Positions 1-64,000 of a stretch of DNA of 64,000 nt are shown here, piece by piece. A model generated the notes under the pieces. That model made no database searches and had not been told where the DNA came from. It saw only the letters and a list, made by a program, of their open reading frames with translations. Position 1 is the first letter of the stretch. Each line of letters begins with the position of its first letter. The position numbers and the translations under genes were made by a program. Origin of the DNA: an uncultured Clostridia bacterium (lineage in GTDB: Bacteria; Bacillota; Clostridia; Christensenellales; CAMQZB01); contig CAMQZB010000008.1 in the NCBI GenBank assembly GCA_947039455.1, positions 5,991-69,990 on the forward strand, given 5' to 3'.

Positions 1-110
1 AAATTCAAGAAAAAGTGTAATTAAATAATAAAACATTTCAAAATTGTGATACGATTTGGGTGTGGACAATGTTATTTAAGTGTAATATAAATTTAAGGAG
101 ACAATTAAAA

Positions 111-620
111 ATGAAAAAAATTATAAGTGTATTATTGGTAATGGTATTAGCTCTAGGTGTATTCGCAGGTTGCGGAGCAAAAACTGAGTTAGAGGGAACA
201 ACAACAGAAATTTTAGAGAAAATCAACGAAGACGCAAAAGTTGAATTAATGGTTGAGACTAAAGATATTCCAACTGAACAAGCTGAATACTTCACAGGTT
301 TAACTGAAGAAGACTTTACAGCATCAATCGAATCTGGATCAGTTTCAGAGGCTATGATCGGCTCACAACCTCACTCAATGGTTATGTTGAAAGTAAAAGA
401 CGGCGTTGACGCTGAAGCAATTGCAAAAAATGTATTCGATAACATTGATACAAGAAAATGGATTTGTGTTTCTGCTGAATCACTTTATGTAAACACTTCT
501 GGTGATTATGTATTCATGGTAATGAGCTTTGTTGAAATAGTTGATTCTATCGCTCCAGCGTTCGAAACTCTTGCTGGATCAGTTGGAGATGCTCAAACTA
601 GAGTAGATACTGTAGAATAG
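111..620 (+). CDS. Lipoprotein (DUF4358-like) associated with the MBOAT O-acyltransferase locus
   Basis: SD AAGGAG then ATG at 111; signal peptide with lipobox FAGC; RKWICV motif; paralog at 3568. Confidence 0.7.
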   Translation: MKKIISVLLVMVLALGVFAGCGAKTELEGTTTEILEKINEDAKVELMVETKDIPTEQAEYFTGLTEEDFTASIESGSVSEAMIGSQPHSMVMLKVKDGVDAEAIAKNVFDNIDTRKWICVSAESLYVNTSGDYVFMVMSFVEIVDSIAPAFETLAGSVGDAQTRVDTVE

Positions 621-751
621 TAACAACAAAATTTAAAACAAATTATGTGTTTATAGTATTATTTGGAAAAGTTGCAAAGTCATTTAACTTCGAAAAAGGT
701 TCGATTTCCTTGCAATTAGACTAAGAATAATATACAATATAATTAAATTGA

Positions 752-784
752 TTAGGGTGGCTTAAATTTTAGGCTACCCTAATT
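752..784 (+). terminator. Stem-loop between lipoprotein and MBOAT genes
   Basis: ATTAGGGTGGCTTAA-ATT-TTAGGCTACCCTAAT; weak U tract. Confidence 0.45.
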
Positions 785-845
785 TAGAAAAAAGAATTTT
801 CGAAATATGTGAAAACTTGTAGAAAATTCAAAAAAGGAGGAAGAA

Positions 846-2252
846 ATGCTATTTTCAAGCATAACATTTTTATTTTACTTTCTTCCAGTAGTTATACTTC
901 TATACTTTGCAGTACCATTTAAAGCGAAAAACTTCGTATTATTTTTAGCAAGTATATTCTTCTATTTTTGGGGAGAGCCAGTCTATTCATTGCTAATGTT
1001 ATTCACAATAACATCAGGCTATGTACACGGACGCTTAATCGAAAAATACAGAGGAACTAAAGCAAGTAAAACATGGATGATTTCATCAGTAGTGATAAGT
1101 TTAGCACTGCTAGGCGTATTTAAGTACACGGACTTCTTCATTGAAACAATCAATGGCGTGGTTGGTTCTGACTTAGACCCACTTAGATTGGCGCTACCAA
1201 TCGGTATCAGTTTCTACACTTTCCAAACCTTGTCATACACAATTGACTTGTATCGTGGCAATGCGAAAGTGCAAAAAAGCTGGTTAAATTTTGCTACGTA
1301 TGTTTCATTGTTCCCGCAATTAATTGCAGGACCAATCGTAAGATATACAACAGTAGCGGATCAATTAACAGTACGTAAACACTCAATGGAGTTTGTTGCA
1401 CAAGGTTCTTCACGGTTCATAATCGGACTTGCGAAAAAAGTATTGATAGCAAACTTACTGGGCGAATTTATTGCTGCATTTAAAGATTCCGCTGATCAAT
1501 CAGTGTTATTCTTCTGGTTGTATGCAATAGCAATTTCCCTTCACATCTACTTTGACTTCTCAGGTTATAGTGATATGGCAATCGGACTTGGAAAGATCTT
1601 CGGATTTGACTTCCTTGAGAACTTCAACTATCCGTTTATCAGTAAGAACGTAACAGATTTCTGGCGTAGATGGCATATTTCATTGGGAACTTGGTTCAAA
1701 GATTACGTGTATATTCCACTAGGCGGAAACCGAGTAACAACAATGAGATGGATACTTAATATCGCGGTGGTTTGGTTCCTAACGGGATTCTGGCACGGAG
1801 CGGGTTGGACGTTTATCACATGGGGTTGCTACTTCGGTGTGTTATTAGTACTAGAGAAATTCTTTATTACTAAATTCTTGGCAAAATTGCCGAAATTCGT
1901 TTCGTACATTTACACAGTAATAATTATTATGATGAGTTTCATAATTTTCGATGCAACAACATTAAAAGGTGCATTGGGAACAATCGGAGGCTTATTCGGA
2001 GCAGGCGGAGTACCGTTAATTTCTCAATCAGCGATTTACTATCTAAAGAGTTATTCTTTGATATTCGTAATGGCGATTGTGGGTGCAACTCCAATTCCAA
2101 AATACTTGTACAACAAAATTAATCAAAGCGGAGAAACTGCTAAAAACATTATGAACATTGTTGAAATATTGTTTGTTGGTAGCTTGTTCATTCTTATAGT
2201 AGCATACTTGATTGACGGTTCTTTCAACCCATTCTTGTATTTCAGATTCTAA
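846..2252 (+). CDS. MBOAT family O-acyltransferase (AlgI/PatA/DltB-like)
   Basis: LPIGISFYTFQ, FPQLIAGPIVRY, DFSGYSDMAIG, FWRRWHISL, WHGA and FLYFRF motifs. Confidence 0.93.
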   Translation: MLFSSITFLFYFLPVVILLYFAVPFKAKNFVLFLASIFFYFWGEPVYSLLMLFTITSGYVHGRLIEKYRGTKASKTWMISSVVISLALLGVFKYTDFFIETINGVVGSDLDPLRLALPIGISFYTFQTLSYTIDLYRGNAKVQKSWLNFATYVSLFPQLIAGPIVRYTTVADQLTVRKHSMEFVAQGSSRFIIGLAKKVLIANLLGEFIAAFKDSADQSVLFFWLYAIAISLHIYFDFSGYSDMAIGLGKIFGFDFLENFNYPFISKNVTDFWRRWHISLGTWFKDYVYIPLGGNRVTTMRWILNIAVVWFLTGFWHGAGWTFITWGCYFGVLLVLEKFFITKFLAKLPKFVSYIYTVIIIMMSFIIFDATTLKGALGTIGGLFGAGGVPLISQSAIYYLKSYSLIFVMAIVGATPIPKYLYNKINQSGETAKNIMNIVEILFVGSLFILIVAYLIDGSFNPFLYFRF

Positions 2253-2269
2253 AATAGGAGGCGAAAGAT

Positions 2270-3409
2270 ATGAAAGATAAATATAAATATATTGTTATAG
2301 TAGTGATGTTTGCCACTATCTTAGGCGGTTTCTTTTTTGGAAACATACTAGCTGCAGATAAAGATATTTCATACGATGAAAGACGTCCTTTGGAGCAATT
2401 CCCTGACGTTAATATTGATGACATATTAAGTGTTGATTTCATGGAAGATTTCGATAAATACGCACTTGACCAATTTGTGTTCCGTGATGCTTGGAGAAGT
2501 ATCAAGGCATTTTGGTTGTATAACGTGTTTGGTCAATCTGACAACGGTGGAATTTATGTTGTTGATGGAAACGTTAGTAAGATTCAATATCCGTTGAAAG
2601 ACAGTTCAATTGTAAAGGGTGCTGAGAAATTCAATACTTTAATTGAAAAATATTTTCCAAACAACAACGTTTTCTATTCAGTAATCCCTGATAAAAATTA
2701 TTATATTGCTGAAGCTAACGGATATCTTGATTTGGATTATGATAAAATGATGAAACTTCTTCAAGAAGGCATGGGCGACAACGGAACGTATATTAACATT
2801 TTTGACAGTTTAGATGAAGATGATTATTATAATACCGATTTGCATTGGTCACAAGACAAGGTTTTAGAAGTTGCAAATACACTTGCGAAAGCTATGGGCG
2901 TTTATGACGAAATCAAAGATGTTGAATATGCAGAGAACGTTATTGAAGGGTTCAAAGGTGTTTACGGTGGGCAATATCCACTTCCACTAGATCCAGAAAG
3001 TTTAGTTTATCTAACATCTGAAGGAATGGATAATTGGGTGGTGAAGAAACTTGACGAGAAAAATCCGATAGTTGATGAAGCCCTAAACATGGAAACTACT
3101 ACAGTTTATGCAACGGATCGTTTCGAGGGCACGGATCCTTACGATGTATTCTTGCATGGCGCAAATCCAATAATCACTATTGAAAACGGAAATAATCCTG
3201 AGGGCAAGGAATTGTTCATATTCAGAGACAGTTTCTCAAGTTCATTATCTCCACTTCTTGTTGAAGGGTATTCAAAAGTAACTTTGATTGACCTTAGATA
3301 CATCACAGCGGATATCATGGGACAATATATTGACTTTGGCGAAAACAACGACGTTTTATTCCTATACGGCACTGCTGTTTTGAATAACACTTCACTATTA
3401 AAAGTATAA
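2270..3409 (+). CDS. DHHW-family / AlgJ-like extracellular O-acetyltransferase component
   Basis: N-terminal TM helix, TDLHW and RDSFS motifs, directly downstream of MBOAT. Confidence 0.8.
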   Translation: MKDKYKYIVIVVMFATILGGFFFGNILAADKDISYDERRPLEQFPDVNIDDILSVDFMEDFDKYALDQFVFRDAWRSIKAFWLYNVFGQSDNGGIYVVDGNVSKIQYPLKDSSIVKGAEKFNTLIEKYFPNNNVFYSVIPDKNYYIAEANGYLDLDYDKMMKLLQEGMGDNGTYINIFDSLDEDDYYNTDLHWSQDKVLEVANTLAKAMGVYDEIKDVEYAENVIEGFKGVYGGQYPLPLDPESLVYLTSEGMDNWVVKKLDEKNPIVDEALNMETTTVYATDRFEGTDPYDVFLHGANPIITIENGNNPEGKELFIFRDSFSSSLSPLLVEGYSKVTLIDLRYITADIMGQYIDFGENNDVLFLYGTAVLNNTSLLKV

Positions 3410-3438
3410 CAAATAAACAAATATACAAATATACAAAG

Positions 3439-3471
3439 AAACACTAGCTATTAAACGCTAGTGTTTTTTTT
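3439..3471 (+). terminator. Rho-independent terminator
   Basis: AACACTAGC...GCTAGTGTT followed by T run. Confidence 0.8.
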
Positions 3472-3567
3472 AATAAAACAATGTTTCTAAATACAATTTG
3501 CAAATATTGATACGATTGCGATTTTAGTATTGTTGTTTAGATATATACTAAAAATTGGAGAATTTAA

Positions 3568-4062
3568 ATGAAAAAAATTATAAGCATATTATTAGTAATG
3601 GTGCTAGCACTTGGAGTGTTTGCAGGATGTGGGGCAAGTACAAACCTTGAGGGTACTACTGAAGAAATCATCAACCAAATGAATGAAAAAATCGAAGCTA
3701 CAGAGAATGTAAGCACACCTATCACTGGTGAGAATGCAGAATACATGACTGGATTGACTGAAGAATTTTTTAAAGAAAGTATCGCATCAGGCACAGTTTC
3801 TGAGCCTCAAATGATGGGTACTCACTCATTGGTTATTTTGAAAGTAAATAGTGGCGTTAACCCTGAAGATGTAGCTGAAATAATGTTGGACAAGTTAGAT
3901 TTGAACAGATGGATTTGCATGGGCGCAGACGAACTTTACGTTTGCACGTCAGGTGACTATGTTATCAGTTTAATGAGCTCAACTGAAATGGTAGACTCAG
4001 CTGAAATTGCATTTAAAGAACTAGCTGGAAAAGTTGGAGACGCACAATTTAAAGTTGCGTAA
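3568..4062 (+). CDS. Lipoprotein paralog of 111..620
   Basis: Near-identical signal peptide MKKIISILLVMVLALGVFAGC; NRWICM and SGDYV motifs. Confidence 0.75.
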   Translation: MKKIISILLVMVLALGVFAGCGASTNLEGTTEEIINQMNEKIEATENVSTPITGENAEYMTGLTEEFFKESIASGTVSEPQMMGTHSLVILKVNSGVNPEDVAEIMLDKLDLNRWICMGADELYVCTSGDYVISLMSSTEMVDSAEIAFKELAGKVGDAQFKVA

Positions 4063-4081
4063 TATTTACATAAAAAAATAC

Positions 4082-4113
4082 AAAAAAGCATACCACGTGG
4101 TATGCTTTTTTTT
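4082..4113. terminator. Bidirectional terminator between convergent genes
   Basis: AAAAAGCATACCAC/GTGGTATGCTTTTT. Confidence 0.8.
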
Positions 4114-4222
4114 GTTATATAATTTTCTAAATACTTTCTAGAAATGAAAATTCTTGTTGAAATATATAGTTGCTAGCAATAGAAAAGTTATAATAATAAA
4201 TATAATAAATCAAAGTTTTAAT

Positions 4223-5758
4223 CTATTTATTTCCACCAATAGAATGACACAAATCCTCTAGTATGATTTCACTTTCTTCTTTATCAAGAGTTTCGCATTT
4301 AAAAAGTAAAATATCGTGAGGAAGAATTTTAGTTTCGGTATTAGGAACGATATTGTCTTGATCACGTAAGATGTTTTGCAGTTTTGTTTTTCTAGGCAAA
4401 ATCAAATCACGCACAATGTGGTTAGCGATGTATGAATGCTCGCAAACGGTTTTTGTGATGTACTCAATCTCGGACTCGTCATCTAAATTTATTTTTTCTT
4501 TTAATTGAAGAAGTAAAGTTTCGTAAAGAGGGTGTTCGTGAGTAATAATATTCACAAGCATACCTCCGAAAGTTGCAACGATTACAGGAAGTGCTGTCAT
4601 GAAGTTTCCAGTAAGTTCGATGCTAAGAATAATTGCGGTGATAGGTGCGCCTGCAACGTTTGCAAACATTACGCTCATACCTGCGATTACGAAGATAAAA
4701 ACGCTTAAATCACTTGGCATAATTGGATTAATAATACCAGCAAATAAGCCACCTGCGATTGAACCTATAGCAAGCATTGGAATGAAAATTCCGCCGATTA
4801 GATTACTTGATGAGGATAAAACAGTGAACAGTATTTTCACAAGAAGTAGCACTGCAAGAGTGTAAAGTGAAAATGCACCAGCGGTAACCCCGTTGATTGC
4901 GTTCGATCCTGTGCCTAATGCTTCTGGTAAAAAGAAAATCAATGGTATTACAAAGAAAAATGGAATAATCATTGCTAAGTCGTTTTTGACATTTTTCTCA
5001 AGGAATTTTTTTGATGTTAAGTATAACTTAATAAAAAATTTAGCCAAGAATCCAACTAGCATACCGAAAAACAGTATTATTAAGTAGCTTACGAAAGCTG
5101 TTGGAACTACTAAAACTTCGATAGGATATAACGGAACGTTTGGTTGTAGCAAATGAGAGAACATCAACGCAGTTATGATTGTGCAAGTTGTTGAACATAT
5201 CAAAAGAGGAGAGAAGTTTTTGTGTGCTTCTTCAAGGGCAAAAACTATACCTGCAAGAGGCATGTTTGATGCAGTTGCAAGTCCTGCACCCGCACCGCCT
5301 GTTACGAGATAACATTCAGTGTAAAACTTTTGGTGTGTTATTTTAGCCACCATAGAGCCAATAAGTCCACCCATAAAGATTGATGTACCCTCAGCGCCCA
5401 CAGAAATTCCGCATAGGATTGCAAGGAGAGAGCAAACGAAAATCATAGGAATTGTAGTGTACCAGTTAAAGTGAAACAATCCACGCATAATCCCTTCCGC
5501 ATGAGGCACGCCAGTTCCACGCACATCTTTGTTGTGGCTTGAAATGTATCTGATTAAAAAGGCAATTCCAATAAGAATAGATAGTAAAATTGGAATAAAC
5601 CATAGATTATTTTTTACAAAGCTTGAAACGTCATAGAATACGATTTCGGCTTTGTGAACTAATTTGTTGTACAATGTAATAAACAACCCAACGATAGCAC
5701 CGTTAAGGGTGGACAAAGTCAACAGCTTTAGTGGATAAAGTCGTTTGTGCTTTTTCAT
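4223..5758 (-). CDS. ClC family H+/Cl- exchange transporter with C-terminal TrkA-C domain
   Basis: GTGVP (GSGIP-like), GAEG and GGIFIP motifs; C-terminal IVPNTETKILPHDIL. Confidence 0.85.
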   Translation of the reverse strand: MKKHKRLYPLKLLTLSTLNGAIVGLFITLYNKLVHKAEIVFYDVSSFVKNNLWFIPILLSILIGIAFLIRYISSHNKDVRGTGVPHAEGIMRGLFHFNWYTTIPMIFVCSLLAILCGISVGAEGTSIFMGGLIGSMVAKITHQKFYTECYLVTGGAGAGLATASNMPLAGIVFALEEAHKNFSPLLICSTTCTIITALMFSHLLQPNVPLYPIEVLVVPTAFVSYLIILFFGMLVGFLAKFFIKLYLTSKKFLEKNVKNDLAMIIPFFFVIPLIFFLPEALGTGSNAINGVTAGAFSLYTLAVLLLVKILFTVLSSSSNLIGGIFIPMLAIGSIAGGLFAGIINPIMPSDLSVFIFVIAGMSVMFANVAGAPITAIILSIELTGNFMTALPVIVATFGGMLVNIITHEHPLYETLLLQLKEKINLDDESEIEYITKTVCEHSYIANHIVRDLILPRKTKLQNILRDQDNIVPNTETKILPHDILLFKCETLDKEESEIILEDLCHSIGGNK

Positions 5759-6008
5759 AATAATCCTCCGTATATATATGTTATATTATAACATATATAG
5801 TATAACATTAAAAGCTATTATATAAAGAAATAATATGAATTTAATTCATATTATATTAAGAAAGTATTATGATAATGTGAAATAACCATTAAATTTCCAA
5901 TAAAAACAACAATATGGGATAAAAATAGTTACAAAAATTGTGAAATATGATATAATCTAATGGTAATAATTATAAATAGGAGAAAATGGGTAATGGGAGA
6001 AAAAATTA

Positions 6009-6905
6009 ATGAGTAAAAAGGGTAAAGAAGTTAAGAAAATTAAAAGAAAATTTGGGGATAGAAAAGACGGTAGACTAATTAGAGATTTAGATGCGATGCA
6101 TATCGTGTTACCATATATTTATCCACGCAGATGCGACAACGAAGCTTTTATCACAGAACAAATTGATTTAACAAACATAAATAAATACTTAGAAGAAATA
6201 AATAAAGATGAAAAAGAGTTTAAATACACAATTTTTCATTTGATATCAGCAGCATTGGTGAAAATCGTTGCACAACGTCCACAACTAAACCGATTTGTTC
6301 AAAACGGAAGAACATATCAAAGAAACGAATTGTCTTTGGGGTTTGTAATTAAGAAACAGTTCAAAGACAGTGCCAGCGAAGGTCTTGCATTTATGCGTTT
6401 TGACGGTACTAATACGGTTAAAGACCTTCACGAAAGATTTAAAAAAGAAATAACATCAACAAGAAGTGGAAAAGAAGATGCCTCAACCGAAGGATTGAAA
6501 TTTGTTTCAAACCTACCGCGTTTTATCGTAAGATGGGCAACGCAATTTTTGAATTTCTTGGACAAGTATGGGAAAATGCCAAAGTCTCTTGCAGATGTTG
6601 ACATGAATTACGTAAGTGTATTTATCTCGAATCTCGGTTCAATAAAGCTAAATTCCGCTTATCACCATTTGACAAATCGTGGAACAAATTCACTGTTTGT
6701 AGTTATTGGTGCTAAAAAGAAAGTGCCTTTTTACGATGATGAAGGGAATGTGACTATGCGTGAGTGCTTAGATATTGGAATGACGGTTGATGAAAGAATA
6801 GCCGATGGTTATTATTTTTCTAAGTCAATTAGATTGTTGAATAAACTTTTAGCAGAACCAGAATTGCTGGAATTGCCAGCTTTGGAGGAAATAGATTATG
6901 AATAG
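6009..6905 (+). CDS. Stand-alone 2-oxoacid dehydrogenase E2 catalytic-domain (CAT-like) acyltransferase homolog
   Basis: ISNLGSI and TVDERIADG motifs; no lipoyl domain. Confidence 0.75.
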   Translation: MSKKGKEVKKIKRKFGDRKDGRLIRDLDAMHIVLPYIYPRRCDNEAFITEQIDLTNINKYLEEINKDEKEFKYTIFHLISAALVKIVAQRPQLNRFVQNGRTYQRNELSLGFVIKKQFKDSASEGLAFMRFDGTNTVKDLHERFKKEITSTRSGKEDASTEGLKFVSNLPRFIVRWATQFLNFLDKYGKMPKSLADVDMNYVSVFISNLGSIKLNSAYHHLTNRGTNSLFVVIGAKKKVPFYDDEGNVTMRECLDIGMTVDERIADGYYFSKSIRLLNKLLAEPELLELPALEEIDYE

Positions 6906-8610
6906 TACAGTAAAAACACCTTGGTATAGCTCTTATGGAGATGTAAAACCAAAATTAGAATATACAACTTTATCAATGTGCAACGAGTTTGCAAAAGTGG
7001 CGAAAGAAAATCCAACGTTAATCGCTTATGAATTTATGGGCAAATCAACAACTTATGCTAATGCAATTAAAGATGTGGAAAAATGCGCAAGATCATTGAA
7101 AGAAATTGGCGTAAAGAAAGGCGATAAAGTTACGGTTTGCTTGCCAAATTGTCCTCAAGCTATTTCTATGTTTTACGCAATCAACATGATTGGCGCTATT
7201 GGAAACATGATTCACCCATTGTCAGGCGAAGCTGAAATTGCATTCTACTTGAACGATTCAAAAAGTGTGTGCGCAATAACTCTTGATCAATTCTATTCAA
7301 AATTTGAATCAATTAGAGATAGCGTAAACCTGAAACATTTAATAATCAGCTCAGTGAAAGATGCGTTAAGTCCAATTATGAAAGTGGGATATGCTCTAAC
7401 TGAGGGAAAGAAAGTTCCTAAAATTCCACAAAATGCGGATATTATTTACTACAATGATTTCTTGAAAAAAGGCGTAAACTATAAAGGCGAAATCAAAGAA
7501 ACTGTACTAGCAAACGACCCAGCAGTGGTGCTTTACAGCGGGGGAACTACAGGCGTTAACAAAGGAATTTTGTTGAGTAACCTGAATTTCAATGCGCTTG
7601 GTGCACAGCTTGCGGAAATGAGTGGTTGTTTTGAAAAAGGACGTGTTATGCTTGCTGCAATGCCAATTTTCCACGGCTTCGGTCTTGGAGTTTCTATTCA
7701 CGCAATGCTTATTAACGGTGCAAAATGTTTATTAGTACCAAGATTTACACCAACATCTTATGCGAAAATTATTAAAAAAAGAAAACCAAACTTCATTTCA
7801 GGAGTACCAACTTTGTATGAAGCACTTCTTAGATCACCAATTCTTGACGGTGTTGATTTATCATCACTAGTAGGCGTTTTCTCTGGTGGAGATACACTTT
7901 CAATCGATTTAAAAAGAAGAATGGACAAGTTCCTAGCAGATCACAATGCAAAAGTAAGAGTTCGTGAAGGTTACGGAACTACTGAATGTGTTACTGCAAG
8001 TTGCTTAACACCTATCGAAAAAGAAAAAGAGGGTAGTATTGGAATCCCACTTCCTGATATGTATTACAAAATAGTAAAACATAATACCGAGGAAGAATTG
8101 CCATACGGTGAAGAGGGCGAAATCTGTATTGCAGGACCTACTGTTATGGTTGAATATATAAATCACAAAGAAGAAACTGAAGAAACAAGACGTACACATA
8201 GCGACGGAATGACGTGGATTCATACTGGTGATTTGGGGTATATGGATCAAGAAGGGTTTATTTACTTCCGTCAACGTATCAAAAGAATGATTGTAACAAG
8301 TGGCTATAATGTGTATCCAAGCAATATTGAAAACGTGCTTGATTCGCACAAAGATGTAAACATGAGTTGCGTAATCGGAGTGGACGATAGTTATAAAATG
8401 AAGAAAATCAAAGCATTCGTTATGTTGAATGAAGGCGTAAGTGCCACTGATGACGTGAAAAAAGAATTGCTTGCACATTGCAAAACAAACGTAGCAAAAT
8501 ATGCTATGCCATACGATATTGAGTTTAGAGAACAACTTCCAAAAACTCTAGTAGGCAAAGTCGCTTACCGTGTACTTGAGGAAGAAGAATCTGGCTTGAA
8601 ACAAGCGTAA
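6898..8610 (+). CDS. AMP-binding enzyme, long-chain acyl-CoA ligase family
   Basis: YSGGTTGVNKG, EGYGTTE, HTGDLG and LPKTLVGK motifs. Confidence 0.9.
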   Translation: MNSTVKTPWYSSYGDVKPKLEYTTLSMCNEFAKVAKENPTLIAYEFMGKSTTYANAIKDVEKCARSLKEIGVKKGDKVTVCLPNCPQAISMFYAINMIGAIGNMIHPLSGEAEIAFYLNDSKSVCAITLDQFYSKFESIRDSVNLKHLIISSVKDALSPIMKVGYALTEGKKVPKIPQNADIIYYNDFLKKGVNYKGEIKETVLANDPAVVLYSGGTTGVNKGILLSNLNFNALGAQLAEMSGCFEKGRVMLAAMPIFHGFGLGVSIHAMLINGAKCLLVPRFTPTSYAKIIKKRKPNFISGVPTLYEALLRSPILDGVDLSSLVGVFSGGDTLSIDLKRRMDKFLADHNAKVRVREGYGTTECVTASCLTPIEKEKEGSIGIPLPDMYYKIVKHNTEEELPYGEEGEICIAGPTVMVEYINHKEETEETRRTHSDGMTWIHTGDLGYMDQEGFIYFRQRIKRMIVTSGYNVYPSNIENVLDSHKDVNMSCVIGVDDSYKMKKIKAFVMLNEGVSATDDVKKELLAHCKTNVAKYAMPYDIEFREQLPKTLVGKVAYRVLEEEESGLKQA

Positions 8611-8847
8611 TCACAATCTAATAAGAAATTCTAAAGGAATATAGTTTATAATATCTGTTTGAATTATATTCCTTTTTTTATACTTTAAATTATTTCAAAA
8701 ATTTATAGATAATAGAAGTGGGCAAAATTTTTTTTATTATTTATGAAAAATTCCTTAAAATTTAAGGTAAAATGCTTTATTTCTTGTAAAAGTTATGTTA
8801 TACTGTTCTAAAGCTAGGATAAAAGAAAATTTAAAGGAGTGTGTTTA

Positions 8848-9300
8848 ATGGATAAAATTGATATTAAGATATTAAAATGTTTAGTAAAAAATGCACGTGC
8901 GAATGCTTCGGAAATTGCAGAGAAAGTTAATTTATCAGTTTCGGCAATTATTGAGCGAATCAAGAAATTAGAAAACAGCGGAACTATACAAGGTTATACC
9001 GCAAAAATAAATCCCCTTTCTGTGGGCAAAGAAATCACTGCTATGGTGTTTGTTTCAATTGATAGACCAAAGTATTATGATAAGTTCGTTGAAGAATGTT
9101 GTGCAAATCCAAGTGTTTTGGAGTGCTTTCTAATTACTGGCGAATACGATTACTTACTAAAAGTCATGACTAGCAACCTAAGGGAGCTTGAAAAGGTTCT
9201 TTCTGGATTGAAAAGCAATGACGGTGTGTCTAAAATCAAAACTGACATGGTGGTAGCTAAGCCAAAAGAAGAATTTAATGTATCACTTGATGATATTTAA
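8848..9300 (+). CDS. Lrp/AsnC family transcriptional regulator
   Basis: MDKIDIKIL...ERIKKLE..G.I.GY; ITGEYDYLLKV; SD AAGGAG before ATG 8848. Confidence 0.9.
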   Translation: MDKIDIKILKCLVKNARANASEIAEKVNLSVSAIIERIKKLENSGTIQGYTAKINPLSVGKEITAMVFVSIDRPKYYDKFVEECCANPSVLECFLITGEYDYLLKVMTSNLRELEKVLSGLKSNDGVSKIKTDMVVAKPKEEFNVSLDDI

Positions 9301-9438
9301 TAAAAAATAAGACCTTGATAGTTCAAACGAATTATCAAGGTCTTATTTACTTCAGCGAATATTTGCTGAAGTTTTTTTTTGTTTTTATAATGTAATGAAT
9401 GCAATTTTTTGCCATATATAATGTATATGCGAAAAATA

Positions 9439-10131
9439 TTATTCAGCAGAATAAAGTTTCTCTTTCAGTGCGTAGCCGTGAAGGGTTGTTAGTGCCACAA
9501 TTTCAGTTTTAGCTATATCGGGGTTTTTGTTTGTAATAGCTTCAATTAATTTGTCAAAATGCACTCTTGAATTCTCAAGTACTTCAGGTGTTAGTACGGC
9601 GGCAAAGGCAATTATAATGCTTTTAAAAGCGTTGAACACTAAAGAGTAAAATACGTTTCCAGTTGAGGTGAAAATTGTTCGGTGGAAATCGTATAATAAT
9701 TTTGAAACTACAGAACATTCAGTTTCCCCATAGATTTGTTCTTTCAGTGCATTTAAAGTGTCAATGTCTTGTTGAGTACGGTTCAGTGCCGCAAGATAGC
9801 CTGCGTTCCCCTCGTTCTTCAATCTAAAATCCATTAAAGATAAGAAAGAGCTTTCGGAAAGTTTTGATGGGTCGCAGTGAATAATAGAAAGCAAAGTTTC
9901 CAAATTTCCCTCTTTTGAATAGTCGTTGACAAAATTTCCTTTGCGACTAATCATTTTAACGAAACCCTTTTTCTCTAGCTCAGAAAGTCCAGCATTAACG
10001 CTTGTTCTACTTATATTTAGTTGTTTCGCAAGAACGCGTTCAGGAGGTAGTTTGTAGCCAAATTCTAGCTCTCCAGAAATTATTTTTGTCTCCATGTCTT
10101 TTACGAATTTTTCTTTTGTCATGTTTTTCAT
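9439..10131 (-). CDS. GntR/FadR family transcriptional regulator
   Basis: KLPPERVLAKQLNISRTSV wHTH plus FCD-like C-terminus. Confidence 0.88.
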   Translation of the reverse strand: MKNMTKEKFVKDMETKIISGELEFGYKLPPERVLAKQLNISRTSVNAGLSELEKKGFVKMISRKGNFVNDYSKEGNLETLLSIIHCDPSKLSESSFLSLMDFRLKNEGNAGYLAALNRTQQDIDTLNALKEQIYGETECSVVSKLLYDFHRTIFTSTGNVFYSLVFNAFKSIIIAFAAVLTPEVLENSRVHFDKLIEAITNKNPDIAKTEIVALTTLHGYALKEKLYSAE

Positions 10132-10314
10132 TTTAAATCCTATACTGTTTTATAAAATATTGTTTAGAATAAGTATAATATAATATAGTATTTTTAGCAA
10201 GTTTAATTGGATAATTAAATATAATTTTATTAATGTTTTTCGTGAATAAGCTCTTTACATTTCAGAAGTTATTTTGTACAATAGTAAAATAGAAAAAATG
10301 GAGGAACAAAAAAA

Positions 10315-11007
10315 ATGAAAATACATGGAATTAACAAGCTAACGCTTTTGGATTATCCAGAGAAAAATGCTTGCACAATATTCACGGGTGGTTGTAACTA
10401 CCGATGCCCGTTTTGTCAAAACGCATCATTGGTTATTGACCCAGATTCGCAACCAACACTTGATCAAGAGGAATTTTTCGAATTTCTAGAAAAGAGAAAA
10501 AATGTCCTAGAAGGTGTTTGCATAACTGGGGGCGAACCAACTTGCAATGGTGACTTGCCTGAATTTATTCAAAAAATCAAAAACATGGGTTATTTAGTGA
10601 AACTTGACACGAACGGTGACAATTTTCAAATGCTGAAAAAATTGGTTGATGCAAATTTACTAGATTATGTGGCAATGGACGTGAAAAATTCACTACCACG
10701 CTATGGCGAAACTATCGGTATCCCAAACTATAACACTGCTAATGTAGAAAAATCTATTGGGTTTTTGTTGAATTCAGAGGTGGACTTCGAATTCAGAACA
10801 ACAGTAGCCGTAGAATCCCACGATAATGAGTCGTTTATTGCTATTGGAAAATTAATTTCTGGTGCAAAAAAATATTTTTTACAAGCATACAAATTATCTG
10901 ACGGACTTTTAGGGAAACCCATGACGCCACCAAGCAAAGATCAACTTGAAGCCTTTGCAAACATAGTGAAAAAAGACGTTGGGACAATAGAGATTAGAGG
11001 AATTTAA
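10315..11007 (+). CDS. nrdG: Anaerobic ribonucleoside-triphosphate reductase activating protein (radical SAM)
   Basis: GCNYRCPFCQN CxxxCxxC, ITGGEPT, adjacent to nrdD. Confidence 0.9.
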   Translation: MKIHGINKLTLLDYPEKNACTIFTGGCNYRCPFCQNASLVIDPDSQPTLDQEEFFEFLEKRKNVLEGVCITGGEPTCNGDLPEFIQKIKNMGYLVKLDTNGDNFQMLKKLVDANLLDYVAMDVKNSLPRYGETIGIPNYNTANVEKSIGFLLNSEVDFEFRTTVAVESHDNESFIAIGKLISGAKKYFLQAYKLSDGLLGKPMTPPSKDQLEAFANIVKKDVGTIEIRGI

Positions 11008-11053
11008 TACCATATGTAGTGTTTTCTAAAAAAATATTCACAATATCTTGTAT
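11007..11053 (+). promoter_or_regulatory. Tandem NrdR boxes
   Basis: ATACCATATGTAGTGT (11007-11022) and TCACAATATCTTGTAT (11038-11053), 31 bp apart, matching the NrdR consensus upstream of nrdD. Confidence 0.8.
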
Positions 11054-11070
11054 TTTACTGTGAAATATAA

Positions 11071-11099
11071 TTGACATTCATTACTACATATGATATAGT
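11071..11099 (+). promoter_or_regulatory. sigma-A promoter of nrdD
   Basis: TTGACA-17 bp-TATAGT with TG extension. Confidence 0.75.
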
Positions 11100-11180
11100 T
11101 TCATTACGCGAAAAAACAGAGGCGTAAATACAAAAGAAAGAATATAACTTTAATGACAAGTTAAAGTTCAGGAGGAAATT

Positions 11181-13568
11181 ATGTATAAATTAATGAAAAG
11201 AGATGCAAGTTTAGTTGAATTTGATTTAGCTAGAGTTGCCAATGCGATTCAACGTGCGTTTGAGTCACAAGGAAGAAATTTTATTGCTTCAATAATCGAT
11301 TTGTTAGCACTTCGTGTTACTTCAGATTTTGAATCAAAAATTAAAGACGATGTAATATCAGTGGAAGATGTTCAAGATAGCGTAGAGCATATTTTGGAAG
11401 AATCAGGTTATACTGATGTTGCAAAAGCATACATTCTATATAGAAAAAGCAGAGAAAATGTTAGAAATGTAAAAGCAACCATTCTTGATTACAAAGATGT
11501 AGTAAACGGTTACGTTAAAATTGAAGACTGGAGAGTAAAAGAAAATTCAACTGTAACATATTCAGTTGGTGGACTTATTCTAAACAACTCAGGAGCAATC
11601 ACTGCGAACTATTGGTTATCAGAAGTATATGACGAAGAAATTGGAAATGCACATAGAAATGCGGATATCCACATTCATGATTTATCGATGTTAGCAGGGT
11701 ACTGTGCTGGTTGGTCATTAAAACAACTTATTCAAGAAGGTCTTGGTGGAATTAGAGGAAAAATCACTTCAGCTCCAGCAGCACATTTATCTACATTATG
11801 TAATCAAATGGTAAACTTCCTTGGAATCATGCAAAATGAGTGGGCAGGAGCTCAAGCGTTTTCTTCTTTCGATACATTCCTAGCACCATTTGTTAAGGTT
11901 GATAACCTAACTTATAAAGATGTTAAACAATGTGTCCAAAGTTTTATTTATGGTGTAAATACGCCAAGCAGATGGGGCACACAAGCTCCGTTTACAAACG
12001 TTACTCTTGATTGGACAGTTCCAGGCGATTTAGCTGAACAAAACTGTATAGTAGGTGGTCATGAAGTTGACTTTAAGTATAAAGATTGCGTAGAAGAAAT
12101 GCGTATGGTTAATAAGGCATTCATCGAAATTATGATTGAAGGCGATGCTAATGGCCGTGGTTTCCAATACCCAATTCCAACATATTCAATAACTAAAGAC
12201 TTCGATTGGTCAGAAACTGAAAACAATAAAATGTTATTCGAAATGACTGCTAAATATGGTACTCCATATTTCTCAAACTTCCTAAACAGTGATATGGATC
12301 CAAGTGATGTACGTTCAATGTGTTGTAGATTGCGTCTTGACTTACGTGAGCTTAGAAAGAAATCAGGTGGTTTCTTTGGTAGTGGAGAATCAACTGGTTC
12401 AGTTGGTGTAGTAACTATTAATATGCCAAGAATTGCATATCAATCTAAAAACGAAGATGAGTTTTTTGAGAGATTAGGTAAAATGATGGATTTATCGGCT
12501 CGCTCAATACACACAAAAAGAGAAGTTATTTCAAAACTTCTTGAAGCTGGTTTGTATCCATATACAAAAAGATATCTTGGAACTTTCAACAACCATTTCT
12601 CAACTATTGGTTTGCTTGGAATGAATGAAGCGGGCTTGAATGCTTGCTGGATTAAAGAGGACATGACGCAAAAAGTTACTCAAGATTTCGCTGTGAAAAC
12701 ATTGAAATTTATGAGAGATAGATTGTCTGATTATCAAGAAAAATACGGTGATTTGTTCAACCTTGAAGCAACTCCAGCTGAGTCAACTTCATATAGATTA
12801 GCAAAACACGACAGAAGTCGTTTCCCTGATATTATCACTGCTTCATCTGATGAAGAAAAACCATACTATACAAATAGTTCAAACCTTCCAGTGGGCTACA
12901 CTGCTGATATTTTCTCAGCACTTGATGTTCAAGACGAGTTACAAACATTGTATACTTCAGGAACAGTTTTCCATGCCTACCTTGGCGAGAAGTTGCCAGA
13001 TTGGCAGGCTACTGCGAAACTGGTTAAAACTATTGCGGAGAACTATAAATTACCATATTATACAATTTCGCCAACGTACTCAGTTTGCAGTGACCATGGA
13101 TATCTAAATGGAGAAGTTTATGAATGTCCTGATTGTGGAAATGAAACTGAAGTTTATTCAAGAATCACTGGCTACTACCGTCCAGTTCAAAACTGGAACG
13201 TAGGAAAGTCTCAAGAGTTCAAAGAAAGAGTAACTTACGATATAAACAAATCAAATTTGAAAGTTGTGGTAAGTGCATCTTGTGCGTCTTGTGGCGACAG
13301 CGAATTTGAGGATAGAGTTGAAGAAAGCATTGCGGTTGAAACAAAATACTTGTTGTTCACAACAAAAACTTGTCCAAACTGTCCAGTAGCGAAAAACTTC
13401 CTAAACAAAGAAAATGTTGAATACAGCACTATCGATGCGGAAGAAAATCCAGAAATGGCTTCTAAATTTGGAATTATGCAAGCGCCAACACTAATTAAAG
13501 TGATAGGTGATTCATATGATAGATTTGGTGGAGTTGCAAACATCATCTCATACGTAAAAAAACGTTAG
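11181..13568 (+). CDS. nrdD: Class III anaerobic ribonucleoside-triphosphate reductase with ATP-cone and C-terminal glutaredoxin-like domain
   Basis: ATP cone, HIHDL, SMCCRL, Zn-binding CxxH/CxxC, glycyl-radical RITGYYRP, C-terminal TCPNC...QAPTL. Confidence 0.95.
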   Translation: MYKLMKRDASLVEFDLARVANAIQRAFESQGRNFIASIIDLLALRVTSDFESKIKDDVISVEDVQDSVEHILEESGYTDVAKAYILYRKSRENVRNVKATILDYKDVVNGYVKIEDWRVKENSTVTYSVGGLILNNSGAITANYWLSEVYDEEIGNAHRNADIHIHDLSMLAGYCAGWSLKQLIQEGLGGIRGKITSAPAAHLSTLCNQMVNFLGIMQNEWAGAQAFSSFDTFLAPFVKVDNLTYKDVKQCVQSFIYGVNTPSRWGTQAPFTNVTLDWTVPGDLAEQNCIVGGHEVDFKYKDCVEEMRMVNKAFIEIMIEGDANGRGFQYPIPTYSITKDFDWSETENNKMLFEMTAKYGTPYFSNFLNSDMDPSDVRSMCCRLRLDLRELRKKSGGFFGSGESTGSVGVVTINMPRIAYQSKNEDEFFERLGKMMDLSARSIHTKREVISKLLEAGLYPYTKRYLGTFNNHFSTIGLLGMNEAGLNACWIKEDMTQKVTQDFAVKTLKFMRDRLSDYQEKYGDLFNLEATPAESTSYRLAKHDRSRFPDIITASSDEEKPYYTNSSNLPVGYTADIFSALDVQDELQTLYTSGTVFHAYLGEKLPDWQATAKLVKTIAENYKLPYYTISPTYSVCSDHGYLNGEVYECPDCGNETEVYSRITGYYRPVQNWNVGKSQEFKERVTYDINKSNLKVVVSASCASCGDSEFEDRVEESIAVETKYLLFTTKTCPNCPVAKNFLNKENVEYSTIDAEENPEMASKFGIMQAPTLIKVIGDSYDRFGGVANIISYVKKR

Positions 13569-13584
13569 TATTAAAATAAAACAG

Positions 13585-13614
13585 AAACCACCGATTTATT
13601 TCGGTGGTTTTTTT
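13585..13614 (+). terminator. Rho-independent terminator after nrdD
   Basis: AAACCACCGA...TCGGTGGTTTTTT. Confidence 0.8.
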
Positions 13615-13730
13615 ATTATTTTGGGGTTTGATAATAGAAATTAGGTCAATAATTAATTTTATATAGACAAATAATCAAATTCATGATATAATAAATATTG
13701 TAAATTTGATTTGAAATAAGGAGAAAAACT

Positions 13731-14189
13731 ATGGAGTTTTGCAAAAAAATGTTTATGAAGTATAGAGAGTTAATTGTTTACGGTTTTTTTGGAGTATTAA
13801 CAACAGTGGTGGATTTCGGTACGTTCTATCTTTTCACCGAAATAATACCTTTATCAGAATCTACAATATTGCCAAATTCAATTTCATTTGTGGTGGCAGT
13901 ATTATTTGCATATCTAACAAATAGAACATGGGTATTCCAAAGCAAAGTAAAAGGCGTTAAGGGGCTTGCAAAAGAATTCGGATCATTTTTCACTATGCGA
14001 ATTGCCTCAGGAGTCTTGTCGGTAGCATTTGTTTATCTTGCGGTAGACGTGCTTGGCGGAAATGCACTGTTGTGGAAACTTGTTTCAACAGTAGCCGTTG
14101 TGATTTTGAATTTTATAATCAGCAAACTTTTTGTGTTCAAAAGTGATAAAGCTGTAACTACTGAAAAAACAGAAAAGGATAATAATTAA
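13731..14189 (+). CDS. GtrA family membrane protein
   Basis: YGFFGVLTT, NRTWVF and SKLFVFK motifs; four TM helices. Confidence 0.88.
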   Translation: MEFCKKMFMKYRELIVYGFFGVLTTVVDFGTFYLFTEIIPLSESTILPNSISFVVAVLFAYLTNRTWVFQSKVKGVKGLAKEFGSFFTMRIASGVLSVAFVYLAVDVLGGNALLWKLVSTVAVVILNFIISKLFVFKSDKAVTTEKTEKDNN

Positions 14190-14465
14190 TAAAATATTCA
14201 ATAACTATTGCTATATAAATTAGTAATAACAAAATATTTAACAAAAATAAACAATAAGTTTCAAGAATTAATTTCCTTGAAACTTTTTTTATGTGGGAAT
14301 ACTAACCAAAGGGAATAAGGCGTATTCTGGTAATAAATACTAGAAATATGAAATAATTTATAATTTATTTGAAATAATTGGATAATTATTATATAAATGC
14401 GAAAAATAACATTATAAAATCAACATTGTGGTTTCACAATGACTATTATTTTCGAGGTGAAGTAT

Positions 14466-15005
14466 ATGAAAGAAACAGGAGTAATTAGAAGAATTGACGA
14501 ATTGGGCAGAATTGTAATACCAAAAGAAATCAGAAAAAATTTGCGAATAAAGAATGCAGACCCATTGGAGATATATGTTGATGGGGACATGGTAATTTTG
14601 AAAAAGTTTTCAACACTATCAAAGTTAGGGGAAATAGGTTCACAGTTGGTTGCGTCATTAACAAAGACTACCGACATGAACGCATTTATTTGCGATACTG
14701 ACAAAATTCTTTTTGCCACAGGAAAAGACTGTGATGATATTGATCAAAAAGAAATATCAAAAGATGTAGCAAAAGTAATATCCTTACGCAAAACGTTGTA
14801 TAAAGACAATGGTACTGGTGAAGAAACTGCAATTATAATACAGGGTGACAATGTAGTATCAGCAATAATCTATCCAATATTAGTGGATGGGGATACCTAT
14901 GGAGCAATTGGTGTGTACTCTAATGAGGATAACAAATGGTTAAAAGAAGAATATAAAGTTGTGATGTTAGCTGTTAGTAGTTTCTTAGGGGAGTACCTTG
15001 AGTAA
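14466..15005 (+). CDS. spoVT: Stage V sporulation protein T (AbrB-type DNA-binding domain plus GAF-like domain)
   Basis: TGVIRRIDELGRIVIPKEIRK; C-terminal PILVDGDTYGAI; synteny with yabM/yabN. Confidence 0.8.
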   Translation: MKETGVIRRIDELGRIVIPKEIRKNLRIKNADPLEIYVDGDMVILKKFSTLSKLGEIGSQLVASLTKTTDMNAFICDTDKILFATGKDCDDIDQKEISKDVAKVISLRKTLYKDNGTGEETAIIIQGDNVVSAIIYPILVDGDTYGAIGVYSNEDNKWLKEEYKVVMLAVSSFLGEYLE

Positions 15006-16494
15006 ATCTGGGTTCGTAAAAAATTTTTCACTACTGGCGATAGCGCTGTTCGCAGTAAAAATAATTGGGGGAATATATAAAATCCCTCTTGCCAATATTG
15101 TAGGTGGTGAAGGCATGGGGATTTATCAAATGATATTTCCCCTTTATGCACTTATCCTAACCCTAACATCTTCTGCAATGCCTTCCTGTCTGTCTTCGGT
15201 AGTCAGTGAAAAAGTGCAAAACAACGGATTGGAAAGTATAGGACAATTCGTGGCATCAGCTAAGAAATATATAGTGGTAGTGTGTGCCGTGGCGGTGGGA
15301 GTTTTATTCTTGATAGCATACCCAACGGCAAAAATGCAAGGCGACTCACGTGGTTTCCTTCCATACTTAATCATCGCCCCAAGTATTTTCTTTGTAGGAA
15401 TGACCACTCTATACAGGGGCGTGTTTCAAGGCTATTTGAATATGAAAGTTTCCGCAGTTTCTCAAGTTCTAGAACAGCTTGTAAAGCTAGGAGTGGGACT
15501 AACCCTTGCCTATCTATTGCGAGATGACTTAATACTAGCAGTAAGTGGAGCGGTGCTTGCAGTGACCATATCTGAAATTATAGCGTTTTTATATGTAAGA
15601 CGAAAAGGGCAAGGACTTGCGGTGTTTGCTGATAAAACCAAAGCGGAAAAAGGGTCTTGGAAAAAGTTGATGCGGTTTATTTTACCAATGACAATTGCAT
15701 TTTCAATTTCGCCCTTAATATGTTTTATAGAATCCAGAATGCTAATCGGTAGTTGCGGACCAACAAGTTTCGGGTTGTTTGCAGGTTGTTCGCTAACAAT
15801 AGTGGGCATTCCCGTAGCAATCGTTTCCGCACTAGGAGCGGTAGTAATACCATCGATGTCAAAAGGTGGAGCAAAAGATTTTTCATTAATATCAATGGCA
15901 CTTCGCACAACATTGATAATAGTAGGACTATCAGCAGTAGGCTTTTTCTTCCTATCAACGGAAATAGTAGAATTGCTTTTTAGCAACTTTGACATATCGG
16001 AACGAGAATTGCTAAGCAGTCTAATAAAGTATTCCGCAATCTCAGTTTTCCTTGTGGGAATAAACCTAATAACTACATCAACATTGTATGGAATGGGAAA
16101 ACCGAAAGTGCCGTTAATTGGAACAATTATAGGTGGGGCGTTAAAATTGATAGTAATTTTCACTCTTGTGGAGCAGTTTGGGATAATATCCGCAGTGATT
16201 GGCAATAGTGTGTTGAATTTTGTTGCTAGTTTGGTGAATTTGATATATATTATAAGTAAAGGGAAAATCTATTTACCAAAAGGGTTCTACGTTAGTTTCA
16301 TATTAATGTTAGTATCCTCAAGCCTAGCAATCATATTAATTAAATCTGCAATATCAGGCACTCCGCTTTTGATACTTTCAATAATGGCAGTGGCGGTAGT
16401 AGGAATAGCGTTTTTGGTGGTTGCAACAGTATTTGACAGAAATGAAAAAGATTTGTTTTTTGATATGGTAAGTAGGAAGAAGCGGAAAGTATAA
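14998..16494 (+). CDS. Polysaccharide biosynthesis/flippase protein (YabM/SpoVB family)
   Basis: KIIGGIYKIPL..IVGGEGMGIYQ, YRGVFQG and SQVLEQ motifs. Confidence 0.85.
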   Translation: MSKSGFVKNFSLLAIALFAVKIIGGIYKIPLANIVGGEGMGIYQMIFPLYALILTLTSSAMPSCLSSVVSEKVQNNGLESIGQFVASAKKYIVVVCAVAVGVLFLIAYPTAKMQGDSRGFLPYLIIAPSIFFVGMTTLYRGVFQGYLNMKVSAVSQVLEQLVKLGVGLTLAYLLRDDLILAVSGAVLAVTISEIIAFLYVRRKGQGLAVFADKTKAEKGSWKKLMRFILPMTIAFSISPLICFIESRMLIGSCGPTSFGLFAGCSLTIVGIPVAIVSALGAVVIPSMSKGGAKDFSLISMALRTTLIIVGLSAVGFFFLSTEIVELLFSNFDISERELLSSLIKYSAISVFLVGINLITTSTLYGMGKPKVPLIGTIIGGALKLIVIFTLVEQFGIISAVIGNSVLNFVASLVNLIYIISKGKIYLPKGFYVSFILMLVSSSLAIILIKSAISGTPLLILSIMAVAVVGIAFLVVATVFDRNEKDLFFDMVSRKKRKV

Positions 16495-16546
16495 GAATTT
16501 TTAAAGTATAAAATGTAACGAATGAAAAATTTTGAAAGAGGTTGTT

Positions 16547-17968
16547 ATGAAAATAAATGTAGTAGGTATTGGTTGTAAAGAAGGGGAGATTACTCTCAAC
16601 GGACTGAAAGCTGTTAAGAATTGTGGCAAAGTGGTTGCTAGATCAAATGTTTTGCGTGGGCTTGTAACTTTAGATAATGAAGGGGTCTCCTACGATAGTT
16701 TTGACAATATTTACGAAACCACAGAAAATTTCGACGAATTAAACAGTAATATCGCAAGAGAGTTAGAACAACTAGCAAAGACTCACGGAGAGATTGCGTA
16801 TGTAGTTGACGGAAGCGGTACGTTTGACAAGGCAGTTGCTCTTTGCAATGATGTGGAAATTGTATTTTTTCCAACTTTGACTAAAGGTGCAACTAGTCAC
16901 GGAAAGCAAGGCGGTGGTTCAGCTGTTGTTGAAATTTCTGCTTACGACCTTGTGGATACACGAAATATCGCAGGAATTCTAGCAAAGAGTGTTTACGTTT
17001 TCGATGTGGACAGCCTTGAAATTGCAACGAATGTTAAACTGAAATTGTCAAAAATTATTGACGATGAAGATGAAATAATTTTTGTAAAGGGCGATATTCA
17101 AAAACCTATGAGCCTTTACGAGCTTGACTGGGAAAGAGAGTTTGACGAAAATACAGGAGTGTATTTTACTATAAAAGAAACATTGGATAAGAAGATATTC
17201 AACTTTACTGACCTATTAAATATCATGGATAGATTACGTGGAGACGGCGGTTGCCCTTGGGACAGAGAGCAAACTCATGAAAGTTTGAGAATGTGCGTCC
17301 TTGAAGAAGCATACGAAGTGGCGGAAGCAATTGATCTGAATAGCCCTGAAAAATTATGCGAAGAAGTGGGCGATGTAATGCTACAAACCGTTCACCATGC
17401 GAAAATTGCGGAGGATATGGGCGATTTTGATATAGTTGACGTTATCACCGAGCTTTGCCAAAAATTAATTGATAGACATACCCACATTTTTGGAAAAGAT
17501 ATCGCAGTAACATGTGTCGAAGCCCTTGCAACTTGGGAAACTAACAAAGAAAAGCTAAAAGGTCACCAAACAACAATGATGGCAGTTAATGATGTTCCAA
17601 AAATCCTACCATCAATCATCTATGCTGAGAAAATAGCTAAGAAAATCGCAAGAACAGGTTTTGATTTTAGTAAAATTTCTCAAATATACGATAAAATTCA
17701 AGAGGAATTTGCAGAACTTCAAGAAGCGGTAACTAATAATACTAATATAGAAGAAGAGCTAGGCGATTTATTTTTTGCAGTGGCGAATTTGTCAAGAATG
17801 CTAGGAATGAATGGCGAACTTGCCTTAACAAAAACTAGCCAAAAATTTATTGCAAGATTTAGCGGAATGGTTGATATTATAGATGCTGAAAAAATAGACA
17901 TGAATGCTTTAACAGAAGCCCAATGGGAAGATATTTACGCAAAAAGCAAAAATGCCTTGAAAATATAA
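16547..17968 (+). CDS. mazG: YabN-type tetrapyrrole methylase/MazG nucleoside triphosphate pyrophosphohydrolase
   Basis: LRGDGGCPWDREQTHESL, EEAYEV and EELGDLFF motifs. Confidence 0.9.
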   Translation: MKINVVGIGCKEGEITLNGLKAVKNCGKVVARSNVLRGLVTLDNEGVSYDSFDNIYETTENFDELNSNIARELEQLAKTHGEIAYVVDGSGTFDKAVALCNDVEIVFFPTLTKGATSHGKQGGGSAVVEISAYDLVDTRNIAGILAKSVYVFDVDSLEIATNVKLKLSKIIDDEDEIIFVKGDIQKPMSLYELDWEREFDENTGVYFTIKETLDKKIFNFTDLLNIMDRLRGDGGCPWDREQTHESLRMCVLEEAYEVAEAIDLNSPEKLCEEVGDVMLQTVHHAKIAEDMGDFDIVDVITELCQKLIDRHTHIFGKDIAVTCVEALATWETNKEKLKGHQTTMMAVNDVPKILPSIIYAEKIAKKIARTGFDFSKISQIYDKIQEEFAELQEAVTNNTNIEEELGDLFFAVANLSRMLGMNGELALTKTSQKFIARFSGMVDIIDAEKIDMNALTEAQWEDIYAKSKNALKI

Positions 17969-18010
17969 TCAATTTTTATCCAAACCCCAAACCCAAACCC
18001 AAAACAATCA

Positions 18011-18047
18011 AAAATACTGTAGTTTATTTAACTACAGTATTTTTTTT
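18011..18047 (+). terminator. Rho-independent terminator
   Basis: AAAATACTGTAGTT...AACTACAGTATTTT plus T run. Confidence 0.8.
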
Positions 18048-18226
18048 GCATTGTAAAATTGTAAAAGTACATAAATTATATTTTGAAAGTTATAAATACT
18101 GAAAACCTTAGATACATTATATAGTTAAGTCAGCAAGGAAAACAAACAGGTTGAAAACCCCGAAAGTTTTATAGTAAAAACCAGATATATGCTAAAAATA
18201 TGATAAATATGTGAAATATAATTTAA

Positions 18227-18266
18227 TTGTTAAAAGTTTAACATTACATTGTTAAATAGTTGACAA
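18227..18266 (+). promoter_or_regulatory. Two Rex operator sites, the second overlapping the adhE -35
   Basis: TTGTTAAAAGTTTAACAT (18227-18244) and TTGTTAAATAGTTGACAA (18249-18266) match TTGTTAA-N4-TTAACAA; TTGACA at 18260. Confidence 0.8.
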
Positions 18267-18434
18267 AGTGGGTTTAATTAGTATATTATAAAATAGATAA
18301 ATGATTATCAATAGATTTTACAAAGAAAATAGATTAACAAAAGCGGTTTTGAAAAGCGGTTTGAAATTAATGTTAGAGAGAAGTAAAGTCCGAATACTAA
18401 GTAATAAAAATTTTTTTTATATAAAGGAGACCCA

Positions 18435-21035
18435 ATGAGCAGAGACTATATTGTTAACAGTGAAGAGACTTTAACTCAGTTAATAACTGACGTAAAAGCA
18501 GCACAAAAAGAGTATGCAACATTCACACAAGAACAAGTGGATAAAATATTCTTTGAAGCATCAATGGCAGCTAATAGACAAAGAATTACTTTGGCTAAAA
18601 AGGCAGTTAAAGAAACAGGCATGGGAATTGTTGAAGACAAAGTAATCAAGAATCACTATGCAGCGGAGTATATTTACAACGCATATAAAGACACAAAAAC
18701 TTGCGGTATTATTCACCGTGACGAAGCTAACGGAATAACAAAAATCGCTGAACCAATTGGAGTAATTGCGGCTGTCGTGCCAACAACAAATCCAACATCA
18801 ACAGCAATTTTCAAAGCATTGATAGCATTAAAAACAAGAAACGGATTGATTATTTCACCACATCCACGTGCGAAATTATCAACAATCGCAGCCGCTAGAG
18901 TAATCTATGAAGCAGCGGTAAAAGCTGGAGCACCTGCAAACATTATTGGTTGGGTAGACGAGCCAACAGTTGCTTTATCTTCACAAGTAATGAAAGACGT
19001 TGACATGATTTTAGCAACTGGCGGACCAGGAATGGTTAAAGCTGCTTACAGCTCAGGTAAACCAGCAGTAGGCGTAGGAGCGGGAAACACTCCTGCAATC
19101 GTTGATTCTTCAGCTGATATCAAACTTGCGGTTTCATCAATTATTCACTCAAAAACATTCGACAACGGAATGATCTGTGCATCAGAGCAATCTGTAATCG
19201 TAATGAAAGAAATTTATGAAGAATTTAAAAAAGAAATGGCATATCGTGGAGCGTTCTTCTTGAACGATGCGGAAACTGAAAAAGTTAGAAAAACAATAAT
19301 AATAAACGGCGGATTAAACGCGAAAATCGTTGGTCAAACAGCATTCACAATCGCTAAAATGGCTGGAGTAGATGTTCCAGTACACGCAAAAATCTTAGTT
19401 GGTGAAGTGGAAAGTGTTGAGTTATCAGAAGAATTTGCACATGAAAAACTTAGTCCAGTATTGGCTATGTACAAAGCGTCAAGTTTCGACGATGCAATCG
19501 CAAAAGCTGAAACGTTGGTTGCTGACGGTGGCTACGGTCATACTGCATCAATCTTTATTAATGCGTTAACTGAAGATGTGAAAATTGCTAACTGGCAATC
19601 AAAAATGAAAACTTGTAGATGTCTTATCAATACTCCTGCTGCTCAAGGAGGAATAGGTGATATTTATAACTTCCAACTTGCTCCTTCTTTAACTCTAGGT
19701 TGCGGAAGCTGGGGTGGAAACAGCGTTTCAGACAACGTTGGAGTAAAACACTTACTAAACATTAAAACTGTTGCAGAAAGGAGAGAGAATATGTTGTGGT
19801 TCAGAACACCTCAAAAAATCTATTTAAAGAAAGGCTGTCTAGCATTAGCGCTTGATGAAATTAAAAATGTACTTGGCAAGAAAAAAGTGTTTATCGTTAC
19901 TGATACATTCTTGTTCGAAAACGGATATACAAAGACTATTACTGAAAAATTAGACTCAATGGGAGTTACTCATACGACATTCTTCAACGTTGCTCCAGAT
20001 CCAACTTTGGCTTGTGCTAAAGAAGGTGCAAAAGCTATGGAAGAATTTAAACCAGATTGTATTATTGCTCTTGGTGGCGGTTCAGCTATGGATGCTGCGA
20101 AAATCATGTGGGTAATGTACGAGCACCCAGAAGTGAATTTCCTTGACCTTGCTATGAGATTTATGGATATTAGAAAAAGAGTATACACATTCCCTAAAAT
20201 GGGCGAAAAAGCATACTTCATTGCTGTTCCAACATCTGCTGGTACAGGTTCAGAAGTAACGCCATTTGCTGTTATCACTGATGAAACTACTGGAGTTAAA
20301 TACCCACTTGCTGATTACGAGTTAATGCCTCACATGGCAATCGTTGATGCAGACGTAATGATGGACGCACCAAAAGGCTTGACAGCAGCTTCTGGCGTTG
20401 ATGCAATCACACATGCACTTGAGGCATTCGCTTCAATGCTTGCAACTGATTTCACTGACAGTTTAGCACTTCGTTCATTGAAAATGGTATTCGAATATCT
20501 TCCAAGAGCTTACGACAACGGTCCAAAAGATCCAGTTGCTCGTGAGAAAATGGGTAATGCAGCTACTATGGCTGGTATGGCGTTTGCCAATGCGTTCTTG
20601 GGTGTATGTCACTCAATGGCTCACAAACTTGGCGCGTTCCACCACCTTCCACACGGTGTTGCAAATGCACTTATGATCAATGAAGTTATTCGTTTCAATT
20701 CAGAAGAATGTCCAATCAAAATGGGAACATTCTCTCAATACGATCACCCACACACAGAAGCTAGATATGCTGAAATCGCAGAATACCTTGGTTTGAAAGG
20801 AAAAACTAATGCTGATAAAGTTGAAAGTTTAATTACTGCTCTTGATCAATTAAAAGAAAGAGTAGGTATTAAAAAGACTATCAAAGATTACGGAATTACT
20901 GAAGAAGTGTTCATGGCATCTATTGACGAGATGGTTGAACAAGCTTTCGATGATCAATGTACTGGTGCAAACCCAAGATACCCATTGATGAGCGAAATCA
21001 AAGCTATGTACTTGAAAGCGTTCCACGGTGCGTAA
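18435..21035 (+). CDS. adhE: Bifunctional acetaldehyde-CoA/alcohol dehydrogenase
   Basis: PTTNPTST, FDNGMICASEQ, LTLGCGSWGGNS, GGGSAMD and HSMAHKLG motifs; 866 aa. Confidence 0.97.
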   Translation: MSRDYIVNSEETLTQLITDVKAAQKEYATFTQEQVDKIFFEASMAANRQRITLAKKAVKETGMGIVEDKVIKNHYAAEYIYNAYKDTKTCGIIHRDEANGITKIAEPIGVIAAVVPTTNPTSTAIFKALIALKTRNGLIISPHPRAKLSTIAAARVIYEAAVKAGAPANIIGWVDEPTVALSSQVMKDVDMILATGGPGMVKAAYSSGKPAVGVGAGNTPAIVDSSADIKLAVSSIIHSKTFDNGMICASEQSVIVMKEIYEEFKKEMAYRGAFFLNDAETEKVRKTIIINGGLNAKIVGQTAFTIAKMAGVDVPVHAKILVGEVESVELSEEFAHEKLSPVLAMYKASSFDDAIAKAETLVADGGYGHTASIFINALTEDVKIANWQSKMKTCRCLINTPAAQGGIGDIYNFQLAPSLTLGCGSWGGNSVSDNVGVKHLLNIKTVAERRENMLWFRTPQKIYLKKGCLALALDEIKNVLGKKKVFIVTDTFLFENGYTKTITEKLDSMGVTHTTFFNVAPDPTLACAKEGAKAMEEFKPDCIIALGGGSAMDAAKIMWVMYEHPEVNFLDLAMRFMDIRKRVYTFPKMGEKAYFIAVPTSAGTGSEVTPFAVITDETTGVKYPLADYELMPHMAIVDADVMMDAPKGLTAASGVDAITHALEAFASMLATDFTDSLALRSLKMVFEYLPRAYDNGPKDPVAREKMGNAATMAGMAFANAFLGVCHSMAHKLGAFHHLPHGVANALMINEVIRFNSEECPIKMGTFSQYDHPHTEARYAEIAEYLGLKGKTNADKVESLITALDQLKERVGIKKTIKDYGITEEVFMASIDEMVEQAFDDQCTGANPRYPLMSEIKAMYLKAFHGA

Positions 21036-21156
21036 ATCAGTATAATTATTTTAACAACTACTAAATGGAAATAAGATTTAAAACAATGAATTTTTAATTA
21101 AATTCAAAATTAAAATGATTGATCCAAATATGTTTTTATATGTGCGAAAGCACGAG

Positions 21157-21183
21157 AAAAAGACTCCGCAAGGAGTCTTTTTC
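21157..21183 (+). terminator. Rho-independent terminator after adhE
   Basis: AAAAAGACTCC-GCAA-GGAGTCTTTTT. Confidence 0.85.
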
Positions 21184-21294
21184 TTATTCTCTAAGCAATG
21201 AAAAATTTGAAATTTTGACCTATGCAAGTGTAGGCTTGACAAAAATTAAGTAGAGGAGTATAATTATAGTATAAAAAAAAGAAGGTATAATATT

Positions 21295-21684
21295 ATGAGC
21301 GATAAAATAAATAAAATAGTTAACACAACTGATAGCACAAACAATTATTCACAAGATGATATAAACAAAAATAAAATCTTTGCAGTTTTATCATACTTAT
21401 GGATTTTATTCTTCCTACCATTAGTGGCTTGTCCTGATTCGAAATTTGGAAGATTCCACGCAAACCAAGGTTTAGTTTTACTACTAGCAGGAGCAATTGG
21501 TGGATTTGTTATGGGAATAATAGTTTTAGTGTTATCAATGATTGGACTTGCAATTGTTGGATTTATACTTATGAGTCTTTTCGGATTAATAGATTTAATT
21601 TTGGTGATTTTAGGAATTGTTAATGCAGCAACTGGAAAAGCAAAAGAATTGCCAATCATCGGAAGAATTACTTTGATTAAGTAA
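21295..21684 (+). CDS. Small membrane protein (DUF4870-like)
   Basis: FAVLSYL, SKFGRFHANQGLVL and ELPIIG motifs; three TM helices. Confidence 0.7.
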   Translation: MSDKINKIVNTTDSTNNYSQDDINKNKIFAVLSYLWILFFLPLVACPDSKFGRFHANQGLVLLLAGAIGGFVMGIIVLVLSMIGLAIVGFILMSLFGLIDLILVILGIVNAATGKAKELPIIGRITLIK

Positions 21685-21859
21685 TTCAAAACACAAAACA
21701 CAAAATTTAAAAGGACTTTATCAAATTAATTATTTTGATAAAGTCCTTTTTATGTTTTAAAACTATATTTTGTTTTAAAATTTACAATATAATGCAAGTA
21801 CAAATAGATATTTAATCAACAATGCAACTCGTTACTTACTAATTGTTGCCAGAAAATTT

Positions 21860-23767
21860 CTATACAATAGTGTAACTAAATTCTTTTTTCAAATGGTTAA
21901 AATTATGGTAATCAATTAAAAGTAGCATATCCAAATTTTCGTTGTTATTGAAAACGTCGTGGAAAATAGGTAGCAAGTAATAACGTGATTTATCATATTT
22001 CACTTGATACTTTTTCTTGTATGGAATGTGTAAACTTGGTGGCAGTTGACGGCTAGTGTTTACTAGTGCCAAATCCACACGCATTAGGGATATCAAAACG
22101 TCACGATCAAGACCGTTGTCCACAAGAAAGTTAAGAAAAACACCATAAAGTTCAAACAAAGAAAGTTTGTGAAACCCTTCAGTTGCAATAGCGAAAGTGT
22201 GAAATAATTTAAATGGACTTTTTAATGGACTGTTAGTTAAATTAAAATTCTTGAAAGCACATATTAAAGTTCGTTGAAAACGGTTCGAGTTGTGAATTCT
22301 GTTAACCACCTGTTCAGTGCGCAAAATTTCTTTAACCTCGGTTGCTGATAGTTCAGGGCTTGCTTCAATTTGATATGGCGGAACTTTCTCCCAAATATAG
22401 CCATCAATATTTTCTTTTTCTAGAGGGCTGTTAGGAAGAAGTTTCAGCATTCCCAGTTGAACTTCAGTTGGATTCATGCAATATAGCTCATCAAAAGTTT
22501 CCGAAAGGCTTTGGAAATTCTCAAAAGGAAGTCCAGCGATAATGTCAACATGACTTTCAATGTTAGATAGTGATGTGATTTTATTTATGCTGGATTTTAG
22601 TTTGTCTATGTTAAAAGGACGGTTGATTTTTTCAAGAGTTTTGGAATTTAGTGATTGCATACCAATTTCTACACGAATAAAATTCGGGCGAGCGGATTGC
22701 AATAATTTAATCATTTCATCTCCAATTAATTCAGGGGCAATTTCAAAATGCATTTGAAAATCATATTTATCTTCGTTAGCGACTAAATATTTTATGATGG
22801 CATTAGCGTATTCTTTGTTTGCGTTGAAAGTACGGTCAACGAATTTCAAAACCTTAATGTTTCGACCTTGAAACTTTTCTAAATCTTCAAAAACTCTAGG
22901 CAAACTACCAAGCTGTAAATCGTATAATGAACTCATGCAGTATGAACATCTAAAAGGGCAGCCACGTGAAGCCTCGAAATAAGCAATTTTACCTGAAACG
23001 TTGCTAAAATATTCTTCGGTATAAGGGGATTTAATAGTTGAAAGATTGGCAACTTCCGATGATTTTACAATCTTTTCTGACCTATCCCCAAAAAGAAACT
23101 TATCAAAAACAGTTTCACCGTCACCTAATAATAAATAGTCGCAATGGTTAAGAGCGTTTTCCTGATTATTCTCAGCTTCAATACCACCAAAAATAACAGT
23201 AATTCCAAGTTTCCTAAGTTCGGCGGAAACTAATTGAATAAAATTTATGTTAAAAATATATGTAGAAAAAGCAACAATTTTTGGATTGTAACTAGTAATC
23301 AAAGATAGAACGGAGTGGAGAGGCATGTTGATATTACATTCGATTAAGCTCAAGTTTTCCCACTTGCTGTTTGCTTGAATATAGTAAACTGAAAGAAGGC
23401 TGTGAATATATTGACTGTTCACCCCAACAATCAAAACTTTCTCCGTATAAGTACTCTCTTTTCCAACGCAAAAATCCGCATTAATTGTGTCTACGTTGCT
23501 ACAACTACAATCACCCGTATTGATTTCAACATTGCTACAACCACAATCGACCGTAGCTGTGTCAGCATTGCTATAACTACAATAACAATCTATCTTATCG
23601 GCGTTAACTGAGCTGCAATCGCAATTTGTAGTAGTTGACACAAAGGGTTCAGGTTCGCTACAACTATTGCAAGTTGCCATGATTTTGCCATTATCAATAC
23701 TATCAACAGATCTAAGGCTGTTGTGAGTGTAGGTTTTATTTAAATTTTTATTAATTAAATCATTCAT
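21860..23767 (-). CDS. B12-binding radical SAM protein (DUF4080-type) with Cys-rich repeated N-terminal extension
   Basis: NSQYIHS, FEASRGCPFRCSYCMS, KFVDRTFN and HVDIIAGLP motifs; start moved to ATG 23767, which directly follows a TTGCGA-17-TATAAT promoter. Confidence 0.85.
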   Translation of the reverse strand: MNDLINKNLNKTYTHNSLRSVDSIDNGKIMATCNSCSEPEPFVSTTTNCDCSSVNADKIDCYCSYSNADTATVDCGCSNVEINTGDCSCSNVDTINADFCVGKESTYTEKVLIVGVNSQYIHSLLSVYYIQANSKWENLSLIECNINMPLHSVLSLITSYNPKIVAFSTYIFNINFIQLVSAELRKLGITVIFGGIEAENNQENALNHCDYLLLGDGETVFDKFLFGDRSEKIVKSSEVANLSTIKSPYTEEYFSNVSGKIAYFEASRGCPFRCSYCMSSLYDLQLGSLPRVFEDLEKFQGRNIKVLKFVDRTFNANKEYANAIIKYLVANEDKYDFQMHFEIAPELIGDEMIKLLQSARPNFIRVEIGMQSLNSKTLEKINRPFNIDKLKSSINKITSLSNIESHVDIIAGLPFENFQSLSETFDELYCMNPTEVQLGMLKLLPNSPLEKENIDGYIWEKVPPYQIEASPELSATEVKEILRTEQVVNRIHNSNRFQRTLICAFKNFNLTNSPLKSPFKLFHTFAIATEGFHKLSLFELYGVFLNFLVDNGLDRDVLISLMRVDLALVNTSRQLPPSLHIPYKKKYQVKYDKSRYYLLPIFHDVFNNNENLDMLLLIDYHNFNHLKKEFSYTIV

Positions 23768-23774
23768 ATTTTCA

Positions 23775-23803
23775 ATTATAACACATCTAAATGAAATTCG
23801 CAA
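23775..23803 (-). promoter_or_regulatory. sigma-A promoter, probably giving a leaderless radical SAM mRNA
   Basis: Minus strand TTGCGA (23803-23798)-17 bp-TATAAT (23780-23775); ATG begins 8 nt downstream; no SD. Confidence 0.6.
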
Positions 23804-23877
23804 TGCAATAGTTATTTGACAAAATAAAAGAACTTCCAAAGGAAGTTCCGTGCTAGAATAATATAAATTTCCGTAAA

Positions 23878-24020
23878 ATAATATCACAATAGCCAACAGG
23901 ATAAATCCTATTGGCTATCATATATGATAAGGGGAAAAATGATGAACTATTTAGATAATCAAGTTTATGTGCTCAAACCGCAAATAGCTTCTTGCTAAGC
24001 AGTGCTGAACCTTGATTACT
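23878..24020 (-). ncRNA. Candidate ~140 nt small RNA
   Basis: TTTACA-17-TATACT promoter (24054-24026), long 5' hairpin, UUUUUCCCCUU linker, strong 3' hairpin 23889-23918. Confidence 0.5.
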
Positions 24021-24521
24021 TTATTAGTATATACTATATTTTTATATTTGTAAAGCGTTTTTATATACATTTTTTAAAATAAATCAATAGATTTTTTTGC
24101 TCGGTATAATAGCAACATATTACATGTTCTAAAAATGCAAAATTGAGTTGATTTTTTTGTGTTAATAGTATAATTACGCTAAAATTTACTGCATATTTTC
24201 ATTTTACCAAAAAAAATCATATTTTCACTAATTTAAAACATATAAATTAAAATAATAATTTTTTTTTCAATAATAATAAAGTATCTATTTTTATTAAATG
24301 TGTCAGATATTAGTGGATTTTCCAATTATTTTTTGCTAGAATGAAAAAAAACCACCTAAAAGCGTTAACTTTACAGGTGGTTTTATGAAAATTACATTTC
24401 ATAATTGCATATCATAATAGCAATTTAGTTAAGATTTATGAATACACAAAAATCATTTGAATGCTATTGTAAATACAACAAGGTTGCAAATTGCGATTCA
24501 GGAATGCGATTAATTACTTCA

Positions 24522-27152
24522 TTATTTTGAGTATTTAATAATTAATTCTTCAACTGCAACTAATTTGTCTGTATTAGTTTGGAATTTCAATCTAAGTTCG
24601 CCAATTAGTTTTTCTGGAGCTTTGCCCATGAAACCTTGATTGTTTAACTTACCTGAAGTGAATTTGATTTCTTCTTGAATTTTCTTTTTCTCATTTTCCA
24701 AACGAGCAAGTTCTTTCTCACGATCGATTAAATCGCCAGTAGCCATAAACACTTGAGCAAGTTCGCTAGTGCAAGAGAACATATCAGAATCAAGAGCATC
24801 TTTGCTGTCAATATAATTAATAGCAGTGCCATAGCCAAGTTTTTCAACATAAACTTCAGCAGCTTTCAAAACAGCTAAAGAATCTTTGCTAGTAGGCAAG
24901 ATGTGAAGAACGCTTCTTTTTGAAGGTGGAATATCCATATCTTTACGTAAAGTACGAATTCCTTTGATTAATTCCATAACTTTTTCAAGACCGTCTTTCT
25001 CCGTATTGAAGAAAATTTCGCCCTTAGGATAACTTTCCAACATAATAGTTTCAGCCGTGTTAGGGTATTCTCTATAAAGTTTTTCAGTAACAAAAGGAAT
25101 GAACGGGTGCAATAATTTCAAAGTGTTTTGCATAACATAATTCAAAACATTTAAAGTGCGACCTTGAAGAACTTCATCGTCACCGTAAAGCACAGGTTTG
25201 ATTAATTCGATGTACCAATCGCAAATTTCGTTCCAAACAAATTCATAAAGGTTTGAAGTGCAAATTCCCATATCGTATTTATCCATCATAGTGCGAACTT
25301 CGTTAGAAACTTCGGAAAGTCTAGTGATAATCCATTTATCCGCTAGGCTAAGATTATCGAAATCAACTTCGCCGATTTCTTTGCCTTCAAAGTTCATAAG
25401 AGCAAATTTAGTAGCATTCCAAAGTTTGTTCATAAAATTCTTCGTGCTATCAAGTTTGTCTTCCATAAATTTAGAATCGCTACCCATAGCAACGCCATGA
25501 AGCAAGCAGAATCTTAAAGTATCAGCGCCAAATTTTTCGATAATTTCAATAGGGTCAATACCGTTTCCAAGGGATTTGCTCATTTTACGACCTTCCGCAT
25601 CACGAATGATACCGTGAATAAGAACATCTTTAAAAGGAGGAACGTCCATAGAATAAATTCCCGCGAACATCATTCTAGCAACCCAGAAGAAAATAATATC
25701 GTAACCAGTAACAAGAACATTCGTTGGATAGAAGTATTCTAAATCAGCAGTTTTGTCAGGATAACCTAGAGTTGAGAAGGGCCAAAGTGCAGAAGAGAAC
25801 CAAGTATCTAGAACATCTTCATCTTGACGCAAAGTAGTGCAACCGCATTTTGTACATTTAGTAGGAGTTTCAGAATCAACAATAGTTTCACCGCAAGAAT
25901 CGCAGTAAAAAGCAGGAATTCTGTGACCCCACCAAAGTTGACGAGAAATACACCAGTCTTTGATGTTGTCCACCCAAGCGAAGTAAGTATTTTCAAATCT
26001 CTTTGGAACGAAGCTAGTGTCGCCATCTCGTACAGCTTGTGCCGCAGGTTTAGCAAGAGGCTCCATTTTTACGAACCATTGTTTTGAGATAATATTTTCA
26101 ATAGAAGTGTGACAACGGTAGCAAGTTCCAACGTTATGAGCGTGTGGCTCAATTTTAACTAAGAATCCAGAAGTTTTCAAATCTTCGACGATTTGTTTTC
26201 TACATTCTTCACGAGTTAAACCTTGATATTTTCCAGCTAATTCGTTCATAGTACCGTCGTTGTTCATAACTCTAATCATTTCAAGGTTATGACGAAGACC
26301 AACTTCAAAATCGTTAGGATCGTGAGCAGGCGTAATTTTAACACAACCAGTACCGAATTCTTTGTCAACGTAAGTATCCGCAACTACAGGAATTTCTTTT
26401 CCAACGATAGGTAAAATTAAAGTTTTACCAACCATGTGAGCGTATCTTTCGTCATCAGGGTGAACTGCAACAGCAGTATCTCCAAGCAAAGTTTCAGGAC
26501 GAGTAGTAGCAATAACCACTTCGCCACTTCCGTCAGAAAGTGGGTATCTGATGTGCCAGAAGAAAGAATCTTGTTCAACGTATTCAACTTCAGCGTCAGA
26601 AAGAGCAGTTTGACAATCAGGGCACCAGTTAATAATACGGCTACCTTGGTAAATCAAACCGTCATTATAGAATTTCACGAAAACGTCTTTAACAGCTTTA
26701 CTGCATTTGTCGTCCATAGTGAACGCAAGACGGCTCCAATCGCAAGAAGCGCCAGTAGCTTTTAATTGCTCAATAATTCTATTGCCGTAGGTTTCTTTCC
26801 ATTCCCAAGCACGTTTTAAAAAGCCTTCACGACCGATATCGTTCTTAGTAATTCCCTCAGTAGCCATTTGATCAACTATTTTCACTTCAGTAGCAATAGA
26901 CGCATGGTCAGTGCCAGGAACCCACAAAGTAGAAAAACCGCACATTCTTTTATAACGAATGATAGAATCTTGAATAGTTTGGTCAAGAGCATGTCCTAAA
27001 TGAAGTTGTCCAGTGATGTTTGGTGGTGGCATAACGATAGTAAAAGGTTCTTTATTTTTGTCCACAGTAGGAGTAAAATATCCTTTTTCTTCCCATTCTT
27101 TATATAGTTCTTTTTCAAAACCATTAGGGTTATAACTTTTCTCTAAACTCAT
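24522..27152 (-). CDS. valS: Valine--tRNA ligase
   Basis: PPPNITGQLHLGHA, DWCISRQLWWGHRIP, KMSKS, C-terminal coiled coil; SD AAGGAG before ATG 27152. Confidence 0.97.
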   Translation of the reverse strand: MSLEKSYNPNGFEKELYKEWEEKGYFTPTVDKNKEPFTIVMPPPNITGQLHLGHALDQTIQDSIIRYKRMCGFSTLWVPGTDHASIATEVKIVDQMATEGITKNDIGREGFLKRAWEWKETYGNRIIEQLKATGASCDWSRLAFTMDDKCSKAVKDVFVKFYNDGLIYQGSRIINWCPDCQTALSDAEVEYVEQDSFFWHIRYPLSDGSGEVVIATTRPETLLGDTAVAVHPDDERYAHMVGKTLILPIVGKEIPVVADTYVDKEFGTGCVKITPAHDPNDFEVGLRHNLEMIRVMNNDGTMNELAGKYQGLTREECRKQIVEDLKTSGFLVKIEPHAHNVGTCYRCHTSIENIISKQWFVKMEPLAKPAAQAVRDGDTSFVPKRFENTYFAWVDNIKDWCISRQLWWGHRIPAFYCDSCGETIVDSETPTKCTKCGCTTLRQDEDVLDTWFSSALWPFSTLGYPDKTADLEYFYPTNVLVTGYDIIFFWVARMMFAGIYSMDVPPFKDVLIHGIIRDAEGRKMSKSLGNGIDPIEIIEKFGADTLRFCLLHGVAMGSDSKFMEDKLDSTKNFMNKLWNATKFALMNFEGKEIGEVDFDNLSLADKWIITRLSEVSNEVRTMMDKYDMGICTSNLYEFVWNEICDWYIELIKPVLYGDDEVLQGRTLNVLNYVMQNTLKLLHPFIPFVTEKLYREYPNTAETIMLESYPKGEIFFNTEKDGLEKVMELIKGIRTLRKDMDIPPSKRSVLHILPTSKDSLAVLKAAEVYVEKLGYGTAINYIDSKDALDSDMFSCTSELAQVFMATGDLIDREKELARLENEKKKIQEEIKFTSGKLNNQGFMGKAPEKLIGELRLKFQTNTDKLVAVEELIIKYSK

Positions 27153-27371
27153 GTTTCGCTCCTTAATTATATATAAATAAATTCGAAATTTGTTTCTAAC
27201 TAATATGATATCACAACATAGCAATTTTATCAAATATTTTTCTATTCTTAACAGTAAATTAATTAGAAATAGCGGTAATTTTCAAGTAAACCATGTAGAA
27301 AAAACACAAAAAAAAGACAGTATAGGATAATTATCCATATACTGTCTTAAATTTTAGTAAATTATGTTATT

Positions 27372-28688
27372 TTAAGTGCGAGCATTATCGGTGTTGATAG
27401 CACCTGATGCACGGTTAGCTTTCGCTGCCAAAATGAAAGTAATTAAACCTGCCACAAACAAAAGAACAAGTGAAGCAACGCCAAGGTTAACAGCTTGTAG
27501 TCCCAAAGATGCAAGAAGGTTGTTTCCCCAAACTGTGGAGTCAAGAACCATGGTGATTGTTGCTACCATGAAAGTTCCAAGGAATGCAGCGCCTTTTCCA
27601 AAAATATCGTAAACACCGAAGTATTCGCCTGACTTTTCAGCAGGAATAATTCTTGCAAAGTATGAACGTGATAGTGCTTGAACCGCACCTTGGAACATAC
27701 CAACGCAGATTGCTAAAATCCAGAATTGAGCGATAGTTTTCAAGAAGATTGCATATAATGCTATTCCAATGTAAGCGGTTATGCAAACCATAATCAATTT
27801 ATCGCTAGCAACTTTTTTCGCTAGTTTACCGAAGATAATCGCGCAAGGGAATGCGACAACTTGAGTTGCTAGAAGTGCAATCAAAAGATCGTCTGAAGCA
27901 AGACCAAGAGCGTCACCGAATGAAACCGCCATGTCGATAATAGTGTAAACGCCGTCAATATAGAAGAAGAACGCAATTAGGAATAATAAAATTCCTTTGT
28001 TTTTGCTCATTTCTTTTAAGCCGTTACCTAGACGTTTGAAACTTGCACGTACAACCTTAGGTTGACGAGGAATAAAATGTTTTTGCTCATAAGTTCTTAA
28101 ATGAGGGATAGTGAAAACTAACCACCAAATACCGTTAATAGCAAAAGCGATAGCCATACCAACTGCAAAAGGCAGATTAGGTATGAAGTTAACAAAAACT
28201 AAACTCAAGATAAATGGAACACAACTTCCGATGTAACCAAGTGCGTAACCCATAGAAGAAACGTTGTCGAAACGCTCTTTAGTGGTAACGTCAGTAAGCA
28301 TTGAGTCGTAGAAAATCAAACTTGCAGAGTAAGCAACTTTTGCCACCATGAAGACGATAACAAAAAGTATCCAATGCATAGGAGCCATCATGACGAAACA
28401 TGCTCCAACACCGATTAGAACGGCAATGGTGAATATTGGTTTTTTCAAACCTTCAAAATCCGTAATAGTTCCAAGAATAGGACCAATCAAAGCAACAATA
28501 ATAGTAGCAGCTGAAGCGATCCAGCCCCAATAAGCAGTAGCAGTAGTACTACTGATTCCGTCTTGACTAGCAAGATGTGCAAAATACAGCGGAATTACTG
28601 TAGTCATAAATAGAGTGAATGCTGAATTACCAACGTCGTACATTATCCAACGCTTTTCGCCACTGGTCAATTTAGTGTTTTCGTTCAT
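27372..28688 (-). CDS. MFS transporter, UMF1/YxiO (Atg22-like) family
   Basis: WIMYDVGNSAF, YDSMLTDVT and QALSRSYFARIIP motifs. Confidence 0.85.
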   Translation of the reverse strand: MNENTKLTSGEKRWIMYDVGNSAFTLFMTTVIPLYFAHLASQDGISSTTATAYWGWIASAATIIVALIGPILGTITDFEGLKKPIFTIAVLIGVGACFVMMAPMHWILFVIVFMVAKVAYSASLIFYDSMLTDVTTKERFDNVSSMGYALGYIGSCVPFILSLVFVNFIPNLPFAVGMAIAFAINGIWWLVFTIPHLRTYEQKHFIPRQPKVVRASFKRLGNGLKEMSKNKGILLFLIAFFFYIDGVYTIIDMAVSFGDALGLASDDLLIALLATQVVAFPCAIIFGKLAKKVASDKLIMVCITAYIGIALYAIFLKTIAQFWILAICVGMFQGAVQALSRSYFARIIPAEKSGEYFGVYDIFGKGAAFLGTFMVATITMVLDSTVWGNNLLASLGLQAVNLGVASLVLLFVAGLITFILAAKANRASGAINTDNART

Positions 28689-28934
28689 GAAATCTCCAAT
28701 ATGTTTTATTTTGTCTGAATATGTAGATTAGTTAAAACGTACATCACTAATATAGTATAATAAAAATTGTCATTTGTAAAGTATAATTTAAAAATACTTC
28801 TGGAAAACAGAAAATTTAATTGAAAATTTACAAATATTAACACAAATTCTACCTAAACTATAGTTACTATTGCAATTCTCAATAGCTTGTAGTATAATTA
28901 TATTGAAAAATAAAATAAAAGAGGGTAACTTATC

Positions 28935-30023
28935 ATGAAACAACTTTATAAGAATGGATTGCTAGCAAGAAACGGCGTACTTGAAAATGCGGATATGTTG
29001 GTGGTTGATGGGAAAATTGAGAAAATTCAAAAAGATATAGTTTGCACTTGCGGTGCGGAGATTATTGACGTAACGGGTAAAATTATATTGCCAAAATTGT
29101 TCGATGAGCATACTCACGGTTCCGCTGGTTATGATTTTAATCTAGCTACCGAAGATGAAATGCGTACGCTTATGGAATTTTATAAAAAACAACAAATTGG
29201 TTCAGTTTTTCCTACATTATTAACTGATGAAGATGATGTTTTGGAAAAGCAAATCAAATTAATAGTAAAAATAGCAAAAGACTATCCTGAAATAAAAGGC
29301 ATACACCTTGAAGGGCCGTTTTTGTCAGCTAAATATAAAGGTGCAATGCCTGAACACTTGTTGCAAACGCCTAATATAGCTACACTAACTCACTTGCAAG
29401 AAACTGCTTGTGGTCTAGTAAAACTTATGACACTTTCACCTGAACTTGATGGAGCGGTTGAATTTATTAAAGAATCTGTGAAGATTGGGGTTAGTATAAA
29501 TCTTGGTCACAGCGGTGCAACATATGAACGAACAATGGAATGCGTAGACGCTGGTGCAACTGGCTTTACTCATTTATTCAACGCAATGCAACCAATTCAT
29601 CACCATGAAATTTGGATTTCTGGTACTGCATTGTTGTCTGATTGTTACTGTGAAACGATTCTTGACGGATTACATGTTTGTAAAGAAGCTGTTAGATTGA
29701 TTATTAAAACAAAAGGCATTGACAAAGTTGTGGGTATCACTGATAGCATAATGGCGGCGGGTCTTGGTGACGGGCTTTATAAGTTAGGTGTAAATGACGT
29801 TGTGGTGAAAAACGGTGATGCTCGTTTAGTTGTGGGTGACGCAAGAGCCGGAAGTACTCTTTGTGCTATTGACGGACTTAAAAACCTAGTGAAATTCTCT
29901 GGTCTTCCAGTGGAAGTTGCAATTCAAATGATGGCGGAAAACCCTGCAAAACGCAACAACCTTTTTGATATTACAGGGAGTCTAGATGAAGGCAAGCTAG
30001 CTGAGTTTTTTATTTTTAACTAG
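28935..30023 (+). CDS. nagA: N-acetylglucosamine-6-phosphate deacetylase
   Basis: DEHTHG, GIHLEGPF, LGHS, THLFNAM, ITDS and AGS motifs. Confidence 0.93.
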   Translation: MKQLYKNGLLARNGVLENADMLVVDGKIEKIQKDIVCTCGAEIIDVTGKIILPKLFDEHTHGSAGYDFNLATEDEMRTLMEFYKKQQIGSVFPTLLTDEDDVLEKQIKLIVKIAKDYPEIKGIHLEGPFLSAKYKGAMPEHLLQTPNIATLTHLQETACGLVKLMTLSPELDGAVEFIKESVKIGVSINLGHSGATYERTMECVDAGATGFTHLFNAMQPIHHHEIWISGTALLSDCYCETILDGLHVCKEAVRLIIKTKGIDKVVGITDSIMAAGLGDGLYKLGVNDVVVKNGDARLVVGDARAGSTLCAIDGLKNLVKFSGLPVEVAIQMMAENPAKRNNLFDITGSLDEGKLAEFFIFN

Positions 30024-30191
30024 AAATTTTATAATGGTATATAGCTTTTTAAGTAATTCAATATACTCTATAATATAAATTTACTCAACACTATATATAC
30101 AATGAAAAATATAGCAAAAAAACATCTCTAATTAAAGAGATGTTTTTTTATTTGGTAATTTTACAAATTAAATTAAAAGCTTATTAATCAA

Positions 30192-30731
30192 TTAGATATT
30201 GATGTTATAAATATCACGGTATATTGTTTTCTTGTATTCTAAAAAAGATATTTCGTCAACATCAACATTTTTACTCATAATCCACAAAGGCAGATTAGGA
30301 TAGTTTTGGTGGAAAGGCGGTTGGTAATAGTCAAACGCACAAGTAGTGAAACCCTGTTTCTCATAGAATTTTTGTCTACGTATTGCAAGTTCGTCATGTG
30401 GCAACTCTATTTCTAAAAAGCATGGTTTTTTATGTGTTGCTTCAAGGTGTTTTAATGTTGCAGCACCAATTCCGCTGTTTCGCAAAGTTGGGTCAGTGGC
30501 AAAATGTTCATAGAAAATACAATTATCTAAATCCCAAAAAGTTATGAAACCTATAAATTTTTCATTATTATAAATGCCTAAGATGTGATAGTCCGAATTA
30601 CTTAGAAGATTGAATTGCTGAGTTTCTATTCGGCGTTCTTCTATTGGGAAAGAATTTTCAAGAAGTGAATAAAACTCTTGAAAGGTTTCTTGTGATATTT
30701 TATTGTTAATGTGATAATCAATGAATGTCAT
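30192..30731 (-). CDS. GNAT family N-acetyltransferase
   Basis: SFPIEERR, EHFATDPTLRNSGIG, RRQKFYEKQGF and YYQPP motifs. Confidence 0.85.
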   Translation of the reverse strand: MTFIDYHINNKISQETFQEFYSLLENSFPIEERRIETQQFNLLSNSDYHILGIYNNEKFIGFITFWDLDNCIFYEHFATDPTLRNSGIGAATLKHLEATHKKPCFLEIELPHDELAIRRQKFYEKQGFTTCAFDYYQPPFHQNYPNLPLWIMSKNVDVDEISFLEYKKTIYRDIYNINI

Positions 30732-30734
30732 AGT

Positions 30735-32060
30735 CTATACAGTTCCATTTTCAATAGTTTTCAGTTTCAAAGAAAGCAAACTAGCACCATAAGCCGCTTC
30801 CTCAATAATTGCAGGAACGGAGATAGGAGTGTTGAAACGATCGGACAACAACTTTTGTAAAAGATTGTTTTGGCGAACTGCGTTTCCAACTCCAACTAAA
30901 TAGAAAGAAGAAGTCAGTTCTGATTCGATAATAGAAAAAAGCTCGTTGCAAACCCCACTTAAAACACCTAGTGAAAAGTGCATAGGAGTAAAGTTTTTGT
31001 CGTTAATATCTTGAATAGAGCCACGAATTGAAGGGTCTTTTCTAGTACCTTTAAACTTTGTATCAAAGGTCAAAGGATTTCCAAGACGGTATGCTTCAAA
31101 AGCGGAAAGAGTCATGTTAGTAAACAGTTCTTCAGGTGGCTCAATACCAAACATAGCAAAAGTTGATTGAAAGAATTTTTGCAACAAATCGTATGATGAA
31201 CCAGCACTTAAAGATGTGCCAACAAGTAAGTAGGTATCGTCAAAATAAGGACGAACCTCTAAATGGTCAGCAGGACGGTAGAAAGGAATTTCCATTGAAA
31301 TTTGCCCACCAGTACCAATGTTTACAAGTACTGAATTTTGTCTTGTAACAGAACCGAAAAAGCTTGCTTGATTGTTTCCAATAGGCAAAAGCACTGAAAT
31401 GTTATTGTATGATCCAATTTCTATTATGTCTTTTGAAACTTTAGGCAAGAAAGAAGGATCTAAGTCTAATTCTTTCATAGCACTCAAATCAAAATGATTG
31501 TGTTCTGCATTATATAATCCCAAGGCCGCACAGTCTGAAGTGTGCAAAACAGGACGAGTAAGTTGGCATAATCGCATAGCAACATAGCCTTGAATAGTAG
31601 TAATGGTTTTAGCGTTAAAAGGCACTTGATCGTTTTCCACATTATAGAAATGTGTGATAAGTCCGTAACCAGAAGAAGCTGGACGCAAAGTTGTAGATTT
31701 TATGTATTGACAATAAGTCGTGTCATTTTTGTATATACGATTTCCACGTTGATCTTGCCAAGAAAAGTATGGAGAAGCTGAGTTTCCATTTTCGTCAACG
31801 TAAAGCATACCGTGCATAAGCCCAGTTATACCAATATAAGAAACCACGTCAGGAGCGGTCAAATCATTAATAAGATCATTTATGATGTCATAAGCAATCT
31901 CAAAAATTTTATCAGCGTCTAACAAGTTTTCAAAAGCCTCGGAAGGCAAATCTGTGTCGTTATTTCTAACAATATTGTCAACAAGAGAATTATTGTCTAA
32001 ATTTACTAGAACTCCTCGAATCTGAGTATTCCCAATGTCGATACCAATTGAATATTTCAT
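30735..32060 (-). CDS. FGGY-family carbohydrate kinase, sedoheptulokinase-like
   Basis: GIDIG, GITGLMHG, SWQDQRG, NIGTGGQIS and EEAAYGA motifs. Confidence 0.8.
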   Translation of the reverse strand: MKYSIGIDIGNTQIRGVLVNLDNNSLVDNIVRNNDTDLPSEAFENLLDADKIFEIAYDIINDLINDLTAPDVVSYIGITGLMHGMLYVDENGNSASPYFSWQDQRGNRIYKNDTTYCQYIKSTTLRPASSGYGLITHFYNVENDQVPFNAKTITTIQGYVAMRLCQLTRPVLHTSDCAALGLYNAEHNHFDLSAMKELDLDPSFLPKVSKDIIEIGSYNNISVLLPIGNNQASFFGSVTRQNSVLVNIGTGGQISMEIPFYRPADHLEVRPYFDDTYLLVGTSLSAGSSYDLLQKFFQSTFAMFGIEPPEELFTNMTLSAFEAYRLGNPLTFDTKFKGTRKDPSIRGSIQDINDKNFTPMHFSLGVLSGVCNELFSIIESELTSSFYLVGVGNAVRQNNLLQKLLSDRFNTPISVPAIIEEAAYGASLLSLKLKTIENGTV

Positions 32061-32281
32061 ATTTTATCCTTTACATTTATTATGAGCATGCTAATCACGC
32101 CTATAATATTATATAGTACAAGTGACTGTTTGTCAATAGTAAAAGAGAAATAAAGTATATGAAAACTCACATAATCAACGTGAAACAGTGTAAAAATTGC
32201 GGTAATTAACATAAAGCAGAAGAAATTGGAAAAGAGACTACAAATAGTCTCTTTTTTAGGGATTAGGGAATTTAGGAGTTG

Positions 32282-32623
32282 TCAATAGCCTGTGGTAATA
32301 ATTGGAAAGCCTACAGTGGTTTCATGGTTTCGCACTGATACCTGACAATTAATTTTTCCAGATGGGTCGTTGACAAATATATTGAAGTATGGGGAGTGGC
32401 AGTAATAAGTAGTGTAATCTCTGAATTCCTCAGTTCGATACACCGTAAGAGCAAGTTCTTCTTTCACGTCATCAAATGGTAAAGTTGTTTTGATTACTTG
32501 GCATTCTGAAGGGATTGTTTTCCCCTCAAGGCAATTTTCTCTATAAACATTTACAAAAAGTACGTTTAAAACAATGAGAAACAAAAACAAAACAACAACT
32601 AGTCTTTTATAAATAACAGTCAT
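32282..32623 (-). CDS. Hypothetical exported protein, possibly YwmB-like
   Basis: SD GAGGTG, N-terminal TM helix, C-terminal VGFPIITTGY. Confidence 0.55.
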   Translation of the reverse strand: MTVIYKRLVVVLFLFLIVLNVLFVNVYRENCLEGKTIPSECQVIKTTLPFDDVKEELALTVYRTEEFRDYTTYYCHSPYFNIFVNDPSGKINCQVSVRNHETTVGFPIITTGY

Positions 32624-32755
32624 TATATCACCTCAAAATTAATTATTGACAAAAAATATTATTTTATTCAAATGTAATCTATATTGTTTTACAAGGTCGA
32701 CGATTTGTTGTATAATAGAGAATATGTCACATACGGACAAAGGAGATATATTTAT

Positions 32756-33298
32756 ATGTCAGATGAAATTTTAAAAGTTAATATCGGCGGATATCCTGCT
32801 GAACTACCAATACTTCCACTTCCATCAGGAATTAAAATCGCTTTTTTCAACCTACACGGTGATCAAAAACTAACGGAGCATTGCGGAAAAGTTTTGGCAA
32901 CATACCTAAGTGATTGCGATGTTTTAATAACTGCGGAGTCTAAAGGTTTGCAATTAACTCACGTTGTAGCACGTGAACTTAACCAACCTTTCTATGCAGT
33001 GGCTAGAAAAACAAAGAAATTATATATGCAAGACGGCATTGAAGTTATGATTAAATCATCAATTACTACTGGAGAAATTCAAAAGTTATTTTTGTCAAAA
33101 CATGACGTTGCTCTTATCAAAGGAAAGAGAGTAGGTATTATCGATGACGTGGTTTCTACTGGAAACAGCCTTGAAGGGTTAGAAGAAATAGTGGCTAAAG
33201 CTGGTGGAATTATCCAAAAGAAAGCCTTTGTTCTTGCTGAGGGCGATGCTGAATACAGAAAAGACATTATTTATTTGGCACATATTCCAATTATGTAA
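32756..33298 (+). CDS. Purine phosphoribosyltransferase family protein (Apt-like)
   Basis: TAESKG, VARK and IIDDVVSTGNS PRPP-binding motif. Confidence 0.85.
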   Translation: MSDEILKVNIGGYPAELPILPLPSGIKIAFFNLHGDQKLTEHCGKVLATYLSDCDVLITAESKGLQLTHVVARELNQPFYAVARKTKKLYMQDGIEVMIKSSITTGEIQKLFLSKHDVALIKGKRVGIIDDVVSTGNSLEGLEEIVAKAGGIIQKKAFVLAEGDAEYRKDIIYLAHIPIM

Positions 33299-33436
33299 TT
33301 AATTGTAAATTATTGAATTTAAGACTTTATTTTTTTGAAAATAAAGTCTTTTCTTTCATTTTCTATTGTATTAATATTGATTTTCACAAATAATTTTGAT
33401 ATACTAGAAGTCGAATGAAAAAATGGGAGTTATTAT

Positions 33437-34831
33437 ATGAAAGGAAAAATCGATTTAGGTAATGATAATATAACGAAATTGCTTATTAAGTTAGCAATTC
33501 CTGCAATTACAGCACAAATTATAAATGTTTTGTACAATCTTGTGGATAGAATTTATATTGCAAGAATTCCAGACGTGGGCAGTCTAGCCTTCACAGGGGT
33601 TGGAGTATGTATGCCGATTATTGCGGTAATCACAGCATTTTCATCACTAGCAGCGGTTGGAAGTTCCGCACGTGCAACTATCATGATGGGTCGTCAAGAG
33701 CATGGCAAAGCGGAAAATATTTTAGGAAACGCAGTAACAATGCTTATTGCATTTGCAATTATACTAACAACAACAGTACTACTTTTCGGCGAAGAAATTC
33801 TTCTATTATTTGGAGCAACAGCGGAAACTATTTCCTATGCTTGGGACTATATGAGTATTTACTCAATAGGAACAATCAGCGTAATGTTCGCACTTGGATT
33901 GAATACATTCATTGCTTGTCAAGGAAAAACCAAAATTAGCATGATTTCAACGTTAATTGGAGCTGTATTAAACATAATCCTTGATCCAATTTTTATTTTT
34001 GGATTAGGATTAGGAGTAAAAGGTGCAGCTTATGCAACTATTATTTCACAAACGGTCAGTGCAATTTGGGTCATTTCTTTCTTGCTTGGAAAAAATACAA
34101 TACTGAAAATAAGGTTGAAAAACATGATTCCAAAAATGAAAATCATGTTGCCATGTTTAGCCCTTGGACTTTCTCCTTTTATTATGCAATCAACTGAAGG
34201 GATTATCAATATATGTTTCAATACATCATTGCGAAATTTCGGAGGCAACAGTGCCGTAGCCACTATGACAATTTTGTCCACATTAATGCAATTCTCAATG
34301 TTGCCACTTCATGGGTTAACGCAAGGTGCACAACCAATCATGAGTTACAACTTTGGTGCGAAAAATGCAGATAGATGTAAAAAAACCTTTAAAATATTAG
34401 TAACATCAGGACTGATTTATTCAATGCTTTTCGCTGGAGTAGTTATGCTTTTCCCACAATATGTGGCAATGCTAATTATCCCAGACACAGCGGTAATCGC
34501 AAATTCAATAATACCAATGCGAATTTTCTTTGTGGGAACAACGATTTTTGGAGTGCAAATTGCTTGCCAACAAACATTTATCGCTATCGGAAACGCAAGA
34601 ACATCAGTGTTCCTTGCAATTTTCAGAAAGATAATATTGCTAGTTCCGCTAATTTATATCTTGCCACTTTTCATGGAAAACAAAGTAAATGCAGTTTACA
34701 TGGCTGAGCCAATTTCTGATATAATATCAGTAATCACAGCCGCAACAGTGTTCTACTTTAGTTTTAAAAAGGCAATGAGCAAAATTGAAAACAGCAAAAT
34801 AGAAGATAATGAAATGCTAAAAAGCAACTAG
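33437..34831 (+). CDS. MATE family efflux transporter (MepA-like)
   Basis: LYNLVDRIYI, NIILDPIFIF, GVKGAAYAT and QPIMSYNFGAK motifs. Confidence 0.92.
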   Translation: MKGKIDLGNDNITKLLIKLAIPAITAQIINVLYNLVDRIYIARIPDVGSLAFTGVGVCMPIIAVITAFSSLAAVGSSARATIMMGRQEHGKAENILGNAVTMLIAFAIILTTTVLLFGEEILLLFGATAETISYAWDYMSIYSIGTISVMFALGLNTFIACQGKTKISMISTLIGAVLNIILDPIFIFGLGLGVKGAAYATIISQTVSAIWVISFLLGKNTILKIRLKNMIPKMKIMLPCLALGLSPFIMQSTEGIINICFNTSLRNFGGNSAVATMTILSTLMQFSMLPLHGLTQGAQPIMSYNFGAKNADRCKKTFKILVTSGLIYSMLFAGVVMLFPQYVAMLIIPDTAVIANSIIPMRIFFVGTTIFGVQIACQQTFIAIGNARTSVFLAIFRKIILLVPLIYILPLFMENKVNAVYMAEPISDIISVITAATVFYFSFKKAMSKIENSKIEDNEMLKSN

Positions 34832-34851
34832 ATCTTAACTAACTAAAATGC

Positions 34852-34894
34852 AAAAAGCTGTATCAACCATTAAATGTTGATACAGCTTTTTTTT
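34852..34894 (+). terminator. Rho-independent terminator after MATE gene
   Basis: AAAAAGCTGTATCAAC...GTTGATACAGCTTTTTTTT. Confidence 0.85.
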
Positions 34895-34932
34895 GTATTA
34901 AATATATCCTTAGTGATATATATAGGTGTTAT

Positions 34933-35053
34933 AAAATAAAAACAGCAACATCTCTAGGGGGAGAAGTTGCTGTTTTTTAAAAGGAAATATAGGTAGGAAA
35001 AAGCATTTAACTTTATGAGTATTAAATGTCTTAAAGGAAATATCTTAGTTTGT
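34933..35053 (-). ncRNA. Candidate sRNA 1 of tandem array
   Basis: TGnTATTAT at 35068-35060, hairpin 35004-35028, conserved core 34981-35000, terminator 34938-34978. Confidence 0.6.
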
Positions 35054-35097
35054 ACTTATATAATAACAAACAATTAACGCACAAATTCAAGTATTTT

Positions 35098-35114
35098 ATG
35101 TGAAAACCATGTGA
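35098..35114 (-). promoter_or_regulatory. Putative response-regulator box upstream of sRNA 1
   Basis: TCACATGGTTTTCACAT (TCACAT repeated with 11 bp period), 33 nt upstream of the -10. Confidence 0.45.
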
Positions 35115-35185
35115 TTATAAATTAATTGCAAAATAACAGCAAAAAATTAATATACTACAATTTTATAAATCACAGTAAAAATTTA

Positions 35186-35315
35186 ATAAAAAACCACATA
35201 CGTTAATGTATGTGGTTTTTTAGATAAGGAAATATAGGGGAAAGGAAATTTTTTGACTCAATTTTAGGGTTAAGTCAGTGAATACCGCTTATCATAAGCG
35301 ATATCCAAGGGGTAT
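35186..35315 (-). ncRNA. Candidate sRNA 2 of tandem array
   Basis: TGnTATTAT at 35330-35322, hairpins 35286-35300 and 35254-35277, core 35226-35248, terminator 35188-35221. Confidence 0.6.
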
Positions 35316-35359
35316 GAATGTATAATAACATCCAAATAACGTATAATTTACTAATATAT

Positions 35360-35374
35360 ATGTGAAAATTGTGT
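35360..35374 (-). promoter_or_regulatory. Putative response-regulator box upstream of sRNA 2
   Basis: ACACAATTTTCACAT, at the same 33 nt offset from the -10 as in unit 1. Confidence 0.45.
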
Positions 35375-35410
35375 TTTTTTGTTTTCACATATTTTGAAAT
35401 AGTATTGTGA

Positions 35411-35571
35411 AAAATAAAATAAAGTCACTTTAATTAAAGTGACTTTATTCATAAAAGGAAATATAGGTAGGAAAATTTCTAATTAGGTTTATCAGACTAA
35501 TTAGTAATTATGTTTTTGGTTTTAATTTTTGGTGTATGTAACTTTTATTTGTGTCCCTCCTTTTTTATTAT
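35411..35571 (-). ncRNA. Candidate sRNA 3 of tandem array
   Basis: TGnTATTAT at 35586-35578, hairpin 35479-35504, core 35455-35474, terminator 35418-35449. Confidence 0.6.
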
Positions 35572-35724
35572 GACAATATAATAGCATGTGATTGTGTAAA
35601 AAGTTCATGAAAATTGTGTTTTTCTTGTGTGTTTTGATTTTTTTGTATTTTTACTCTATACATTTGCAATTTCTTATGGTAAAATATAGACATAATTAAT
35701 AAGCAAATGGAGAAATATATTATT

Positions 35725-36378
35725 ATGTATAAAATTTTTTTAGTTGAAGACGATCCGAATATTAGCTCATTGCTACGAACATACCTTGAAAACGAAGGTT
35801 ATTTCGTGAATTCATATACTTCTGAAAAGGCCGCACTTGCCCACCTAGGGGAAGAAGCGCATTTGTATATTCTTGATATAATGCTAGAATCCGAAATGAG
35901 TGGATACAATATTTTAAAAGCAATTCGTGCAAAAACATCAACACCAGCAATCTTTGTTTCAGCTCGCGACAAGGACTATGACAAAATTTTAGGTTTTGAA
36001 ATTGGTGCTGATGATTACGTGGCGAAACCCTTCTCACCAAGAGAAGTTGTGCTTCGTGTAAACAATATTATAAAACGTACTTATCAAAAAAAGGAAATGC
36101 GTTTAACTTATAAAAGCTATGATGTGGATTTAGAATCACGTTCTATTAAAGAAAATAACGAGGAAATTGATTTAACTACTAAAGAGTTTGAACTTTTCAT
36201 TTTCCTATTGAAAAACAAAAACATTGCACTTTCCCGTGACAAGATTTTAACTAACATTTGGGAGGAAAACTACTTTGGTTCTGACCGAGTGGTGGACGAC
36301 CTTATGCGTCGTTTAAGAAGTAAACTTGTAAATGCAGACATCGAAACAATTTATGGATATGGTTATAAGTTGCAATGA
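35725..36378 (+). CDS. OmpR-family response regulator, CssR-like
   Basis: LVEDD, HLYILDIML, SARD, DYVAKPF and YFGSDRVVDDLMRRLR...ETIYGYGY, closely resembling B. subtilis CssR as recalled. Confidence 0.9.
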   Translation: MYKIFLVEDDPNISSLLRTYLENEGYFVNSYTSEKAALAHLGEEAHLYILDIMLESEMSGYNILKAIRAKTSTPAIFVSARDKDYDKILGFEIGADDYVAKPFSPREVVLRVNNIIKRTYQKKEMRLTYKSYDVDLESRSIKENNEEIDLTTKEFELFIFLLKNKNIALSRDKILTNIWEENYFGSDRVVDDLMRRLRSKLVNADIETIYGYGYKLQ

Positions 36379-37649
36379 AAACTTTAAGATTATCAACACA
36401 ACTTTTGATAATTCTTCTGATTTCGTTAGTCTTGATTCCTATAATGGTAATTGGTTTTGCCTACCCTGAATATCAAAAAGGAGTGGCAAATACAATTTTC
36501 GCAAGACTAGAAGATCAGTTGGATCTAAAAAATCAAACAACTCAAGAGTTTATCGATTCAGTCTTGATCATTTCGCCAACCGGTGCAGTTGACGTGGCAA
36601 AAATCAAGACAGAAGATCAATATATTCCCAACGAAGCTTTGAGTAATATCATGGCTGCAGTTGTGAGTGCTGAACCTGGCGAGCATAGAGGCTCGGAAGT
36701 GCTATCAGATTATTCAGTGGTGTATTTTTCATTCAAGAAATATATAGACGACAGTTCAATGCTAGTTTTCACTACTAGTTACGAAAAAGATACATTTTTT
36801 GGAAATGAAGAGTCCCTGCAATTTATCTCACTAATCTTCGCTTGCATTGCAATCCCTATCGTATTAATATTGATGTGGTTTGCCTACGTTTCTAAGTCGA
36901 TTCAATCGATTCAACGATCAGTGAACGAAACCTCAGTTAGACCTGTTATGGCGTCAAAAGAACTTTCTAATCTTCAAGAGAGCATAGAAATTTTTAAAGC
37001 GGAAATCCGAGAGGATACCGAACAGAAACAACGGCTGTTCCAAAATATCTCCCACGAACTGAAAACTCCAATTACAACAATTAAAATGTATGCGGAAGGT
37101 ATCGAAGACGGTATTTTCAAAGACGGCGACATTAAAAATTCAACACAAATAATCAAATCAGAAACAGACGAGCTGCTAGCACGTGTTACAAAAATCATGG
37201 ATATAAACAAACTGTATCACGTTGAAACGAAAGCAATCTCACTGCGTATGGAAAAAATAATTTTGTCAGAAACAATATTTGAAAACCTTGGTCTGTACGA
37301 AAAACGTGCCCCTCAAGTAAAATTCCACGCTCAACTTGAACGATTCGAATGGGTCGGAAACAAAGAGCTTTGGACTAATATTCTTCAAAACATTTTTGAC
37401 AACAATATTAAGCACGGCGCAAAAAATATCTTCATTACCCTAAAGAAAAATGAACTGGTAATCGAAAACGACGGCGAAAAAATCGAAGACCACCTTCTAC
37501 AAACCCTTTTCGCTGCTTTCACAAAAGGCGAAAACGGAAACTTCGGTCTAGGGCTAAACATCGTCCAACGCTCACTTATCCTACTAGGTTACGCCATAGA
37601 AGTAAAAAACACCGAAAAAGGCGTAGTATACCGTATCTTTGTAAGATAA
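36375..37649 (+). CDS. Sensor histidine kinase, CssS-like
   Basis: Two TM helices, QNISHELKTP H-box, ENDG and GNFGLGL; ATGA overlap with the response regulator. Confidence 0.9.
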   Translation: MKTLRLSTQLLIILLISLVLIPIMVIGFAYPEYQKGVANTIFARLEDQLDLKNQTTQEFIDSVLIISPTGAVDVAKIKTEDQYIPNEALSNIMAAVVSAEPGEHRGSEVLSDYSVVYFSFKKYIDDSSMLVFTTSYEKDTFFGNEESLQFISLIFACIAIPIVLILMWFAYVSKSIQSIQRSVNETSVRPVMASKELSNLQESIEIFKAEIREDTEQKQRLFQNISHELKTPITTIKMYAEGIEDGIFKDGDIKNSTQIIKSETDELLARVTKIMDINKLYHVETKAISLRMEKIILSETIFENLGLYEKRAPQVKFHAQLERFEWVGNKELWTNILQNIFDNNIKHGAKNIFITLKKNELVIENDGEKIEDHLLQTLFAAFTKGENGNFGLGLNIVQRSLILLGYAIEVKNTEKGVVYRIFVR

Positions 37650-37697
37650 TTTAAGCAAGATATATTTAAAATTAAGTATAATAAGTAAGATTAAGAA

Positions 37698-37748
37698 AAA
37701 TGGGGCGATTTGCCCCAAACCCCAATAAGGGGCTGAGCCCCTTAACCC
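37698..37748 (+). repeat. GC-rich multi-hairpin repeat, copy A
   Basis: AAATGGGGC-GATTT-GCCCCAAACCCCAATAAGGGGCTGAGCCCCTTAACCC, homologous to copies at 50.2-52.1 kb. Confidence 0.8.
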
Positions 37749-37877
37749 TCTTAGTGTGTGGTTATGTTAAAAAGCTATAGTAGTTAGATTCAAATCCTAA
37801 CTACCATAGCTTTTTTTATTTTCAAACAAATCCGAAAAGCAAACTCTTTTGTAAACACCAAAAAACCAAAAAAAGTA

Positions 37878-38045
37878 AAGAACTCCCCCGCAACAAAGCG
37901 CAAGGCTGGAACAACCAAAAAGCTTACTCATTAATAAACAATAAAAAACATACAAACCATTAAGAAACTTCCCCGCCACAACGTGGCAAGGCTGGAACAA
38001 CCAAAAAGCGCACCCCTTAACAAATAACACAAAACATACAAACCA
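37878..38045. repeat. Two imperfect ~86 bp direct repeats
   Basis: GCAAGGCTGGAACAACCAAAAAGC at 37900 and 37986, each followed by AAAACATACAAACCA. Confidence 0.8.
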
Positions 38046-38177
38046 CGTACCCAAAACCTTTGTAATAAAAATCAACACATAAAACACCATGAAAGAAAAA
38101 TCTTCGTCTAACTCGTTTACTAATTGTTATAGAGAACAACAAGAATAACTCGTTCCGCTACGACTGCAATCATGTCC

Positions 38178-38240
38178 AAGAGGGTTTCAAAAGGGACGGT
38201 AACGTGCCCTTTTGCGGGGGCGTCCGGGGCAGAGCCCTGA
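38178..38240 (-). repeat. Divergent member of the multi-hairpin repeat family, copy F
   Basis: Minus strand CAGGGCTCTGCCCCGGACGCCCCCGCAAAAGGGCAC...GTCCCTTTTGAAACCC; same hairpin order. Confidence 0.55.
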
Positions 38241-38423
38241 CAAAAACGCAAACATCTTGATAAACTAAACAACCTTAGTCAGGTAGCAAAACTTGATTAA
38301 TCAAAGAACTTAACTAAAGTATAAACCAAACAAAAAGGTAGTAAAAAATATTCTTACTACCTAAAACAAAAAGATAAAAAAATAAGCTATGAAATAAATC
38401 ATAGCTTAAAATCACAAAAAACA

Positions 38424-39131
38424 TTAAATGTTCTTCAAATATTCAATTTCACGTTCTCTAAGAACTCTACATTTACCACGATCAAGCCCAGTCATTTTCA
38501 AATCACCGATTTTAACACGTTTAAGGAAAGTAACTTCTTTGTCAACCACTTCCAACATACGACGAACTTGGCGATTTTTGCCTTCCATGATAGTAATTTC
38601 AATTTTGCTTTCCTCTTTAGAAGAAGAAATAACACGAAGAGAAATAGCACGAACTACAACATTTGGTTCAATTTCCACACCAGCTTTTAGTTTTGAAATA
38701 TGAGTTTCGTTAAAAATGCCATCAATACGAACCGCGTAAGTTTTAGGAACTTCGTTGCGAGGATGAGTAAGTCTTTCGCACATATCGCCATCGTTAGTAA
38801 CGATAAGCATGCCCTCAGTTTCATAGTCAAGACGACCAACAGGATAAAGGCGACCTTGATCGGTAGGAAGCAAATCCATAACAGTACGACGACCAAGATC
38901 GTCAGAAACCGTGCAAACGTAACCCTTAGGTTTATTAAGCATGTAATAGATGTTTTGTGCTTTTTTGAAAACTTGTTTACCATCAACGGTAACTTTGTCA
39001 CGAATTTTGTCTACATCAGTGCCGACTTTAATTCTTTGACCATTCACAAAAACTTTGCCGTCTTCAACTAATTTGTCGCAGTAACGTCTGCTACCAACAC
39101 CAGCCTCAGCTAGAAATTTGTTTACTCTCAT
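38424..39131 (-). CDS. rluB: rRNA pseudouridine synthase (RluB/RsuA family)
   Basis: S4 domain, LNKPKGY, YPVGRLD and EGKNRQVRRM motifs. Confidence 0.88.
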   Translation of the reverse strand: MRVNKFLAEAGVGSRRYCDKLVEDGKVFVNGQRIKVGTDVDKIRDKVTVDGKQVFKKAQNIYYMLNKPKGYVCTVSDDLGRRTVMDLLPTDQGRLYPVGRLDYETEGMLIVTNDGDMCERLTHPRNEVPKTYAVRIDGIFNETHISKLKAGVEIEPNVVVRAISLRVISSSKEESKIEITIMEGKNRQVRRMLEVVDKEVTFLKRVKIGDLKMTGLDRGKCRVLREREIEYLKNI

Positions 39132-39267
39132 AATATTTGTACCATCCTTTTGCGTGTTTCACAACGCTCATAAAAATAAGAAAAGTTGCATGATTATTTC
39201 CATGCAACTATGATAGTGTATACTTTTTTGCTGAATTTGTCAAGTATCTAGTGTAGGTGACGCGATA

Positions 39268-39945
39268 TTAAACGATATTTAGCAGTTCTATAAGATTGTG
39301 GATAACATAAGTAGATTGTGCTTCGCAAGATGAAATTTCGTCAAAAGTAATAAGACAAGTGTCAAGGTTAGCATCACGCCCGCCCTTGATGTCCGTACCA
39401 AGTGAATCGCCGATAATAAGAGTCGTTGCATCATCGAAATTTTCGATATTTGATTTCACGTGATCAAAAAATTCTTTGGCAGGTTTTTGTATGCCGAGAG
39501 ACTCTGAATCGAAAACAGTGATGAAATATTTGTTTAAGTCGGCTGATTTCATACGTTGAAGCTGGGTTTTTCTAACACCGTTAGTGACAACGTAAAGACG
39601 ATGTGATTGTGAAAGTTTATCAAGCACTTCGATAGCGTTGTCCATAAGTTCAGCACCAAATCCAAGGTTAATGCGGTATTGATTTTCAAAAGCAATGCCG
39701 TCAGCATCAATGTTAAATTCAGCTAAAGTTTTGGAGAAACGAGTAAACAAAACATCGTTGATAGTGATTTCACCGCGCTCGTAAGCACGCCATAACCCGT
39801 GGTTGATTCGTTGATATGTATCCCAAATTTCCGAAGTGAGTTCAAGATTAAAGCTTTTAAAAAGTTCAGTCATTGACCGTAATTCATTTTTTGAAAAATC
39901 TAAAATCGTATTATCTAAATCAAATAAAAGTGTTTTGTATTTCAT
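39268..39945 (-). CDS. HAD hydrolase, YjjG-like pyrimidine nucleotidase
   Basis: FDLDNTILDF, VVTNG, QKP and IGDSLGTDIKGG motifs; SD GGAGGT before ATG 39945. Confidence 0.88.
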   Translation of the reverse strand: MKYKTLLFDLDNTILDFSKNELRSMTELFKSFNLELTSEIWDTYQRINHGLWRAYERGEITINDVLFTRFSKTLAEFNIDADGIAFENQYRINLGFGAELMDNAIEVLDKLSQSHRLYVVTNGVRKTQLQRMKSADLNKYFITVFDSESLGIQKPAKEFFDHVKSNIENFDDATTLIIGDSLGTDIKGGRDANLDTCLITFDEISSCEAQSTYVIHNLIELLNIV

Positions 39946-40148
39946 GTAAGTCACCTCCGAAAAATCCTCTTTAACTAAACTATACTCTATGAGAATAAAC
40001 AATGTCAATAGATTAATAGTTTGAGGGAAAAGTAAAATGGGTTGTAATGTTTTTTTGATGAAAGATTAATATTTTATTTAATGTAAGGTCTTATTGACAA
40101 AAAGCGAAAAATTTGATACAATCATAAGCGAAGTATATGAGGTGAATT

Positions 40149-40907
40149 ATGCCAAGAACAGCAAGACAAGTGAGCGAAACAGGAATTTATTACATTTTTG
40201 CAAATGGAGAATTTTCAAAACCGCTAACAAAAGACAATGAGGATAAAAAACAATTAATCGGTGAAATCTTTTTAGCAAAAAAAGAGTTCGCTTTTCAAGT
40301 GTTTGGTTTTTCAGTAACAAAAAATGAATTGCATCTAATGGTGAGAGAGTCAAATCCCTTGGATATTTCTCAAATCATGAAAACAGTTTTTGGAAAATAT
40401 ACAGCTTATTACAACAGCAAATATAAAATGCGTGGCTCATTGCTTCACGATCGTTTTAAAAGCGTAGCTATGGAGAACATTGATTGGGTTAAAAAATACC
40501 TAAGATATATCCACCAAGCTCCAGTGAAAGTTATGGAACATCCAAACGTTTTTACATATCCATTTAGTTCATACAACGGTTATTTTGCTGAAAAAACTAA
40601 CCTATATATTAATGATGTTTTGAAATCTTTCGATGATGATTTGCAAAAATCTAGAACTAAATATAAAATTTATCATGCGGGAGTGGAGTTAGAAGAGTTG
40701 AAAGGCACTTTTAGACATACATTGACTATGCAGGATTTAGAAGAAATTTTTGTGCATATTTGTGGAATTTCTCTTGAAGAATATTCAACGTATAAACGCC
40801 CAGAAAAATATGAAGTAGCAAGAACTATCAAGAAAAAAGGCAAGCTGTCCTACCGCCAAATGGAAACGCTCCTTGGAATTTCTCGTGGATCGCTAGCAAA
40901 ATTATAA
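40149..40907 (+). CDS. RAYT/Y1_Tnp-like HUH protein with degenerate HUH motif and C-terminal HTH
   Basis: MPRTARQVSETGIY, NELHLM (HUH position), YYNSKYKMRGSLLHDRFKS, RYIHQAP and YPFSSY. Confidence 0.75.
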   Translation: MPRTARQVSETGIYYIFANGEFSKPLTKDNEDKKQLIGEIFLAKKEFAFQVFGFSVTKNELHLMVRESNPLDISQIMKTVFGKYTAYYNSKYKMRGSLLHDRFKSVAMENIDWVKKYLRYIHQAPVKVMEHPNVFTYPFSSYNGYFAEKTNLYINDVLKSFDDDLQKSRTKYKIYHAGVELEELKGTFRHTLTMQDLEEIFVHICGISLEEYSTYKRPEKYEVARTIKKKGKLSYRQMETLLGISRGSLAKL

Positions 40908-41085
40908 GAAGTTTAGATTGTACTTTATTAACGCTGAATGTAAGTGGTTAATAAAATGCAATCTTTTTTTATTTCCCATATATAATGTAAATAGCGAAAT
41001 AATCAAATAAAAACATGCTGAAGTAGTGATAATGTTGATATATGAAAGAAAATAAAATTATTTTAGTAATAGTATAGAAAAACAC

Positions 41086-41114
41086 TTGACGAATTAGTCA
41101 AAATGTATTAGATT
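41086..41114 (+). promoter_or_regulatory. sigma-A promoter of the aro operon leader
   Basis: TTGACG-17 bp-TAGATT. Confidence 0.65.
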
Positions 41115-41123
41115 ATAAGTATT

Positions 41124-41201
41124 ATGAAAACAAAAGCAAATGGTCTACAAGTTTATACATATTATTTTAAGGGTTATTATTTTAATAACTCTATTTTGTA
41201 A
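41124..41201 (+). CDS. Putative attenuation leader peptide MKTKANGLQVYTYYFKGYYFNNSIL
   Basis: 25 codons with 5 Tyr and 2 Phe clustered, just after the promoter and before a terminator preceding aroF. Confidence 0.65.
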   Translation: MKTKANGLQVYTYYFKGYYFNNSIL

Positions 41202-41265
41202 TTAACTTGTTTCATTTGATTTTTAATAACTTTTAATTTTTTAAGGAAAATAAAAAAGATTATTC

Positions 41266-41295
41266 AACCGTCAATGGAAATTGGCGGTTATTTTT
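41266..41295 (+). terminator. Attenuator terminator in the aro operon leader
   Basis: AACCGTCAAT-GGAA-ATTGGCGGTT-ATTTTT. Confidence 0.7.
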
Positions 41296-41342
41296 ATATT
41301 ATCTAAAGAGGTATAGCTGAAAAGCAAAAGGAGAAATTGACT

Positions 41343-42356
41343 ATGATTATAATTATAAGAAACAATTCGGATAGAACGCAAGTTGACAACCTAATTAATT
41401 GGGTAAAGGGGCTAGGTCTTGACGTGCATGACAGCGTAGGTGCAAAAACTACCATTTTAGGGCTCGTTGGAGACACTTCAAAAGTGGACATTGATCTAAT
41501 TAAATCATTGGACATTGTTGAGTCCGTGAAACGTATTCAAGAACCTTACAAAAACGCAAACAGAAAATTCCACCCTGAAGATACTATCGTCAATGTAGCG
41601 GGACATTTATTTGGTGGGGATAATTTCCAAGTAATTGCAGGCCCATGTTCAGTTGAAAGTGAGGCTCAAATAATCGAAGTTGCAAAAGCTGTTAAAGCTA
41701 GTGGGGCTAACTTACTTCGTGGCGGTGCGTTTAAACCAAGAACTTCTCCATATGCTTTCCAAGGTATGAAAGCTGAAGGGTTGGTGTTATTGAAAAAAGC
41801 AAGAGAAGAAACTGGTATGCCAATTTGTACTGAGCTTATGAACATTATGGACATTGATTTGTTCCAAGATGTTGACATGATTCAAATTGGTGCAAGAAAT
41901 ATGCAAAACTTCGATTTGTTGAAAGAAGTTGGAAAATTAAGAGTGCCAATTTTGCTAAAACGAGGACTTGCAAATACTATTCAAGAATGGTTGATGAGTG
42001 CTGAGTATATTATGTCAGAAGGAAATCAAAACATAATTTTGTGTGAGCGTGGGATCAGAACATTTGAACCAGCAACAAGAAACACACTAGATTTATCAGC
42101 AATTCCAATAGTGAAACAACTTACTCACTTGCCAATAATCGTTGATCCAAGTCACGCATCAGGAATTTCCGAGTTGGTACTTCCAATGTCACTAGCTTCA
42201 GTTGGTGCAGGAGCAGACGGACTTATGATTGAAGTGCACAACGATCCAACTAAAGCACTTTGTGACGGTGCGCAATCACTTCGACCTAATATGTTTGAAG
42301 ATGTAATGAGAAAAGTGGAAAGAATGTTGCCACTTGTGAATAAAGTTATTAGATAA
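41343..42356 (+). CDS. aroF: DAHP synthase (type I-beta with N-terminal regulatory domain)
   Basis: IAGPCSVE, GGAFKPRTSPY, QIGARNMQN, CERGIRTF and DPSHA motifs. Confidence 0.95.
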   Translation: MIIIIRNNSDRTQVDNLINWVKGLGLDVHDSVGAKTTILGLVGDTSKVDIDLIKSLDIVESVKRIQEPYKNANRKFHPEDTIVNVAGHLFGGDNFQVIAGPCSVESEAQIIEVAKAVKASGANLLRGGAFKPRTSPYAFQGMKAEGLVLLKKAREETGMPICTELMNIMDIDLFQDVDMIQIGARNMQNFDLLKEVGKLRVPILLKRGLANTIQEWLMSAEYIMSEGNQNIILCERGIRTFEPATRNTLDLSAIPIVKQLTHLPIIVDPSHASGISELVLPMSLASVGAGADGLMIEVHNDPTKALCDGAQSLRPNMFEDVMRKVERMLPLVNKVIR

Positions 42357-42392
42357 ATATTTTATTAATTAAGATAAAAGAGGGTAAATATT

Positions 42393-43247
42393 ATGAAAAT
42401 CGGAATAGTTGGACTAGGGCTCATTGGTGGTTCTATGGGAAGGGCAATCTTGAAAAAAACTGCCCACAGCGTTTATGGATACGACAATAATAAAGAAGTT
42501 TGCGAAATGGCAAAAGCTATCTATGCAATGAATTATCAGTTGTTAAATGAGAATATCAATGAAATTGATGTGCTTTTTATTGCATTATATCCAAGTGCTG
42601 TTGCTGACTATTTGGCGGAGTATTGTCCTAAATTAAAAGATGGTGCAATAATTGTTGATTTATGTGGGAATAAAAGAAAGGTTTGTGCGATTATGGAAAG
42701 TTACGGAAAAAAGTTTCCAAAACTTAATTTCATAGGCGGACACCCAATGGCAGGGCGAGAATTTGTTGGATTGAAACATTCAAAAGCAACGCTGTTTGAA
42801 AAAGCGTCAATGATTCTTGTGAACATAAATGCAAAGATCGAAAAAGCATTAATGATTAAAGAATTAGCAACAGAACTTGGTTTTTCACGAGTGGTAATCA
42901 CCACAGCGGAACACCACGACAAAGTCATCGCATACACTTCACAGCTTGCACACATCGTGTCATCGTCATATATAAACAACGAAACTAGTTCGGAATTTCT
43001 TGGATTTTCAGCAGGTAGTTTCAGAGATATGACAAGAGTAGCGAGAATGTCTAGCGAAATGTGGACGGAGCTTGTACAAGAAAATAAAGACAATGTAATC
43101 AGTGAAATCGATAATTTTATTAGCACAATGAACCAGTTTAAACAATCATTAATTGACAGCGACTTTTCTAAAACTAGAGAGTTGTTCGAGAGTGGAAACA
43201 AGAAGAAACTAGAAGCGGAGAAAAAGAAAAATTTAGCAGTGGAGTAA
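42393..43247 (+). CDS. tyrA: Prephenate dehydrogenase
   Basis: GLGLIGGS, GGHPMAG, HDKVIAYTSQLAH and GSFRDMTRVA motifs. Confidence 0.92.
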   Translation: MKIGIVGLGLIGGSMGRAILKKTAHSVYGYDNNKEVCEMAKAIYAMNYQLLNENINEIDVLFIALYPSAVADYLAEYCPKLKDGAIIVDLCGNKRKVCAIMESYGKKFPKLNFIGGHPMAGREFVGLKHSKATLFEKASMILVNINAKIEKALMIKELATELGFSRVVITTAEHHDKVIAYTSQLAHIVSSSYINNETSSEFLGFSAGSFRDMTRVARMSSEMWTELVQENKDNVISEIDNFISTMNQFKQSLIDSDFSKTRELFESGNKKKLEAEKKKNLAVE

Positions 43248-43254
43248 TATTTAT

Positions 43255-44298
43255 ATGGAAATCATAAAAGTGAAATCATCAAAAAATTATTCAATATATG
43301 TTGGAAACAACATCATTTGCACCGTTGGGACATATCTTTCACAACTAAAACCGCTTTGCAAAGTACTTGTAGTTACCGATGATGTTGTTGATAAGTTGTA
43401 TTTTGATAAGATAAAAAGATCACTAACAGATTGTGGATATACAGTTGAAAAATTTGTTTTTCCTAATGGAGAAAACAGCAAATCATTAGAAACTTACGGC
43501 GAAATTTTAGATAAACTAGCGGAAAAGTCTTTCACAAGAACTGATGTGATAGTAGCGCTTGGTGGCGGAGTTGTAGGTGATCTAGCTGGTTTTGTTGCTT
43601 CAAGCTATATGCGTGGCATTGATTTTGTGCAAGTTCCAACAACTATTTTATCTCAAATTGATTCTTCAGTAGGTGGAAAAACCGCGGTGAATTTACCTAT
43701 GGGAAAAAATTTAGTAGGAGCATTCTATCAACCAATTTTTGTTCTCTGCGACATTGAAACTACTAAAACTCTAACGGAAGAAATCTTCAACGATGGCATG
43801 GGAGAAATGTCAAAATACGGAGTTTTGATTGGTGAAAATTTCGCTGAACTATTAGAGCAAGATAATTTAAAAGAAAATTTATTTCAATTAATTGTGAAAT
43901 GTATTGAGTATAAGAGAGACGTTGTGGAGCGTGATGAGTTTGAGAGTGGGGAGCGAAAACTTCTAAATCTTGGGCATACAGTTGCACACGGAATTGAAAA
44001 GTTAAGCAATTACACAATCTCACACGGAAAAGCTGTGGGAATGGGTATGAAAATAATCATTTCAGCTTGTTACAAAAATCATTTAATTTCTAAAGATGAA
44101 TTTCAAAGAATGAATGGACTTTTAAATTTATGTAATCAAAGGTCAAACTGTCCTTTTACAATTTTCGAATTAGTGGAAACGTTTACTCTTGATAAAAAAT
44201 GTACAGGGGATACAATCACATTAATTCTTACGGAAGGTATAGGAAAGTGCGTTTTAAAGAAAGTTAAAATAGAAGATGTTTTGGAGATATTGTCATGA
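43255..44298 (+). CDS. aroB: 3-dehydroquinate synthase
   Basis: ALGGGVVGDLAGF, DSSVGGKT and LNLGHT motifs. Confidence 0.95.
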   Translation: MEIIKVKSSKNYSIYVGNNIICTVGTYLSQLKPLCKVLVVTDDVVDKLYFDKIKRSLTDCGYTVEKFVFPNGENSKSLETYGEILDKLAEKSFTRTDVIVALGGGVVGDLAGFVASSYMRGIDFVQVPTTILSQIDSSVGGKTAVNLPMGKNLVGAFYQPIFVLCDIETTKTLTEEIFNDGMGEMSKYGVLIGENFAELLEQDNLKENLFQLIVKCIEYKRDVVERDEFESGERKLLNLGHTVAHGIEKLSNYTISHGKAVGMGMKIIISACYKNHLISKDEFQRMNGLLNLCNQRSNCPFTIFELVETFTLDKKCTGDTITLILTEGIGKCVLKKVKIEDVLEILS

Positions 44299-45533
44299 TA
44301 GTAAATATTGAAAAATCACAACTAAATGGTGAAGTTCCTGCAATAGCAAGCAAAAGTTTCGCACACAGAATACTAATTGCAAGCGGACTTTCTAATGTTG
44401 AAACAAAAATAAAAGGACTATATCCCTCAAAAGACATTTTGGCAACAATACAATCAATGTCAGCGCTTGGTGCATCATATAAAGGTAGTTTGGCTGTGAA
44501 TAATCAGGTTGTGCACAAGGCAAATTTAATGGTTGGTGAAAGTGGATCAACATTGCGTTTTTTAATACCAATAGTTTCCGCAATTGGTGGCGAATTTGAT
44601 TTTATATGTAAAGGAAGATTAGCGGAACGAACTAATGATGAGTTGATTCGTGTGCTATCTGAAAGAGGCGTAACAGTAGAAAACCATGTGGATAAAATCA
44701 CAGTTTGTGGAAAACTACAATCTGGGGAATACAAAATACGTGGCGATGTGAGTTCTCAATACATAACAGGCTTGCTTATGGCACTACCACTAGTTGATGG
44801 CAACAGCGAAATCATACTTTCAACCCCATTATCTTCAAGTGGATATGTGGATATTACACTAAATATTTTAAACAAATTCGGCATAAAAATCGAAACTACT
44901 AACTGTGGATTTAAAATAAAAGGCGGTCAAAAGTATATTAGTTGCGGTGAAATAGAAATCGAAGGAGATTGGAGCAACAGCGGTTTTTTCTTAACATACG
45001 GAGTTATCAACGGTGGGGTTACGGTGTATGGGTTAAATGAAAATTCTATTCAAGGTGATAAAAAGATTATTGAAATCTTACAACAAATGGGCGGAAAATT
45101 TGAATTTTCTGAAGGTAATATTATTTGTCACAAAAGTGAATTGAACGCTATAGAAATTGACGTTGACGGCATTCCTGATGCGGTTCCTGTTCTTGCAATC
45201 GCAATGGCTACAGCTACAGGAAAAAGCGTTTTACATAATGTAGCAAGACTGAAAATTAAAGAAAGTGACCGAGTTGCTACGGTGATTGAGATGTTGACAA
45301 ACTTGGGCATAACTGCAAAAGAAGTGGATAACTCAATTGAAATTATGGGCGGAAAGTTGCAACATGGTGAAGTTAATTCTCACAACGACCATAGAATCGC
45401 TATGGCAGCAGCCATTGGTGGATTAATTGGTGTTGGGGCAAGGATTATTGACGGGGAAGCTGTGGAAAAGTCATACCCTTCTTTCTTTGAAGATGTAGAT
45501 GATTTAGGAGGAAAACTCAATGTCGAAATATAA
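44295..45533 (+). CDS. aroA: EPSP synthase
   Basis: SKSFAHR, GESGSTLRF, SSQY, KESDR and HNDHRIAM motifs. Confidence 0.95.
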   Translation: MIVNIEKSQLNGEVPAIASKSFAHRILIASGLSNVETKIKGLYPSKDILATIQSMSALGASYKGSLAVNNQVVHKANLMVGESGSTLRFLIPIVSAIGGEFDFICKGRLAERTNDELIRVLSERGVTVENHVDKITVCGKLQSGEYKIRGDVSSQYITGLLMALPLVDGNSEIILSTPLSSSGYVDITLNILNKFGIKIETTNCGFKIKGGQKYISCGEIEIEGDWSNSGFFLTYGVINGGVTVYGLNENSIQGDKKIIEILQQMGGKFEFSEGNIICHKSELNAIEIDVDGIPDAVPVLAIAMATATGKSVLHNVARLKIKESDRVATVIEMLTNLGITAKEVDNSIEIMGGKLQHGEVNSHNDHRIAMAAAIGGLIGVGARIIDGEAVEKSYPSFFEDVDDLGGKLNVEI

Positions 45534-46590
45534 TGGAAATAAATTATCAATTGAAATTCTAGGTGCTTCTCACAGCGAAGAAATTTCTTTGAGAATCAGC
45601 GGAATTGCTGTTGGAGAAAAAATAGATGTTGACAGTGTTCAAAAGTTTTGCAATAGAAGAAGTGCGAAAAAAACAAATTATTCCACTTCAAGAATAGAAG
45701 CGGATTTGATTTGTTGGGAAAAAGGTATTGAAAATAACATAGTTAATGGTGAAATTTTCGCTACTATAAAGAATACAAATAAAAGAAGCGGTGATTACGA
45801 TAATTTGAAAAATATTCCGCGTCCGTCTCATGCTGATTATGTGGCAAGAGAAAAATACGGCGATGATTACGATTTTCGTGGCGGTGGACATTTCTCAGGA
45901 AGAATGACAGCACCAATGTGTATTGCAGGTGGAATTGCAAAAGAAATTTTGAAAAAACACGGTATAGAAATTCACGGATATATTAGATCTATCGGCACAG
46001 TTTCAGGTCAATCTTATAAAGGAAAAAACATTTCAGAACTGAATTTTCCTAATGAAGAAGACTTATTTCCACTTTTAGACAGCGGAGACTATGAAAAAAT
46101 GAATGAAGAAATAGCGAAAGTGAAAGGTTGTGGAAACAGTATTGGCGGAGTGATTGAATGTGTAGCTACTGGAATTCCCTGCGGATTAGCAGACTATATG
46201 TTTGACAGCATGGAAGGAAAAATTGCACAGTTAATGATGGCAGTTCCTGCTGTGAAAGGTATTGAGTTCGGCACAGGATTTGACATTACAACAATGACAG
46301 GCTACGACGCAAACGATAATATGCAGTTTGAAAACGGACAAGTTGTTACAAAAACCAACCACAACGGCGGAATACTTGGTGGAATTACAACAGGCATGCC
46401 AATAACGCTATCAGTTGCAATTAAGCCAACTCCATCAATTTCTATGGAGCAAGACAGCGTAAATCTTGAAACTAGAGAGAATGTAAAACTGAAAATAGTT
46501 GGTAGACACGACGCGTGCATTGTGCCACGAGCTGTTCCTGTGGTGGAAGCAATTGTTGCCATAGGATTGCTTGATAGTTTAGAAATATAG
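45520..46590 (+). CDS. aroC: Chorismate synthase
   Basis: PRPSHAD, RGGGHFSGR, NHNGGILGG, KPTPSI and GRHDAC motifs. Confidence 0.95.
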   Translation: MSKYNGNKLSIEILGASHSEEISLRISGIAVGEKIDVDSVQKFCNRRSAKKTNYSTSRIEADLICWEKGIENNIVNGEIFATIKNTNKRSGDYDNLKNIPRPSHADYVAREKYGDDYDFRGGGHFSGRMTAPMCIAGGIAKEILKKHGIEIHGYIRSIGTVSGQSYKGKNISELNFPNEEDLFPLLDSGDYEKMNEEIAKVKGCGNSIGGVIECVATGIPCGLADYMFDSMEGKIAQLMMAVPAVKGIEFGTGFDITTMTGYDANDNMQFENGQVVTKTNHNGGILGGITTGMPITLSVAIKPTPSISMEQDSVNLETRENVKLKIVGRHDACIVPRAVPVVEAIVAIGLLDSLEI

Positions 46591-46674
46591 AATAAGCAAA
46601 GTGAAATTTAGAAAAATAAAAAAACACTTGTAAAATTTAAAATTTATGATATAATTAAAGAGAGGGTGAATATT

Positions 46675-47823
46675 ATGGGATTGCAAGAATTAAGGAGTAA
46701 AATTGATAGCATTGACAACAAAATTGTGGATTTGTATATCAATAGAATGGAAGTTGTAAAAGCAGTTGGACAGCACAAGAAAGACGTTGTGATGCCAGTT
46801 AATCAAGGTGACAGGGAGCAAGAAATTCTTTTCCGTGTCACAGAAAATATTTCAGAAGACTTGCAAGGATACACAAAAGAGCTTTTTACTACATTGTTTG
46901 AAACTAGTAAAGCGTATCAAAAAACCAATACAGTTTTAAACTCAAAGGCCGTTGAAGTAATAAAAACAGCATTGAGCGGTGGCGTAAATTCTTTCCCAAT
47001 GCGTGGAACAATAGCATGCCAAGGTGTTTCTGGGTCATACTCAAGTATCGCCACAAAAAAATTGTTCGAAATTCCGAATATTATGTATTTCAAAAGTTTT
47101 GGAGCAGTTTTCCAAGCAGTTGAATTAGGGTTTTGCGAATATGGAATGTTGCCTATCGAAAATAGTTCGGTGGGATCAGTGAATGCGGTCTATGATTTAA
47201 TGCGTGAGCATAAATTTTATATTGTAAAGAGTATTTCAATTCCTGTTACCCATAATTTATTAACAAAAAAAGGCGTTGCGAAAAATCAAATAAAAGAAAT
47301 TGTCTCTCATGAACAAGCGCTTAATCAATGTAGAAAATATCTTGAAAACAATTTCAAAGATGTGAAGATTACTGTTTGTGAAAACACCGCTAAGGCAGCG
47401 GAAATGGTTGCTAGTAGTGATAGAACTGATTTAGCGTCTATTTCTTCAAAGGAATGTCAAGAAATTTTTGGGCTTGAAGCTAATGATAAAAATATTCAAG
47501 ATTACGATAATAATTATACAAGATTTATTTGCATTTCCAAGAAGTTTACTGCTTACGAAAATGCGGATAAAATAAGTTTTATGTCAACACTTCCACACAT
47601 ACCAGGAAGTTTGAACAAGTTTTTGACTAAATTCTCTATGCAAAATCTAAATTTAACGAAAATGGAATCAAGACCACTTGATGGGACTATGAACAAATTT
47701 GTTTTCTATTTTGATTTTATTGGTGATATTAGTGATATAAAAATACAAAATCTAATTGCGGAATCGGAAAATAATAATGATATTTTTGAATTCCTAGGCA
47801 GTTACTCGGAGGTTATGGCATGA
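46675..47823 (+). CDS. pheA: Chorismate mutase/prephenate dehydratase
   Basis: LRSKIDSID AroQ domain, PIENS, SHEQAL, NYTRF and LTKMESRP motifs. Confidence 0.92.
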   Translation: MGLQELRSKIDSIDNKIVDLYINRMEVVKAVGQHKKDVVMPVNQGDREQEILFRVTENISEDLQGYTKELFTTLFETSKAYQKTNTVLNSKAVEVIKTALSGGVNSFPMRGTIACQGVSGSYSSIATKKLFEIPNIMYFKSFGAVFQAVELGFCEYGMLPIENSSVGSVNAVYDLMREHKFYIVKSISIPVTHNLLTKKGVAKNQIKEIVSHEQALNQCRKYLENNFKDVKITVCENTAKAAEMVASSDRTDLASISSKECQEIFGLEANDKNIQDYDNNYTRFICISKKFTAYENADKISFMSTLPHIPGSLNKFLTKFSMQNLNLTKMESRPLDGTMNKFVFYFDFIGDISDIKIQNLIAESENNNDIFEFLGSYSEVMA

Positions 47824-49064
47824 AAAAATTTCAACTAATTGGAGAAAAACTTGCACACAGTTTCTCAAAAGACATTCACAGCGCTTTTGGTGATTACTGT
47901 TACGATTTAAAGGAACTTGATAGAAGTGAGCTTGAAGGGTTCGTGAAAACTTGTGAACTTGACGGATTTAATGTTACAATTCCCTATAAATCAGTAATTA
48001 TTCCGTACCTTGATGAGCTTGATGCTGTGGCGAAAGAAGTTGGAGCGGTGAATACTGTTGTAATGAAAGCAGGGCAAAAAATTGGATATAATACCGATGT
48101 TTTAGGTTTTGAATACCTTCTTGATCACGCAAAAATTGAAGTTGCTGGAAAGAAAATAATAATTCTTGGTAGCGGTGGAACAAGTCATACTGTTGAATGG
48201 GTGCTTAAAAAACGCAATGCAAGTCAAATCACTATAGTGTCAAGAACTGGCGAAGTGAACTACAGCAACATTGGCGAATACAATGATTGCGACGTGATTA
48301 TTAACACAACCCCTTGTGGAATGTATCCTAATAATTACGAAAATCTAATCGACCTTTCCGACTTCTACAAAGTGGAAAGCGTTGTTGATGTGATTTGTAA
48401 TCCTATTATGACAAAACTTCTTTTTGAAGCAAAAAAGAGAAAAATAAACTACACAAACGGCTTGCCAATGCTAGTTGCTCAAGCAAAATTTGCTCGTGAT
48501 ATTTACATGGGTGATGTAGCTGATAATTCTATTATAGATAAAATATTAATAGAAATGCGTTCAAAACTTGCGAACATCGTACTAATCGGTATGCCTGGAA
48601 GTGGAAAAACTTCTGTAGGTGAAGAAATTGCTAAGATGTTAGGTCGTCCGTTCTTTGATATGGATGCTGAAATTGTTGAGAAAGAAGGTATGTCTATTAT
48701 GAATATCTTTGGGAAAAAAGGCGAAAATTTCTTTAGAGCTGCGGAACATCAAATGATGGTTGAACTTGGCTTGAAAAACAGCTGTGTAATAGCTACAGGC
48801 GGTGGTATTGTAAAAACTGACGGAAATGATTTTGCTATGCAACAAAATAGTTTTGTTGTGTATATCGATAGAGATTTGGAGAACTTAGCAAGAGAGGATC
48901 GCCCTCTTTCAAAAGACAAAAACGCACTAGTAGAAATTTTCAAAGAACGTGGTTCAAAGTACCACACTTGGAGTGATTTCGTTGTGTCTAACAATAAATC
49001 TATTGACGCTTGTTTAAAGAAAATTTTGGAGAAATACGATGTCTGTATCAGAGAAATTAAATAA
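47820..49064 (+). CDS. Shikimate dehydrogenase-shikimate kinase fusion (AroE-AroK)
   Basis: HSFS, NVTIPYK, GYNTD; then LIGMPGSGKT and ATGGG. Confidence 0.92.
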   Translation: MKKFQLIGEKLAHSFSKDIHSAFGDYCYDLKELDRSELEGFVKTCELDGFNVTIPYKSVIIPYLDELDAVAKEVGAVNTVVMKAGQKIGYNTDVLGFEYLLDHAKIEVAGKKIIILGSGGTSHTVEWVLKKRNASQITIVSRTGEVNYSNIGEYNDCDVIINTTPCGMYPNNYENLIDLSDFYKVESVVDVICNPIMTKLLFEAKKRKINYTNGLPMLVAQAKFARDIYMGDVADNSIIDKILIEMRSKLANIVLIGMPGSGKTSVGEEIAKMLGRPFFDMDAEIVEKEGMSIMNIFGKKGENFFRAAEHQMMVELGLKNSCVIATGGGIVKTDGNDFAMQQNSFVVYIDRDLENLAREDRPLSKDKNALVEIFKERGSKYHTWSDFVVSNNKSIDACLKKILEKYDVCIREIK

Positions 49065-50250
49065 TAAATCACTTGGTTTAGGAAGTAAAAAATCTGCAAT
49101 AAGAGAGATTTTCGAATATTCAAAACTGAGAAAAGAAGAAATCGGAGCGGAAAACGTCTTCGATTTCTCTTTAGGGAACCCTAGCGTTTCACCGCCAAAA
49201 GAAGTAGCGGAAAAAATCATAGAACTAGTTTCAGCGGACAATCAAGCCCAATTACAAGGATACACATCCGCACAAGGGGATATCTCAGCAAGAAATGCCA
49301 TAGGGACACACTTAACCAGTCTTTCAAAGGGTGAAACGCAAATAACAGGTGATAATATATATTTCACTTGTGGCGCTGCTGCGTCACTTTGTATTTCCCT
49401 AAAAGCGATTTTGTGGGAAAATCAAAAAGACGAAGTAATAATTGTTGCACCATACTTTACGGAATATACCGTGTTTATTGAAAGCATGGGCGGACGTCCT
49501 GTAGTGGTTCAATCAATGAAAGACACCTTTAAAATTGATATCAACGCTATTGCAAACGCAATAACAAAAAATACAAAAGCGGTAATGATAAACTATCCAA
49601 ACAACCCAAGTGGCGTAACAATCACAAGCCGTGAACTAGCGGAACTATCCGAAATGCTAATATTAAAATCCGCTGAATTTGGACAGATAATTTATCTAAT
49701 TTCCGACGAGCCATACCGTGAAATTAACTTTACCAACGAGAAATCACCACTAGTGTTTGACTATTACAAAAACAGTATTTTGTGCTATTCATACTCAAAG
49801 TCGTTATCGCTAGCGGGTGCACGAATCGGTTACATCGCAATATCGCCAAAGGCAAAAGTAAGCAAGGATTTATACCTTGCGATATGCGGTTCTGGTCGCA
49901 GTCTAGGCTATGTTTGTGCCCCAAGTTTATTCCAAAGGGTAGTTGCCGACCTATCTGGTCTTACCGTAGATATCAACATATACAAAGAAAACGCTGCCCT
50001 AATATACAAAACCCTAACATCTTACGGTTTTGAACTAATCACGCCCCAAGGCGCGTTCTACATCTTAATAAAAGCGGAAGCAAATACCGCCCAAGAATTC
50101 TGCAACATCGCAAAGCAATTTGAAATACTATTAGTTCCAACCGACGATTTCGGTGTTCACGGTTACGTGCGTTTAGCATACTGCAAAACGCGCCAAGAAA
50201 TTATAAATTCTTTCTCTGCGTTTAAGCGTTTAAGTGAATTTTTGTTTTGA
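49039..50250 (+). CDS. Class I/II PLP-dependent aminotransferase
   Basis: DFSLGNP, NYPNNPSG, SDEPYRE and SYSKSLSLAGARIG motifs. Confidence 0.92.
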   Translation: MSVSEKLNNKSLGLGSKKSAIREIFEYSKLRKEEIGAENVFDFSLGNPSVSPPKEVAEKIIELVSADNQAQLQGYTSAQGDISARNAIGTHLTSLSKGETQITGDNIYFTCGAAASLCISLKAILWENQKDEVIIVAPYFTEYTVFIESMGGRPVVVQSMKDTFKIDINAIANAITKNTKAVMINYPNNPSGVTITSRELAELSEMLILKSAEFGQIIYLISDEPYREINFTNEKSPLVFDYYKNSILCYSYSKSLSLAGARIGYIAISPKAKVSKDLYLAICGSGRSLGYVCAPSLFQRVVADLSGLTVDINIYKENAALIYKTLTSYGFELITPQGAFYILIKAEANTAQEFCNIAKQFEILLVPTDDFGVHGYVRLAYCKTRQEIINSFSAFKRLSEFLF

Positions 50251-50362
50251 TTTTTTAGGTGAGTGAAATGGGGCTATTCGCCCCAAACCCCAACAAGGAG
50301 CAAGGCCCCTTGACCCGTTTTTTGGGGAGGTGTTTTTGTGGGGAACGGCAATTTTTTTAGTG
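50251..50362 (+). repeat. GC-rich multi-hairpin repeat, copy B
   Basis: TTTTTAGGTGAGTGAAATGGGGCTATTCGCCCCAAACCCCAACAAGGAGCAAGGCCCCTTGACCC...GGGAAC. Confidence 0.9.
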
Positions 50363-50375
50363 GTTTTTGTGTGGA

Positions 50376-50484
50376 TTTTTTAGGTGAGTGAAATGGGGCT
50401 GTTCGCCCCAAACCCCAACAAGGAGCAAGGCCCCTTGACCCGTTTTTGGGTGGTGATTTTTTTTGGGAACGACATTTTTTTAGT
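50376..50484 (+). repeat. GC-rich multi-hairpin repeat, copy C (tandem with B, 125 bp period)
   Basis: Near-identical to copy B. Confidence 0.9.
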
Positions 50485-50547
50485 AGTTAGTTGCTTTTGT
50501 TTACTGAGCATTGCTTGGTTTATTGATAATCTATAATGGAGGATAAT

Positions 50548-50958
50548 ATGGATAAAAGAATTATTTCAGAGAGAAAAGAGTTTTTCAGTAGTGATATTGC
50601 TGATGTGTGGGATATTATCACCAATGTTTACGACAGTAGTTGGCGAAGTGATATTAAAAAAACAGTGGCTAGTCATGACGGCAAGTCTTTCGTTGAAGTT
50701 ACCGAGAAAGGGTTTGAGACAACTTTTATTGTTGCTCAAAAGGTGAAAAACCAATGCTTTGAACTAACATTCAAAAATAAAAACATGCACGGCAGATTCT
50801 TTTCAGAATACAAAGAAGTTGGCTCAGGTTGTGAAGTAACTTTCACCGAAACGGTTTTTCTAAACAATTTTTTCATGAAACTTCTAGCTATCCCCTACCT
50901 AAAAGCACAACAAAAAAAATACTGCAAAGACATAAAAAAAGCATTAAATGAAATTTAA
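50548..50958 (+). CDS. SRPBCC/polyketide cyclase-like protein
   Basis: DVWDIIT, SWRSDI, FKNKNMHG, TFTE and YLKAQQKKY; SD GGAGG. Confidence 0.7.
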   Translation: MDKRIISERKEFFSSDIADVWDIITNVYDSSWRSDIKKTVASHDGKSFVEVTEKGFETTFIVAQKVKNQCFELTFKNKNMHGRFFSEYKEVGSGCEVTFTETVFLNNFFMKLLAIPYLKAQQKKYCKDIKKALNEI

Positions 50959-50981
50959 TGCTTTTTTCTTTTTCTTTTTGG

Positions 50982-51100
50982 TTTTTTTAGGTAAGGGAAA
51001 TGGGGCTATTCGCCCAAACCCCAACAAGGAGCAAAGCCCCTTGACCCATTCGTGGGTGTGGATTTTTTGTGGGAAACACACTTTTTACTAGCTTTCTTAG
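50982..51100 (+). repeat. GC-rich multi-hairpin repeat, copy D
   Basis: TTAGGTAAGGGAAATGGGGCTATTCGCCCAAACCCCAACAAGGAGCAAAGCCCCTTGACCC...CTTTCTTAG. Confidence 0.88.
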
Positions 51101-51110
51101 ATTTGTTAGA

Positions 51111-51365
51111 TTAAATATTTTGGTTCAGCCATGCAATGAATAGATAGACATGATAAAGTAAAATGGCATAGATTTCGCTATCAGAATTGATAAGTTCTTT
51201 ATCAACTATAACTTTATCGTTATCACACATTTCAACAAATGCGTTGAATTTCGCTTTCATGGTTTTCAATTTTGGGTCAAGCAAAATTAATTCTTGCTCT
51301 AGTTCTTCATTGAGAATATCTAAATACTCATCATATAACATATCGCCTTTCATTATCTTTTTCAT
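51111..51365 (-). CDS. Small acidic hypothetical protein divergent from an XRE regulator
   Basis: SD AAGGAG before ATG 51365; 84 aa. Confidence 0.6.
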   Translation of the reverse strand: MKKIMKGDMLYDEYLDILNEELEQELILLDPKLKTMKAKFNAFVEMCDNDKVIVDKELINSDSEIYAILLYHVYLFIAWLNQNI

Positions 51366-51382
51366 AAATGCTCCTTTAACTG

Positions 51383-51449
51383 TAAGTCATTATTGACTTA
51401 ACATTATTGTATCAAGTCATTATTGGATTGTCAACTCAAATTTGACTTG
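51383..51449. promoter_or_regulatory. Three related 18 bp palindromic operators between divergent genes
   Basis: TAAGTCATTATTGACTTA (51383), CAAGTCATTATTGGATTG (51413), CAACTCAAATTTGACTTG (51432). Confidence 0.65.
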
Positions 51450-51468
51450 ATTGTGATATTATGACAGT

Positions 51469-51693
51469 ATGAAAAAATATTTTTACAAAAATTTAATAGA
51501 ATTGAGAACGGATAAAAACATTTCTCAATTAGAACTTTCTAAACTTGTTGATGTCTCACAATCTTCAATTGCACGGTGGGAGTTGAACATATCTCAGCCA
51601 AAAGTTGATGACATAATAAAGCTAGCACAGTTTTTTAATGTTTCTACTGATAATTTGCTGGGTATTGATGATGAGTTCGGAGAAAATTTTTAA
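51469..51693 (+). CDS. XRE/Cro-CI family HTH regulator, probably leaderless
   Basis: LRTDKNISQLELSK...SIARWE...P...LAQFFNVSTDNLLG; TGnTATTAT ends 7 nt before the ATG. Confidence 0.88.
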   Translation: MKKYFYKNLIELRTDKNISQLELSKLVDVSQSSIARWELNISQPKVDDIIKLAQFFNVSTDNLLGIDDEFGENF

Positions 51694-51941
51694 TGGTAAT
51701 CGTGAATGGTGTAGTAGAGTTTTCAAATTATTTCAAAATAAGATTAAAGCAGTTGCGGACAGGGAAAGGTCTTTCTCAAAAGCAATTGGCGGAAATTTTA
51801 TCAATACCGCAAAGTACATATGCAAACTGGGAGTAAGGAAGAAGAGAACCAAGCGTGTATGATATTTATAACCTTTTGATTGCGTTAGAAGTAGACCCAA
51901 ATGAATTGTTTGGTTGGGACGAAAATGGTTCAATCAGCTAA
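51693..51941 (+). pseudogene. XRE HTH regulator interrupted by an in-frame stop
   Basis: TAATG coupling; RLKQLRTGKGLSQKQLAEILSIPQSTYANWE*GRREPS...LEVDPNELFG; TAA at 51834-51836. Confidence 0.8.
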
Positions 51942-51964
51942 ATAATAAAACGCATAAAACCCAA

Positions 51965-52079
51965 CTAAGAAAGTCAACAAAAGTGCGTTCCCCACAAAAA
52001 ATCACCACCCAAAAACGGGTCAAGGGGCTTTGCTCCTTGTTGGGGTTTGGGGCGAATAGCCCCATTTCACTTACCTAAA
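51965..52079 (-). repeat. GC-rich multi-hairpin repeat, copy E (inverted relative to D)
   Basis: Reverse complement matches copies B-D over ~115 bp. Confidence 0.9.
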
Positions 52080-52090
52080 TAACAAAACAA

Positions 52091-52124
52091 AAAAAAGCGT
52101 GTATCGAGAAATCGATACACGCTT
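52091..52124 (-). terminator. Rho-independent terminator after PFOR gene
   Basis: AAGCGTGTATCGA...TCGATACACGCTT with an A run on the left. Confidence 0.85.
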
Positions 52125-52157
52125 AATTTATTTAATTATTTAATAAATAACCAGAGA

Positions 52158-55100
52158 TTATTTACTAGCTTTAGTTTTGTAAGTTGCAAGTCTAACAGCA
52201 GCATCGCTTTCAGCTCTTTCGAACAACTCAGCAGCGATAGCAGGACGAGCCTTCAATAAAGAAGAGTATCTAGTTTCGCTTCCGATGAAGTCTTGATAAG
52301 AAGCTGTAGGATCTTTAGAATCCAAAGTGAACGGGTTCACATCGTCAGCAACTGAAGGATTGAATCTGTACATATTCCAGTAACCAGCTTCAACGGCACG
52401 TTTTTCTTCCAATTGAGTTTTGCTCATATTGATACCATGACTGATACAAGGAGCGTAGCAAATGATAAGTGAAGGACCATCATAAGCCTCAGCCTCAGTG
52501 ATAGCTTTTACGAATTGAGTTTGGTTAGCGCCCATTGAACATTGTGCAACGTAAACATAACCGTAACTCATAGCCATCATACCAAGGTCTTTTTTCTTAA
52601 CACGTTTACCAGCGGCAGCGAATTTCGCTACTGAACCAGTAGGAGTAGCTTTTGAAGCTTGACCACCAGTGTTAGAATAGATTTCAGTATCAACAACAAG
52701 AACGTTAACATCTTCGTCCATAGCAAGAACGTGGTCAAGACCACCGTAACCGATGTCATAAGCCCAACCGTCTCCACCGAAGATCCAGATAGATTTTTTA
52801 ACTAGGCAGTCGTCGCATTTTTCGATTTCAGCCATAAGTCTAGCAAGTTCACCGTCGTATTTCTTACCATAAGTAGCACGAATTCTTTCAGCGGCAACTT
52901 TAGATTGCTCAGCATCACGTTTGTTTTCGAACCAGAAAGTGTAAGCAGCAGCAGTATCAGCATCAACGCCAAGCTCAATAGCTTTTTGCATATCTTCTAC
53001 AAGGTTTTGACGACGAGTAGCGTATGACAAGTTGATTCCGTAACCGAATTCGGCATTATCTTCGAACAAAGAGTTAGCCCAAGCAGGACCGTGACCTTTA
53101 TCGTTAGTAGTGTAAGGACAAGTCGGAGCTGAACCACCGTAGATTGAAGTACAACCTGTAGCGTTAGCAATGATCATTCTTTCACCGAATAATTGAGTGA
53201 TAACTTTGATGTAAGGAGTTTCTCCACAACCAGCACAAGCACCTGAGAACTCAAACAAAGGTTGTTCGAATTGAGAACCTTTAACAGTGTTTTTGTTTTC
53301 TGGGTTAGCAACTTGAGTAGCTGCTATAGAGTAGTTGTAGTTAGCTTCTTCAGAAGCAAGAGCTTCGTCGAAAGCCACCATAGTCAAAGCAGTTTCTTTA
53401 GCAGGACAAGTGTTAGCACAAACGCCACAACCTGTACAATCAAGAGGAGAAACTTGGATTCTGTATTTTCCGCCCTCAACTGATTTGCTTCTGTAATCAA
53501 GAGTTTCGAATGAAGCAGGTGCGCCAGAAAGATCAGTAGCTAAGAAAGGTCTGATACAAGCATGAGGACACACGAATGAACATTGGTTACATTGAATACA
53601 TTTGTCTTTGTCCCACATTGGAACATAAGAAGCGATACCACGTTTTTCGAATTGCGTAGTAGCAGTTGGAACAGTTCCGTCAGCGTTGAAAGCTGAAACT
53701 GGAAGTGAGTCACCTTCTTGAGACAAGATAGGGTGAACGAATTGTTTGAAGTATTCGTCATTAGCAAGCTCAGGAGATGGAGCACCAGTTGTAATAGTAG
53801 CCCATGATTCTGGGTAGTTAATTTCAACTAGGTGAGAAATAGCAAGATCGATAGCATCGCAGTTCATTTGAACAACTTTGTCACCTTTTTTGCCGTATGA
53901 TTTCTTAACTGCAGCTTTCATGTAATCTGAAGCCTCAGCGTAAGGAATAACGTCAGCGATTTTGAAGAAAGCTGCTTGCATTACACCGTTGATTCTGTTT
54001 CCAAGACCAACTTTCTCAGTAACTTCAAGTGCGTTAAGGTTGTAAAGTTTGATTTTCTTAGTAGCGATAATGTTTTTAACTGATGCAGGAAGGTTAGCTT
54101 CCATGTCTTCTAAAGTATTCCATTTAGAGTTCATAAGGAAAGAACCGTTATCACGCAAGTCAGAAACCATGTCGTATCTAGTTATGTATGATGGGTTGTG
54201 GCAAGCAACGAAATCAGAAGTATCGATAAGATAAGTTGATTTGATTGGAGCTTTTCCGAATCTCAAGTGAGAGATAGTTAAACCACCAGATTTTTTTGAA
54301 TCGTAAGCAAAGTAACCTTGAACATAAAGATCAGTGTGGTCACCAATGATTTTGATTGAGTTTTTGTTAGCACCTACAGTACCGTCAGAACCTAGACCGT
54401 AGAATTTGCAACGAATGTTTCCAACTGGAGAAGCGTCGATTTTCTTAGGTGTAGGAAGCGAAGTGTGTGTAACGTCATCGTTGATACCAACAGTGAAATG
54501 GTTTTTAGGGCAACATTCAGTCATGTTGTCATAAATTCCTTTAATCATTGAAGGAGTGAACTCTTTTGAACCAAGACCGTATCTACCACCAACAACTTTA
54601 ATGTCGTTTAATCCGTTTTCACGAAGTGCAGTACAAACGTCTAAGTATAAAGGCTCGCCGATTGAACCAGGCTCTTTAGTTCTGTCAAGAACAGAAATAA
54701 CTTTACAAGTTTTTGGAATAGCTTTGATGAAAGCATCAACAGCGAAAGGACGGTAAAGTCTAACTTTGATAATACCAACTTTCTCTCCAGTTGAAGCCAA
54801 ATGATCAATAGTTTCTTCAATAGTATCAGTAGAAGAACCCATAGAAATGATTACTCTTTCAGCATCAGGTGCACCAACGTAATCAAATAGGTTGTAGTTT
54901 CTACCAGTAAGTTTTGAAACTTGAGCCATGTATTTTTCAACAATAGCAGGCATAGCGTTGTAATATTTATTAGCGCCCTCACGGTTTTGGAAATAAATAT
55001 CAGCGTTTTGAGCAGTACCAGCTTGGTGTGGGTGCTCAGGATTCAATGCGCGAGCTCTGAAATCGTCAACGTATTTAGTATCAACTAAATTTTTGATATC

Positions 55101-55664
55101 ATCATAATCGATCATTTCGATTTTAGAAACTTCATGAGAAGTTCTGAAACCGTCGAAGAAATGTAGTACTGGAACTTTTGCTTCTAAAGTAGTAAGATGA
55201 GAAACCAAAGCCAAATCCATAACTTCTTGAACAGAGCCAGAAGCGATCATAGCAAAACCAGTGTTACGGCAAGCCATAACGTCTGAGTGATCACCAAAAA
55301 TGTTCAAAGCGTGAGCAGCTAAAGCTCTTGCACTTACGTGGAATACGCAAGGAAGAAGTTCACCACTGATCTTGTACATATTAGGAATCATCAAAAGCAA
55401 ACCTTGTGATGCTGTGAATGTAGAAGTCAATGCGCCAGCTTTAAGTGAACCGTGAACGGCTCCAGCAGCACCTGCTTCTGATTGCATTTCTGCAAGTCTT
55501 AGTTTGTGTCCGAATACGTTCACTCTGCCGTTGGCAGCCCACTCATCAGCGACTTCCGCCATTGGTGAAGAAGGTGTGATTGGGTAGATAGCAGCAACAT
55601 CTGAAAACGCATAAGCGATATGAGATGCAGCAGTATTACCATCAATAGTCATCTTAGTACTCAT
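52158..55664 (-). CDS. nifJ: Pyruvate:ferredoxin (flavodoxin) oxidoreductase
   Basis: AIYPITPS, QSEAGAAG, GGRYGLGSK, two 4Fe-4S motifs, GACAGCGE and GGDGWAYDIG; 1168 aa. Confidence 0.97.
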   Translation of the reverse strand: MSTKMTIDGNTAASHIAYAFSDVAAIYPITPSSPMAEVADEWAANGRVNVFGHKLRLAEMQSEAGAAGAVHGSLKAGALTSTFTASQGLLLMIPNMYKISGELLPCVFHVSARALAAHALNIFGDHSDVMACRNTGFAMIASGSVQEVMDLALVSHLTTLEAKVPVLHFFDGFRTSHEVSKIEMIDYDDIKNLVDTKYVDDFRARALNPEHPHQAGTAQNADIYFQNREGANKYYNAMPAIVEKYMAQVSKLTGRNYNLFDYVGAPDAERVIISMGSSTDTIEETIDHLASTGEKVGIIKVRLYRPFAVDAFIKAIPKTCKVISVLDRTKEPGSIGEPLYLDVCTALRENGLNDIKVVGGRYGLGSKEFTPSMIKGIYDNMTECCPKNHFTVGINDDVTHTSLPTPKKIDASPVGNIRCKFYGLGSDGTVGANKNSIKIIGDHTDLYVQGYFAYDSKKSGGLTISHLRFGKAPIKSTYLIDTSDFVACHNPSYITRYDMVSDLRDNGSFLMNSKWNTLEDMEANLPASVKNIIATKKIKLYNLNALEVTEKVGLGNRINGVMQAAFFKIADVIPYAEASDYMKAAVKKSYGKKGDKVVQMNCDAIDLAISHLVEINYPESWATITTGAPSPELANDEYFKQFVHPILSQEGDSLPVSAFNADGTVPTATTQFEKRGIASYVPMWDKDKCIQCNQCSFVCPHACIRPFLATDLSGAPASFETLDYRSKSVEGGKYRIQVSPLDCTGCGVCANTCPAKETALTMVAFDEALASEEANYNYSIAATQVANPENKNTVKGSQFEQPLFEFSGACAGCGETPYIKVITQLFGERMIIANATGCTSIYGGSAPTCPYTTNDKGHGPAWANSLFEDNAEFGYGINLSYATRRQNLVEDMQKAIELGVDADTAAAYTFWFENKRDAEQSKVAAERIRATYGKKYDGELARLMAEIEKCDDCLVKKSIWIFGGDGWAYDIGYGGLDHVLAMDEDVNVLVVDTEIYSNTGGQASKATPTGSVAKFAAAGKRVKKKDLGMMAMSYGYVYVAQCSMGANQTQFVKAITEAEAYDGPSLIICYAPCISHGINMSKTQLEEKRAVEAGYWNMYRFNPSVADDVNPFTLDSKDPTASYQDFIGSETRYSSLLKARPAIAAELFERAESDAAVRLATYKTKASK

Positions 55665-55846
55665 TTTTATCCTCCAATAAATAGTATATATTTTTTAATC
55701 GGTGGCAAGACAATTTCTTTATCCACCATATATGAGTATAGAATGAAATGACAAAAAAGTCAAGTTAATAAATAAGTTTACATTGAAAACATATTATTTA
55801 TTTGGAAAATTTAAAGAAGGAAAATAGAAAAAATATATAAGCTATT

Positions 55847-56035
55847 TTATTTCCATAAATTTAACCACGCAGTTTCTGATTTTTCCAAAGCCTCTTTTTT
55901 TAATTTATCCAAAAACATAGTATCAATATCCACAGGAATACAACTAGAACACAAACCCAAATTATTAATGCAAACCTGCTCCAAACTACACTTATTCTTA
56001 TCACAATAAACACAAAATTTATTCTCACATCTCAT
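55847..56035 (-). CDS. Small Cys-rich hypothetical protein
   Basis: SD AAGGAG before ATG 56035; MRCENKFCVYCDKNKC...GLCSSCI. Confidence 0.65.
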   Translation of the reverse strand: MRCENKFCVYCDKNKCSLEQVCINNLGLCSSCIPVDIDTMFLDKLKKEALEKSETAWLNLWK

Positions 56036-56088
56036 AAATAATCTCCTTAAAAGTGGTATTTTTATTTTATTATAGCACACTATACTGT

Positions 56089-56112
56089 ATTAACTCAATG
56101 TAATGAGTTAAT
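56089..56112. promoter_or_regulatory. Palindromic operator candidate between divergent genes
   Basis: ATTAACTCA-ATGTAA-TGAGTTAAT. Confidence 0.5.
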
Positions 56113-56161
56113 ATTCTGCAAAAATTTATTAGAATATGAATAAAAGATATATGGAGAAATT

Positions 56162-56398
56162 ATGTTATTAATTCAATTAGTTGACAAAAGAATAGACGAA
56201 CTTTGTGATAAGTTCGCTGTAACAAGATATAAAATTGCGAAAAAAGCGGGAATGAATACTTCCACTTTAAGTGAAATTAAAAATTCTCAAACTATAAAAT
56301 TAGAAACTATTTTAATTATTTGCGATGCCTTAGAAATTACATTAAAGGAATTTTTCGAAAGCAGTCTTTTTGCTAGAGCAAATATAGACTTGCTTTAA
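56162..56398 (+). CDS. XRE family HTH regulator
   Basis: TRYKIAKKAGMNTSTLSEI...LETILIICDALEITLKEFF. Confidence 0.82.
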   Translation: MLLIQLVDKRIDELCDKFAVTRYKIAKKAGMNTSTLSEIKNSQTIKLETILIICDALEITLKEFFESSLFARANIDLL

Positions 56399-56419
56399 TT
56401 TAGATATAGGTAATTAATT

Positions 56420-56665
56420 ATGTATAAAAACAAAAATACAGACGGAACATTGAATATTTGTGGAAAGAAAATTAAAACTTTAAGAGCGTCACAATCACCA
56501 AAGGTTTCTCAAAGAATGTTTGCCGACAAACTTCAACTTCTTGGACTTGATTTAGACAAAAATGCTATTCAACGTATAGAGTGTGGTAAAAGATTTGTAA
56601 CGGATATCGAATTAGTTATAATTGCAAAAGCCTTTGAAATTTCCGTTGGAGAATTGCTAAGTTAG
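56420..56665 (+). CDS. XRE family HTH regulator
   Basis: NICGKKIKTLR...SQRMFADKLQLLGLD...IQRIECGKRFVTDIEL. Confidence 0.85.
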   Translation: MYKNKNTDGTLNICGKKIKTLRASQSPKVSQRMFADKLQLLGLDLDKNAIQRIECGKRFVTDIELVIIAKAFEISVGELLS

Positions 56666-56685
56666 CATTATATTGAGGTGAGAAA

Positions 56686-56916
56686 ATGAAAAAAGAAATT
56701 GATTATTATAAAGTGCTTGGCAGTAATGTTGCGTATTATAGGAAGAAATGTCACCTAACTCAAGAGGGACTTGCAATCAAAGCAAATATTTCTCGTACAC
56801 ATATAAGCCATATCGAAGCGGAAAACGTAGATAAGTCACCATCGCTAGATATTATATTTAAAATTGCAACTATTTTAAAAGTAGAACCTTTTGAACTTTT
56901 TAAGGAAAGAGATTAA
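56686..56916 (+). CDS. XRE family HTH regulator
   Basis: YYRKKCHLTQEGLAIKANISRTHISHIE...PSLDIIFKIA. Confidence 0.85.
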   Translation: MKKEIDYYKVLGSNVAYYRKKCHLTQEGLAIKANISRTHISHIEAENVDKSPSLDIIFKIATILKVEPFELFKERD

Positions 56917-57092
56917 TATAAAAAATCACAATATAAACACAGAAAAAATAGCGCCTTATATATAATGTAGGATTTTAGTATTAAATATAGCATAAATCAC
57001 ATTATATATTAGGTGCTATTTAGTTTATTAATTTGGGGTTATGTGTTATAATGTACCTTAGAAAATTATAATATTAAGCAAATGAGGTCCTA

Positions 57093-57932
57093 ATGACAGC
57101 TATAGAATTTAAAAATGTTGTTTTCTCTTACAGCGAAGACGGCGGAACTGAAAATAATATTGAACCAGCGGTAAAAGAGCTTTCCCTAACGATAGAACAG
57201 GGCGAGTTTATTGCGCTATGCGGACATAACGGTAGTGGAAAAAGCACCGTTGCTCGTCTTATGAATGGACTTTTGACGCCTAAAAGTGGCGAAGTTCTTG
57301 CATTTGGCGAAAGTACTCAAAATAAAAAGAAAATTTATGATATTAGAAAAGACGTGGGCATGATTTTTCAAAACCCTGACAATCAAATGATCGCAACTAT
57401 TGTTGAAGACGACATTGCATTTGGTCCTGAAAACATTGGATTGCCGAGAGAAGAAATCGGAAAACGTATTGATTTTGCACTTGGTGCTGTTGATATGTTG
57501 GAGTTCAAACAAGCATCACCATATAAATTATCTGGCGGACAAAAGCAAAGAATTGCAATCGCAGGTGTTCTTGCGGTGAAACCGAAAGTGTTAGTACTTG
57601 ACGAATCAACTGCAATGCTTGACCCAAAAGGAAGAAGAGAGATTTTTGATGTTATCAAGAGTTTAAATAAAGAAGGAATGACAATAATTCTAATAACTCA
57701 CTACATGGACGAAGCAGCGCTTTTTGATCGCATAATCGTACTTGACAACGGCAAATTAGCTATGGACGGTACGCCGAAAGAAGTTTTTGCTAGACAAACT
57801 GAGTTAGCTGAGATAGGTTTGAAGTTGCCACGTGCAACGAAATTAAATAGTTATTTCAAAGAAAATGGATTGGATTTAGGCGAAGTATTGTCTACCGATG
57901 AATTAATGGAGAAAATATGTCAATTAAAATAG
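57093..57932 (+). CDS. ecfA1: ECF transporter ATPase A
   Basis: GHNGSGKST, FQNPDNQ, LSGGQKQR and LDESTAMLD motifs. Confidence 0.93.
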   Translation: MTAIEFKNVVFSYSEDGGTENNIEPAVKELSLTIEQGEFIALCGHNGSGKSTVARLMNGLLTPKSGEVLAFGESTQNKKKIYDIRKDVGMIFQNPDNQMIATIVEDDIAFGPENIGLPREEIGKRIDFALGAVDMLEFKQASPYKLSGGQKQRIAIAGVLAVKPKVLVLDESTAMLDPKGRREIFDVIKSLNKEGMTIILITHYMDEAALFDRIIVLDNGKLAMDGTPKEVFARQTELAEIGLKLPRATKLNSYFKENGLDLGEVLSTDELMEKICQLK

Positions 57933-58804
57933 AGAATTTATCATTTATATATAATCCAAAAGGCGCTTTCAAAAAAGAAGCACTGAAAAACATCACCTTA
58001 ACTATAAATAAAGGGGAGTTTTTCGGCATAATCGGGCATACTGGTTCAGGAAAATCTACTTTAATTCAGCATTTTAACGCTCTTATCATGCCCCAATCAG
58101 GCACGTTAGAAGTGGCCGGTATTAAAGTTGTTGAAGGTTCGAAAGAGCTAAAATCTTTGCGTGCAAAATGTGGTATGGTTTTTCAATATCCTGAGTATCA
58201 ACTTTTCGGTGAAACGGTTGAAGAAGATATTGCTTTTGGTTTAATTAACTTTATTGGAAAGAAAACTGAAAAAAATCCAAGTGGTTTAACTGACCAAGAG
58301 ATTAAAGAAAGAGTGAAAGAAGCAATGGAGCTTGTGGGATTGTCTTACAACGAATTTGCAATGCGTTCTCCTTTCCAATTATCAGGTGGACAAAAAAGAA
58401 GGGTTGCTATTGCGGGAATTATCGTAACGAAACCTGAAATTTTAATTTTGGACGAGCCTTCAAGCGGTCTTGACCCTAAAGGTAAACAAGAAATTTTGCA
58501 ACTTATTAGAAACCTAAAAGAAACAACTTCTGATACTATAATTATGATTTCCCACGACATGGACGAGATAGCGGAAAACTGCTCAAGAGTTGCAGTGATT
58601 GCAAAAGGTGAAATCGTAATGTGTATGTCGCCAGAAGAATTATTTACCCACGAAGAAGCATTGGTTGGGCTGTCACTTGACATTCCAATCGTAGCAAAAG
58701 TGAGAAACGCACTTGCCCTAAAAGGCATTGATGTGCCATACAATAGGGATTACAAAGTATTCGCAAAAACCGTAGCGGAAAAAATTGCTGGAGGTGCGAA
58801 ATAA
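57917..58804 (+). CDS. ecfA2: ECF transporter ATPase A'
   Basis: GHTGSGKST, FQYPEYQLF and SPFQLSGGQKRR motifs. Confidence 0.93.
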   Translation: MSIKIENLSFIYNPKGAFKKEALKNITLTINKGEFFGIIGHTGSGKSTLIQHFNALIMPQSGTLEVAGIKVVEGSKELKSLRAKCGMVFQYPEYQLFGETVEEDIAFGLINFIGKKTEKNPSGLTDQEIKERVKEAMELVGLSYNEFAMRSPFQLSGGQKRRVAIAGIIVTKPEILILDEPSSGLDPKGKQEILQLIRNLKETTSDTIIMISHDMDEIAENCSRVAVIAKGEIVMCMSPEELFTHEEALVGLSLDIPIVAKVRNALALKGIDVPYNRDYKVFAKTVAEKIAGGAK

Positions 58805-59607
58805 TGAGAGAATTTACTTTCGGTCAATATTATCCTGCCAATTCAGTAGTCCACAAAATGGACGCACGTGCTAAATTAATTATCACTATAGCTTTCATTG
58901 TTGCTATATTTGTAGTTGAAGGTTTTTTCAGCTTTATTTACGTTGCAGGATTCCTTGTTTTTGCTATATTACTAGCAAAACTACCTATCCGAGCAGTGGT
59001 AAAAACCATTAAGCCTATTTTGATTTTAGTATTATTTACAGCGGTTTTGAATTTATTTTTCTATCAAAAAGGAGAAATAATTTGGGAATTCGGCTTTATA
59101 AAAATACGTGACGAAGCTGTGAGATTTTGTCTTTACATGGCAATTCGCTTGATTCTATTAGTTATGGGTTCATCGCTAATGACATTAACAACCCAACCTG
59201 TGGAATTAACTGACGCAATCGAAAGTTTGTTGACACCACTAAAATGGGTGAGATTTCCAGTGCATGAATTAGCATTGATTATGAGCATAGCACTACGATA
59301 TATCCCAATCCTAATGGACGAAGCTGACAGGATTATTCGCGCTCAAAAAGCTCGTGGAGCTGATTTTGAAAGCGGAAACATTTTCGCAAGAGCAAAAGCT
59401 ATGATTCCAATATTGATTCCATTACTTGTTTCGTCTTTCCGCCGTGCAAACGAACTAGCGGACGCAATGGACGCAAGATGTTACAGCGGTGGTGCAAATC
59501 GTACTAAGTTCAAGCAATTCCACATAGGTCTTAACGATGTTATGGGTGTCATGAGCGTGGTATCTTTGATTATGCTAATTATAACTACAAATGCAGTTTT
59601 GTTTTAA
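58804..59607 (+). CDS. ecfT: ECF transporter transmembrane component T
   Basis: GQYYP, DARAK, AQKARG and AMDARCY motifs. Confidence 0.93.
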   Translation: MREFTFGQYYPANSVVHKMDARAKLIITIAFIVAIFVVEGFFSFIYVAGFLVFAILLAKLPIRAVVKTIKPILILVLFTAVLNLFFYQKGEIIWEFGFIKIRDEAVRFCLYMAIRLILLVMGSSLMTLTTQPVELTDAIESLLTPLKWVRFPVHELALIMSIALRYIPILMDEADRIIRAQKARGADFESGNIFARAKAMIPILIPLLVSSFRRANELADAMDARCYSGGANRTKFKQFHIGLNDVMGVMSVVSLIMLIITTNAVLF

Positions 59608-59872
59608 GATAATTTAACGAAAAATATAACAATAAATATTACACTAATTATAGCGTAAATTTCATGGAAAAATAATGAACTTTTTCACTACATTAGTAGA
59701 GATAATTTCCTATCTTAATATATAAGAAAATTATCCTATATATATAATGATAAGAAAAACCGAATTATATAAAGAAAAAATGAATATAAAAACAATGAAA
59801 ACTGACTGAATTTATTTCGCAGTTTTCTTGTTAGTTTTAAGAATAAATTATTTCAAAAAAGGAGTACTGAAA

Positions 59873-60607
59873 ATGCCAAGAGTAAGAGTAACAGTTGCAT
59901 ATGACGGAAGCGAATTTCACGGTTGGCAATTTCAGCCAAAATATCTCACTACCCAAAAAGTAGTTGAGGACGGCTTAGAGAAAATTCTTGGTGAGCGTGT
60001 GAAAGTGTATGCAAGCGGAAGAACTGACGAAGGGGTTCACGCCATCGGTCAAGTTTTTCACTTCGACCACAACAGCACAATCCCTGCGGAAAAATTCCCC
60101 CTAGCCATGCGCCGAGTACTTCCCGACACTGTCAGTTTCATGAGTGCGGAATTGGTTGATGATGATTTCAATGCAAGATATACTGCAAAGAAAAAAACTT
60201 ATCTTTACAAAATGTATTTCGGAAACGCCCCAATCCCTTACGAGCGAAAATATAAATTATATGTGGGAAGATCCGTTCAAGTAGAGAAAATGCGTGAAGC
60301 CTGTGAATGCCTTTTGGGTGAACACAATTTCACAGCCTTTTGCTCCACAGGTAGCTCCGCCACAACTCGTGTTCGAACTATTTTTGATGTGAATATTGAA
60401 GAAATTGGAAATGAATTGCATTTTAGAATTACGGGAAGTGGTTTCTTGTACAACATGGTGCGAATTATTGTTGGAACTCTTGTTGATATAGGAAAAGAGC
60501 GAAAACCAGTTGAGCAAATGAAGATTGCCCTAGAAACCATGGACAGAAAAAAAGCAGGACAAACAGCTCTCGCTTGTGGACTGTACCTTGAAAAAGTGGA
60601 ATATTAA
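59873..60607 (+). CDS. truA: tRNA pseudouridine(38-40) synthase
   Basis: YDGSEFHGWQ, SGRTDEGVHA and GFLYNMVR motifs; SD GGAG before ATG 59873. Confidence 0.95.
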   Translation: MPRVRVTVAYDGSEFHGWQFQPKYLTTQKVVEDGLEKILGERVKVYASGRTDEGVHAIGQVFHFDHNSTIPAEKFPLAMRRVLPDTVSFMSAELVDDDFNARYTAKKKTYLYKMYFGNAPIPYERKYKLYVGRSVQVEKMREACECLLGEHNFTAFCSTGSSATTRVRTIFDVNIEEIGNELHFRITGSGFLYNMVRIIVGTLVDIGKERKPVEQMKIALETMDRKKAGQTALACGLYLEKVEY

Positions 60608-60834
60608 ATTTTTTAGCAAAAAAGATTACTTATTATATTAGAAATAATGTCAGAAATAAAAAATAACATATTAAATTAAAAGTAATCATAAGAAACGAAA
60701 AACAACTTAATGAACCAGTGAACTAAAAAATACTGATTATAAGGGACAAATTAACATTTATGCCTTGAAAATTTACACTGAAATCAAAATATTCATGATT
60801 ATATAAAAATATTTTTACTAATCTTAAAAATTAC

Positions 60835-60863
60835 TTGACAAATCTTGACAAACAGTGTAAAAT
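60835..60863 (+). promoter_or_regulatory. sigma-A promoter of rplM-rpsI, followed by a ~115 nt leader (possible L13 leader)
   Basis: TTGACA-17 bp-TAAAAT. Confidence 0.7.
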
Positions 60864-60986
60864 TATAAGGCTGTGAAGTACGCTTTCTACACACAAATTA
60901 GCCCTTGTGCTGATATTTATTTGCGGAACGAATAAAAATCTTGTGGAAATGCGACATAAATCATTTAAAATACGGAGGATTAGGAT

Positions 60987-61418
60987 ATGAAAACCTATAT
61001 GGCAAATAACGACACTGTTGAAGCTAAATGGTATGTCGTAGATGCAGATGGTATGGTATTAGGACGCTTAGCGTCACAAGTAGCAACTATTTTGCGTGGA
61101 AAGAATAAACCAACATTTACACCTAACGTTGACTGTGGAGACCACGTTATCATTATTAACTGTGATAAAGTACGTTTAACAGGAAAAAAACTTGATCAAA
61201 AAGAGTACATTACTCACTCAGGTTACATTGGTGGATTAAAAAGAACAAAATATAGTAAGATGATGGAAACAAAATCTGATCTAGTTGTTTACACTGCTGT
61301 GAAAGGCATGCTTCCTAAAAACGTTTTGTCAAGCAGAATGTTGAAGAAGTTACGTGTATATAAAGGTGCTGAGCATAATCAAACAGCTCAATCACCTGAA
61401 GTTATCAAATTTAAATAG
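60987..61418 (+). CDS. rplM: 50S ribosomal protein L13
   Basis: [29 protein letters not shown] and KGMLPKN motifs. Confidence 0.98.
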
Positions 61419-61430
61419 GGGTGCAGAATT

Positions 61431-61847
61431 ATGGCTATTAAATCAATTAAGAAGAAAGTGCAATATTTCGGCACTGGCAGAAGAAAGAGCGCAATTGCGA
61501 GAGTTCGTTTGATTCCAGGCGGAAACGGAGCAATTATTATCAATGGCAAAACAATTGATGAGTACTACGGTGGAAACGAGATCGTTAAATTGATCGTTCG
61601 TCAACCTATGGCACTTACATCAACTACTGATAAATTCAACGTTATGGTTAACGTTATCGGTGGAGGATACACTGGTCAAGCTGGTGCAATCCGTCACGGA
61701 ATTACTCGTGCTTTATGCGAGTTCGACATCAACCTACGTCCTGAATTGAAAAAAGCTGGATTCATTACACGTGATCCAAGAATGAAAGAGAGAAAGAAAT
61801 ACGGTCTTAAAGCCGCGCGTCGTGCTCCTCAATTCTCAAAGAGATAA
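61431..61847 (+). CDS. rpsI: 30S ribosomal protein S9
   Basis: [12 protein letters not shown]; [26 protein letters not shown]. Confidence 0.98.
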
Positions 61848-61881
61848 TTACAAGATTATATCTTTGGTCAAACAAGAATTC

Positions 61882-61913
61882 AAAAGACTGTACATTTATG
61901 TACAGTCTTTTTT
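61882..61913 (+). terminator. Rho-independent terminator after rpsI
   Basis: AAAAGACTGTACAT...ATGTACAGTCTTTTTT. Confidence 0.85.
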
Positions 61914-62051
61914 ATATGGCAAATTTTGTTTGCTATTGCAAATGACTGTTATATGTGGTATGATTACTATAAGAATCAAGGCAAGCAATAGATATTTATA
62001 GCTATATTGCAACTTGCTAAATGAAAATATAAATAAGAGAGGTAATGGAAA

Positions 62052-62588
62052 ATGAAGAAAACGTATAAAATACTTTGCGTTATGGCGCTTGTTGTAGCAG
62101 TATTAATAGTGCTATTATTTGTGTGGTCAGGTTATTTTAAAGATGTAAAATATATTGACGCTGAATATTATGGCGATAATGTAAAAAATTTATCTGATGA
62201 AAGCAGAGTTAGCGAAGTGAAATTTCTTGTGGAACTTGTAAATGTAAAAGATATCAGTGAAGAAGATAGGGGCATGATATTTATTCCATATGATGAAGAT
62301 TGGGATAATTCAAAAGGATATATATTTACCTTAAAAGAAAAAATCAATGGACAATGGAACGTCTACTCATTTTCCAGTTTTAGACACGCTAGTGCGAGAA
62401 GTGGTGCTTATTCATTTTTTGAGAGAAATACATCAATCTATTGTGAAAAATATGATGGTGTTGAAGTTGTCATTTACGCAGAGAGAAATTCTAGTTTATT
62501 TGGAAATGACCTTAGCTCAATAAATATTAAGGTCTCAAGAGACAGTCAGATGATGTATAAGACTAAATTAAAGATAGTTAAAGAATAA
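62052..62588 (+). CDS. Hypothetical membrane-anchored/exported protein
   Basis: SD GAGGT, N-terminal TM helix; no family recognised. Confidence 0.65.
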   Translation: MKKTYKILCVMALVVAVLIVLLFVWSGYFKDVKYIDAEYYGDNVKNLSDESRVSEVKFLVELVNVKDISEEDRGMIFIPYDEDWDNSKGYIFTLKEKINGQWNVYSFSSFRHASARSGAYSFFERNTSIYCEKYDGVEVVIYAERNSSLFGNDLSSINIKVSRDSQMMYKTKLKIVKE

Positions 62589-62856
62589 ATCAATAAAGAT
62601 ACTAACTAAAATTAAGAATCTAACCAAATAAACTATACAAAAAATAGCCTACTAATTTTCTAATTAGTAGGCTATAATTCTTTAATTTAGTTATGTTAAT
62701 TAATGTATTTGTTGGTAGTTGAAAGGTGTATAGTTGTTATGCTATTCGCCTATAAATTCTCTATAAACTAAATTGTTTTCTGTAACGAATAAGCAGGGCA
62801 CCTGAAAATACAACCAATGCGTTCCTGCCAAACTGAGCAAGTAAGAACGTAAATAA

Positions 62857-64000
62857 TTACAAGATTTTTTTAAGCAATTTAATTTTGTTTTTGTAAGGAG
62901 CGTATCTTACGTTGATGTCAATGAAGTTACCCTTTTTAAGAATACTTTTTGTGTGACTGAAAGTATTAAAACTTTCTTTTCCGTGGTATCGACCCATACC
63001 GCTTTCACCAACTCCACCAAAAGACAGGTGAGAGTTTGCCAAATGAATAATAGTGTCATTAATACAACCACCGCCAAAAATTATTGAACGCAAAATTTTC
63101 TTTTCTACAGCTATAGATTGAGTAAAACAATATAAAGCAAGTGGTTTTGGTCTGTTATTTATGGAAGTGATAGCGTGGTCAAGATTTGAATAAGACAAAA
63201 TAGGCAAGATAGGTCCGAAAATTTCATCTTCCATTACAACACTATCAAATGTGCAATTATCAACAAGAGCAGGGGCGATTTGCATAGTTTCAGGATTGCT
63301 TTTACCGCCTATCACATCAGTACTTTTGCTAATTAACTCACAAAGTCGATCAAAATGATGTTGATTAATTATTTTTGGATATTCAGTATTTGTTTCAGGA
63401 TTAGTGCCATAGAATAAAGTAATATATTTTTGAAGTGCGGTAACAAATGCATTTTTCACATTTTCATGCACCAAAATATAGTCAGGAGCAACACAAGTTT
63501 GACCTGAATTCAATAATTTCCCCCAAGCAATTCTTTTTGCGGATAAATCGATATTAGCTGTTTCGTCAACAATACAAGGACTTTTTCCCCCAAGTTCAAG
63601 GACGATAGGAGTTAAGTGTTTAGCTGCTTTTTCCATTATTAATTTACCAACAGTAGGACTTCCAGTAAAGAAAATAAAATCAAATTTCTCCTCTAACAAC
63701 ATAGTGTTTACTTCTCGTCCACCTTCAACAACGCAGATATATTCACTGTTGAAGTTATCAAGAATTTTCTTTATAACTTTTGATGTTGCTTTTGCATAGT
63801 TAGAGGGTTTTACGACAGCACAATTTCCAGCGGATAAAGCGCCAATAAGTGGAGATATAGTTAGTTGAAACGGATAATTCCACGGTGACATAATCAAAAC
63901 ACAACCTAAAGGATCGTGGTATTGATAACTTTTTGAAGGGAAATGCATAAGTGGAGTTTTGATTTTTTTGACTTTCGCCAGTGACTTAATATTTTTAATC
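62857..64000 (-). CDS. Aldehyde dehydrogenase (ALDH3-like), 5' end outside the window
   Basis: SPWNYP, FFTGS, LELGGKSP, NSGQTCVAPDY, EIFGP and FGGVGESG; frame open to the window edge. Confidence 0.92.
   Translation of the reverse strand, partial: IKNIKSLAKVKKIKTPLMHFPSKSYQYHDPLGCVLIMSPWNYPFQLTISPLIGALSAGNCAVVKPSNYAKATSKVIKKILDNFNSEYICVVEGGREVNTMLLEEKFDFIFFTGSPTVGKLIMEKAAKHLTPIVLELGGKSPCIVDETANIDLSAKRIAWGKLLNSGQTCVAPDYILVHENVKNAFVTALQKYITLFYGTNPETNTEYPKIINQHHFDRLCELISKSTDVIGGKSNPETMQIAPALVDNCTFDSVVMEDEIFGPILPILSYSNLDHAITSINNRPKPLALYCFTQSIAVEKKILRSIIFGGGCINDTIIHLANSHLSFGGVGESGMGRYHGKESFNTFSHTKSILKKGNFIDINVRYAPYKNKIKLLKKIL

Follow-up and report, generated by a model that had tools for sequence, protein, structure and literature searches.

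The closest described systems are two multicopy sRNA families controlled by two-component systems. [quoted passage not shown] The csRNAs of streptococci, under CiaRH, are described in PMC3091779 as families of two to six siblings in each genome, found by the combination of a direct repeat for the response regulator with a -10 and, within 250 nt, a terminator; between their two stem-loops lies a conserved stretch that is unpaired and can pair with translation-initiation regions, and the CiaR box, NTTAAG-N5-TTTAAG, lies 10 nt upstream of the -10. CiaRH, LisRK and CssRS are all stated to regulate htrA (PMC12826053), and the canonical CssR box is given as TTTTCACA (PMC6749698, citing Darmon 2002).

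Here we describe, in a window of 64,000 nucleotides (the whole stretch of clostridial DNA that was analysed), three tandem units beside a two-component system, with a fourth copy elsewhere in the genome, which are a credible new member of this class of two-component-controlled, multicopy, CU-rich sRNAs.

Three units occupy an ORF-free gap

Positions 34832-35724 contain no ORF of at least 42 aa, and no small ORF is common to the units in this gap. The cores that the initial annotation had placed at 34981, 35226 and 35455, spaced 245 and 229 bp apart, lie exactly there, and the rest of its coordinates hold as well, including an extended -10 (TGnTATTAT) on the minus strand of all three units. Read on that strand, the order is the same in every unit: direct-repeat box, 30-nt spacer and extended -10, then a 5' body that varies between units, followed by the CU-rich core and an intrinsic terminator.

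Unit 1 (34926..35053, minus strand) is predicted to yield an RNA of ~121-128 nt, assuming a start 7 nt after the -10 and an end in the U tract at 34926-34937. Its box, TAATCACATGGTTTTCACATAAA (35095..35117, minus; position weight matrix (PWM) score 23.0, gap-free register in the promoter alignment), has its last CA-AA ending 30 nt before the TATTAT hexamer of the extended -10, TGTTATTAT (35060..35068, minus), an assignment made, as in the other units, from the sequence and the promoter alignment. The predicted fold consists of a 5' hairpin, the core UUUUCCUACCUAUAUUUCCUUUUA (34978..35001, minus) and a terminator hairpin (34938..34977, minus) with CCCCC in its loop and one mismatch in its stem.

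For unit 2 (35180..35315, minus strand; ~133 nt predicted), the fold of -40.4 kcal/mol has two 5' hairpins and leaves three CCC(C) motifs unpaired. Here the box AAAAAACACAATTTTCACATATA (35357..35379, minus; PWM 21.6, promoter alignment) precedes the extended -10 TGTTATTAT (35322..35330, minus), the linker is a variant reading TTTCCTTTCCCCTATATTTCCTT, and the core variant UUUCCUUUCCCCUAUAUUUCCUU (35226..35248, minus) is followed by a terminator of 15 pairs and a T run (35187..35222, minus). Unit 3 (35408..35571, minus strand; ~162 nt predicted) has its box AAAACACACAAGAAAAACACAAT at 35613..35635 (minus; PWM 20.7), ~90 nt upstream of the response regulator start on the opposite strand, its extended -10 TGCTATTAT at 35578..35586 (minus), its core at 35452..35475 (minus) and its terminator at 35417..35450 (minus). 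The unit 3 core is a direct repeat of that of unit 1, 100% identical over 24 nt (34978-35001 versus 35452-35475); near the 5' end of this RNA an AAGGAGG is able, in the predicted fold, to pair with the RNA's own core.

A terminator had been ascribed to each unit; a consensus scan called those of units 2 and 3, whereas the hairpin of unit 1 went uncalled and was seen as an inverted repeat (I6; 17-nt arms, 94%) and in the minimum-energy fold. In 34700-35800 the scan gave four terminator-like sites versus 0.2 +/- 0.5 in shuffles; with a sigma-70 consensus, promoter-like sites were not above shuffles (7 versus 9.0 +/- 3.0).

On the far side of the array, a MATE efflux gene (33437..34831, plus strand) has its own terminator (34852-34891), is convergent with sRNA gene 1 and stands outside the system; in the two sister-genus genomes described below the neighbour on that side is another gene. 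Wherever ORFs were listed, the next gene is convergent, which indicates that the sRNA genes stand alone and are not leaders. Four RNA runs bearing this species label yielded 0, 4, 0 and 0 reads, too few to bear on transcription.

A fourth copy shares promoter and core

The exact 20-mer core occurs three times in the 1.85-Mb genome, versus none for a reversed control, and the 13-mer CCTATATTTCCTT occurs exactly four times, in the three units and on another contig (C23), so that recurrence of the core exceeds chance. The copy on C23 has the same promoter and core; the three siblings first recognised are thus all that the gap holds, and the genome total is four. Whole-genome profile searches returned only these four copies, with E values of 1e-10 to 9e-13 for the promoter (next best 0.3) and 6e-7 to 2e-9 for the core (next best 4.7; unit 1 alone, promoter 8.9e-13 and core 1.9e-9), and because the copies were themselves included in the profiles, the result says no more than that the genome contains nothing else like them.

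The promoters have no recognisable -35. They combine the extended -10, TGnTAtTAT, with TTTTCACA-like half-sites arranged as a direct repeat of 11-bp period, the end of which lies exactly 30 nt upstream of the -10; this box, present upstream of every -10, adds to the initial description. Six promoters, the four of this genome (G000) and one from each sister-genus genome, align gap-free from box to -10, with the ACA...CA.A and -10 positions invariant.

The element that the RNAs share is a CU-rich stretch of 19-24 nt, UUCCUACCUAUAUUUCCUU, directly 5' of the terminator and predicted to be mostly unpaired: P(unpaired) is 0.96 in unit 2 and 0.96-0.97 across that unit and the two sister-genus copies, with a mean of 0.76 in unit 1, 0.59 in unit 3 and 0.53 in the fourth copy, the last two being partly paired with a 5' AAGGAGG in their predicted folds. 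Outside this stretch, similarity between the bodies of the paralogous RNAs does not rise above the level of shuffles (z -1.0 to 1.7). Core identity is 0.74-1.00 overall, and 0.88-1.00 (z 3.8-5.9) among the four canonical-core copies taken together with those of the sister genus, in agreement with the earlier proposal that core and architecture alone are conserved and under selection. For the 3' modules RNAalifold gave no common structure, because their terminator stems do not align in register. The comparison of the copies supports a reading of the units as independent sRNA genes on the minus strand in which a single-stranded core is under selection.

The locus is conserved beside an orthologous two-component system

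Divergent from the array lie genes for an OmpR/PhoB-family response regulator (35725..36378, plus strand; Pfam Response_reg and Trans_reg_C), whose true start is likely the second ATG (MYKIF...), where its orthologues begin, and for a sensor histidine kinase (36375..37649, plus strand; HisKA and HATPase_c), which by sequence reading has two hydrophobic stretches flanking an extracytoplasmic stretch of ~115 aa.

We sought homologues by profile, pattern and PWM searches, the PWM being built from six related sites. Two genomes of a sister genus, G001 and G002, each carry one copy, divergent from orthologues of the same two genes (regulator identity 77-78%, 77% over 217 aa for G001; kinase 49%), and both keep promoter, core and terminator together, as expected from the initial annotation if the system is genuine. 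Among six related genomes from four genera, the regulator orthologue and the core are both found in three and neither is found in the other three. Divergent synteny in all three carriers together with this co-occurrence supports the proposed link to the neighbouring two-component system; by position, we infer that the adjacent regulator reads the box.

The sister-genus copies also settle the orientation. In both, the hairpin has a T run behind it on the CU-rich strand alone, and the opposite strand reads CTAAAAGG; this fixes transcription to the strand equivalent to the window's minus strand, the orientation already preferred in the initial annotation.

The family was found in these three genomes only. 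At order level, a pattern search allowing up to three mismatches matched 62 of 301 genomes, but a reversed control also matched many; exact matches occurred only in G000, and core plus terminator in none of 29 loci inspected, from a result that lists ~45 further places. One of the 29 passed a crude filter and was rejected, its T run lying inside the hairpin. A metagenome scan gave one exact core match, on an AT-rich contig with neither promoter nor terminator, which we judged to be chance, and weaker core-like matches in G002 (contigs C63, with one mismatch, and C77), G003 and G004 lacked a terminator or lay in coding context. In genus g20, the regulator is 47-48% identical and a gene for a secreted 172-aa protein, with no Pfam family, takes the place of the sRNA; a repeat that looks similar by eye, ~29 nt from TGTATAAT, scored below 8 bits with the PWM and was negative in this formal test.

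Box-like sites and the CssRS label

Three of the six best non-self PWM matches in G000 are intergenic and three are apparently in coding sequence. Two of the intergenic sites lie beside a DsbD_TM/thioredoxin (ccdA/thioredoxin) operon (21.8) and hrcA (20.1); the third, scoring 16.4, is in the MFS-htrA intergenic region and points to the MFS gene in the order box, 29 nt, TATAAT, MFS gene. The boxes upstream of htrA in G001 and G002 point to htrA and score 12.8, a level to be read against the 64 positions above 12 in G000. The position of such sites, near htrA, hrcA and the ccdA/thioredoxin operon, hints that the inducing signal may be stress on the envelope or on protein folding.

The label CssRS-like, which the initial annotation had given the two-component system, is at best weakly supported. 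Like CssRS of Bacillus subtilis, the pair combines an OmpR-type regulator with what reads as a two-transmembrane kinase; each of the three genomes has box-like repeats in its htrA intergenic region, and four of the six promoters (units 1 and 2, G001 and G002) contain TTTTCACA exactly, against 303 exact copies of this unspecific octamer genome-wide. As a tandem probe with up to three mismatches it was likewise unspecific and was set aside: it gave 164 tandem pairs in this AT-rich genome, and of the four G000 boxes only that of unit 1 passed. The box resembles the Bacillus CssR octamer only weakly. In NCBIfam, neither protein reaches any equivalog cut-off and no CssR or CssS model was returned; the best matches of the regulator, all below cut-off, are PhoB of Bacteroidetes, CreB, VanR, YycF, CseB and BaeR. 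For CssRS itself, no dependent sRNA appeared in the literature searched.

Comparison with LhrC and the csRNAs

An Rfam search, one of the checks proposed at the outset, brought no family to threshold. The LhrC covariance model is absent among 21 matches at E<=10 in 33000-38000, and it gave no match at E<=1 in the fourth-copy, G001 and G002 loci (L003, L005 and L006).

In organization the locus is nonetheless reminiscent of LhrC as described in PMC4132741: the genes are multicopy, here three in tandem and one distal, and a promoter element lies well upstream, the box spanning ~-43 to -63 under the assumed start. How far the CU-rich motifs follow the LhrC placement varies among the copies. Unit 2 has CCCC or CCC at three places, namely its 5' end, the loop of hairpin 2 and the core; unit 1 has a second AUAUUUCCUUU and the CCCCC of its terminator loop; unit 3, G001 and G002 have them in the core only. 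The LhrC copies portrayed in that source are near-identical throughout, whereas resemblance between the present paralogues is confined to core and promoter; their common motif reads UUCCUACCUAUAUUUCCUU and not CUCCC...UUUU, and the array here adjoins the two-component genes.

With the csRNAs, as PMC3091779 presents them, the locus shares gene design and logic, and the architecture of an unpaired region between two stem-loops is predicted for unit 2, G001 and G002. An anti-AUG CAU, 7 nt 5' of CCUACCU, is found only in G001 and G002. Unlike the csRNA promoters of that account, all six promoters carry a CACA-type box 30 nt from the -10, which does not fit the CiaR box pattern, and no Rfam match links the units to the csRNAs.

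Pairing of the core with initiation regions is at shuffle level

The core had been read as an anti-SD sequence. Over 1511 modelled translation-initiation regions, the real core reached a minimum of -24.0 kcal/mol, with 71 regions at or below -15, but 3 of 60 composition-matched shuffled cores reached this minimum and 11 reached this count, so the real core was no better a binder of these regions. A genome-wide duplex scan likewise did not beat shuffles. The best predicted target has no orthologue in G001 or G002, and the second best, secE, loses its complementarity there. As feedback targets, the initiation regions of the regulator, kinase and MATE genes pair weakly (-5.5 to -10.1 kcal/mol).

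Discussion

The repeated architecture noticed initially is confirmed and extended by our analysis; its interpretation stands in part, the sRNA genes and their link to a two-component system being supported while the CssRS-like, anti-SD and threefold attributes find little or no support. We think it fairly probable that the genome encodes four sibling minus-strand sRNAs of ~120-225 nt, three of them in the gap, whose promoters are activated by the adjacent response regulator and whose CU-rich core lowers the translation of mRNAs. Under this model, the OmpR-family regulator, phosphorylated by the membrane kinase, would bind the box and activate all four promoters, and the sRNAs would pair through their cores with the purine-rich ribosome-binding regions of mRNAs, lowering translation. 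By analogy, SD blocking by a CU-rich core, as in LhrC (LisRK) and the csRNAs (CiaRH), is the most likely mechanism.

Real minus-strand sRNAs might act in some other mode, with the core serving as a protein-binding site or as a sponge for purine-rich RNA, or with a different regulator reading the box. The shuffle-level pairing with initiation regions, the lack of conservation among predicted targets, the internal AAGGAGG that can pair with the core in unit 3 and the fourth copy, and the fact that the box is tied to the regulator only by position all fit such a mode. We still hold it unlikely, because the kinase and regulator genes keep their synteny and co-occurrence in all three carriers, and because proven SD-blocking sRNAs of low-GC Gram-positives, as these are characterized in PMC4132741 and PMC3091779, likewise place an unpaired CU-rich stretch after a 5' hairpin and before the terminator. 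A more radical view would make the array duplicated regulator-binding DNA that titrates or positions the regulator for the divergent regulator-kinase operon, any short transcripts being functionless by-products. OmpR-family operons are often autoregulated, and the unit 3 box lies ~90 nt upstream of the regulator start; yet the best-conserved element is the transcribed core beside its terminator and not the box alone, a full fourth copy sits on another contig far from the regulator, and in G001 and G002 promoter, core and terminator have stayed together, which makes mere operator DNA improbable.

Two further readings concern identity and strand. RsaE/RoxS (RF01820), a C-rich sRNA of Bacillales under two-component control by ResDE/SrrAB, resembles the units in having C-rich unpaired motifs followed by a terminator, and it supplied the best Rfam match (unit 2, minus strand, 35188-35285; 30.1 bits, E 0.044), which spans the whole model and aligns CCCC motifs and terminator. 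That the units are diverged homologues of it is very improbable all the same: 30.1 bits fall far short of the gathering score of 79, the other five of the six copies give no match (units 1 and 3 none at E<=10, and the fourth copy, G001 and G002 none at E<=1), and the core common to five of the six has no CCCC. Transcribed in the other direction, as the initial annotation had cautioned, the units would give GGA-rich RNAs that could act as CsrA sponges, the plus strand reading AAGGAAAUAUAGGUAGGAAAA and offering TATAAT-like hexamers. PF02599, the CsrA family, was found in none of the three genomes (G000 91.7% complete, G001 and G002 96%) while control genomes gave matches; in plus-strand order the core comes after the hairpin, with the GGA motifs in a linker downstream of that hairpin; and the conserved register of box and -10 is on the minus strand. 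With the hairpins of G001 and G002 lacking a T run on the plus-equivalent strand, we set this scarcely credible sponge reading aside.

If the favoured reading of two-component-controlled, SD-blocking sRNAs is right, a broader picture can be drawn, which we offer tentatively and regard as possible but on the doubtful side. The locus would be the third example, and the first from the Clostridia, of a recurring Gram-positive module in which an htrA-controlling two-component system (CiaRH, LisRK, CssRS) that guards the folding of secreted proteins also fires multicopy CU-rich sRNAs; its RNA arm would have been amplified from one copy, as in G001 and G002, to four, with 5' domains freely diverged and two copies bearing an internal SD mimic that masks the seed. 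Such a mimic would give graded or self-limiting output, and the module as a whole would suggest repeated recruitment of CU-rich sRNAs by htrA-type envelope-stress systems.

The practical reach of these findings is limited, since the organism is known from assembled genomes only and the family from three genomes. As an expansion from one to four copies that keeps only seed and promoter, the locus offers a clean case for the evolution of sRNA families. If our reading is true, this would be the first two-component-tied family of sibling sRNAs in this uncultured clostridial lineage, one absent from Rfam, and it would extend the design of LhrC/LisRK and csRNA/CiaRH to the Clostridia.

A tandem array of predicted sibling sRNA genes

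The genome under study (1.85 Mb, 34% G+C, 31 contigs, 91.7% complete) carries, in the window (C8:5991–69990), a plus-strand MATE gene (33437–34831) with its own terminator (34852–34891), followed by a gap in which we found no ORF of at least 42 aa. Beyond it lies an OmpR-family response regulator gene on the plus strand, which opens at 35707 and has a second ATG at 35725; orthologues begin at the latter position (MYKIF...), which, with GGAG about 10 nt upstream, is the likely true start. A histidine kinase gene (36375–37649) follows.

The initial annotation had placed three sRNA units in this gap, and its coordinates proved accurate: the core, a CU-rich conserved stretch 5′ of each terminator, recurs at spacings of 245 and 229 nt, is identical at 24/24 positions between 34978–35001 and 35452–35475, and takes a variant form in unit 2, while TGnTATTAT is present on the minus strand at 35068–35060, 35330–35322 and 35586–35578. 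A terminator scan of the region yielded four terminator-like sites, where shuffled sequence gave 0.2 ± 0.5, and called those of units 2 and 3 on the minus strand; the hairpin of unit 1, which has one stem mismatch, was recognised solely from an inverted repeat and from the fold.

Three units is the correct count for the array, but the genome holds four copies. An exact 20-mer of the core occurs three times genome-wide (reversed control, 0), the third time on contig C23, in a unit (C23:14918–15200; about 1270–1556 of the extracted locus L003, plus strand) that shares the promoter box described below, the −10, the TGTTATTATATAAGTAC start region and the core, has a strong terminator and a body that is longer (about 223 nt), and is flanked by a minus-strand gene on either side, at a distance from the regulator and kinase genes. 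Profiles of the core (E 2e-9 to 6e-7; next best 4.7) and of the promoter (E 9e-13 to 1e-10; next best 0.3) each retrieved these four copies only; as both profiles included the four, the searches show only that nothing else in the genome resembles them. Just upstream of the window, C8:5150–5260 contains TTTTTACACAA...TTTACACCTATATTTCTTAATT, core-like with two mismatches, and immediately after it a terminator hairpin. The end of contig C30 (6526–6722) holds a pair of near-identical units, spaced by about 184 nt, in which no box was seen; each closes with a hairpin that has CUCUUUCCUUUU in its loop and then a long T run. This pair may be a contig-end repeat.

In their transcribed bodies the paralogues resemble one another no more than shuffled sequence does (z −1.0 to 1.7). 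Core identity is 0.88–1.00 among the canonical copies and orthologues (z 3.8–5.9) and 0.74–0.78 between the unit 2 core and the others, a pattern indicating that selection acts on the RNA core rather than on the unit as a whole. Folds of the predicted RNAs leave the core almost entirely unpaired in unit 2 and in the orthologues from two sister-genus genomes (0.96–0.97) and mostly unpaired in unit 1 (0.76); it is only half free in units 3 (0.59) and 4 (0.53), because AAGGAGG near both 5′ ends can pair with it. These AAGGAGG sites (window 35545–35565; about 1345–1355 of L003) have no usably spaced start codon and may act as a self-masking or sponge-like element. No small ORF common to the units was found, and wherever ORFs were listed the downstream gene is convergent, so the units are not leaders. 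As a gene family, the units are well supported by sequence comparison.

Promoter architecture, relatives and orientation

Alignment of the four promoters with those of the two orthologues revealed, upstream of every −10, a box of CACA-type half-sites, among them TTTTCACA, TTTAACACAA and TTTACCACAA, arranged as a direct repeat with a period of 11 bp. This box is an addition to the original description. The alignment from box to −10 is gap-free, with a 30-nt spacing in all six promoters. A generic sigma-70 scan gave no excess of promoter-like sites (7 versus 9.0 ± 3.0), which is compatible with activator-dependent promoters lacking a −35 and is not positive evidence for them.

Within the taxonomic family (six genomes in the collection), the two sister-genus genomes G001 and G002 (genus g2) have one copy each, its core lengthened by UA, divergent from a regulator–kinase pair (regulator 77–78% identical, kinase 49%); the core and terminator architecture is kept beside the orthologous two-component system. 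Neither the regulator orthologue nor the core was found in the other three family genomes (95%, 94% and 92% complete). A regulator search of 201 genomes of the order gave only three further matches (47–48% identity), a core pattern search across the order returned noise, a scan of all species genomes recovered the same two close relatives only, and a JGI metagenome scan produced one match, judged to be chance.

In G001 and G002 the T run follows the hairpin only on the CU-rich strand, which together with the conserved promoter assigns transcription to the minus strand of the window, the orientation originally preferred. A plus-strand CsrA sponge is unlikely, CsrA being found in none of the three genomes while control genomes gave it. 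Rfam returned 21 matches around the locus at E ≤ 10 and none at gathering score; the best, RsaE/RoxS on unit 2, scored 30.1 bits against a gathering score of 79, and nothing relevant matched the other copies. Hfq was found in the genome under study only.

The regulator and its candidate signal

The label 'CssRS-like' could not be sustained through family membership, because neither regulator nor kinase reaches any NCBIfam equivalog cut-off. The octamer TTTTCACA, the canonical Bacillus CssR box according to PMC6749698 (citing Darmon 2002), is exact in four of the six sRNA promoters; the genome contains 303 copies of it, however, and probing for tandem pairs with ≤3 mismatches gives 164 matches, so the resemblance carries little weight.

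A PWM of the six related boxes was more informative: three of its six best non-self matches in the genome were intergenic. The best (21.8; TTTTCACACTGTTTTAACATAAT, C11:17973–17995) lies beside a small membrane protein/DsbD_TM/thioredoxin-like operon; its other flank is, by eye, an ORF resembling an acetyltransferase, with no clear terminator after the box. A match of 20.1 lies just upstream of a CIRCE element and hrcA (C6:31430–31490), where four consecutive box-like half-sites occur (TTTACCACAA, TTTTCCCATAAA, TTTTTCACATAAA, TTCTACCATAAC). A third (16.4; C23:1775–1797, minus strand) falls in the intergenic stretch that separates an MFS gene from the sole htrA-like protease gene, the box being followed after 29 nt by TATAAT towards the MFS gene, itself divergent from the htrA-like gene. 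The MFS–htrA pairing is syntenic in G001 and G002, where the region upstream of htrA has a box scoring 12.8, towards htrA. These box-like sites point to protein folding or envelope stress as the putative signal.

In the more distant genus g20 (loci L051, L052 and L053), a regulator of 47–48% identity is divergent from the gene for a conserved secreted 172-aa protein, coiled-coil-looking and of no Pfam family, a layout we take to be reminiscent of cpxP–cpxRA. The repeat before this gene looks similar by eye yet is unscored by the six-box PWM.

Predicted mode of action

Against 1511 modelled initiation regions, the core reached a minimum of −24.0 kcal/mol, with 71 regions at −15 or below; shuffled cores equalled it in 3/60 cases on the minimum and 11/60 on the count, so the proposed pairing with ribosome-binding sites does not stand out from chance. 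For the secE ribosome-binding region (C11:9984–10007, minus strand), core pairing is predicted at −22.8 kcal/mol, but it is not kept in G001 and G002; the top predicted target is likewise specific to the genome under study, and there was no sign of feedback of the core on the regulator mRNA.

Multicopy sRNAs under two-component control are already a well-known kind of system; abstracts in our literature search reported neither a CssRS-dependent sRNA nor any family of sibling sRNAs in clostridia linked to a two-component system. The streptococcal csRNAs (CiaRH) and Listeria LhrC (LisRK) share the design seen here, with a regulator-type direct repeat, −10, 5′ hairpin, unpaired CU-rich stretch and terminator; their pairing with Shine–Dalgarno regions is documented (PMC3091779, PMC4132741), and their two-component systems also control htrA (PMC12826053). 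By this analogy, the reading we favour, with some reserve, as the likeliest is that the response regulator would activate the sibling sRNA promoters and that the sRNAs would block the Shine–Dalgarno regions of mRNAs, the expression, regulator and targets of the family all being predicted.
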